Positions 1 through 38,148 of a stretch of 38,148 nt of DNA are shown piece after piece. The DNA is from Candidatus Bathyarchaeota archaeon (GTDB taxonomy: Archaea; Thermoproteota; Bathyarchaeia; Bathyarchaeales; DTEX01): contig JAGTQS010000003.1 of assembly GCA_018397055.1 (NCBI GenBank), positions 1-38,148 on the forward strand, given 5' to 3'. The first letter of the stretch is position 1, and the number at the start of each line of letters is the position of its first letter. A program made the position numbers and the translations under genes. The notes beneath the pieces were generated by a model. The model did not search any database and was not told the DNA's origin. It worked only from the letters and a program-made list of their open reading frames with translations.

Positions 1-69
1 TACACGTCAATACAGCTTCAAAAACACATGCAACCCAGAACCAAAAATAAAACATAAATTTGCCAAAGT

Positions 70-696
70 TTAGTTATTAAAAAACACGTAGGTTTGTTTA
101 TCAATCGTTATCAAAAGTTTGGTTTTGTCATATAGATTTCTTAACTCATTGTTTGAATATTGGTAATAATACATTCGTTCGCCATGTCCATGAAGCCTGA
201 GGTAAGCCACTTTACCTATGTAAACCGGCATTGACAGAAAAGGATCCGTAACGTGCGAAACGTCTAATTTTTTAAGGGTTATTTTTAATTTTTCTCGAAC
301 TTCAGGTTTTTGCCAAAGAGGACCTCTAGGTTCCCAGACAAAAATAAGGTCATCTCGGACAACATGTTCAAAGAATTTCGCAGCTTCATGTATTCTATCA
401 GGTCTGTAAGTGGCAGGCGTCTGAAACAAAAGAACTTTGGCATCAAGAATGTTACAAATTTCTTTCATAGTATTTAGAGATTCACGAGTTTGTTCGGGGT
501 TCAATTTATGTTTGTGAGTGATGTCTTGATGCGCCTTTACCGTAAACTCGAAACCAGTTGGTGATGTTTCTCTCCATTTTCTTACTGTTTGAGACCTGGG
601 ATATCTATAGAAAGTAATATTTAACTCGACAACGTTAAAAATTTCTTGATACTTTCTCGTGTTAACCGGATATCCGCAACATCCTATTTTAAGCAT
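70..696 (-). CDS. DUF72 (UPF0759/YecE-like) family protein
   Basis: 208-aa ORF. 'IGCCGYP', 'FNVVELNITFYRYP' and 'GFEFTVKAHQDITH' match my recollection of DUF72 N-terminal motifs. Same strand as rad50 and 17 nt downstream of it. Confidence 0.7.
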   Translation of the reverse strand: MLKIGCCGYPVNTRKYQEIFNVVELNITFYRYPRSQTVRKWRETSPTGFEFTVKAHQDITHKHKLNPEQTRESLNTMKEICNILDAKVLLFQTPATYRPDRIHEAAKFFEHVVRDDLIFVWEPRGPLWQKPEVREKLKITLKKLDVSHVTDPFLSMPVYIGKVAYLRLHGHGERMYYYQYSNNELRNLYDKTKLLITIDKQTYVFFNN

Positions 697-713
697 GACT
701 ATGGCTCTCAGGC

Positions 714-2801
714 TTAACGCTCTATAGATGTAACGCTTCTATTTTCGAGTTTCTCCAACCTTATAACATGGTCTGCTTTGTCTGCAAAGTTCTCATTGTG
801 CGATACAGCGATTATTTGCTCAACAGTTTTCAGCCGCGAGAGTGATTCTGCTAGACGGTCTATTGAACCGTCTTCTCTACCGAGGCTTTCAGTAGGTTCA
901 TCTAAAAGAAGTAATGGAAGTCCATGTCCAACCTTCCATTGCATGATAAGTTGACCCAACCCTATGCGATATGCAAAAGCCAATAGTGTTCTTTCGCCGC
1001 CTGATAGATTAAAAATGCTTCTCTCGTATCCTTTCTCAACCTCAATGATTGGAGTGTAGTTTTCATCAATTTTTACTGAAAATGTTAACCCCTCGACACT
1101 AGACAGTTCATTCAAAACTTGCTGAACAATTCTTTCAAGATACCTGACAAACTCTGTTCTTATTCTAGGCTGAATGCTTCTGTAAGCTTGTCGAATCTCT
1201 TGGGCATGTGTTATCATCTTGTCTACTTTTTCAAGCCTTGCTTTCTTTTGTTGTGCAATTTTCAGTCTCTCTTCGACGGTTTGTAGCCTTCTAATTATTT
1301 CAGACCTACTTAACTCAATGTTTTGAGATTTATGCTTAAGACTAGAATATTCTTCGTAAGCAACATTGAATTCTTTCTGTGCGTTTTCCAGATCAGTAAT
1401 GTCGAATTCTCTTATTTTTGAACGAAGCGAAACTAGCTCATCTTCAAACATTTTCTCGTCTTTTTGGCTCTGCTCCAAACGACGTTTCGTGTCCTCCAAA
1501 ATTTTTTTCTCTTCACCCATCTGTCTGGTAATTTCTTCAACACGAGCTTGAATGTTCTGAAAATTTTGAATAACAGTTTCAATGACGGATCTAACATTCT
1601 CGTGTTTCTCTGTCATTTTTTCAATATTCGTAAGTTGTTGCTTGTTCTCTGATATTTCATCGTACAGTCTTTGGATCAGTCTTTCTTTATAGCTAGGTTC
1701 AAGAATTTGGAGGCATAAAGGACAAGTGTTTTCCTTGATGAGATTTGATATTCGTGCAGTTGCCTTGCTAATGTCTGATTTTAGACTTTCCTCTTTACCC
1801 AGGTTTCCTTGTATCTCCACTTGTAATGTCTTGATAAAATCTAACAGCTTTTCGATTGAAAGTTCAGGAGGCAACCCAACATCTCTTAATTTATCTTGGC
1901 AGGAGCGTATCTGAGAATTTTGAACCTCAAGACGTTTTTCCAAATCCTCAAGTCTTTCCTTACGTTTTTGAATCTCTTCAGCAAGTCTAAGATTGGATTG
2001 TTGAATGCCAGTATATTTTGATTGAAGAATTGATTCTTCTCTGCGAAGTTGTTCGTTTGTTCGACGAATAGTTTCTAAGGTCTTTAGACGTTCTGAAGCT
2101 CGATTATATCTTTCTTCAGCTTCAAAGAGCATTTTTTTAGTTTCTTCAGCTTCTTTCTCTTTTATTTCAAGCTCTTTTAATGCCTCCTGATGTCGGCTCA
2201 TTATCTCTTCGAATCCTGTAACATCAGCATCTCGCTGTAAGATTGTTAATTCCTTTTCGAGTCCTGTAATAACTGGTCTAAAGTTTATCCATGCAATTTC
2301 GTAGTCTGAAAGGTTAAAAAGTTGATCAAGCTTTTTTTGCCTTTCAATAGGAGACATATTTAAAACGTCTTTTAGGTGTTCTTGACGCATCCACAAAATT
2401 TCCCTAAAAATTTCTTTGTCGAAACCTATAATCGAAAACAACTGCTCAGCGACTGCTTCGCTTTTCATTTCAGCAATGACGTTTCCTTCCTCTTTAAGCG
2501 TAAGTTGTTCCATATTTTGGCTGATACGTTCGTTTTGTCTCTTCAACGCTCTTTGGATAACGTATTCTTTTCCATTTTTGAAAAATTTTAAGGTGACTTT
2601 ACCATATTCTGCCTCTTCTCGAAGAAGATAATCGTAGCTTCTGCTGATTGGTTCACCAAAAAATGCAAAGTCGATTGCGTATAAAATGCTGGATTTTCCT
2701 GTCCCCAGCCCTCCAATAAGACAATTAAACCCTTCTCCAAAATTTATGCAAGTTTTTATATGAGACCTTATGTTTTCGAGTTCTATACATTCAATTTTCA
2801 A
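714..2801 (-). CDS. rad50: Rad50 double-strand-break repair ATPase (SMC-like, relatively short coiled coil)
   Basis: 695 aa. Walker A 'GGLGTGKSS', long charged coiled coil, central zinc hook 'CPLC', signature 'LSGGER', Walker B 'LLLLDEPT' and 'AVSH' H-loop. 4-nt overlap with the mre11 stop. Confidence 0.9.
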   Translation of the reverse strand: MKIECIELENIRSHIKTCINFGEGFNCLIGGLGTGKSSILYAIDFAFFGEPISRSYDYLLREEAEYGKVTLKFFKNGKEYVIQRALKRQNERISQNMEQLTLKEEGNVIAEMKSEAVAEQLFSIIGFDKEIFREILWMRQEHLKDVLNMSPIERQKKLDQLFNLSDYEIAWINFRPVITGLEKELTILQRDADVTGFEEIMSRHQEALKELEIKEKEAEETKKMLFEAEERYNRASERLKTLETIRRTNEQLRREESILQSKYTGIQQSNLRLAEEIQKRKERLEDLEKRLEVQNSQIRSCQDKLRDVGLPPELSIEKLLDFIKTLQVEIQGNLGKEESLKSDISKATARISNLIKENTCPLCLQILEPSYKERLIQRLYDEISENKQQLTNIEKMTEKHENVRSVIETVIQNFQNIQARVEEITRQMGEEKKILEDTKRRLEQSQKDEKMFEDELVSLRSKIREFDITDLENAQKEFNVAYEEYSSLKHKSQNIELSRSEIIRRLQTVEERLKIAQQKKARLEKVDKMITHAQEIRQAYRSIQPRIRTEFVRYLERIVQQVLNELSSVEGLTFSVKIDENYTPIIEVEKGYERSIFNLSGGERTLLAFAYRIGLGQLIMQWKVGHGLPLLLLDEPTESLGREDGSIDRLAESLSRLKTVEQIIAVSHNENFADKADHVIRLEKLENRSVTSIER

Positions 2802-4006
2802 AGTCTCTCCTCCAAAAGTAATGTTGCCTTTTCTTCATTCCCCCTCACTAAAAGCTGAAGTAAATCAAGAGCTAAATTAGCAATTTTTTCCGCATCCTCA
2901 TCTTTATATCTTTGTAAAAAGAATTGGCGGAAATACTCGAATGACCTTGTTCTTAAATCCTTCATTTCGCCCTCAAAAATAGAACGTATTGTATCTTCGG
3001 GAATGTCTGTTTCCTTTAAACTAACTAGAACATGAACCAAGAGAGCTTTCTCAGCAGCTTCTCTAATCTTGGCAAAGTCAATTTGTCTACGGCTAGATTC
3101 CCTTGGTAAAGTTCCTTTTAACACGGGAACAATTATGGCTCCAGGCTCATCTGCCTCTCTAACTGCCTCAACAGCTAACTCGGTGATTTTTTGTGGCATA
3201 AGATCTGTACAATCTTTCTCAAGGATTTTGAATAGACGGGGTGTTTCAAGTTTGATCCTCGTTACCTCAATGTCGTTCTTTTTTCGTACAGTTACGTGAT
3301 AGAACCCCTTTTCTACCGTTGCGTCTTCGTAGCTAACTGTTTCCGTTGCACCACTATAGGCAAGCAAAGCTCTTTTAAAGGGGAACTGCCAAGGCCTATG
3401 AAGGTGGCCCCCAGCATAATAGTCAAATCCACTTGGAATGAAGTCAGGTGAAGCCTCCGCAAAATATACTGGCATTCCTTTCATAATTTCTGGCACATCA
3501 AGAGCCATGTGAAAAACAAAAATGTTGAATGCATCCAGTCTAGGTTTAGGCTTTTTCATTTCGTAAAAGATTGGTAATTGAGCTTCTGTGCGAAAACGGG
3601 TTCGGAAGTTTGGAATTCCGTAAATGTAACAGTTACCATTATCCCAGCATGCTCCTTCATGTCTAGGCAAATAGTAGAGAAGACCAGCGCTGTCTAATGG
3701 ATTAAGAATCGTTCCAGTAATTATGTTTGGAGCAGCATCATGAGACCCATCGACAGCAAACACGCGTATGCCTGCAGAATTGATTTTCTTGAAACCTTTG
3801 ATAGCGCTTTCTAATGTTGCGTTTGAGGGACGTGCTTGATGAAAAAGGTCTCCTGCTATAATCATGAAATCAGGTTTCAACTCAATCGTCTTATCTATAA
3901 CTTCGTGGAAGGCTCGGTCAAAATCTTCTCTTCTAGCTGCCATATTATACTGTTCGTAGCCCAAATGAAGGTCAGCAACATGTACAAAGCTAAAAGGCTT
4001 CAACAC
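2798..4006 (-). CDS. mre11: Mre11 nuclease (calcineurin-like phosphoesterase)
   Basis: 402 aa. Phosphoesterase motifs 'VADLHLG', 'IIAGDLFH', 'VDGSHD' and 'GGHLH'. Translationally coupled to rad50. Confidence 0.9.
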   Translation of the reverse strand: MLKPFSFVHVADLHLGYEQYNMAARREDFDRAFHEVIDKTIELKPDFMIIAGDLFHQARPSNATLESAIKGFKKINSAGIRVFAVDGSHDAAPNIITGTILNPLDSAGLLYYLPRHEGACWDNGNCYIYGIPNFRTRFRTEAQLPIFYEMKKPKPRLDAFNIFVFHMALDVPEIMKGMPVYFAEASPDFIPSGFDYYAGGHLHRPWQFPFKRALLAYSGATETVSYEDATVEKGFYHVTVRKKNDIEVTRIKLETPRLFKILEKDCTDLMPQKITELAVEAVREADEPGAIIVPVLKGTLPRESSRRQIDFAKIREAAEKALLVHVLVSLKETDIPEDTIRSIFEGEMKDLRTRSFEYFRQFFLQRYKDEDAEKIANLALDLLQLLVRGNEEKATLLLEERL

Positions 4007-4212
4007 TAACTCCTCATACAGGAATTATTCAACAATTCAAAAATAGATAACAATACTTAATATGCATTGTTTTCTGTGCAATATATTATCTTAATTAACT
4101 CATCTTCAATAATTAGTTATAATGAAGCTCTAGTATAGTTATCAAAAAGAACTTTTAAATATCAAAGTTCGGCAATAGAATTTTTAAATTTCTATGAGTT
4201 AACCTTCCTTAC

Positions 4213-5190
4213 CTAAAAATTTTTTATTTCACTTGCAAGAATGCTTAGTTTGAATGTTTTCTTTCCATTTTCGCTTAACTGATATTCATAAATTGGCTCG
4301 AGAACTGCTTGGTCAAATGAAAATTCTTTATTACATTTTTTGCAAATGACAACAATTGCTGGAATATTAAAAAGATGCCCATACACGCATTTGTAACAAT
4401 TGCTGATCTTTCGGTAGTCCACGCCTACCATCTTAAGCTCTTTCGTACACTTAGGGCACAAAAGAGAAAAATTGCCTTTTTCAAATTCTGACTCAAAACC
4501 AATATATCCACATGTAAAGTGTTCAATAGCCTCTCCGCTTTTTATAAGCCTACTGCCACAATCGGGGCATTTTACATTTATTGAAATTACCAAAGAATTG
4601 CAGGCTGGACAAGCTATAATTGAATGTGTCGGTTCCTTTTTTAGTAAGCCTTTCTCCGACATTTTATCTAAAGTTGAAAAAAGGGCAGATAATGGAATTT
4701 GAACGTTAGGTATTACTTGAGGTGTCCCCACAACATCAACCCTTATGGTTGAGTTTTCTGATAAGACTCTGTATATCTCTTTCGCTGTATCGATGTCGAT
4801 GTTTTTTGGAAGCGCCGACTCCAGAAGTATTTCATTTATACTCTCACTTAGACGTTTAGTTGGAATGTTGTCTTTAACAATATAGTCTTTAACCCCAAGC
4901 TTCATTGCTTCAACAGCAATTTCTTCATTACCTTTGCTTGTAACAAAAATTATTGGTTTTTGATAACGTTGCCTTCGTAATTCTCTGAGAATTTCTAAAC
5001 CAGTCATATCTGGAAGCTTATAATCAAGTATAATGATATCAAAATTTTCTTTTTTAATATTTTCAATTCCTTCTTTTCCAGTTTTTGATACCGTTAATTT
5101 GAAATCAACAGCGAGGTGTTTCTTTAAAGAATGTTCTAAAATAAAATGATCATCTGGATTATCCTCAACATAAAGTATGTTGAGCTGCAA
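4213..5190 (-). CDS. Response regulator: N-terminal REC domain fused to a Cys-rich zinc-ribbon output domain
   Basis: 325 aa. REC motifs 'ILYVEDNPDD', 'DIIILDYKLPDMTGLEIL' and 'IIFVTSKG'. The C-terminal ~190 aa carry CPAC, CPDC, CPKC, CYKC and CKKC pairs, preceded by a possible winged-helix-like 'LDKMSEKGLLKKEP'. It resembles what I recall of the TACK-specific TackOD1 output domain (not verifiable here). Confidence 0.75.
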   Translation of the reverse strand: MQLNILYVEDNPDDHFILEHSLKKHLAVDFKLTVSKTGKEGIENIKKENFDIIILDYKLPDMTGLEILRELRRQRYQKPIIFVTSKGNEEIAVEAMKLGVKDYIVKDNIPTKRLSESINEILLESALPKNIDIDTAKEIYRVLSENSTIRVDVVGTPQVIPNVQIPLSALFSTLDKMSEKGLLKKEPTHSIIACPACNSLVISINVKCPDCGSRLIKSGEAIEHFTCGYIGFESEFEKGNFSLLCPKCTKELKMVGVDYRKISNCYKCVYGHLFNIPAIVVICKKCNKEFSFDQAVLEPIYEYQLSENGKKTFKLSILASEIKNF

Positions 5191-5220
5191 ACATATTCAC
5201 TTCAAATACTTAATTTTTCA

Positions 5221-5664
5221 TTAACTAGGAATTTTAGAAATTATCAACCAATATTGCTTTATTTCCACAACAGTCTTTATAAATTTCTCAAAACTTACAG
5301 GTTTCACAATATAATTGTTGCATCCTAATTTATATGCATTGGTAATGTCCTTTTCACTTTCAGACGAAGTTAAAACAATAACAGGTATACTTCTTAGATT
5401 TTCATCAGTTTTTATTTCCTTTAAAACTTCGAAACCGTTGCATCGAGGCATTTTCAAATCCAATAAAATCAAGGCTGGTGTTGGAGCGTTCTTATGTTTT
5501 CCCCTTTTTCTAAGAAAATCCATTGCTTCTTGTCCATCCTGGACCACATAAAGCTTGTTATATATATTTCCCATAATGAAAGCACGTTTTGTAATCATTA
5601 TATCATCTGGATTATCCTCTACAAGTAAAAATGGATATTCGGAATGTGAAGTAATTTCAGTCAT
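5221..5664 (-). CDS. Stand-alone CheY-like receiver protein
   Basis: 147 aa. 'LLVEDNPDD', 'ALILLDLKMPRCNGFEVLKEIK', 'PVIVLTSS' and 'KLGCNNYIVKP' make up a complete REC domain with no output domain. Confidence 0.85.
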   Translation of the reverse strand: MTEITSHSEYPFLLVEDNPDDIMITKRAFIMGNIYNKLYVVQDGQEAMDFLRKRGKHKNAPTPALILLDLKMPRCNGFEVLKEIKTDENLRSIPVIVLTSSESEKDITNAYKLGCNNYIVKPVSFEKFIKTVVEIKQYWLIISKIPS

Positions 5665-5683
5665 ATCTCATAACCTGAATTAT

Positions 5684-6958
5684 CTAATTTAAATTTGTAT
5701 TGTCTACATTTAGGTTTTTTGGCAATAACAGATAAAACGTACTTCCTTTACCAACTTCACTTTCGACCCAAACCTTTCCTCCAAAATGATCAGCGATCTT
5801 CTTACAAATAGCTAATCCAGCTCCCGTTCCCTCGTATTCATCTTCTTTGTGTAGTCTTTCAAAAATTTTGAATAATCGATCAAAGTATTTCTTGTCAATG
5901 CCAATGCCATTATCCTTAACTTTAAACAAGTACTCGTTTTCTTTTTCTTCGCATGATATCTCAACTGTTGGCTTTTCTGACTGGTTAAACTTTAGACCAT
6001 TATCAATGAGGTTCATGAAAAATTGTTTTATCCAAACTCGTTGAGTCCGAATTTTAGGTAAATTATCATATTTCACTACGCCGTTACGTTTTTTTATAAT
6101 AGGCTCTAAATCAATGATGATTTCATCAATTAGCTGATTCATGTTAACTTCTTCCACGTTCGTATATTTTCTTCCAACCCTAGACAAAAGAAGCAAATCC
6201 TCAATCATAGCATCCATATTCGAAACCGCGTTAACAATTCTTCGTATGTATTCTTGAGCGTTTTCGTCAAGTTTATCTTTATAATCTTCTGCGAGAAATG
6301 TGCTAAAAGCCTTGATCGCTCGGAGAGGCGCTCTTAAGTCATGAGATACTATATATGTGTAATTTTCTAAATCAGCATTAGATTGTTGAAGTGTCCTATT
6401 TGCTTCTTCAACTTCCTCTTTTAACTTCGCAAGTTCTATACACTTCTGTTCTAAAGATTTGTTAGCTTCTCGTAATGCTTCTTCTGATCTTCTTAAAGAT
6501 TCTTCAGCCTCTCTTAGTTCAGTAATATCTCTCGAAATCCCAGCAATTCCAATAATTATCCCATTCTTATCCCTAATAGGTACTTTGGTACAAGTTACCC
6601 ATCTAAATTTCCCATCAGCTCTCCTAATTCTTTCAATCTTACCTACAACAGGAATCCCAGTTGCAACGATCCTTTGCTCATCTTCCCAGGCATCTTTGGC
6701 ATGTTCTGGAGTGAAAAAATCAAAATCAGTCTTCCCATATGCTTCTTTTGAATTTTTAACACCCAAAATCTCACATTGGGCTTTATTTATAAGAATAAAA
6801 CGCGATTTTTCATCCTTAAAATATATTGTATCAGGTATATTATCCATCAATACTTGAAGCAGATCTAGCTCTTTAAATCGACTCGACACAATTTCCAACA
6901 AATCTTTTTCTTTTGAATATCTTGAGGATCTATGCATCGCATTTTCTCCATTAAACAA
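5684..6958 (-). CDS. Cytoplasmic PAS-domain sensor histidine kinase
   Basis: 424 aa with no obvious TM segment. PAS-like N-terminal half, coiled-coil linker, H-box 'SHDLRAPLRAI', N-box 'LIDNGLKF', G1 'DNGIGI' and G2 'GTGAGLAICKKI'. The start could be the internal Met at residue 8. Confidence 0.85.
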   Translation of the reverse strand: MFNGENAMHRSSRYSKEKDLLEIVSSRFKELDLLQVLMDNIPDTIYFKDEKSRFILINKAQCEILGVKNSKEAYGKTDFDFFTPEHAKDAWEDEQRIVATGIPVVGKIERIRRADGKFRWVTCTKVPIRDKNGIIIGIAGISRDITELREAEESLRRSEEALREANKSLEQKCIELAKLKEEVEEANRTLQQSNADLENYTYIVSHDLRAPLRAIKAFSTFLAEDYKDKLDENAQEYIRRIVNAVSNMDAMIEDLLLLSRVGRKYTNVEEVNMNQLIDEIIIDLEPIIKKRNGVVKYDNLPKIRTQRVWIKQFFMNLIDNGLKFNQSEKPTVEISCEEKENEYLFKVKDNGIGIDKKYFDRLFKIFERLHKEDEYEGTGAGLAICKKIADHFGGKVWVESEVGKGSTFYLLLPKNLNVDNTNLN

Positions 6959-7098
6959 GATGTTTGTTTTTCTCGTTTTTTGTGATGATGTAGTTCTAGT
7001 TCATTTAAGAATTATGAATATTAAATATATTTTATTTTTATATATTATATTGACAAATAAAAATTTTTTATTCAAGATAATTAATATTTATTCTTATA

Positions 7099-8361
7099 AT
7101 GTTTTACCCTTTAATATTTTCGGTTGCTTTTCAATTCCTTGAAGAATTTGTACAATGGCTTAGGAATTTGACAATCTCAGAATTTGTCTTCATATTTTGG
7201 CCAATGTTGATTGTAGATTTTGTTCGGTCAGTTGGAAAATCATTGTTTCTTTTATCTATTGCTTTATATTATAAAATTCGTCCAACACGATTTAGGAACG
7301 ATTTTTTCCCAAAGGCGTCTCTCATTATTCCAGCGCACAATGAGGAAAAAATAATTGTTAATGCAATAGAATCTGCACTTGAAACAGATTATCCACAAAA
7401 AGAAATTATTGTTGTAGACGATGGATCAAAAGATAAAACTTTTCAGCTAGCATATCCCTACTTTCAAAAGGGCCTTATCAAACTTCTTCACAGAGATGTA
7501 GCAAGCGGTTCCAAGGCGACATCTTTGAATTTTGGTCTTATTTTTGCTACAGGAGAAATCATAGTGGTAGTAGATGCAGACACACTGCTTGAACGGAATG
7601 CGTTAAGGGAAATCGTAAAACCATTAAGCGATCCTGACATCAGTGCTGTTTCTGGAAATGTTCGAGTCTTAAAGGGTGAAAATGGATCTAATAATCTATT
7701 AGTTAAATTACAAGCTTATGAATATCTCATTTCACTAGAACTGGGACGCCGATTTAATTCAATAATGAAAACTTTGTTAATTATTTCCGGGGCCTTTGGT
7801 GCCTTTTGGAAAGAAAGTGTATATTCTATTGGCGAATACGACAAGGATACCATAACAGAGGATTTCGACATGTCATTTAAAATGAGAAAGTTGGGCAAGA
7901 AATTATATTTTGAGGATAAGGCAATTTCTTGGACCTTTGCACCTGAGTCTTGGAAGAATTGGAGGCGTCAACGAATAAGATGGACTAAGGGTCAAGCTGA
8001 AACACTTTGGAAACACAGAAATGTGATGTTTAAAAAAGGCTTCGATGTCAGGTTCTTTATGGCGTTTTTCGATATGCTGTTTATGGACATTATCCTTCTT
8101 TTTATGCGGTTTGGATGGTTTAATTACATGCTTTTTACTTATCAAACGAGATTTATTTATATCTTAATTTTCAGCTTCATGATTTACATGGTTTTTGAGT
8201 TTATAACAATCTTTACTGCTGGCGTTTTGTCTCCCAGAAAAAAAGACCTCAAAAAAATATATCTTGTTCCAGTAGTAGTTCTATTTTATAGGCCATATTA
8301 TGCGTTAATTCGGTTAAAAGCATATTTCGATTGGATGCTTAAAAAGAAAAGCCAATGGTAA
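7099..8361 (+). CDS. Membrane-embedded processive family-2 glycosyltransferase (PgaC/NodC/cellulose-synthase-like)
   Basis: 420 aa. N- and C-terminal hydrophobic helices. GT2 motifs 'IIPAHNEE', 'VVDDGSKD', 'VVVDADT' and 'TEDFDMS', plus the processivity motif 'QRIRW' (QxxRW). Confidence 0.8.
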   Translation: MFYPLIFSVAFQFLEEFVQWLRNLTISEFVFIFWPMLIVDFVRSVGKSLFLLSIALYYKIRPTRFRNDFFPKASLIIPAHNEEKIIVNAIESALETDYPQKEIIVVDDGSKDKTFQLAYPYFQKGLIKLLHRDVASGSKATSLNFGLIFATGEIIVVVDADTLLERNALREIVKPLSDPDISAVSGNVRVLKGENGSNNLLVKLQAYEYLISLELGRRFNSIMKTLLIISGAFGAFWKESVYSIGEYDKDTITEDFDMSFKMRKLGKKLYFEDKAISWTFAPESWKNWRRQRIRWTKGQAETLWKHRNVMFKKGFDVRFFMAFFDMLFMDIILLFMRFGWFNYMLFTYQTRFIYILIFSFMIYMVFEFITIFTAGVLSPRKKDLKKIYLVPVVVLFYRPYYALIRLKAYFDWMLKKKSQW

Positions 8362-8548
8362 TTAGAAACAAAAAACATAGATACAGGTCTTTTCTGGAAA
8401 AGTTGGGATTGATGCTGTACAAACGTGTCTCTTCGAGTTGCAAAGAACATTTTACGATGAAGGGAGAAAAAATGTTAAGGAAGACTTCAAGGGGAGTTCA
8501 GCGTATTTCACTAAGTCATAACGCAGGAAAGTCCACTGAATCCAAGAA

Positions 8549-9925
8549 CTACTTAACTTGATAAAACCCTTTAAGGTTGTCAAGAACGATTTTTGCGGGT
8601 TCCTCTTGGTTTCTAATTTTTAGGATAAGGTTTAACCCATCAATTTTGGCTTTTTCAGGAATATGTAATAAAAAACGTTGATTAGCCCAGTAACGTAATG
8701 TGAATGATTTCCTCGCAACCACTCGGCGTTCAACTTCAATTGACACATCAATTTCTACATCGCCCTTACCACGGTTAATGGCATCAAAGGTGAGGTGAGA
8801 TATAGGGCAATCTCCATTGAACTTTATGAATCTACTTAAGGTTGCTTCCTTCTTTCCCACTGGAACTTCCCAAATAGCGGAGCCCTTGCCTTCGGTTATG
8901 CCTTCTGGATAAGCTATTTTTTCAAGGTTTCCATTTATCCATGTGCCTTCACTTTTATATGGTTTGAGAGTCCCTTCATTAACGTGCCATGTTTTTAAGT
9001 CTTCATCTTCGAAGTTGCCAAGTAATATGCCAGGTGTATAGGGCCACAAAGCATCTTCAGAAATGGACATCCACTGGCTTTCTGCATTGAAGTCTTCTTT
9101 GTACATCTTTAGTAATAACTTCATGTCTACTGGAATAATGTAGACTACGCTTTTGAAACGTGGATTTGCCTTTCCAGTGTCTGTTTCAGAAGCTACATCG
9201 CTGTGTAAGCACGGTCCCCATCGAATACCAACATGATAAGCGTTTTCGCTAGCTACCAAAATCATATATGCGCTGCTGCCCGCAACCCAACCAACCAGCG
9301 GTAAAGCCAAGTCATTTGAGGAAGACCAGCTTAGACTGGAGTCAGCATGTTTCGCGGTTCTGAAGAGCTGAATCCAAGGTCCTCCATCGTCACTTCCTTG
9401 ATGATACTCAGATCGGCCACGTTCCGCATCTGAGATCCAGCTGAAACCTTTACCTTCGAAGAAAGCGAAGGACTTTCGGGCCATCTCAAATGGAGGGTGA
9501 TTCTCGTCTGAGAACTGGTGGCTCATGAAGCAAGTGTTGAACGCAGTCAACTTTACATTCGAAGGCAATTCTAGCATTTCACCCTCAATCTTCACCCTTA
9601 AGTGTTCAGATGTAAACTTCAACTTGAGCAAGTAAGGTAGCCCATCCAGATTGTTAAGATTTCCACGTAACACGAGTTCCAGAGTGTTCTCAGACCTCTT
9701 TTTCTTAATGCTTGTGACATTACAGTATGGGAGTAGATGTCGGCCATCCCAGAGTTTTATGCCAACTTGCTCCATGTTAAAATCGAGCTCAGGTCTCGAA
9801 GGAAACAGATTGGAAGTCATCTTTACAGAACACGTCTCATTCTTCCTGTGCTCAACGAGCAACAACTCAATAGGGCAGCCTTTATTTCGAAACAAATTAT
9901 TACCTCGCACAACCACCTTTTCCAT
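8549..9925 (-). CDS. Hypothetical protein (458 aa, no signal peptide or TM recognised)
   Basis: Long uninterrupted ORF with normal amino-acid composition. I recognise no family motif. Convergent with the GT2 gene. Confidence 0.55.
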   Translation of the reverse strand: MEKVVVRGNNLFRNKGCPIELLLVEHRKNETCSVKMTSNLFPSRPELDFNMEQVGIKLWDGRHLLPYCNVTSIKKKRSENTLELVLRGNLNNLDGLPYLLKLKFTSEHLRVKIEGEMLELPSNVKLTAFNTCFMSHQFSDENHPPFEMARKSFAFFEGKGFSWISDAERGRSEYHQGSDDGGPWIQLFRTAKHADSSLSWSSSNDLALPLVGWVAGSSAYMILVASENAYHVGIRWGPCLHSDVASETDTGKANPRFKSVVYIIPVDMKLLLKMYKEDFNAESQWMSISEDALWPYTPGILLGNFEDEDLKTWHVNEGTLKPYKSEGTWINGNLEKIAYPEGITEGKGSAIWEVPVGKKEATLSRFIKFNGDCPISHLTFDAINRGKGDVEIDVSIEVERRVVARKSFTLRYWANQRFLLHIPEKAKIDGLNLILKIRNQEEPAKIVLDNLKGFYQVK

Positions 9926-10051
9926 TCACATATATTTAAATATCCAACAACGAATCCAAAAATTCGTCCATTCTAACCTAGAATCGATTACGAATCTTAG
10001 ATCAAAAAAGTTGATGCCTATTAATTGTTTTTCTTAAAAATGGGCGTTTCT

Positions 10052-10162
10052 TGGTGCCGGGGGCTGGATTCGAACCCGCGACCTCTGGACATTGGGCGCT
10101 TGCCCTTTTTTTGTTCTCCAGATTATGAGTCTGGCGCCCAAACCAAGCTAGGCTACCCCGGC
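10052..10162 (-). tRNA. tRNA-Met (anticodon CAT at 10125..10127; elongator Met or Ile2 cannot be distinguished) with a 33-nt intron at a non-canonical position (variable-loop side, about 10083..10115) and encoded CCA
   Basis: Reverse complement reads GCCGGGG-TA-GCCT-AGCTTGGTTT-GGGC-G-CCAGA-CTCATAA-TCTGG-AG[33 nt]GTC-GCGGG-TTCGAAT-CCAGC-CCCCGGC-A-CCA. G1:C72 argues against an initiator. There is one G.A mismatch in the T stem. The intron has a central CUGG/CCAG helix with 3-nt bulges AGA/AGG. Confidence 0.8.
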
Positions 10163-10306
10163 TTAGGTTTCATGAATATTCTTGTTTTGTATGGCTTCAT
10201 TTAAATCTATTCTTGCATTAGAAGAATGTTGATAACTGTTTAAAGCATTTAATGAAGGTTTTAAATAAATTGAGCTCTATTTTATTTATCACGAGGCGAA
10301 TTACTC

Positions 10307-10633
10307 ATGGAAGTTTTTGTTCAAATTCTTACAACATGTGAGACGAAGGGTCAAGCTGAAAAAATTGCTGAAGCTTTGGTTGACAGAAAAATAGCTGGAT
10401 GCGTTCAAATTGTCGGTCCAGTCACGAGCATTTACCGTTGGAAGGGCAGAATTGAAAAGGCAGAAGAATGGCTGTGCATAATCAAGACGAAGGCAGAACT
10501 TTACAATGAAGTTGAGAAAACCTTAATTCAAAATCACACTTACGAGACGCCTGAAATAATCTCGACGCCAATAACAGCAGGCAGCACAGAATACCTTGAA
10601 TGGCTCGAAAATGAAGTTAGAACAGCCGAATAA
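10307..10633 (+). CDS. cutA: CutA divalent-cation tolerance protein
   Basis: 108 aa. 'AEKIAEALVDRKIAGCVQI', 'SIYRWKGRIE..EEW' and 'HTYETPEII' are typical CutA1 strings. Confidence 0.85.
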   Translation: MEVFVQILTTCETKGQAEKIAEALVDRKIAGCVQIVGPVTSIYRWKGRIEKAEEWLCIIKTKAELYNEVEKTLIQNHTYETPEIISTPITAGSTEYLEWLENEVRTAE

Positions 10634-10657
10634 TCATCTCTGACACAAGGTATCTCT

Positions 10658-11350
10658 TTATTGTTTTTTTCTTATTACCTTGATTCCTGTTTTGGTACCG
10701 ACAATCGCCACATCTGCCATGCCTAAAAACAAGCCTGTCTCAACCACGCCTGGAAGGGATTTCAATTTTCGGTCCAGCCGCAACGGATTCTTGATAACTC
10801 CGAAGTCCACGTTAAGAACGTAATTGCCGTTATCAGTAATAAAGGGGCTACCCAAGCTGCTTTTTTTCAGAACTGGTTGCCCGCCTATCTTCCTTATTTT
10901 AGACGTGACAAAAGGCAAAGCAAAGGGTAGAACCTCAACTGGCAAAGGCTGATTTTTACCTAAAGCGTCCGTGAGCTTAGATTCATCACCAATAACTACG
11001 AAGGTTTTTGAGGCTGAAGCCACTATTTTCTCCCTTGTCAAGGCACCTCCCATGCCCTTAATGAGATTTAACTTTTCATCAATCTGGTCAGCGCCATCGA
11101 TATCCAAATCTAACTGTAAATGCTCATCAAGGGATGTCAATGGAATCCCGTACTCTCTTGCCAATTTAGAGGTTTGACTAGAAGCAGAAACAACAGAAAC
11201 ATGAAAGTATTCCTCCTTTATTTTTCGCCCAATCTCTCTTAAAGCGTAAGCAACTGTTGAGCCAGCACCAATACCAAGGACAAACCCGTCTTTAACCAGT
11301 TTAACAGCTTCAACAGCTGCTCTTTCTTTGGCTGACTCCCTCCATGCCAT
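10658..11350 (-). CDS. rpiA: Ribose-5-phosphate isomerase A
   Basis: 230 aa. 'GIGAGSTV', 'DIDGADQID', 'KGMGGALTREKIV' and 'VETGLF' are RpiA motifs. Confidence 0.9.
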   Translation of the reverse strand: MAWRESAKERAAVEAVKLVKDGFVLGIGAGSTVAYALREIGRKIKEEYFHVSVVSASSQTSKLAREYGIPLTSLDEHLQLDLDIDGADQIDEKLNLIKGMGGALTREKIVASASKTFVVIGDESKLTDALGKNQPLPVEVLPFALPFVTSKIRKIGGQPVLKKSSLGSPFITDNGNYVLNVDFGVIKNPLRLDRKLKSLPGVVETGLFLGMADVAIVGTKTGIKVIRKKQ

Positions 11351-12121
11351 TTACTCCTCAACTTCCATTTTGTTAAGTTTTTTCAAAACCTTCTCCACGT
11401 CAGCCAAGATTTGCTCAACCTTTTTCTCCGCTTCGCCCGCCTCCTGTTCATGCGAAGGCTTTGACTTAATTGCCTTCTTTTTTGTCTCAGCTGGTTTTTC
11501 ATTGGGCTGTTTAGGTTCTTCTGCCTTCTCTTCCTTAGACTCTTCTTGTGGTTCTACTTGAACTTTCAACTGATCAAGATAGCCAAGTTCCTTTTTTATT
11601 TCAGAAGCAATAGCTTCCTTAGTTGACTGGTCTATTAAGCCGATTTTTTGCCTCAAATCTTCAATTTTTTTGTTTATTTCTTCAAATTGTTCGGTAAACA
11701 TTTTTATGAGTTCATCACGAACCTTTTCAAGTTGATTTAGAGCAACAATCGTTTCACCTTTTTCAATTCCCTGTTTGATTCTGGAAAGGTCCATGCTGTA
11801 TTTCTGTAAAAGCTGATCTCTTTCAGCCTCTGTAATTTTCCCCACGGCACTAGCCTCATAGAGCCTTCTAACTGCATCACTGAGAATCTCTCTTTCAACA
11901 TCAAGCAGCCTAAGTTTCTCCTTAGCTTCTGAAATAACTTCCGTGGAAATTGACTTCTGAACAGTCTGAGGTAAAGAGATCTCTGTTTGCACTTTACCTA
12001 GTTTTGAAGGCTCCTCCTGTGGTGGCTTTTCCTTTTCCCGCTGCATAACAAGAACTATGATTAATCCTACAGCCACGGTTGCTGAAACAAGTAACAGCCA
12101 AAACCAAAGATCTGCGTTCAC
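11351..12121 (-). CDS. N-terminally membrane-anchored coiled-coil protein with K/E-rich tail (function unknown)
   Basis: 256 aa. One N-terminal TM helix 'LWFWLLLVSATVAVGLIIVLVM', then heptad-like charged sequence and a KE-rich C-terminus. Its stop abuts the rpiA start. Confidence 0.55.
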   Translation of the reverse strand: MNADLWFWLLLVSATVAVGLIIVLVMQREKEKPPQEEPSKLGKVQTEISLPQTVQKSISTEVISEAKEKLRLLDVEREILSDAVRRLYEASAVGKITEAERDQLLQKYSMDLSRIKQGIEKGETIVALNQLEKVRDELIKMFTEQFEEINKKIEDLRQKIGLIDQSTKEAIASEIKKELGYLDQLKVQVEPQEESKEEKAEEPKQPNEKPAETKKKAIKSKPSHEQEAGEAEKKVEQILADVEKVLKKLNKMEVEE

Positions 12122-12231
12122 AAGGTTCCCTCAACAATGGATTGGTAAACGCACTCCAAACATATAATTTTTCCGCAGTCACAGACTACAATTGCAGCCA
12201 TACATAAAATTGGAAACAACCTGGAAGAATC

Positions 12232-12940
12232 TTAATATAAAAATCTGTGTCCATGTTTTCCGACAAGAGGAACAAAAGCAACTCCTCCCAGATCTTCCTC
12301 TTTAAAATCACCGTTAAGTTTAGTTAAACGGAGAAGAGTTTGATAAAATCCAATTGCTCCGACTGGAATAACAATGATGCCGCCTTTTTTTAATTGGTCC
12401 TTAAAAGGAGGGGGAACATAGGGTGCAGCAGCAGTCACATATATTCTATCAAACGGAGCTTTTTCAGGATAGCCTTCAGAACCATCCTTACAGATTATTG
12501 TGATCCTTTCGTTATAACCAGCATTATTAATATTTTTCTGGGCTAATTCTGCAAGTTTCGGAACAATTTCAATTGAGAAAACATGGCCCCATCTCTCTTT
12601 AGGCACGTTACTCGGCGCCACAATTTCAGCAACAGTTGCAGCGTGCCACCCACACCCAGACCCAACCTCAAGAACAATGTGCCCCACTTCCAGTTTCAGG
12701 GCTTCATTCATTATCGAAACCATGTCTCGCCTGACTGACCGTGTAAAATCAGCCAAGTGGCGCAGAAACCGTTTGCCCTGAACCTATAGGCAATGGTGTA
12801 TCAACCACTGCTGCCGCCTTGTCGTTTTCTGAAAGGAAAAGATGCCTTGGCACCATCCGCATTGCTCTTATCACAGCGGTCGTTTTTAGTATGCCGCATC
12901 CTATGAGTTCACGTATCAAGTTTTCCCACGAATTATTCAA
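12232..12940 (-). CDS. pcm: Protein-L-isoaspartate O-methyltransferase, reading frame interrupted by a 31-nt intervening sequence (12726..12756)
   Basis: The two ORF-track pieces are 12749..12940 ('...PLPIGSGQTVSAPLG*') and 12232..12756 ('...DMVSIMNEALKLEVGHIVLEVGSGCGWHAATVAEIV...GGVAFVPLVG'). Together they give a PIMT of about 225 aa. Deleting 12726..12756 yields '...GQTVSAPHMVSIMNE...'. Confidence 0.85.
12726..12756 (-). other. 31-nt intervening sequence in pcm with a bulge-helix-bulge fold (candidate endonuclease-spliced mRNA intron)
   Basis: Minus strand reads CGCC-AC|U-UGGCUGA-UUUUACACGG-UCAGUCA-GGCG-AG|A. This gives a 4-bp central helix CGCC/GGCG, 3-nt bulges ACU and AGA on opposite strands, and a 7-bp inner helix with one G.U. 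The junctions deduced from the protein fall after nt 2 of each bulge. Confidence 0.55.
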
Positions 12941-13104
12941 TAACCATCCCCTTAAGTTTGATTTTCAGATAAGCAATATGAGGACAGTATGTATAAATAT
13001 AATTTTAAGGGAAAACATAATTTAACGTTTTTAAACTGAGCCATGAAGTTATCAAAAAATGTTATACGTTTCTAATTAACAATTCAAAATTTTACCTTTG
13101 TTTT

Positions 13105-14928
13105 CTATTTTACTGTTACAGATTTCGCTAGGTTACGCGGTTTGTCGGGATTCAACCCTTTTTCCATTGCCATGTAATAGGCTAGAAGCTGCAAAGGCGT
13201 GATGAATGCGATTGGCGTAAGTATTTCAGGAAGGCTGCCAGCAACTTCGAAGTATTTGTCTGATAGGCTCTTAATTTCCTCGTCTCCTTCTTCAATAACT
13301 GAAATTATTGTAGCACCTCTTGCCTTCATCTCCATTATGTTTCCAATAATGTTTTTTCGAGTTTCATCTTTGGGGCATATGAACACTACTGGAAACCCTG
13401 GTTCAATGAGGCTTATAGGACCATGCTTACTTTCGCCTGCTGGATACGCGATCGACGGAACATAAGCGATCTCCATCAGCTTAAGCCTAGCTTCGTGCGC
13501 TGTGGCGGAGCTTATTCCCCTACCTAAGAAAAAGAATACTTGTTTGTCTTTGAATTCCTTGGCAACTTTTCTTGCAACTGAATCGTTCTTTTTAATGGTA
13601 TTTTCCACTATGTCAGGCATTTGACGAATCTTTGCTTCTAACTCCTCAATTTGGCGATGTCCAATTTTCCCCCGAATTTTTGCCACCCTTAGGGCGAGCT
13701 GAGCAAGAACAGATAGCTGAGACGTAAAAGTCTTTGTTGCTGCAACGCCAATCTCTGGACCTGACTGCTGAACTATGTATACTCTTGAAACTCTTGTTAA
13801 TGAGGAACCAACTACATTAGTCAAACCAAGTATTGTTGCAGCGCGGTTACGAGCATAATCAACGGCAGCCAAAGTATCAGTGGTTTCTCCAGACTGGCTA
13901 ACAGCGAGGATTGTGCTATTAATGTTCACAGCCATACCCTCTTGTTCAATGAACTCGGACGAAATCACTGGATGCGTAGCTAAAAATGCGAGATCCGAAA
14001 ACATGTACGAGGCGGCAAGACAAGCATGGTACGATGTGCCCGCAGCGACAAGAAAAACCTCGCCAGCTCGATCCATGAAAGTTGCCATTAAATCAAGGTA
14101 TAAATCCTGAAGCCTCAAAGTGTCTCTTAGACACCTTGGCTGCTCGTAAATCTCCTTGATCATAAAGTGAGGGTAACCTTGTTTTTCAGCCATCTCTGCA
14201 GTCCATTTAATTAGCTCGGGTTCTCTTTTAACGGGCTTAAAATCTTCTATCGTCCAGATTTCGTATTTGTCAGATTTGATTACAGCAATTTCGCCATTCT
14301 CAAGAATTACTGCTCTATTCGTCAAAGGAAGGAAAGCAGGAATGTCTGAAGCACAGTATGTTCCTTTTTCACTAACGCCGATGATGAGTGGACTTTCGTT
14401 TCTAGCACATACTATTGTGTTAGGTTCAAAGACTGATAGCACCGCAATAGCATATGAACCTCTAATGGTTTTTAATGCCTCACGCACAGCTTCTATGAGA
14501 TTTATTCCTTTTTTCATGTTTTCCTCGATAAGATGGGGAATAACTTCTGTGTCAGTTTTAGATCTAAATTCATGTCCTAAAGCCTCAAGTTCCTTCCTAA
14601 TTTCTAAAAAGTTTTCAACTATACCGTTATGAACGACCGCGATTTTATTTTGGCAATCAGTATGTGGATGGGCATTTACTTTATATGGGGCTCCATGAGT
14701 CGCCCACCTAGTGTGCCCAATTCCTATGCTTCCTTCCATATCGTCAAGGTTTAGTTCTTTATGAACCTCGTCAATTTTTCCTTGATCCTTCTTAATGTAC
14801 ATGGCGCCATCAAATAGAGTTACTTCTCCCACTGAATCATAACCTCTATATTCAAGTCTCTTAAGAGCGGCATGAATTAAAGGAGCAGCTTTACCTTCTT
14901 TCAATGCACACCCAAAAATTCCACACAT
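13105..14928 (-). CDS. glmS: Glutamine--fructose-6-phosphate aminotransferase (isomerising)
   Basis: 607 aa. Ntn-amidotransferase start 'MCGIFG', two SIS domains ('GTSYHA', 'SQSGETTDT') and C-terminal 'LAKSVTVK'. Confidence 0.95.
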   Translation of the reverse strand: MCGIFGCALKEGKAAPLIHAALKRLEYRGYDSVGEVTLFDGAMYIKKDQGKIDEVHKELNLDDMEGSIGIGHTRWATHGAPYKVNAHPHTDCQNKIAVVHNGIVENFLEIRKELEALGHEFRSKTDTEVIPHLIEENMKKGINLIEAVREALKTIRGSYAIAVLSVFEPNTIVCARNESPLIIGVSEKGTYCASDIPAFLPLTNRAVILENGEIAVIKSDKYEIWTIEDFKPVKREPELIKWTAEMAEKQGYPHFMIKEIYEQPRCLRDTLRLQDLYLDLMATFMDRAGEVFLVAAGTSYHACLAASYMFSDLAFLATHPVISSEFIEQEGMAVNINSTILAVSQSGETTDTLAAVDYARNRAATILGLTNVVGSSLTRVSRVYIVQQSGPEIGVAATKTFTSQLSVLAQLALRVAKIRGKIGHRQIEELEAKIRQMPDIVENTIKKNDSVARKVAKEFKDKQVFFFLGRGISSATAHEARLKLMEIAYVPSIAYPAGESKHGPISLIEPGFPVVFICPKDETRKNIIGNIMEMKARGATIISVIEEGDEEIKSLSDKYFEVAGSLPEILTPIAFITPLQLLAYYMAMEKGLNPDKPRNLAKSVTVK

Positions 14929-15145
14929 ACATAGAACCTCTTATCTTTATATCATTCCTTTTCTTTTTATTAACCACGTTACAGTTTGTTAACACAACAC
15001 GTTAAATAAATAAAATAAAATTCATGATATTTATGCATTAATAGACAAATTATCCATAATATAATTATCATCTTTTCCATTCTAAAAGTAAACCGAAAAC
15101 ATGGACATAAAAAATTTAAACCAACCCTTCCAATAATCACTAGAA

Positions 15146-15240
15146 GCGGCCGTAGTCTAGCTTGGTTAGGACGCCGGCCTCCCAATCAATTTAGGAGAAG
15201 AAAGCCGACAGCCCGGGTTCAAATCTCGGCGGCCGCACCA
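15146..15240 (+). tRNA. tRNA-Gly (anticodon CCC at 15181..15183) with an 18-nt intron at the canonical 37/38 position (about 15185..15202) and encoded CCA
   Basis: GCGGCCG-TA-GTCT-AGCTTGGTTA-GGAC-G-CCGGC-CTCCCA[ATCAATTTAGGAGAAGAA]A-GCCGA-CAGC-CCGGG-TTCAAAT-CTCGG-CGGCCGC-A-CCA. Intron GGAG pairs with anticodon-loop CUCC. There is a C27.A43 mismatch and a 4-nt variable loop. Confidence 0.8.
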
Positions 15241-15449
15241 ATTTTGTAAAAAAATTTGAATGAGATAATTATCAAACGTGTTGATAATTTTTCATCTTCT
15301 TTTAATTTTGTTGATGTGCAATTTTCCTTTGATACAATCTTTTTGTTTAAGTTTGTTCTTAATTTTGTGTACAAAAATGTACTAATAAGATTTAAATATG
15401 ACATGCGGGTGCTATAGAAAATTAACAAATCAAAACATAGGCGAAAAGA

Positions 15450-16841
15450 ATGCAGCAAAGAAAAATATTTTTAGATGATGAAGAACTGCCAAAGCAATGG
15501 TACAGCATAATTCCCGATTTACCTAAGCCTTTACCGCCAACGATTGAACCGGACAAAAGACAACCTGGACCTGGAATAGTTCCGTTAATTTTTCCTAAGG
15601 CAATTATTGGTCAGGAAATTAGCAAAGAAAGATTCATCGACATTCCTGACGAAGTAAGAGAAGTATACAAGCTTTGGAGACCAACTCCGCTTTTTAGGGC
15701 TATGGCACTTGAGAAGGCTTTGAAGACGCCAGCCAAAATTTACTATAAATATGAAGGTGTTAGTCCTCCTGGAAGCCACAAACCAAACACCGCTGTAGCC
15801 CAAGCCTACTACAACATGAAGGAAGGCACAGAACGTATGGCTACTGAAACAGGTGCTGGGCAGTGGGGTTCAGCGTTGGCATTTGGTTGCATGTTGTTTG
15901 GGTTGAAATGCACAGTTTACATGGTAAAGGCTAGCTACAATCAAAAACCATATCGAAGAATAATGATGGAATCCTATGGTGCTGATGTTTACGCAAGCCC
16001 AAGCGAAGAAACAGAGAGTGGAAGAAAAATTCTGAAAGATGACCCAGATAATCCTGGCAGTTTAGGAATAGCGATAAGCGAAGCTGTTGAGGATGCACTT
16101 AAGAATGAGAAGGTTAAATATGGCATAGGAAGCGTCTTTAACCACGTATTACTGCACCAAACGGTGATTGGCTTAGAAGCAAAGAAACAGATGGAAGCCG
16201 TAGATGACTATCCAGACATAATATACGGCTGTATAGGCGGCGGAAGCAGCTTTTCAGGTCTTTTTTGGCCCTTTTATTATGATAAAGTTTCTGGAAAAGC
16301 TCCGAAAGATGTGCAATTCGTCGCTACTGAAGCGACGGCTTGCCCAAAGGTTACTAAAGGAGAATACACTTTTGACCATGGAGACACCGCGAGGCTTACT
16401 CCTTTAGTTCCGATGCACACAATAGGGCATGATTTTATTCCTGCTCCAATACACGCTGGAGGGCTTCGCTATCACGGAATTGCTCCAACCATAAGCCGAT
16501 TAGTCTCAGAGAAGAAGATGCAAACGAAGGCTTACAATCAAGTTGAGGTATTTGATGCAGCTAAGATCTTTATAAACACTGAAGGCATAATTCCAGCTCC
16601 TGAACCTGCCCATGCAATTAAAGGGGTTGTCGACGAGGCCTTACGATGTAAGAAGACCGGAGAAAAGAAGACCATAATGTTCTTATTATGCGGGCATGGA
16701 TATTTCGACATGCAGGCTTACGCAGACTACTTTAGTGGAAAACTATTACCCTATGAATATCCTGCAGAAAAAGTCGCAGAGGCAATGCAAAGATTAAAGA
16801 AATTATACCCGTGGTTGGACGAACTCAAGAAGATTATATAA
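15450..16841 (+). CDS. trpB2: TrpB2-type (TrpB-like) PLP-dependent enzyme, stand-alone
   Basis: 463 aa. PLP-lysine context '[13 protein letters not shown]', '[11 protein letters not shown]', and the long N-terminal extension typical of TrpB2. No other trp genes are adjacent. Confidence 0.85.
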
Positions 16842-16947
16842 TAGGTTTGTCATCAATAACGTGTAATTTTTAATAAATGCGTTCCTCTTTTTCTTTTTCA
16901 AATCTTTTATATTGCATCATTATTTATTGTAAACCATTACTTTCTCT

Positions 16948-17754
16948 TTGGTGGACGATTTGAAACTTGGCTTTAGTACAGTGATGTATGAGAATTCTGG
17001 TTTGTCGCATCAGCAAATTGTGGAAAAAGCGGCTTTTCTTGGCTATCAAGGCATTGAACTTAACTTTAAAGAGTGGCCCACTGATTTTAAAGTGGATTCA
17101 ATAAAGAATTCTTCACAAGAATATGGTATAGAGGTTGCTGCGATAGGTACAAGACATTTGTACATTACACATAATCTTTACCTTACCTCTCCTAAGCCGA
17201 AGGTTAAGAGGAAATCCTTCGAATATTTAACAGAATGCATGAAAATTGCCGATAAACTTAACTGCAATGTTATTCAGGCAGGCTGGGCATTTCAAGGATC
17301 AATTTTGGAGACCTCGTACAATGATGCGTGGAAAATAGCGGTAAATAGCCTAAAAGACGTAAGTAATCTTTGCAGACGATATAATAAAACCTTCGTTGTC
17401 GAATTTGCATGTAAACAGAATGCTCAATTGTTAAATACCTTGGATGACACACTGCGCATGCTTGACGAGGTTGGAGAAGACAATGTTTTTGTTATGATCG
17501 ATATATATCATGTACACCAAGAAAATTACCCTCTTAGAAAATGTGTTCATAAGGCAAATAAAAAATTGGCGTACGTCCACTTGGCAAACAATGAAAGGCT
17601 ACCTCCAGGAAAAGGAATTATTAACTTTAGAGAGTTCATTGATGCGTTAAAAGAAATCCATTATAATGGATACTTAATAATGGAATACGAAGCCAGATCA
17701 GAGATTGATAAGTCATTGAAAGATGCTTTAAATTTTATAATGAAGCTTTTATGA
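16948..17754 (+). CDS. Sugar phosphate isomerase/epimerase (xylose-isomerase-like TIM barrel)
   Basis: 268 aa with a TTG start. 'GYQGIELNF', 'FVVEF', 'VMIDIYH', 'YVHLANN' and 'YNGYLIMEYE' follow the AP-endonuclease-2/xylose-isomerase-like barrel pattern. Confidence 0.7.
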   Translation: MVDDLKLGFSTVMYENSGLSHQQIVEKAAFLGYQGIELNFKEWPTDFKVDSIKNSSQEYGIEVAAIGTRHLYITHNLYLTSPKPKVKRKSFEYLTECMKIADKLNCNVIQAGWAFQGSILETSYNDAWKIAVNSLKDVSNLCRRYNKTFVVEFACKQNAQLLNTLDDTLRMLDEVGEDNVFVMIDIYHVHQENYPLRKCVHKANKKLAYVHLANNERLPPGKGIINFREFIDALKEIHYNGYLIMEYEARSEIDKSLKDALNFIMKLL

Positions 17755-17762
17755 GTGAACTA

Positions 17763-17774
17763 CCACAACCTTTT
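17763..17774. repeat. 12-nt direct repeat copy 1 (CCACAACCTTTT); also the 5' arm of the hairpin CCACAACC/GGTTGTGG
   Basis: Matches 18035..18046 at 11 of 12 positions. The two copies bracket the GC-rich island. Confidence 0.5.
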
Positions 17775-17783
17775 AGGTTGTGG

Positions 17784-18010
17784 CTTCTTGCTTCTGAGGT
17801 CAGACTCGGTCTCTGCTCACCCAGAGCATAGGTTTCCCTCGGCGAAACCGTTTCCGCAAACCACGTCTGGAAGGCAGGTTGCGATGGTCTCGGTCTCCAC
17901 AAGCGCAACTTCGGCCTGTCCCACGCCCAGCGAGGAACAGTTATCAGTAAGAGAAAGGATGTGTTTCGGTATCATCCCCAGCCTAAAGTTCTGGGGACTT
18001 CCCGCCTCGT
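17784..18010. ncRNA. Probable structured non-coding RNA of unassigned class (boundaries and strand uncertain)
   Basis: Visibly GC-rich island in an AT-rich genome, as are the two tRNAs. It has several perfect local stems: GGTTTC/GAAACC, AGGTTGCG/CGCAACTT, GGATG/CATCC, TCCCCAG/CTGGGGA and AGCGAGG/CCTCGTT. The only ORFs here are mutually overlapping on both strands and have non-protein-like composition. Confidence 0.45.
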
Positions 18011-18034
18011 TAAAACTTAAAACTGCTGATTGTT

Positions 18035-18046
18035 CCATAACCTTTT
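18035..18046. repeat. 12-nt direct repeat copy 2 (CCATAACCTTTT)
   Basis: 11/12 identity to 17763..17774. It can also pair with GGTTGTGG (17776..17783; 8 bp, one G.U). Confidence 0.5.
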
Positions 18047-18148
18047 CGAAAAAATTTGTAATAGATTTAAGAGATTTGGGTAAAAACAAAAAAATTGTTT
18101 ATTGATATTAAGGGAATTCTGGTTCTTGATTAGTGGATATTGATTTTC

Positions 18149-18337
18149 TTATAATGAGTCTTGGTATTTTTCAAAGAGAAGCTCAAGAGATCTTCTTAAG
18201 GCTTCAGCTCTGCTTGAAAAGATTCTTTTTATATCAATCAATTGGTCGAGCTTTTTTAGGTAGTCCTTTGAGAGCGCTAGCTTTACAACGATTTCTTCAT
18301 AATCTTTTGTTTCTACAGGTTGTTCTGCCAAGACCAA
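18149..18337 (-). CDS. Ribbon-helix-helix (CopG/Arc/MetJ-type) small DNA-binding protein
   Basis: 62 aa. 'EIVVKLALSKDYLKKLDQLI...FSSRAEALRRSLELLF' fits a beta-strand/helix A/helix B RHH pattern. Divergent from ftsZ. Confidence 0.65.
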   Translation of the reverse strand: MVLAEQPVETKDYEEIVVKLALSKDYLKKLDQLIDIKRIFSSRAEALRRSLELLFEKYQDSL

Positions 18338-18591
18338 TTCCTCAGCAAAAACTTAGCATTTTTAGTATATAAAAGTTATTGTTTAATTCACTTTTAACTT
18401 TACTTTATGGTTTCCAAAAATCATTTCTACATCTGTATTTTTTAACTATTTTACAATACTCTAATATTCTATTATAGTATACTAATATATTTAATCTAGA
18501 TATACTCTTGGAAAGCTTTATATCTACGATTGTATAAATAAAAATCGAGCTTAAGGAAAATAAAAAATTAAGATAAAAGGAGATAAAAAAA

Positions 18592-19674
18592 ATGGAGCGA
18601 AGTATTGAAGAGATAGCTAGAGAAGCTATCCCGCAGATAGCTGTGTTAGGAATCGGTGGAGCCGGGTGTAACATCATATCATGGATGAAGGGAAAAGAAG
18701 TCTCAGGTGCAAGAGTCTATGGATTAAACAGCGACGCTCAGCACTTAAGCATTACAAAAGCTGACCAAAGGGTACTCTTAGGATACAAGGTTACTGGCGG
18801 TCTAGGATGCGGAGGTTTTCCAGAACAAGGTGCAAAAGCTGCTGAAGAAAGCTTGGAAGAAATTGAAAAACTCATCTCAGGCATGGGGCTAGTCTTCATA
18901 ACGACAGGTCTTGGCGGTGGAACAGGGACAGGCGCATCTCCCGTAGTAGCAAAATTAGCGAAAGAAATGGGTGCTTTAACATTAGCAGTAGTCACAACAC
19001 CGTTCTCAGTGGAGAGAGCTAGACTCATAAAAGCAAAGGAAGGCCTGAAGAGACTTGTTGAGGTATGCGACGCAGTAATAGTTATCGACAACAACAGGCT
19101 CAGAAAGGTCGCAGGCAACTTACCACTTTCCGAAGCTTTCGCAGTTGCTAACGAGCTGATCGCAACCTTCATAAAGAACACTGCTGAAACCATAGCTACT
19201 CCAAGCCTCGTCAACCTCGACTTCGCAGACCTGAAAGCAATCATGATGGGAAGCGGAGTTTGCGCTATGGGTGTCGGCGAAGGCCAAGGAGACACAAAAG
19301 TCGAAGATTCAGTAGAAAGAGCGCTAAACGCACAGCTACTTGACATCGGCGACATAAGGAAATCCGAAGGTGCACTGGTCCACCTCGAAGGAGGAGATGA
19401 CATGACCCTAGAGGACGTTAACAGAGCTGGAGAACTGGTCATAAGCAGAATATCTCCAACTGCAAGAGTCTCATGGGGCGCCCGCGTCAACAGCGCAATG
19501 CAAGGAACCATGCGTGCAACAGTGGTCCTAGCAGGAGTCGAAAGCCCATTCCTTGTAGGAGAACTCCCACCGCTAGGTGCGATGGCGGCTCCAGCAGGAG
19601 AGGGACAGCAAGTCGAAGTCAAGAAGGAAGCACCACCTAAGAAAGGATTCTTTGGAAAGCTCTTTAGCGAGTAA
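18592..19674 (+). CDS. ftsZ: Cell division GTPase FtsZ
   Basis: 360 aa. 'VLGIGGAGCN', tubulin signature 'GLGGGTGTGASPVVA', 'NDAQ' (SDAQ here), T7-region 'DFADLKAIM' and a short C-terminal peptide 'KKGFFGKLFSE'. Confidence 0.95.
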   Translation: MERSIEEIAREAIPQIAVLGIGGAGCNIISWMKGKEVSGARVYGLNSDAQHLSITKADQRVLLGYKVTGGLGCGGFPEQGAKAAEESLEEIEKLISGMGLVFITTGLGGGTGTGASPVVAKLAKEMGALTLAVVTTPFSVERARLIKAKEGLKRLVEVCDAVIVIDNNRLRKVAGNLPLSEAFAVANELIATFIKNTAETIATPSLVNLDFADLKAIMMGSGVCAMGVGEGQGDTKVEDSVERALNAQLLDIGDIRKSEGALVHLEGGDDMTLEDVNRAGELVISRISPTARVSWGARVNSAMQGTMRATVVLAGVESPFLVGELPPLGAMAAPAGEGQQVEVKKEAPPKKGFFGKLFSE

Positions 19675-19745
19675 ACACCTAAAACGTATAGGAGACAAGC
19701 AAAATCAACGAACCAATAACTTACATAATACTACTGTTTGCTGCT

Positions 19746-19970
19746 GTGGCGGTGCTGATAATCCTGTACATTGCTATAAAAGCCTTTAAACCTCCCACTA
19801 TGTTTTTTGCATTAGACGAATCAGTCGAGCAGCTTGTAACCAAGCTAAGCTGTCCAAAATGCCGTTCAAGAAGATTGAAGCCCATAGGGCGATACACTAT
19901 TGAGTGTGCGAGCTGTGGCTTCATATTCAGTGTAGGAATGGTAGCTAAAAAGCCAGTGATTTCAAGCTAA
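19746..19970 (+). CDS. Small zinc-ribbon protein (CPKC...CASC), possibly with an N-terminal hydrophobic segment; start uncertain
   Basis: 74-aa ORF from GTG, 71 nt downstream of ftsZ on the same strand. Followed by a T-tract (CCCTTTTTTT, about 20024..20033). An alternative ATG start gives a 56-aa soluble form. Confidence 0.5.
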   Translation: MAVLIILYIAIKAFKPPTMFFALDESVEQLVTKLSCPKCRSRRLKPIGRYTIECASCGFIFSVGMVAKKPVISS

Positions 19971-20165
19971 TACGTTGCCGAATATAGGCTGACAGCAATA
20001 TGGATCTCGGCTGATTCGTGTTCCCTTTTTTTAAAGATAAATTTTTGAAAGATTTGTTTTCATTTTCGTTTCCACAATGACTTGCAGTATAGACTTTTTG
20101 TTCATAACTATTTTAGGCATAGGTAACCGTTTTCGAAACATATTTACAATATCGCGCTATTACTC

Positions 20166-22097
20166 ATGGAAGGACTGTGGTTGTTTAGGAAACAATATGT
20201 AGTAGTCTTGAAAATTCTATTGTTACTAACATCCGTTTATGTCAACGCAGGGTTCATGCCAAGCATTACAGTAAGGGCATCAAGCACGCCAAACATCCCA
20301 TATAATCTTGGAAACTGGACTTATGTGACGAAGCCTGTTTATCCTGTAAAAATAAATGCTTCTCAGATTCCTATAGGTTGCAATTGGACGCTTGTTTATA
20401 CCCTGAGATGTGATTCATTTTACCACATTTATTTTTATGGAGATTGGATTAGTACCCTAACAGACTATGACATATATGTTTACGATCCGAATGGCAAGCT
20501 TGAAACCCTTCATACTGAGGCAGCAGGGCTTCCTGAACATTTAGGCACAACTGTCGATGATCCGTTTTTCAAGCCAAATCATTCGGGGAACTATAGTTTT
20601 CTTATTGTTAACGACCTTAAGGAAAGCCATGGAGAAGCTGCAGCGACTTTTATGCTGATTGAAAATATCGAATGTAATAGATGGCATGAACGATATATTA
20701 CTGGCAAAGTCAATTTTGAACATGTCTATAATACTACATGGGCTTACGAATTCTCAACAAACAGTAGCAGAGTTGAAGTAATAATCGACGTTCCAAACAC
20801 GCTAGACATGTATGAAGCTAGGCTTTATATTATGGCGAATCCCAGCAAAAACCTTGGAAGTCTTATGAACGGTAAACCAGTAGCTTGGGAACCTGGTCTA
20901 TATGGCATTCTCGATGCTTCAAAGATGTATGGAGGCTATAACTTAGAAGATGATGGATTTAAAATTTCACCTGCAACTGCAAGCTGCGAATACTTTGGAG
21001 ACGACATGTTCATTAACTACACATCTCCATCAAAAGGAAGCACAATCTTATATCATCTTGTTTTGATTGGTGAAAATGGAAATGGCGTATTAAAGTTTAT
21101 GATAAAGACCGACTTTAATCCCCCTGAAATCAGCATTCTGAACCAAGTTTCAACTGTTATTGAAGGAAATGAAACTATAATAACTGTAAATGTGAAAGAT
21201 CAAGATTCTTTGAAAGCAGTTTTGTTGAAATATTCAAATGACGGTTGGAGAACTGTTACCTCAGCTTCGATGAGTCACGTCGCTAATCAGACATATAGGT
21301 GTACAATTCCAGCACAACCAGCAGGAACAACAATAAATTATGTGATTTCAGCCTCAGATATAGCTGGAAACGAAGCTGAGACTCAAGGAAGCTTTAAAGT
21401 CAAAGATCAACCTAATCTAACAATCTTCTTGCATCAGAATATAATCTATGCTAATGAGAAAGTTGAGGTCTCAGGACAAATGCCAGTTCCTGGAGCTGTG
21501 ATAATGCTTAATTATACTTGCAGTGACAAAGAAGTTGTCCGATACGTAACGGTTAGCCAAAATAGCTCATTTACCGATTTATTCATGCCTGAAAAAATTG
21601 GCAATTGGACAGTCTCGGCGTATTGGCAAGGTGATGAAACCCATTTCGCGGCTTCAAGCGATCAAAAAAAGTTCGTTGTTCAGAAAGTTCCGACATCACT
21701 TAATTGTTCAATTTCTAAAGAAACAATAGATTTAGGAAGCAAAATCACAATCACAGGTAATGTTCATCCCATTAATACCGGGAAACCTATTAAGTTAGCC
21801 TTTACGATGCCTAATTCTACAGTCACCGAAAAATATACTTACGTAAATTCTGAGGGAACATTCAGTATTGAACTTACACCTCAAATGCCAGGAACTTGGA
21901 AAGTACAGGCGTACCTAGCAGGAGACAATGTGTATTTGCCTTCGACAAGCGAATCCTTACAATTTGTAGTTAATGATACGTGGTTAAATATCATAGTGTC
22001 TTTCATTTCTCAAAACCTCATATACATCGTAGCTGCAATAGGCGCAACAGTCTCCGCTGTGGGATTTTTCATATATTGGAGGAGAAGAGGAGAATAA
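20166..22097 (+). CDS. Secreted, C-terminally membrane-anchored surface (glyco)protein candidate with tandem Ig-like repeats
   Basis: 643 aa. N-terminal signal-like 'VVVLKILLLLTSVYVNAG', C-terminal TM 'LIYIVAAIGATVSAVGFFIYW' followed by 'RRRGE', and many N-x-S/T sequons. Two ~95-aa repeats end '...GNWTVSAYWQGDETHFAASS..FVV' and '...GTWKVQAYLAGDNVYLPSTS..FVV'. Confidence 0.6.
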   Translation: MEGLWLFRKQYVVVLKILLLLTSVYVNAGFMPSITVRASSTPNIPYNLGNWTYVTKPVYPVKINASQIPIGCNWTLVYTLRCDSFYHIYFYGDWISTLTDYDIYVYDPNGKLETLHTEAAGLPEHLGTTVDDPFFKPNHSGNYSFLIVNDLKESHGEAAATFMLIENIECNRWHERYITGKVNFEHVYNTTWAYEFSTNSSRVEVIIDVPNTLDMYEARLYIMANPSKNLGSLMNGKPVAWEPGLYGILDASKMYGGYNLEDDGFKISPATASCEYFGDDMFINYTSPSKGSTILYHLVLIGENGNGVLKFMIKTDFNPPEISILNQVSTVIEGNETIITVNVKDQDSLKAVLLKYSNDGWRTVTSASMSHVANQTYRCTIPAQPAGTTINYVISASDIAGNEAETQGSFKVKDQPNLTIFLHQNIIYANEKVEVSGQMPVPGAVIMLNYTCSDKEVVRYVTVSQNSSFTDLFMPEKIGNWTVSAYWQGDETHFAASSDQKKFVVQKVPTSLNCSISKETIDLGSKITITGNVHPINTGKPIKLAFTMPNSTVTEKYTYVNSEGTFSIELTPQMPGTWKVQAYLAGDNVYLPSTSESLQFVVNDTWLNIIVSFISQNLIYIVAAIGATVSAVGFFIYWRRRGE

Positions 22098-22120
22098 AAG
22101 GAAACACGCAGTTTACCGTT

Positions 22121-23932
22121 CTATTTGTATGAACCCCAGAACGGCGTTGTTTTTCTCATTATTTCGATATATTCATTTAAACAATCCAGCTCAGATTGAT
22201 CTAGTCTATCTTGAAATTTTGAGAGCAATTTTTTCACGTGGTCTTCCGAAACTTCAACATAAAGTATGTCTTCCTCTTTGAAGTGTCGACCTACGATAGG
22301 TTTATCCATTGAAATAGCAACCTGTTTCCCAACTTCAGCGGAGGAAATTGCCTCACCTTTCTCTTGAATCTGAAGTATCTCTCCCACTTCCTTCCCATCT
22401 GTGGTAATCAGTCGTACTCTGGGTTGAATTTTTCCAGCTAAAACATCAACTCCAACTATAGCCGGCTTGGCTTTCCTAAAGACATATCCTGGAAGAACCT
22501 TAACTTTGCCTGGTCTTATAAGCCTGTCAAATTCGGTTTTTTCTCGGGCTTCTTTTTCCTGCCTCATCCATTTCAAGTATTCGTCGACCAGATGATAGAT
22601 TACCTTTTCCCTGAAAACTGGAATTTTCCGATTTTCGGCCTCTTCTACAGCGTCAGGTAGAATTTTTACGTTGAAGCCTAAGATAGCTGCGTACAAAGGC
22701 TCGTTTTCTTTAACCACAACGGCTTCTGCGATGTCTCTTTTTGAAATGTCGCCAACGTCGGCTAGTCTTACAGGTATGTTTTCTCTTTGCAGATTTTCAG
22801 CTATCGCCTCTAAGGAACCTAAAGTATCCGTTTTCAGAATTACACCATCAATGTTAGTTGACACTCGAATCTTCTGTACTTCCTCCGAAACCTCATTAAC
22901 ATAGTTTGCCAGCTCGGTTCGAGAAGGTACCACATAAATGGGAGCCCCAGCTAACGCATCATCAAGATTTGGCGCAACAATTTTAACACCAGCAGCCGCA
23001 GATACCTCGTCCACAACTGAAAATTTATCTCTCGGATCCCTAATTTCGTCAAGCGGTTTAGGTAACAGAAGAGCCCGAACCGTTGTTTCAATCGGTTTTT
23101 CTTTTCCGCCTAAAACTATAGTGTCATTTTTTCGAAGAACACCGTCATAGATGATGACATTAACCGTTGTGCCAAGCCCAGTTTCTTCTTTGACCTCAAG
23201 AACAGTGCCTTTTGCAGGACCAGTTGTAGTTTGAAGCCTATTCTTAAGGAATTGTTGCGCCAAATCTTGATGATGCGTTTGTTGCGTAAGCCCTATTAAC
23301 ACAGCTATAAGCTCTGTAATACCTTCACCTGTTTTGGCGCTTGTTGGAACAATAGCTATTGTACGCGTAAAATCGCTGATCCTGTCAAACCTATCTGCTC
23401 TGAAACCAATTTCAGAGAATTTCCCAATAATATTGTACAAGTGTTCATCTACGGATTGTTGAACAAACTTATCTTGTTTCTTGTAAGATTCCATGAAAGA
23501 AAGGGTAGAGTGAGGAATCCATCCTGATATTCGGTCAACCTTGTTCGCTGCCACGACAAAAGGCGTCTTTCTAGATTTTAGGATTTCAATAGACTCGAAA
23601 GTTTGGGCTTCAAATCCCTTAACAATGTCTATAACTAAAATTGCGATGTCAGCAACTCCGCCGCCTCTTCTTCTCAAATTCGTGAAAGCCTCATGTCCCG
23701 GCGTGTCAATCACTAGAAGACCTGGGATTCGTATATCCCCGCCAATCCTTTGAAGAAGTTGACCAGCCAATTCCTTTAATGTTTCAACTGGAAAGAAGCT
23801 AGCGCCAACGTGTTGCGTCATACCCCCAGGCTCTCTTGCTTGAACATTGCTTTTTCTTATTTGATCAAGCAGTAAAGTTTTTCCTGTATCAACATGCCCG
23901 AGAACGCACACAATTGGTTGTCTCAGCGGCAT
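22121..23932 (-). CDS. infB: Translation initiation factor aIF5B (IF2-type GTPase)
   Basis: 603 aa. G1 'GHVDTGKT', G3 'DTPGHEAF', G4 'ANKVDR', and four-domain length typical of aIF5B. Confidence 0.95.
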   Translation of the reverse strand: MPLRQPIVCVLGHVDTGKTLLLDQIRKSNVQAREPGGMTQHVGASFFPVETLKELAGQLLQRIGGDIRIPGLLVIDTPGHEAFTNLRRRGGGVADIAILVIDIVKGFEAQTFESIEILKSRKTPFVVAANKVDRISGWIPHSTLSFMESYKKQDKFVQQSVDEHLYNIIGKFSEIGFRADRFDRISDFTRTIAIVPTSAKTGEGITELIAVLIGLTQQTHHQDLAQQFLKNRLQTTTGPAKGTVLEVKEETGLGTTVNVIIYDGVLRKNDTIVLGGKEKPIETTVRALLLPKPLDEIRDPRDKFSVVDEVSAAAGVKIVAPNLDDALAGAPIYVVPSRTELANYVNEVSEEVQKIRVSTNIDGVILKTDTLGSLEAIAENLQRENIPVRLADVGDISKRDIAEAVVVKENEPLYAAILGFNVKILPDAVEEAENRKIPVFREKVIYHLVDEYLKWMRQEKEAREKTEFDRLIRPGKVKVLPGYVFRKAKPAIVGVDVLAGKIQPRVRLITTDGKEVGEILQIQEKGEAISSAEVGKQVAISMDKPIVGRHFKEEDILYVEVSEDHVKKLLSKFQDRLDQSELDCLNEYIEIMRKTTPFWGSYK

Positions 23933-23966
23933 AAGGCTCTCCCCTCGTACGTTTATTTATAAATTT

Positions 23967-25058
23967 TTAGTTTGAATGCAAGCTTACTTGTAGAATCTGT
24001 TTCCAATCAACGTTTTCTTTTACTAATTTTGTTGCTTTTTTTATTCTTTCCTCGTCTGTTGGCTTAATTCTTCCAATGATTTTCTGTACCATTTGCAGGG
24101 TGGTATAAGTATCAAAGGGCACTAGAATTATGGGAATTCTAAGGTCGTCTGCTCGTGGAAAAATCTTTACGCTTGGGTACAAATTTCCTGTCAGAATCAT
24201 CGCTGAAACACCTGCCTCTAAAGCAGTAAAAATAATATCTGTCCTGTCTCCTCCAGTTATGACAAGTTCGTCCTTAGCTTTTCGGAAGTATCCAGCTGCA
24301 CTTTCAGGAGTCATTGCGCCTATAAGAACTGTCTGCACAGTTCTATTCATGCCGTCTTTGCCAGCTAGGATTTTTCCGCCAATTGCGTCTTGAATTTCCT
24401 TTACTGTGAGGGCGCTTAACGTTTTATCCTCAGGAATAATGCCTACAACGTTTATTCCGCTTTTTTCAAGTGCAGGTTTAATAACGTTTTTTGCTTTTTG
24501 CATTTTAGCAGAAGAAACCTGGTTTAAGATGACGCCTAGAATGCTGGATTTCCATTTCGAGATATAGTCTAAGGCTTGTAAAATGTTGTCTACTATGAGG
24601 TCGTTCTCGTACTTTTCGACAAGAAGTATTTTAGCACCAAAATCTGCTGCTAATTTTGGCACAGGACATCCGATAAAAGATCCAACAGATAAAGCTGGAG
24701 GGCCCTCAATCAAAACCAAATCTTTTTCTTCGGAAGCATTTTTATATGCTGTTAAAATTTTATTTGAAACCTTCTGTAAACTGACTTTAATAAACTGCTC
24801 TAGCAACATGTCTCTATGAACAACAAAGGGACAAACCTGATTTACATCAACTTCTAGATTCAAAATTTTTCTCATAGTTTCAGCGTCTTCGTCTCTTGGT
24901 TCTCCCTTTTCATTTAACGAGTACTGTAAACCTATTGGCTTAAAATACCCCACGCTTTTTCCTAAATCTTTAGTAGATATGCGCGCTAGCGCTATTGTTA
25001 TGATGCTTTTACCTGAAAGTTCTTTGGTTGATGCTATATAGATTGCTCTTTTACTCAT
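23967..25058 (-). CDS. Pta-N-terminal-like protein: BioD/CobQ-like P-loop domain plus DRTGG domain, no phosphotransacetylase catalytic domain
   Basis: 363 aa. 'IYIASTKELSGKSIITIALA' (P-loop-like) and a C-terminal 'VITGGDRTDIIFTALEAGVSAMILTG' (DRTGG motif region). 13 nt downstream of the ADP-forming acetyl-CoA synthetase gene on the same strand. Confidence 0.7.
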   Translation of the reverse strand: MSKRAIYIASTKELSGKSIITIALARISTKDLGKSVGYFKPIGLQYSLNEKGEPRDEDAETMRKILNLEVDVNQVCPFVVHRDMLLEQFIKVSLQKVSNKILTAYKNASEEKDLVLIEGPPALSVGSFIGCPVPKLAADFGAKILLVEKYENDLIVDNILQALDYISKWKSSILGVILNQVSSAKMQKAKNVIKPALEKSGINVVGIIPEDKTLSALTVKEIQDAIGGKILAGKDGMNRTVQTVLIGAMTPESAAGYFRKAKDELVITGGDRTDIIFTALEAGVSAMILTGNLYPSVKIFPRADDLRIPIILVPFDTYTTLQMVQKIIGRIKPTDEERIKKATKLVKENVDWKQILQVSLHSN

Positions 25059-25071
25059 CTTTCTCTCCTTC

Positions 25072-27177
25072 CTAAGCCAATTTGTTAATTGCCATTTTTA
25101 TATCTACTGCAACACATCCTTTTTTCTCGTTATAAACAAAGAGTGGATTTATTTCCATTTCAACAATTTCTCTAAAATCTGTCATGATCTGGGAAATCCT
25201 TAGGATTACATCAACTAGGGAATTGATGTCTGAAGTAGGTTCACCTCTCACGCCTCTGAGAAGCGTATACGCCTTTGTTTCTTCTATCATTTCTTCCGCC
25301 TCTGATCTTGTTATAGGACATAATCGGTATGACACGTCTCTCAGAAAATTGACGTAGATTCCTCCCAACCCAAACATCATGAGAGGTCCAAATTGCGGAT
25401 CTCGAACAGCGCCGACAATTACCTCTTTGCCTTGAGGAACCATTTGTTGAACAGAGATTCCTAATATTCGGGCTTGAGGCATAAAACTGTGAACTTTATT
25501 CATTATGTTTTCGTAATTTCGTTCGACTTCCGCTCGCGAAGTAATGTTGAGGACAACTCCGCCAACATCCGTTTTATGAAGAATTTCTGGCGAAATGACT
25601 TTCATAGCTACAGGATAACCAATTAAATCTGCTATGTCTCCTGCTTGTTTAGATGAGTGGGCGACCATCACTTTGGGGACAGGTATTCCAAAGGAGTCTG
25701 CAATCTTGAAAGCTTCCTCAATTGTAGAAGTTAAACGGTCATCTTTTCTAATCGTATCTAACGTGTTTCTTACGATTCTATGGTCAACTTGAATTTGGAA
25801 CATCGGCTCTTGCTTTGGCCTCTTTAGGATTGAGGCGTATTCATACATTTTCTTAAGAACAAATGCTGTTGACTCTGGGAAAGGATAATTTGGTATATCA
25901 TTTTTTAACAGTGTCTTTATAGCAGATGAATCGTCGTCAAGACCCATAAAAGCAGTCACAATTGGCTTGTTTGATGATTTTCTGACTTCAGCAATTACCT
26001 CTGCAACTCTATCTGAAGGTGTCATCGCTTGAGGAGTTAGAATAACTATTATCCCATCTACATTTTGGCTTTTTAGCCCAATTTTGAGGGCCAGCTCATA
26101 CCGTTTCTCGTCTGCGTCTCCTAATATATCTATAGGATTATTTAAGCTAGCATGCGGCGGTAAAGAGCAACGTAGTTCTTCTCTAAGATTAAGTTCAAGA
26201 AGTGGAAGGTTTAGACCCATTTTTTCGCATGCGTCAGCAACAAGGATTCCTGGTCCTCCACCATTAGTGATAATTAACACGTTTTTGTCTCTAGGCAACG
26301 GCTGATTTTCAAACGCCAAGACTAATTCAAACAGTTCCTCCAACTTATCAACCCTGATAACGCCTGCTTTCCTAAAAGCAGCTGAAAAGGCTACATCAGA
26401 ACCAGCAAGTGAGCCGGTGTGAGATGAAACGGCCCGTACCCCCACATCGGTTGTTCCTGACTTTAGCACAATAACAGGTTTTTTCATTGAAATTTTCTTA
26501 GATACTTCAATAAAGCGAGGCCCATCTTTAACGCCTTCTATGTACAGTCCAACAGCTCTTGTCTGCTCGTCTTCAGTGAGAGATTCAAGGAAGTCTGCAG
26601 CTGTCAAATCAGCTTCGTTTCCCAAACTTATGAAACTTGTGAAGCCAACCTCGTTTTGGAGAGCCCAGTTTAGTATTGTGCTCCCAAGTGCTCCGCTTTG
26701 AGAAATAAAGGCAATATTTCCAGTAGTAGGCTTAGCTGAGGCAAATGTGGCGTTCATGCGATTTTGTGTATTGATTAGCCCAAGGCAGTTTGGACCTTGC
26801 ATTCGAATGTTGTATTTTCTACAAATTGCTAAAAGTTCTCTTTCTAGCTGTGTTCCTTCTCTTCCTGTTTCGCTGAACCCTGCTGAGATGACAACTATTC
26901 CTTTTACCCCTTTTTTTCCGCATTCCTCAGCAATTATAGGCACAATTTTTCCAGGAACCACGATGACTGCTAGGTCAACCTGTTCCGGCACATCCAATAC
27001 GCTGCTGTAACATTTCAAGCCCAGTATTTCGTCTGCTTTTGGATTAATTGGGAAAAGACGACCTTTAAACCCGTATTCAATAAGGTTTTTTACTATTTTG
27101 TGTCCTACTTTTTCTGGCTCTCTGCTTGCGCCAATAACCGCGATGGATCTCGGCTTAAAGAATGCGTCTAGTGGCAT
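25072..27177 (-). CDS. acd: Acetyl-CoA synthetase (ADP-forming), fused alpha/beta subunits (acetate--CoA ligase, NDP-forming family)
   Basis: 701 aa. N-terminal CoA-binding 'FKPRSIAVIGASREPEKVGH', succinyl-CoA-synthetase-like ligase domains ('GPNCLG', 'SQSGALG', 'SSHTGSLAG') and a C-terminal ATP-grasp half. Confidence 0.9.
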   Translation of the reverse strand: MPLDAFFKPRSIAVIGASREPEKVGHKIVKNLIEYGFKGRLFPINPKADEILGLKCYSSVLDVPEQVDLAVIVVPGKIVPIIAEECGKKGVKGIVVISAGFSETGREGTQLERELLAICRKYNIRMQGPNCLGLINTQNRMNATFASAKPTTGNIAFISQSGALGSTILNWALQNEVGFTSFISLGNEADLTAADFLESLTEDEQTRAVGLYIEGVKDGPRFIEVSKKISMKKPVIVLKSGTTDVGVRAVSSHTGSLAGSDVAFSAAFRKAGVIRVDKLEELFELVLAFENQPLPRDKNVLIITNGGGPGILVADACEKMGLNLPLLELNLREELRCSLPPHASLNNPIDILGDADEKRYELALKIGLKSQNVDGIIVILTPQAMTPSDRVAEVIAEVRKSSNKPIVTAFMGLDDDSSAIKTLLKNDIPNYPFPESTAFVLKKMYEYASILKRPKQEPMFQIQVDHRIVRNTLDTIRKDDRLTSTIEEAFKIADSFGIPVPKVMVAHSSKQAGDIADLIGYPVAMKVISPEILHKTDVGGVVLNITSRAEVERNYENIMNKVHSFMPQARILGISVQQMVPQGKEVIVGAVRDPQFGPLMMFGLGGIYVNFLRDVSYRLCPITRSEAEEMIEETKAYTLLRGVRGEPTSDINSLVDVILRISQIMTDFREIVEMEINPLFVYNEKKGCVAVDIKMAINKLA

Positions 27178-27296
27178 TCTACTGCCTCTAACTATTTAGT
27201 GCTAAGGCTTTGCGTTAGGAAAGCATTGTCGAATATTTATGTGTAGCTTATTTCAATATAAATGATAAAAAAATAATCTCTTGATGGTGTCGCTGC

Positions 27297-29165
27297 TTGA
27301 ATTCCAAACAAAGTCATTGGCTAAGATCCTACGAGGAAAAAAAACTAAACCTGACTGAGGCTCTTGGAAAGATTAAGACTGGTGACCACATTTTCATAGG
27401 TTCTGCTTGTGGTGAACCACAGTATCTCGTTAATGGATTGGTGGAAAAGGCTAGCCATCTTGCTGATAACGAAATTCTTCATGTACATACATTGGGTGTT
27501 GCACCTTACGCCAAACCCATTTATTCCGACAGATTTAGGTTAAATGCCTTTTTTGTGGGAATTAACACAAGAGCTGCTGTTGCTGAGGGTAGAGCTGATT
27601 ACACTCCGATGTTTCTTTCTGAGCTCCCGAAGCTCATATCCAAGGGCATGGTTCCGATAGATGTTGCGCTTATACAAGTTACTCCTCCTGACGAACATGG
27701 CTTCTGCAGTTTGGGAGTTTCAGTAGAAATTACCAAAACGGCTGCGGAGAAAGCAAAGATTGTAATTGCCCAGGTGAATCGCGAGATGCCACGTGTTCTT
27801 GGTGACAGCTTCATTCATGTAAATGATATAGATGTGATTGTGGAACACGATGAGCCCATCTTGGAAATTTCACGTTCAGACCAGGATATAGTTTCAGGTA
27901 AAATTGCAAAACATGTGGCCGATTTAATTGAAGACGAATCCACGCTTCAAATTGGTATAGGCAGCGTTCCAGACTCGGTTCTAGATGTTTTGGGAGATAA
28001 AAAGGATCTTGGAATACACACGGAGCTGCTAACTGAGGGCGTTGTCGATTTAGTTGAGGAAGGTGTCGTCACATGCGCGAAAAAGACGATTAATCGTGGA
28101 AAAATTATTGCTTCTTTTGCCATGGGGACTCGTCGCCTTTACGATTTTATCGACAACAATCCTATGGTTGAGTTTTACGAATCTGATTATGTTAACAATC
28201 CAGTTGTCATAAGCCAGCACGAAAAAATGGTTGCCATAAATCAGGCCTTAGAGGCTGATCTTACAGGCCAAGTCTGTTCAGATTCTTTGGGGTATCGTTT
28301 CTATAGCGGCTTGGGAGGACAGGCAGATTTTATGAGAGGCGCTAGCTTATCGAAAGGCGGAAAAGCTATAACTGTTCTTCCCTCAACTGCAAAAAAGGGT
28401 AAGGTTTCCCGTATTAAGTCTCTTTTGTCAAAAGGTGCCGGTGTAGTACTAACCAGAGGCGATGTCGACTATATAGTTACTGAGTACGGTGTGGCAGCTC
28501 TAAAAGGTAAAACAATAAAGGAACGATCTCTATCATTGATTAACATTGCGCATCCAATTTTCCGTAATGAGCTCTTGGAGTGGGCTAAAAATCATCACTA
28601 CGTTCCACAAGAAGTTTTGCCATTTCCAGAGATTGAATATCCTGAGAATTTAGTAAGAAAGATTACATTAAGGAATGGTTCTAAGGTTTTATTACGACCT
28701 ATAAAGCCTTCAGACGCCACATTAAAACAACATCTTTTTTATTCGTTATCAAAGGATGCGGTTACAAAACGTTATCTTGGATCACTAAAAGCTATGCCCC
28801 TAAAACGAGTGTGGCCGTACGTTATCGTAGACTATAAGGATGAAATGGTACTTGTTGGAACCACAATGGAGGAAGGAAGAGAAAGCATTATCGCTATTGG
28901 CAGCTACTCAAGAATCCCGAATACTAACGTGGCTGAGGTGGCATTTGTTGTCAGAGACGATTGGCAAAACCAAGGCTTAGGCACAACCCTTTTCCAATAC
29001 CTCGCTGAAATAGCCCAGAAGTACGGAATAACAGGATTCACCGCTTGGGTCATGGCAAATAACAATAAAATGATTCATATTTTTAAGAAATCTGGATACC
29101 AGATGAAATATAGAATCGAGGGAGACCTCATTCACGTTAACTTGGAATTTAAAAAAACGTCATAG
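27297..29165 (+). CDS. Fusion protein: acetyl-CoA hydrolase/transferase family domain plus C-terminal Pat-type GNAT acetyltransferase domain
   Basis: 622 aa with a TTG start. The CoA-transferase part has 'GIGSVPD', 'EADLTGQV' and 'GLGGQADFMRG'. From about residue 440 come 'LLRPIKPSD', '...RYLG...', 'AEVAFVVRDDWQNQGLGTTLFQYL' and 'VMANNNKMIHIFKKSGY', which form a GNAT acetyl-CoA-binding core (Q/RxxGxG/A). Confidence 0.8.
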   Translation: MNSKQSHWLRSYEEKKLNLTEALGKIKTGDHIFIGSACGEPQYLVNGLVEKASHLADNEILHVHTLGVAPYAKPIYSDRFRLNAFFVGINTRAAVAEGRADYTPMFLSELPKLISKGMVPIDVALIQVTPPDEHGFCSLGVSVEITKTAAEKAKIVIAQVNREMPRVLGDSFIHVNDIDVIVEHDEPILEISRSDQDIVSGKIAKHVADLIEDESTLQIGIGSVPDSVLDVLGDKKDLGIHTELLTEGVVDLVEEGVVTCAKKTINRGKIIASFAMGTRRLYDFIDNNPMVEFYESDYVNNPVVISQHEKMVAINQALEADLTGQVCSDSLGYRFYSGLGGQADFMRGASLSKGGKAITVLPSTAKKGKVSRIKSLLSKGAGVVLTRGDVDYIVTEYGVAALKGKTIKERSLSLINIAHPIFRNELLEWAKNHHYVPQEVLPFPEIEYPENLVRKITLRNGSKVLLRPIKPSDATLKQHLFYSLSKDAVTKRYLGSLKAMPLKRVWPYVIVDYKDEMVLVGTTMEEGRESIIAIGSYSRIPNTNVAEVAFVVRDDWQNQGLGTTLFQYLAEIAQKYGITGFTAWVMANNNKMIHIFKKSGYQMKYRIEGDLIHVNLEFKKTS

Positions 29166-29185
29166 AATATTTTTGAGCTCTTATT

Positions 29186-29797
29186 TTACTGTTTCTTAGA
29201 GCTTTTATTAAAATTTGACACTATCTTTTCTTTAATCATCGCAAAATGTTCAGATATCTTTTCTGGAGCCAACCCTCTTTTATTGTAAGAGGAAAAAAAT
29301 CTCTTGTATTCTTCTAAGTTTGAGGAGAGCTTTTCAGCAAACGCAGCGATATGAGTGCCCATAATTCTTTTATCGTCTGGTGCTACTTCTTCGTTAAATG
29401 GAACCTTCACTCCAGCATCCAGAAAGCCTTTAGCAACAGCAAATACATTTGCTCCCTTAGAGGGAATCTGCAACCCAATGTCTAAAACAGCCTCTTTAAT
29501 ATTGCAAGCGACGGATTTATAGCCACAAAGAAGCCCCGTAAGATATGAAGAAGGAAGACAGTTTAAACTTCCGAGATATCCATATTTTTTTCTTAATTCA
29601 CTTGAGTGGGCTGAAGTAATAACTCTATCGCCTTTTACGTTAGGTTCTACAAGCTGAGCAATGATGTACTTCCCTGTTTTTCTAACTACTATTCTAGGAA
29701 GACCTGAAGAAACAAGTTTCTTTCTTAAGCTGTAATTTGTTTTCCCTTCTCTTCGCCTGCGATATGGAACATTGTATGTTGCTCCCTTACCCATCAT
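29186..29797 (-). CDS. rpl18: 50S ribosomal protein L18 (uL18)
   Basis: 203 aa with 'YNVPYRRRREGKTNYSLRKKLV'. Position after L19e fits the conserved cluster. Confidence 0.9.
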   Translation of the reverse strand: MMGKGATYNVPYRRRREGKTNYSLRKKLVSSGLPRIVVRKTGKYIIAQLVEPNVKGDRVITSAHSSELRKKYGYLGSLNCLPSSYLTGLLCGYKSVACNIKEAVLDIGLQIPSKGANVFAVAKGFLDAGVKVPFNEEVAPDDKRIMGTHIAAFAEKLSSNLEEYKRFFSSYNKRGLAPEKISEHFAMIKEKIVSNFNKSSKKQ

Positions 29798-30246
29798 CTT
29801 TTCCTCCTAAGACCGTGAACTTCAATGTAACGATCAAGGTCTGCAACAGAACGGAAAGAACCACTTTTCGTCATAATGTATAGCTCTCGATAAACCGTAT
29901 CGGTGATTATATGCTTGTCTCTAAGTTCACGTAGCTTCTTTCTTTGAGCTCTAACTCTTTTTATCCAAGCCTCTTTTGCAGGAGTCCTTGCACCCTCTTT
30001 TCCGCTTCGACTTCCTTGTCCCCTTCTTTTTCCCTCTGTCTTCTTAGCATGAATTATCCGAGCACGAGCACGACTTATCCCTTTTTCTGGCACTTTCATT
30101 ATTGCTTTATCTTTGATAAGCCTCCTTATTTCCTCTCTTGAAATCGCTGACTCTACATCGCCAATTCTTTCAGGGTCAATCCAAACTCTGTTTGTTCCTA
30201 TCTTTAGGATTTCAGCAGCCATACGACGTTGACTTTTTAGACTCAT
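29794..30246 (-). CDS. rpl19e: 50S ribosomal protein L19e
   Basis: 150 aa with 'LKSQRRMAAEILKIGTNRVWIDPE' and a basic C-terminal half. Confidence 0.9.
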   Translation of the reverse strand: MSLKSQRRMAAEILKIGTNRVWIDPERIGDVESAISREEIRRLIKDKAIMKVPEKGISRARARIIHAKKTEGKRRGQGSRSGKEGARTPAKEAWIKRVRAQRKKLRELRDKHIITDTVYRELYIMTKSGSFRSVADLDRYIEVHGLRRKR

Positions 30247-30274
30247 ATCAAAACTCTCCTTATGTACAATGTTT

Positions 30275-30715
30275 TTATTTCTTGATTTCCTTTTTCTCAG
30301 TTGTAGATTCCTTTAGTTCTTTGAATTCTCTCGGGTTGAGTACGCGGATTCCCATTTCTTTAGCTTTATTAATTATTTCAATCCTTTTTCTGTCGCCCAC
30401 GGTATGAGCGATTTTTATAACTTCAAGATCAGGTTTAACTTTATCCAGGTCATCTACGTTAAAAACTCTGACTTCTACATGGCCAGAAGGGTGTAAACCT
30501 TTGGAATTTTTTGGTCCACCATAACCGGCCCCTGGAGATGATGGCCATCCCTTAACTTTTTTACGCATTTTGTTGTCTATTCCACGCGGCTTTCTCCAAT
30601 TTTCTTTTAGACGCTCATATCGCCAGCTCTCTTGATGACGAAATTTTGGTTTCTTAGCCTTCTCTCTTTCCCTTTTTTCAACAAGGGCTTTTGAATTTAG
30701 TTGTGTCTCCGTCAA
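30275..30715 (-). CDS. rpl32e: 50S ribosomal protein L32e
   Basis: 146 aa with 'FRHQESWRYERLKENWRKPRGIDNKMR'. Confidence 0.9.
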   Translation of the reverse strand: MTETQLNSKALVEKREREKAKKPKFRHQESWRYERLKENWRKPRGIDNKMRKKVKGWPSSPGAGYGGPKNSKGLHPSGHVEVRVFNVDDLDKVKPDLEVIKIAHTVGDRKRIEIINKAKEMGIRVLNPREFKELKESTTEKKEIKK

Positions 30716-31266
30716 TCTACCATACCCTCTGCCTTTTCGTAAATGTATATTCCGTCTAGGAACTTTCGTACATCTCGCCTTCTTACGACAGTGGCCTGTT
30801 CGATGTTAGCTGCAGTTTGGCTTACATCATCAATACTGATACCTTTAACTATAATATCATCCCCTTTAACTGATACAGATGAATTTCCCAGAATGAGAGC
30901 TTTACGTGGATTTCTTTCTCCAATGAAGTTCTCGATCGTTACATAGTTTCCTTGAACCTTCACAGACATAGGAAAGTGAGAATATACGATCTTAAGTTTG
31001 TAAGTAAACCCCTTTGCCACTCCCCTAATCATATTATTAATATGAGAAACTACGGTGCCTACAAGTGCAGATTCTTTCCTTCTTGACCTAAGTGCCGAAA
31101 CTATTATTTTATCTCCATCAACTCTAATTGCAACCGGAACTTGAGAGAAATCTCTAACTAATTGCCCCTTTTCGCCAGTAACCTTAATGACCTTACCATC
31201 CAGAACGACTTTGACTTTTTCTGGAATCTGGACTATTCGGGTTTCTAAACGAGACATTTGAGACAC
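30712..31266 (-). CDS. rpl6: 50S ribosomal protein L6 (uL6)
   Basis: 184 aa. Two-repeat L6 pattern and cluster position between S8 and L32e. Confidence 0.9.
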   Translation of the reverse strand: MSQMSRLETRIVQIPEKVKVVLDGKVIKVTGEKGQLVRDFSQVPVAIRVDGDKIIVSALRSRRKESALVGTVVSHINNMIRGVAKGFTYKLKIVYSHFPMSVKVQGNYVTIENFIGERNPRKALILGNSSVSVKGDDIIVKGISIDDVSQTAANIEQATVVRRRDVRKFLDGIYIYEKAEGMVD

Positions 31267-31269
31267 CTA

Positions 31270-31653
31270 TCAATAAACGTAAGCTAAGAGAAGTCCTCCG
31301 AGGTTTTTTTGCATAGCTTCTTTGTGCGACATGACACCTTTATGAGTTGATAATGCGAGTATGCCTATGTCCCTTGATGGAAGGAAGGTTTTTTCCCATT
31401 TTTCAATATCTTTAGTTTTTATTGCATATCTTGGTCTAACAGCGCCGCATTTGTTGATTCTACCTAAAAGTTGTACTCTGAACTTTCCAGAGCGTCCATC
31501 ATCAATGAACTCGAACTCTCCGATGAATCCATTCATTTGGATGACCCTTAATACGTTACCAAGAAGTTTCGAAGCGGGAGCTATGATACACTCTTTCTTT
31601 CTTCTAATCTCGTTATTCATTATGGTTACTAATCCATTAGCAATGGTATCCAA
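31270..31653 (-). CDS. rps8: 30S ribosomal protein S8 (uS8)
   Basis: 127 aa with '[14 protein letters not shown]' and 'GGLLLAYVY'. Confidence 0.9.
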
Positions 31654-31668
31654 CTATGCATCCCTTCC

Positions 31669-31833
31669 TTACTGATACTTTTTGAAACCTAGCTTTTCAG
31701 CAACCTCTCTGAAACAGTGCCTGCAAAGGTTAAGACCATATTTTCTAATAATTGGCCCATAGGATCCGCACCTTCTACATGGTCTACTTCCTTTGCCGAA
31801 TTTTCGTTCTTTTTTGGGAGTTAGGGAACTCAT
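31669..31833 (-). CDS. rps14: 30S ribosomal protein S14 (uS14, zinc-binding type)
   Basis: Not in the ORF track (54 aa). My translation is [54 protein letters not shown]. It has CxxC...CxxC and sits between L5 and S8 as expected. Confidence 0.9.
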
Positions 31834-31844
31834 TTTAGTTGCTC

Positions 31845-32384
31845 CTAGGTAATTTCTACCCCTAAAGTGTCCTTTAAGAAGGATACGGCTTCATCGGTGG
31901 TTAATAAATGCTGCGAACCAACTTTAGAGTTTGCATGATGCCTATGTTTAACTCGGTAGCCAGGTCTTTCTAAGGTTACAGAGACATCCATACCAATAAT
32001 TCCCAAATCTGGCGAATATTTAGTTCCAGGAATGTCGATGTGTTCTTTAATTCCAAAAGAGAAGTTTCCTTGTTTATCAAAAGACCGTCGGGAAATTTGG
32101 TTGTCAACGGCCCGTAAACTTTTAGCCAGAAATTCGTATGCTTTCTTGCCACGTAGCGTTACTACACAAGCAATAGGTTCCTTTTTTCTTATTCCAAATT
32201 CTCTTACAGTTTTTTTAGCTTTTTTGATGCATGGTTTTTGTCCAGTTAATTCTTCGATAATTTTTATAGCTTTTTCAAGAGGTTCACCTGACTTGCCAAT
32301 TGACGAGTTCACAACTACCTTGGCAATTTTGGGTGTCAACATAGGGTTTTTGTCCGATTTTTCATCATGCCCAGGTGATTCCAT
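31845..32384 (-). CDS. rpl5: 50S ribosomal protein L5 (uL5)
   Basis: Start taken at ATG 32384 ('[26 protein letters not shown]...'), 1 nt after the S4e stop. The track ORF extends to 32453 but that part overlaps S4e. Confidence 0.85.
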
Positions 32385-32385
32385 T

Positions 32386-33150
32386 TTAGAGGCCCTCCTT
32401 GCTTGGTAAAGATATTCTCGGTTTCTTGTCTCCCACGACAAAGGCGTAGTCAAGAACTGTTTGATAGGTTTCTCCTATCTCGTCTTGTATTGTAATTAGA
32501 AAGTTTCTGCGTTTTTGCCCTGTCTGCTCCACAATTGATGTGACAGTTCCATATTTGCCAATGTTGTTTCCATCAGCAAAAACCACCAGAACCTCTTTGT
32601 CAAGTTTTAAATGTTCAAGAATTTGTTGTTCTGGGACGCTAATTTTTAAGGTGTCAAGAGTGTTGTAGACATATTCAGATGGTCTCTGAGGATCTTCGAC
32701 GTGAACTAATAAGTTTCTTCCATCGTGAAGGTTCAGCTCGATATTTCCTTTTTCCAAAGTTTTTTTGTTCTCAATTCTGCATATCTTAAATTTGGCTTCA
32801 TCTTCGCTTATGGGATGAAGAAATAAACCTTTTTCTGAAGGTACTACCCGATAGTTCTGACTAGTTTCGGGAATTGTAATTACATCCATTAAACCGACGG
32901 GAAATCGTTCGTCGCGAATAATTCGTCCGTCAACAAAAATTTTACCTTGAGAAACAATTTTCTTTGCTTCTCTTCTAGTTTCAGCTAGACCAAGAATCTC
33001 ACGGACTACTAAGGCCAATGGTAAACATTGATGTATCGGATGGGGGCCAGGTAAAGGTTTAATGGTCCATACATAATCTTTTCTATGAATTGGCCAAAAA
33101 CTTGGAGCCGACTCTCTTTTTAAGTGACCTTTGCCACCCTTTTTTCCCAT
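32386..33150 (-). CDS. rps4e: 30S ribosomal protein S4e
   Basis: 254 aa with 'GKKGGKGHLKRESAPSFWPI' and a KOW-containing body. Confidence 0.9.
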   Translation of the reverse strand: MGKKGGKGHLKRESAPSFWPIHRKDYVWTIKPLPGPHPIHQCLPLALVVREILGLAETRREAKKIVSQGKIFVDGRIIRDERFPVGLMDVITIPETSQNYRVVPSEKGLFLHPISEDEAKFKICRIENKKTLEKGNIELNLHDGRNLLVHVEDPQRPSEYVYNTLDTLKISVPEQQILEHLKLDKEVLVVFADGNNIGKYGTVTSIVEQTGQKRRNFLITIQDEIGETYQTVLDYAFVVGDKKPRISLPSKEGL

Positions 33151-33151
33151 G

Positions 33152-33622
33152 TTACTTTTCTTCCTCCACTTTTTCTTCTACCGGCTTATTGACCTTTTTT
33201 CCTTTCTTCCGGTTCTTTCTTTCGCCGAGTTCTTTTTCTTCAGGCTTTTCTTCCTCTTTTTGTCTTTTTCGTTCAATAATTTTGTTTCGCCATTTATCAT
33301 CAAGGTTTAGCTTGATTATTTCAACCTTTGAGGGATGTATGGGCACTTGTATAGAAGTTCCATCAGCCTTTTCTCTAGTAATGCCATCGACGTAGATTTT
33401 GTATTTTTGACGGTTAACCCGTAATATTTTCCCCTCGTACCCTTCATAGTCTCCTCTTAAAACTCTTACTGTATCACCTTTTCTAACAGGCAAAGCTCGA
33501 GCACCATACATATTCCGTAAATCAGTTGAAAGGTGAGCTGACAAAATATTGCCTCTACTATGATAAGGCATCTCGTAAAGCATTTTCCTTTGTTTTCCCG
33601 GATCTTTAGTTTTTAACCTCAT
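33152..33622 (-). CDS. rpl24: 50S ribosomal protein L24 (uL24) with K/E-rich C-terminal extension
   Basis: 156 aa. KOW 'VRKGDTVRVLRGDYEGYEGKI', followed by a tail 'KRQKEEEKPEEKELGERKNRKKGKK...'. Confidence 0.9.
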   Translation of the reverse strand: MRLKTKDPGKQRKMLYEMPYHSRGNILSAHLSTDLRNMYGARALPVRKGDTVRVLRGDYEGYEGKILRVNRQKYKIYVDGITREKADGTSIQVPIHPSKVEIIKLNLDDKWRNKIIERKRQKEEEKPEEKELGERKNRKKGKKVNKPVEEKVEEEK

Positions 33623-33639
33623 CTCGACTTCACTTGATC

Positions 33640-34080
33640 CTATACGATTATACTTGAGGCGCTTGCAATTCTAGGCCATCTTTCAGCGGCTTCTCTTGCT
33701 ACTGGACCGCGTATTTCAGAGCCTCGCATTTCACCTTCAGGTGTCAATATGACGGCGGCGTTGTCTTCGAACTGCACCCAATTTCCTTCAGGCCGTCTAT
33801 AGGGCTTTGTTTGTCTGACAATCACTGCTCTGAACAGCTTTTTTCTCATGTCTGGAGTTCCACGTCTAACCGAAACAATGACCATGTCTCCTACGGCAGC
33901 TGCCGGCACACGTCTCAGTCGTCCTTTATATTTTGTAACCTGGACGAGTCTTAAGATTTTGGCGCCTGAGTTGTCTGTGCACTTTAATAATGAGCCTGCT
34001 GGAAGCCCCGACGAGATTTTCAGTCTGTATCCGGCGGTTCCCTTTGCCAGTAAACCTCTTCCTTTTGCCTTGGCTGCCAT
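33640..34080 (-). CDS. rpl14: 50S ribosomal protein L14 (uL14)
   Basis: 146 aa with '[17 protein letters not shown]' and 'GDMVIVSV'. Confidence 0.9.
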
Positions 34081-34087
34081 TGGTCTC

Positions 34088-34408
34088 TCACTGTCCTATT
34101 TTTTCTATAACGACAAACGAAATTGTTTTACTTATTGGTTTGCATTCTGCTATTCGAACACGGTCGTTTTCTTGGGCACCAATGCATGGTGGGTTGTGGG
34201 CAGGAATGTGGCTGTGTCTTCTTTCGTAGCGTTTGTATTTTTTAATATGATGTACGAAGTCTCGGCGTACAATAACTGACTTATCCATTTTTGCGCTTGT
34301 CACTACACCATCTAGAATTCTGCCTCTTATCTTAAGCGACCCGTGAAATGGGCAGTTAGGATCGTTGCAGGTTTTTTCTGAAGTTGATTGTGCAGATGCC
34401 ATCACCAA
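34088..34408 (-). CDS. rps17: 30S ribosomal protein S17 (uS17)
   Basis: 106 aa with '[37 protein letters not shown]'. Confidence 0.9.
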
Positions 34409-34683
34409 CGCCTCCTTAGTGTTTTTTTAACGCGGTCTTCTGGTCGTCCAATAAGAACTTTACCATCGACCTCTATTACTGTTTTGTCTGGAAGAGTGAA
34501 AAGAAAAGTTGAGGTTTCTTTAATGATGCGTTTTTCTTTATTCCCATGCAATACTGTTAGTGTCTTTTGCGTTTCATCAAGAACTTTTCCTCGTATTCCG
34601 ATTTGGCTTCGATTAGAGCTGCGAACGACTTTTGTTTCAAGACCTATAAGCTCGTGTTGAATAAAAGATTCCGCGATAATCAT
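34402..34683 (-). CDS. rnp1: RNase P protein component 1 (Rpp29/Pop4 homologue)
   Basis: 93 aa with 'LIGLETKVVRSSNRSQIGIRGKVLDETQKTLTV'. Canonical archaeal position between L29 and S17. Confidence 0.85.
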   Translation of the reverse strand: MIIAESFIQHELIGLETKVVRSSNRSQIGIRGKVLDETQKTLTVLHGNKEKRIIKETSTFLFTLPDKTVIEVDGKVLIGRPEDRVKKTLRRRW

Positions 34684-34895
34684 TATTGTTTACCTTCCTT
34701 TGTTTTTTCATTAATAACCGTTTGGATACGGGCTATTGTTTTTTTAAGGTTCCGAATTCTTGAAGGATTTTCCACAGCGCCACCTGCCTCAACCATTGTT
34801 CTCATCCTTACCAGTTCTGTTTTAAGTTCACTAAGTCTTTTAAGCAGGTCCTCAGACGGTTTTTCCCGAATTTCACGAATCCTTTTCATCACCAT
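34683..34895 (-). CDS. rpl29: 50S ribosomal protein L29 (uL29)
   Basis: 70 aa, helical, with 'IREIREKPSEDLLKRLSELKTELVRMR'. Overlaps the S3 3' end. Confidence 0.85.
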   Translation of the reverse strand: MVMKRIREIREKPSEDLLKRLSELKTELVRMRTMVEAGGAVENPSRIRNLKKTIARIQTVINEKTKEGKQ

Positions 34896-35643
34896 CTATT
34901 TTTTCGCTCTCCTCTTCTTGGTTTTCAACATCGGCTTCAACCGTCTCATCAGAAGAAACATCAGCATATGGCTGATTTTCCAGTTCTGAAACCTGCGTCT
35001 CTTCTATTTTTTCTTCAACCTGTTCTGAGGGTTTCTGCGGCTCAGGTTCGATTTCTAGTATTTTTATTTGGTCTGGAAGCTCTACGCCTGAAGGCATGAT
35101 TGTTACTTTTACCCCAAATATTCCGGGCTTTAGCTGGCTGTGAACAACTGCTCTTCTCACAAACTTCATTGCAGGATCTCCGCTTTTAGGTACATATCCT
35201 TCTCGGAACTTTTCACTTCGAGCCCGTTCTGTCCTGAGCTTACCGCTTATAATTATTTCTGCACCTAGAGCTCCTGCCTCCATTATTTGGGAGAGAGCCC
35301 AAAATCCTGCTCTACGAAAGTGTACACCTCGCTTGAGTGTGGTTGCGATTCGTGAAGCCATGACGTGAGCGTTTAATTCCGGAACCTCGATTTCGGCGAC
35401 TGAAACTTGAGGGTTGGGTAGTCCAAATTTGTCTTCCAGTGCCTTTGCGAGGTTCTTAATTGTTGTTCCTCCACGTCCAATTATTATGCCTGGACGCATT
35501 GCGTAAACAACGATGTTTGTGCCTAGAGGTGTTTTTGTGATGTCTACACCTCCGTAGCCTGCTTTCTCAAATTCTTTCCACAAAAATTCGTCTACGCCTG
35601 TTTTTTTGATGGATTCATCAATAAAGTGTTTGATGGACGACAC
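34873..35643 (-). CDS. rps3: 30S ribosomal protein S3 (uS3) with acidic C-terminal extension
   Basis: 256 aa. KH domain 'IIIGRGGTTIKNLAKALE' and a C-terminal E/D-rich tail. Confidence 0.9.
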   Translation of the reverse strand: MSSIKHFIDESIKKTGVDEFLWKEFEKAGYGGVDITKTPLGTNIVVYAMRPGIIIGRGGTTIKNLAKALEDKFGLPNPQVSVAEIEVPELNAHVMASRIATTLKRGVHFRRAGFWALSQIMEAGALGAEIIISGKLRTERARSEKFREGYVPKSGDPAMKFVRRAVVHSQLKPGIFGVKVTIMPSGVELPDQIKILEIEPEPQKPSEQVEEKIEETQVSELENQPYADVSSDETVEADVENQEEESEKIDGDEKDS

Positions 35644-36186
35644 CTAAACTTCTCCTCCTACTTGTGCCAAAACAATTTCGACGTGACACAAGGTTTTATT
35701 CTTTGGAGTGGCTCTCCCCATAGCTCTTGGAATAAATCTTTTAATTTTGATTCCGGGATAAGCCGCGGCGTGAACTATTTTTAAGTTTTCTGAATCTAAG
35801 CCTTTGTACATAGCGTTTGACTCTGCGCTTTCAATAACCTCAAGTATTTTCTGGGCTGCCTTAACGGGGTATCTGCCAGCGGCAATTTTCTGAAGGTCCT
35901 TCCTGTGGGGAAGAGTTTTCTTATGTTTCCTGTACGGAACAGACCTTTTTTTCTGCTGGACTTGTTCAAGAAAAGATTTGGCAGCGTCTAACTTCATTCC
36001 TTTTATTGCTGCACAAACTTCTACAGCTGCTTTTGGCGATACTCTCAACTCTCTTCCGCTGGCTTTAACGGTCGTTTCCGGGTCTAAGCCCACTACGGAG
36101 TATCCCCATTTAGGCAATTCTTGTTCACCGACTTTCATTGAACAGATGCATAGTGGTTTATAAGAATTATCTTTTTTGGTATGCAT
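35644..36186 (-). CDS. rpl22: 50S ribosomal protein L22 (uL22)
   Basis: 180-aa ORF. The body 'KWGYSV...ASGRELRVSPKAAVEVC..IKG' is L22-like. The true start may be the internal Met at 36138. Confidence 0.85.
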   Translation of the reverse strand: MHTKKDNSYKPLCICSMKVGEQELPKWGYSVVGLDPETTVKASGRELRVSPKAAVEVCAAIKGMKLDAAKSFLEQVQQKKRSVPYRKHKKTLPHRKDLQKIAAGRYPVKAAQKILEVIESAESNAMYKGLDSENLKIVHAAAYPGIKIKRFIPRAMGRATPKNKTLCHVEIVLAQVGGEV

Positions 36187-36343
36187 TTTCCCGAATTGTT
36201 CGTTTTTTGGGTTTCACTATTTTGCCCTGTTCTATGAGTTGAGGAAGTTTTTATTGGAGACTTTCATCAAAATGCTACATAATTTCTTTTAATCATTGTT
36301 GTGTGTGCCATTTTTTGTGTGATAACTTATTTTCAGATATTCA

Positions 36344-37360
36344 ATGTTAAAAGAAGTGTTTTCTGGGAAAAATCTTATATTTTCTTTCATCCCCTTTGCT
36401 TTAGGGGATTGGGTTTTGGATTTTGAAAGGAAAGTTTTAGCCTTTCATTACGCTTGGTATGGTGTTCCTTGGGGTCCTGGGAAGCAGTGGCAGGGGTGGA
36501 AAGATGAGGCTCATAATTCTGATAAAATAGTTGGAGGAAGACGTAACATAAAATCTCCTCATTACCCTCTTGACGGAGTCTACGATTCATTGGACGTTTC
36601 TGTCATAAATAGGCAGCTTATTGAGGCGAAAGAGGCGAACATAGATGGGTTCATCGTTTCGTGGTGGGGTTTTGAAAGTTACTCTCATAAGGTTCTTGAG
36701 GCTATGTTAAATTTGGCTCCTAGAAATTTCGTAACTATCTATTATGAGACAGCGATGACGTTTAAGCAAAGAGATTTGTCGCGTGAGAATGCGATTGAGA
36801 GAATATATTTGGATTTAAAAAGGCTATTGGCAGAACAGGGCATAAAGGATCAATGGATACATGTTGACGAAAAGCCTCTTGTTGTGTTGTATATTGTTGA
36901 GAACTACAGGATAGATGAGTGGCTTGTGATTAAAAGAAAATTGAGCGATGATGGCTTTGAGCCTTTTTTCCTTGGAGACACATATAATGCGGAGTACTTG
37001 GATGTAATGGATGGTTTACATACATATAATCCCGTGTGGATCACTTTAAGTGGTTTGAGTTTTGCAGAAATCTATGATAAAGTTTCCTTAAAAGTTCATG
37101 ATAAAGACAGGCTTTTTGCTGCGACAGTGTGCCCAGGCTACGACGATAGGAAGGTTAGAGATCCTGGGCTTTATATCAGTAGAGCCGACGGTCATTACTA
37201 TAACGCGTGTTGGGAAGCATCAAGGAAAAGTAAGGCAGACTGGGTTCTTGTTACTAGCTGGAATGAGTGGTTTGAAGGCACAGAGATTGAGTCAAGTTTA
37301 GAGTATGGAAAAGACTATATTTACCTCACAAGGCAGAATACGATGAGTTTCAAACCTTAA
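36344..37360 (+). CDS. Glycoside hydrolase family 99-like protein (endo-alpha-mannosidase fold)
   Basis: 338 aa. 'AFHYAWYG', 'SPHYPLDGVYDSLD', 'IDGFIVSWWG', 'CPGYDDRKVR' and 'VTSWNEWFEGTEIE' parallel the GH99/MANEA strings I remember ('YYSWYG', 'FYPELGSYSS', 'SFNEWHEGTQIE'). Confidence 0.7.
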   Translation: MLKEVFSGKNLIFSFIPFALGDWVLDFERKVLAFHYAWYGVPWGPGKQWQGWKDEAHNSDKIVGGRRNIKSPHYPLDGVYDSLDVSVINRQLIEAKEANIDGFIVSWWGFESYSHKVLEAMLNLAPRNFVTIYYETAMTFKQRDLSRENAIERIYLDLKRLLAEQGIKDQWIHVDEKPLVVLYIVENYRIDEWLVIKRKLSDDGFEPFFLGDTYNAEYLDVMDGLHTYNPVWITLSGLSFAEIYDKVSLKVHDKDRLFAATVCPGYDDRKVRDPGLYISRADGHYYNACWEASRKSKADWVLVTSWNEWFEGTEIESSLEYGKDYIYLTRQNTMSFKP

Positions 37361-37423
37361 TGGGCTAGATGGCTGCATCGTTTATGTTGCGTTTTTAATT
37401 TGCGGTTAGTATTGGACAGCTGG

Positions 37424-38148
37424 TTATAGGAAATTTATGTTTTGTGCGTTTTGGATTGTGAATCTTCCTTGTGCAGCATTTTTAATATGTTGACTGTGAA
37501 CTGTTAGGTTTTCAAACGATACGTTTTCAACGAGGTGTTTTTCATCGTATCCATGTATTATTGAGAATGGAAACGGTCCGTTGATCACAGAGATGTTTTT
37601 GACCTCTATGTTTTTGATGTGCCCACGATTTACGGCGTATTTTTCTTGCTGATCTTTAGGTACGCTGAGTACTCCATCCCACGCTCCGTGTAAGTAGCGT
37701 TTGTTTACTTCTTCTTGATCTTTTGGGCTGTCTATGCTGTATCGGGAGAGAAAGATGGCGAAGTCAAAAAGTTTGTGTCGAGCGTCTTCTACACGGATGT
37801 TTTCGTATCGGATGTTGTCAACAACTGCGTAGTCGCCGTTGTGTATGCTAAAGACTGCTCCGCGTTCAACGTGAATTACGTCGCAATCGTCGAAAACTAT
37901 GTCGTGAAGTCTGTTCGCCCTAAGTTCAAACCCAATCTCAAGGCCGTTTCCCCAAAGCCCGTTCCAAAAGACAGAGCGTGAAACTCTTACTTTTTCAACT
38001 CCGTTTTCAGGTGGGTAATCCCACGCTGCTTTGATTGCTATGCAGTCGTCTTTTGAGCGGATGAAGCATTCGTCGATTTTTACATTTTTGCTTCTTACAA
38101 CGTCTATGCCGTCGTCACTTCCATTATCACTAACAATTTTGACGTTGT
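37424..38148 (-). CDS. GH28-like parallel beta-helix protein (polygalacturonase family), 5'-truncated by the window edge; frame is open but the catalytic-motif segment is frame-scrambled
   Basis: Not in the ORF track, since it runs off the window and has no upstream stop. My translation is continuous from 38146 to stop 37424..37426: 'NVKIVSDNGSDDGIDGCKKQKCKNRRMLHPLKRRLLAIKAAWDYPPENGV...GNGLEIGFE...NIRYENIRVED...'. See the finding at 38038..38106. Confidence 0.65.
   Translation of the reverse strand, partial: NVKIVSDNGSDDGIDVVRSKNVKIDECFIRSKDDCIAIKAAWDYPPENGVEKVRVSRSVFWNGLWGNGLEIGFELRANRLHDIVFDDCDVIHVERGAVFSIHNGDYAVVDNIRYENIRVEDARHKLFDFAIFLSRYSIDSPKDQEEVNKRYLHGAWDGVLSVPKDQQEKYAVNRGHIKNIEVKNISVINGPFPFSIIHGYDEKHLVENVSFENLTVHSQHIKNAAQGRFTIQNAQNINFL

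Follow-up and report, generated by a model that had tools for sequence, protein, structure and literature searches.

An intron in the pre-mRNA of cbf5 (encoding the Cbf5/dyskerin homologue) has been described in Desulfurococcales and Sulfolobales (Watanabe 2002; Yoshinari 2006; Yokobori 2009; PMC2738675). For over twenty years, cbf5 of some Crenarchaeota has been cited as the only archaeal coding sequence with an intron of the bulge-helix-bulge (BHB) type, as it was in 2020 (PMC7714728), and it was still the sole such case referenced in 2025 (PMC12397907). A BHB intron in HVO_1309 of Haloferax volcanii is also a substrate of EndA in an mRNA, beyond tRNA and rRNA (Schwarz 2020, PMC7714728). In eukaryotes, a short intron is excised from the coding mRNA of HAC1/XBP1 independently of the spliceosome and guided by structure, with a tRNA-splicing ligase joining the ends and the frame shifting on removal (see also PMC13149111).

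The window analysed here is a stretch of 38,148 nt of DNA from an uncultured member of the Bathyarchaeia. On its minus strand the pcm (PIMT) gene is broken by 31 nt, whose coordinates (12726..12756) and letters are exact. The junction reads GCG CCA C-TTGGCTGATTTTACACGGTCAGTCAGGCGAG-AC ATG GTT, with the insert running from 12756 to 12726. The two reading frames into which an earlier note on this DNA had divided the gene are both found in the ORF list, at 12749..12940 (63 amino acids, with the C-terminal end SAPLG before the stop) and at 12232..12756. Judging from the sequence, we consider it very probable that the 31 nt are an archaeal BHB intron within the pcm coding sequence, spliced in the manner of EndA substrates. 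The features referred to below are:

10083..10115, minus strand: tRNA-Met(CAU) intron, 33 nt, at the non-canonical position 45/46; gene at 10055..10162 (Rfam)
12232..12725, minus strand: pcm exon 2, opening with the His-codon AC followed by ATG GTT, stop codon included; residues 62-225
12724, minus strand: C of the His codon (CAC), pairing with G12763 (first Ala base), the only conserved outer-helix pair
12725..12727, minus strand: 3' cut site AGA, predicted cut between G12726 and A12725
12726..12756, minus strand: candidate BHB intron, 31 nt, UUGGCUGAUUUUACACGGUCAGUCAGGCGAG, phase 1, in the His codon of SAPHM
12728..12731, minus strand: 3' strand (intron) of the central helix H, GGCG, stacked straight onto the inner hairpin (MFE and RNAalifold)
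12732..12755, minus strand: inner hairpin h', UGGCUGAUU, loop UUACAC, GGUCAGUCA (MFE)
12756..12758, minus strand: 5' bulge ACU, predicted cut between C12757 and U12756; unpaired in the MFE structure and in the unguided RNAalifold consensus
12757..12940, minus strand: pcm exon 1, TTG start at 12940; its last base, C12757, is the first of the His codon
12759..12762, minus strand: 5' strand (exon) of the central helix H, CGCC; Ala positions 2-3 and Pro positions 1-2

The pcm insert resembles the cbf5 intron in being short, of BHB type and inside protein-coding sequence. Both lie between letters 1 and 2 of a conserved active-site codon, and in both an unconventional or relaxed BHB is predicted to be cut between bulge residues 2 and 3 (PMC2738675). 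Both are also patchily distributed in phylogeny, pointing to gain and loss. They differ in host gene (a pseudouridine synthase versus a protein-repair methyltransferase) and in host lineage (cultured hyperthermophiles versus uncultured Bathyarchaeia), and the pcm core is, unlike that of cbf5, very regular, with an invariant CGCC/GGCG and a strong inner hairpin. The orthologous cbf5 introns occupy a catalytic Asp codon in Desulfurococcales and Sulfolobales, whereas the present insert occupies a PIMT gene in a Bathyarchaeia host; it is of the same intron class as that of cbf5 but is not the same intron. Splicing of cbf5 has been shown by cDNA and by in vitro EndA cleavage, whereas for pcm the role of EndA as nuclease, the subsequent ligation and translation from the spliced mRNA are inferred. 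Unlike pcm, the HVO_1309 intron is a single-species case in a 5' UTR, so its removal rebuilds no codon. HAC1/XBP1 processing (Ire1 with tRNA ligase or RtcB) differs from pcm in its nuclease and in its recognition motif, and stress regulation is established there but purely speculative for pcm. The earlier note had cited cbf5 as the precedent and supposed that pcm was undescribed; cbf5 is indeed the closest known case, and the openly accessible literature searched contained no report of a pcm/PIMT intron.

Excision of the 31 nt gave a 225-amino-acid product containing SAPHM, so that frame, motif and normal length were restored as had been claimed. His was obtained by exact excision only; in line with the same claim, moving the excision window by −1 gave Asp and by +1 gave Leu. 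The spliced product matched PF01135 end to end (residues 6-219, E = 6e-58, 196.5 bits against a cut-off of 20.3), with exon 1 contributing residues 1-61 and one-third of a codon. It also exceeded the cut-offs of the NCBIfam PIMT equivalogs, scoring 194 for TIGR00080 (cut-off 159) and 211 for NF001453 (cut-off 188). PIMTs in the PDB matched at E = 4e-51, and the alignment was gapless at the junction (GQTVSAPHMV) to P. furiosus PIMT 1jg1 and also to 2yxe and 4o29. Assessed against PF01135 and TIGR00080, the spliced product is a full-length PIMT in which SAPHM and the SAM-binding region are intact.

The proposed mechanism is as follows. In the pre-mRNA, exon CGCC (Ala and Pro codons) would base-pair with the GGCG close to the insert's 3' end to form a 4-bp central helix. 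A stable inner hairpin would stack on it, and the three bases ACU would bulge out of the 5' strand. The A-N-A that follows the helix on the 3' strand would lie in a bulge or internal loop with weak closure, giving a motif of the relaxed HBh' type. EndA would cut past the second base of each bulge (C12757/U12756 and G12726/A12725), and an RtcB-type ligase would join the exons, rebuilding the His codon as C plus AC and with it the active-site motif SAPHM. A full-length enzyme would be encoded by the spliced mRNA alone. The predicted spliced junction is GCGCCAC/ACAUGGUU, with the junction peptide SAPHMVSIMNEALK. For the window lineage and for a well-sampled carrier (L091), no protein or transcript of the spliced form was found at more than 88% identity in a collection of 5.8 billion proteins.

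The MFE structure of the window copy contains the core of this motif: 12759..12762 pairs with 12728..12731 (CGCC/GGCG), ACU is unpaired, and the inner hairpin is stacked on GGCG. These parts of the fold described in the earlier note stand, but its 7-bp hairpin with a 10-nt loop is instead a hairpin of 9 bp with a 6-nt loop, and its AGA bulge is paired in the MFE structure with UCU at 12764..12766 (Ser codon). The fold had a z-score of −2.46, with 5 of 200 shuffles equally stable. Forcing the BHB cost 4.1 kcal/mol in the window copy versus a median of 0.4 kcal/mol at 123 homologous sites, and at 53 of these 123 the full BHB is the MFE structure. SAPHM is regained with no cuts other than those read off the structure, in line with the BHB geometry and cut positions that had been claimed. 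When the whole window was scanned for BHB motifs in general, the pcm site alone had a central helix made up of G/C throughout together with a long inner helix and a genuine gene fusion; the BHB at the pcm junction is more than chance. For further BHB-split genes, the generic scan of the window and of 1.13 Mb of Bathyarchaeia DNA returned only chance-like, non-recurrent hits.

An insert at the identical codon position was found in at least 134 independent contigs, with at least 124 distinct insert sequences and, among the matches listed, lengths of 22–50 nt. Fourteen of the contigs are species-level Bathyarchaeia genomes that show the frame change at the same residue in a protein-based scan (one genome per species), and at least 120 are metagenome stretches from a DNA scan in which the hairpin was left free. 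The carriers are Bathyarchaeia from sediment, soil and peat metagenomes. Their host proteins were 48–100% identical (median 65%) among the matches listed, and the insert position appears to be conserved over about 100 divergent lineages while sequence and length vary. Among the matches listed, unspliced in-frame read-through was possible in 0 of 125 sequences, the insert lengths covered all three classes modulo 3, and complete loci read through after excision, with the exceptions of L096 (one in-frame TAG) and L119 (frameshifts, on a 1-kb contig). A second intron at these two breaks was considered and rejected, a TAG and frameshifts being no inserts. The flanking exons are, as far as their sequences tell, intact and under purifying selection. 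In the pcm loci of relatives, where the earlier note had suggested looking, the insert site, the BHB pairing with its compensatory changes and the intact exons were all conserved, and the accumulation of further stops and indels that would mark a decaying gene was not seen, extra defects being confined to the two loci just named. Carriers and non-carriers were placed on a single-gene NJ tree; the intron appears to be old within Bathyarchaeia and repeatedly lost or, less likely, repeatedly gained.

Covariation was measured on junction-anchored, loop-trimmed sequences, a whole-insert MAFFT alignment having misplaced the variable hairpins. Inner-helix pairs 1–6 were paired in 98, 98, 98, 94, 88 and 85% of sequences, with 3–5 pair types each (among the matches listed). 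Both-side changes occurred in 6 of 6 inner-helix pairs, and 93% of inner-helix cells were paired. The covariation score was 0.360 versus 0.169 for shuffles and was reached by 0 of 500, a significance that is overstated because the sequences are phylogenetically related. Overall, 85.5% of cells were paired versus 23–44% when the partners were slid. The central helix CGCC/GGCG was paired at 125 of 125 homologous sites among the matches listed. In the metagenome set, however, the search pattern itself dictated three of its pairs and most of the bulge bases; that these do not vary there is no evidence, and only the 15 protein-found loci are informative: all 15, for which no DNA pattern was imposed, show the same 4-bp helix and bulge layout. 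The one free central-helix pair, which the search pattern left as N on both sides, was G-C in 121 sequences and A-U in 4, with no mismatch. The core of the fold was also returned by unguided RNAalifold.

Across the homologous pcm inserts the consensus is AC[A/U/G] for the 5' bulge and A-N-A for the 3' site, and the arrangement is a 4-bp central helix between two 3-nt bulges on opposite strands. This structure is kept by compensatory change, in sequences that are related and with part of the helix fixed by the search pattern, and cuts between bulge residues 2 and 3 restore His and SAPHM in the predicted mature RNA. The outer helix had been called weak and the BHB relaxed, a description that holds across all of these inserts. 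Outer pair 1 (G12763-C12724) is G-C at 125 of 125 sites, although for the metagenome set the search pattern imposed this; pairs 2 and 3 are paired in 35% and 13% of sequences, and pairs 4 and 5 are mostly G.U. The outer helix as a whole is 64.5% paired, consisting of one conserved G-C followed chiefly by mismatches and G.U. Because of this weakness the 3' site is not a canonical closed 3-nt bulge, and RNAalifold places it in an open internal loop. With a strong inner helix and a weak outer one, the motif falls short of the strict hBHBh' form and is therefore assigned to the relaxed HBh' type.

The exon bases at the junction were also compared between carriers and non-carriers in the same unbiased scan. 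GCG-CCA-CAC was present in 14 of 15 carriers versus 1 of 47 non-carriers (Fisher p = 7.6e-12). For the separate codons the counts were 14/15 versus 26/47 for Ala GCG, 15/15 versus 11/47 for Pro CCA, and 15/15 versus 28/47 for His CAC (p = 0.0027, unbiased set). Exon bases predicted to pair or to sit in bulges thus appear to be fixed only in insert-bearing genes, and selection at the RNA level probably acts on them. All predictions that the intron reading makes for the sequences, as far as they were examined, were borne out.

This codon constraint bears on an account in which pcm is split but not spliced, its two cistrons yielding N- and C-terminal polypeptides that assemble into active PIMT. 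The N-fragment would end in SAPH plus a short tail, and the 163-amino-acid C-fragment would begin with the Met of SAPHM. The hairpin would then be an element of the spacer between the cistrons, with GGCGA/GGUGA serving as a weak Shine-Dalgarno sequence. An ATG stands exactly at the start of exon 2, as this account needs; gene callers give 163-amino-acid products (P0001, P0002), the read-through codon, made up of C and insert bases 1 and 2, specifies His in 110 of 125 sequences, and the insert ends in AGGCGA, or in GGUGA in four lineages, 3–4 nt upstream of the ATG. Purifying selection on both halves fits it as well as it fits splicing. We nevertheless regard it as improbable. It gives no reason for the fixation of GCG-CCA-CAC in carriers only, for the covariation between position 3 of the Ala codon and a base of the insert (GCA with GGUG), for a helix that never departs from 4 bp and is always flanked by 3 unpaired bases, or for the AC completing the His codon, which stands ahead of the ATG in every one of the 15 unbiased loci. 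Nor does it account for the window copy, which has Leu rather than His at the read-through codon. The putative Shine-Dalgarno sequence also lies rather close to the ATG. Translational recoding, with the ribosome bypassing or frameshifting over the insert in the style of the T4 gene 60 hop and with no RNA processing, is very improbable. The insert ends in A in 54 sequences, in G in 28, in C in 27 and in U in 16, which leaves no conserved landing codon, even though a CAC landing site arises where the final base is C, the take-off codon is CAU in many relatives, and a stable hairpin lies downstream of the take-off site. The window insert begins with U, making its take-off codon CUU, and the matched take-off and landing codons of a T4 gene 60-like bypass are lacking. 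No fixed frameshift works, since lengths of 22–50 nt fall in all three classes modulo 3, and the 4-bp helix between exon and intron is not required by recoding.

The earlier note had itself raised a pseudogene and an assembly artefact as alternatives. An inactivating insertion, producing a pseudogene or silencing by a small mobile or duplicated element, agrees with the broken genomic ORF and with the extra defects in 2 of 134 loci (L096 and L119, among the matches listed). We give it very little credence, as the exons are intact in essentially all complete loci over 48–100% protein identity, and the insert occupies one exact nucleotide position in every locus. Across 1.13 Mb of Bathyarchaeia DNA the insert motif is not enriched at other places, and 12-mers of the window insert recur nowhere in the window. 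A dispersed mobile element was likewise rejected, the CTAGGCGA motif showing no enrichment outside pcm. An assembly or sequencing artefact, which is a general possibility in MAG data with nothing further in its favour here, can practically be dismissed: the feature recurs in at least 134 contigs from independent assemblies, many projects and several assemblers (MEGAHIT k141, SPAdes NODE and long-read names), and the inserts differ. A group I or group II self-splicing intron was also rejected, the insert being only 22–50 nt long and Rfam showing only two tRNAs in the window.

If the insert is a BHB intron, pcm would become the second family of archaeal protein-coding genes with a known requirement for BHB splicing, and endonuclease-dependent mRNA splicing would be neither a one-off nor limited to hyperthermophiles: the pcm case would add a different, globally abundant, uncultured class, with conservation over about 100 lineages. 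The inserts would form a large natural variant set defining the requirements of a relaxed BHB within an mRNA, and a concrete substrate for probing the specificity of Bathyarchaeia EndA. That pcm splicing is a control point, with PIMT output gated by EndA and RtcB activity or by opening and closing of the weak 3' site, is a speculative reading that we think unlikely; if true, it would be an archaeal analogue of HAC1/XBP1, tying RNA-processing capacity or stress to the repair of protein damage. In a weaker form, EndA-dependent mRNA splicing may be general and under-counted in uncultured archaea. Gene callers and annotation pipelines give such pcm genes as a 163-amino-acid fragment or a pseudogene, so that PIMT would seem missing or defective in about one in five Bathyarchaeia genomes, and genes split by a BHB would go unnoticed.

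Two intron-containing tRNA genes, the only Rfam matches in the window, one with its intron at position 45/46, imply that splicing machinery for non-canonical introns is present in the host. The host EndA would be of the (alpha-beta)2 or epsilon2 type, able to cut relaxed or non-canonical motifs, a proposal with indirect support from the tRNA intron at 45/46 and from PMC5829648; a two-subunit (alpha-beta)2 enzyme carrying the crenarchaeal-specific loop is predicted. The EndA gene was not found in the window, and a search of the collected carrier-locus DNA gave no EndA match, a negative that is uninformative. Non-canonical archaeal tRNA introns (relaxed hBH/HBh'), such as that of tRNA-Met here, share the geometry and cut rule of pcm and are of similar length (33 nt versus 31 nt). 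The pcm host RNA, in contrast, is an mRNA, without a tRNA body to aid recognition, and its outer helix cannot evolve freely because it is made of coding sequence. ARAGORN, run on the unspliced window, returned zero tRNAs, although Rfam gives two. The tRNA-Met(CAU) intron has the geometry CUGG[AGA]...CCAG[AGG] and, as the earlier note had held, is itself relaxed, with position 45/46, a weak outer helix and the same working cut rule: cuts after the second base of each bulge yield a 78-nt tRNA-Met that ARAGORN recognises, whereas the unspliced form is not recognised.

The coding region of PIMT (protein-L-isoaspartate O-methyltransferase, gene pcm) lies in two pieces on the minus strand of the window, exon 1 at 12757..12940 and exon 2 at 12232..12725. 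On the coding strand the junction reads GCG CCA C, TTGGCTGATTTTACACGGTCAGTCAGGCGAG, AC ATG GTT, where the middle part is the 31-nt insert (12756..12726). As the earlier note had claimed, removal of these 31 nt restores the frame, the His codon and PIMT, giving a 225-aa protein containing GQTVSAPHMVSIMNE; displacement of the excision by one base was reproduced in translation to replace His by Asp or Leu. The spliced product matched Pfam PCMT over its whole length (E = 6e-58), scored above the cut-offs for two PIMT equivalogs in NCBIfam and aligned without gaps across the junction with the solved PIMTs 1jg1, 2yxe and 4o29, confirming that the observation of an insert splitting pcm was accurate. 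For close relatives of this pcm, public annotation gives 163-aa fragments (P0001 and P0002) beginning at the SAPHM Met, so that pcm genes of this kind are systematically mis-annotated as truncated proteins.

The window organism is a member of Bathyarchaeia. A protein-based scan (tblastn, one genome per species) gave 63 Bathyarchaeia-like pcm loci, 14 of which changed frame at residue 61/62. In each of the 14, an insert of 29-32 nt lies between GC(G/A)CCAC and ACATGG, at the very nucleotide where the window copy is interrupted. When metagenome contigs were scanned with a DNA pattern in which the coding flanks and GGNGAN were fixed and the hairpin was free, at least 120 stretches matched. The insert is present at the pcm site in at least 134 loci, with at least 124 distinct sequences of 22-50 nt; the spliced proteins of the 134 loci listed are 48-100% identical (median 65%), with about 100 lineages below 95% identity. 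An assembly artefact, one alternative raised earlier, is excluded because the insert recurs in contigs from many projects and assemblers. The other, an inactivating insertion in a decaying pseudogene, is ruled out because the spliced frame is intact in every complete contig except L096 and L119. The 1-kb contig of locus L119 contains frameshifts, while L096 (Ga0187773_10035391) has a single in-frame TAG in exon 2 (DGS*GHPEKAPYD) of an otherwise intact, intron-bearing pcm. A nonsense mutation or a sequencing error could explain this TAG; recoding (as pyrrolysine) is also conceivable. One further locus, L058 (CAWDEY010000014.1, binned as 'uncultured Nitrospira sp.'), encodes a Bathyarchaeia-like PIMT with 57% identity to the window protein and has a 1-nt frameshift near residue 53, distinct from the intron site, probably reflecting mis-binning and a long-read indel error.

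The MFE fold of the window copy was computed on 75 nt around the insert site (z = -2.46).

Elements of the window-copy MFE fold
Central helix: CGCC/GGCG, 4 bp
5'-strand bulge: ACU, unpaired
Inner hairpin: 9 bp, stacked directly on GGCG

The helix, the ACU bulge and the contiguity of the inner hairpin with GGCG are thus as proposed in the earlier note, but the hairpin has 9 bp and the proposed 3' bulge AGA is not free, because it pairs with UCU of a Ser codon. Forcing the bulge-helix-bulge (BHB) structure onto this copy costs 4.1 kcal/mol, and by itself the window copy is suggestive of a BHB, not compelling.

Because both insert ends are anchored, counting pairs inward from each junction needs no alignment. 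Every one of at least 125 distinct sequences (125/125) has the central helix paired. Three of its pairs, set by the DNA search pattern, are uninformative in the metagenome set, but they do not vary in the 15 loci from the protein search alone either. The fourth pair, between the third base of the Ala codon and an insert base (both N in the pattern), is G-C in 121 sequences, A-U in 4 and mismatched in none. Inner-helix pairs 1-6 are paired in 98, 98, 98, 94, 88 and 85% of the sequences listed, with 3-5 pair types each. Pair counting on a gapless, junction-anchored, loop-trimmed alignment found both-sided changes at all six inner pairs, with 85.5% of cells paired compared with 23-44% when the 3' partners were slid. 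The covariation score was 0.360 versus 0.169 in shuffles and was reached by 0/500, a significance overstated by the phylogenetic relatedness of the sequences. RNAalifold, given no structure and 27 full-length sequences of the 31-nt class, returned the same core as the MFE fold and pair counts: the central helix of 4 bp, a stretch of three unpaired bases, and an inner helix that joins the central one without a break on the 3' side. The comparison of relatives' loci suggested earlier therefore found the insert, its pairing with compensatory changes and an intact spliced ORF all conserved.

Across the sequences listed the 5' bulge reads AC[A/U/G] and the 3' bulge A-N-A. As had been pointed out, outer pairing is weak: one G-C is invariant, pairs 2 and 3 are paired in 35% and 13% of sequences, and the next two are mostly G.U. 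In the RNAalifold consensus the 3' site falls within an open internal loop with distal closure only. Because of these two features the motif is a relaxed HBh' and not a strict hBHBh'. In BHB-constrained folds of 123 sites the median cost was 0.4 kcal/mol above the MFE, and the BHB was itself the MFE in 53.

Participation of exon bases in the RNA motif would be expected to constrain synonymous sites only in loci with the insert (carriers). This analysis was confined to the unbiased protein-based scan (15 carriers, 47 non-carriers).

Codon use at the junction (Fisher test)
GCG-CCA-CAC: carriers 14/15, non-carriers 1/47, p = 7.6e-12
Pro = CCA (A is bulge base 1): carriers 15/15, non-carriers 11/47, p = 8.3e-08
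His = CAC (last C in the outer G-C pair): carriers 15/15, non-carriers 28/47, p = 0.0027

In the sole GCA-using carrier of the 15, the insert compensates with GGUG. The insert-free loci most closely related to one carrier lineage (86-88% protein identity) use GCA CCT CAC or GCT CCA CAC.

The window contains two intron-containing tRNA genes.

10055..10162, minus strand, tRNA-Met(CAU), 33-nt intron at 10083..10115 (Rfam; non-canonical 45/46, variable loop)
15146..15237, plus strand, tRNA-Gly(CCC), 18-nt intron at 15185..15202 in the anticodon loop (ARAGORN intron mode boundaries)

The unspliced tRNA-Met(CAU) gene is detected by Rfam and missed by ARAGORN. Its intron has the geometry CUGG[AGA]...CCAG[AGG], and cutting in silico after the second base of each bulge gives a clean 78-nt tRNA-Met by ARAGORN, with encoded CCA. 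Because this cut rule produces a valid tRNA, an endonuclease and a ligase using the same geometry outside the anticodon loop must be present in the organism. The window has no gene for EndA (the tRNA-splicing endonuclease) or RtcB (a ligase), and an approximate query sequence for EndA had no match in the Bathyarchaeia pcm-locus DNA examined. On the 3' side of the tRNA-Gly(CCC) intron a strict 3-nt bulge is not obvious.

Very probably, EndA would cut the pcm pre-mRNA between C12757 and U12756 and between G12726 and A12725, an RtcB-type ligase would join the exons, and only the spliced mRNA would yield PIMT. The anatomy, conserved position, covariation, carrier-only exon codons, intact exons and calibrated cut rule are established, and support the reading of the insert as a candidate BHB intron with predicted splicing. 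Its main rival, a genuinely split gene making two polypeptides, could draw on the ATG at which exon 2 begins, the SD-like 3' end of the insert (AGGCGA/GGUGA) and a read-through codon that is His in 110/125 sequences, but it is quite improbable, as it explains neither the invariant 4-bp helix and its 3-nt bulges nor the constraint on exon codons, the compensatory GCA/GGUG change or the AC conserved ahead of the ATG. Rescue by a fixed frameshift or hop is ruled out, since insert lengths span all three modulo-3 classes (57, 49 and 19 of the 125 sequences listed) and in-frame read-through is possible in 0/125, a stop lying within the insert or out of frame shortly after it. At the putative landing site the base varies among A, C, G and U, and take-off in the window would be from CUU. 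All 19 multiple-of-3 inserts (e.g. L115, L074, L131 and L165) contain an in-frame stop, so none of them could be borne simply as an extra in-frame peptide; common descent of the CUAGGCG motif, and not selection, may account for these stops.

In a PIMT tree built by neighbour joining, carriers are interspersed with non-carriers, a pattern suggesting that the intron is old and was precisely lost on repeated occasions, although the tree, from a single short protein, is weakly resolved. A generic BHB scan for other split coding genes, of the kind proposed earlier and covering the window and 1.13 Mb of Bathyarchaeia DNA, yielded no second convincing split gene, nor was the insert motif dispersed in the 1.13 Mb.

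The nearest known parallel is the intron in cbf5 of Desulfurococcales and Sulfolobales, which depends on hetero-oligomeric EndA (PMC2738675). Both introns lie between letters 1 and 2 of an active-site residue codon, with a cut (predicted for pcm) between bulge residues 2 and 3, an unconventional BHB and a patchy distribution (PMC2738675). They differ in gene and archaeal class, and pcm splicing is predicted from sequence comparison. A 2020 study knew no example of this sort other than cbf5 and a single Haloferax 5'-UTR intron (PMC7714728), and a 2025 structural paper cites only cbf5 work for such introns (PMC12397907). Like the earlier note, which knew of no description, a full-text literature search, which misses most subscription journals, found no report of a pcm intron and no paper mentioning both isoaspartate and bulge-helix-bulge. 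The comparisons support the pcm insert as a second coding-sequence BHB intron of the cbf5 class, in a new gene and a new archaeal class. Such a widely conserved second case after two decades would surprise specialists; its support, unusually rich, is comparative, and the intron is directly testable, widening the reach of a mechanism already known without uncovering a new one.

Two ORFs near these genes are without a Pfam match: directly downstream of pcm, a 256-aa Lys/Glu-rich ORF whose N-terminus is hydrophobic (11351..12121, minus strand), and a 458-aa ORF adjoining the tRNA-Met gene (8549..9925, minus strand). The adjacency of glmS (13105..14928, minus strand) and pcm (12232..12940, minus strand) is kept in the distant, insert-free Bathyarchaeia loci L189 and L190, where, as in the window, a GATase/SIS gene lies directly upstream of pcm and a PALP-family gene is close by.
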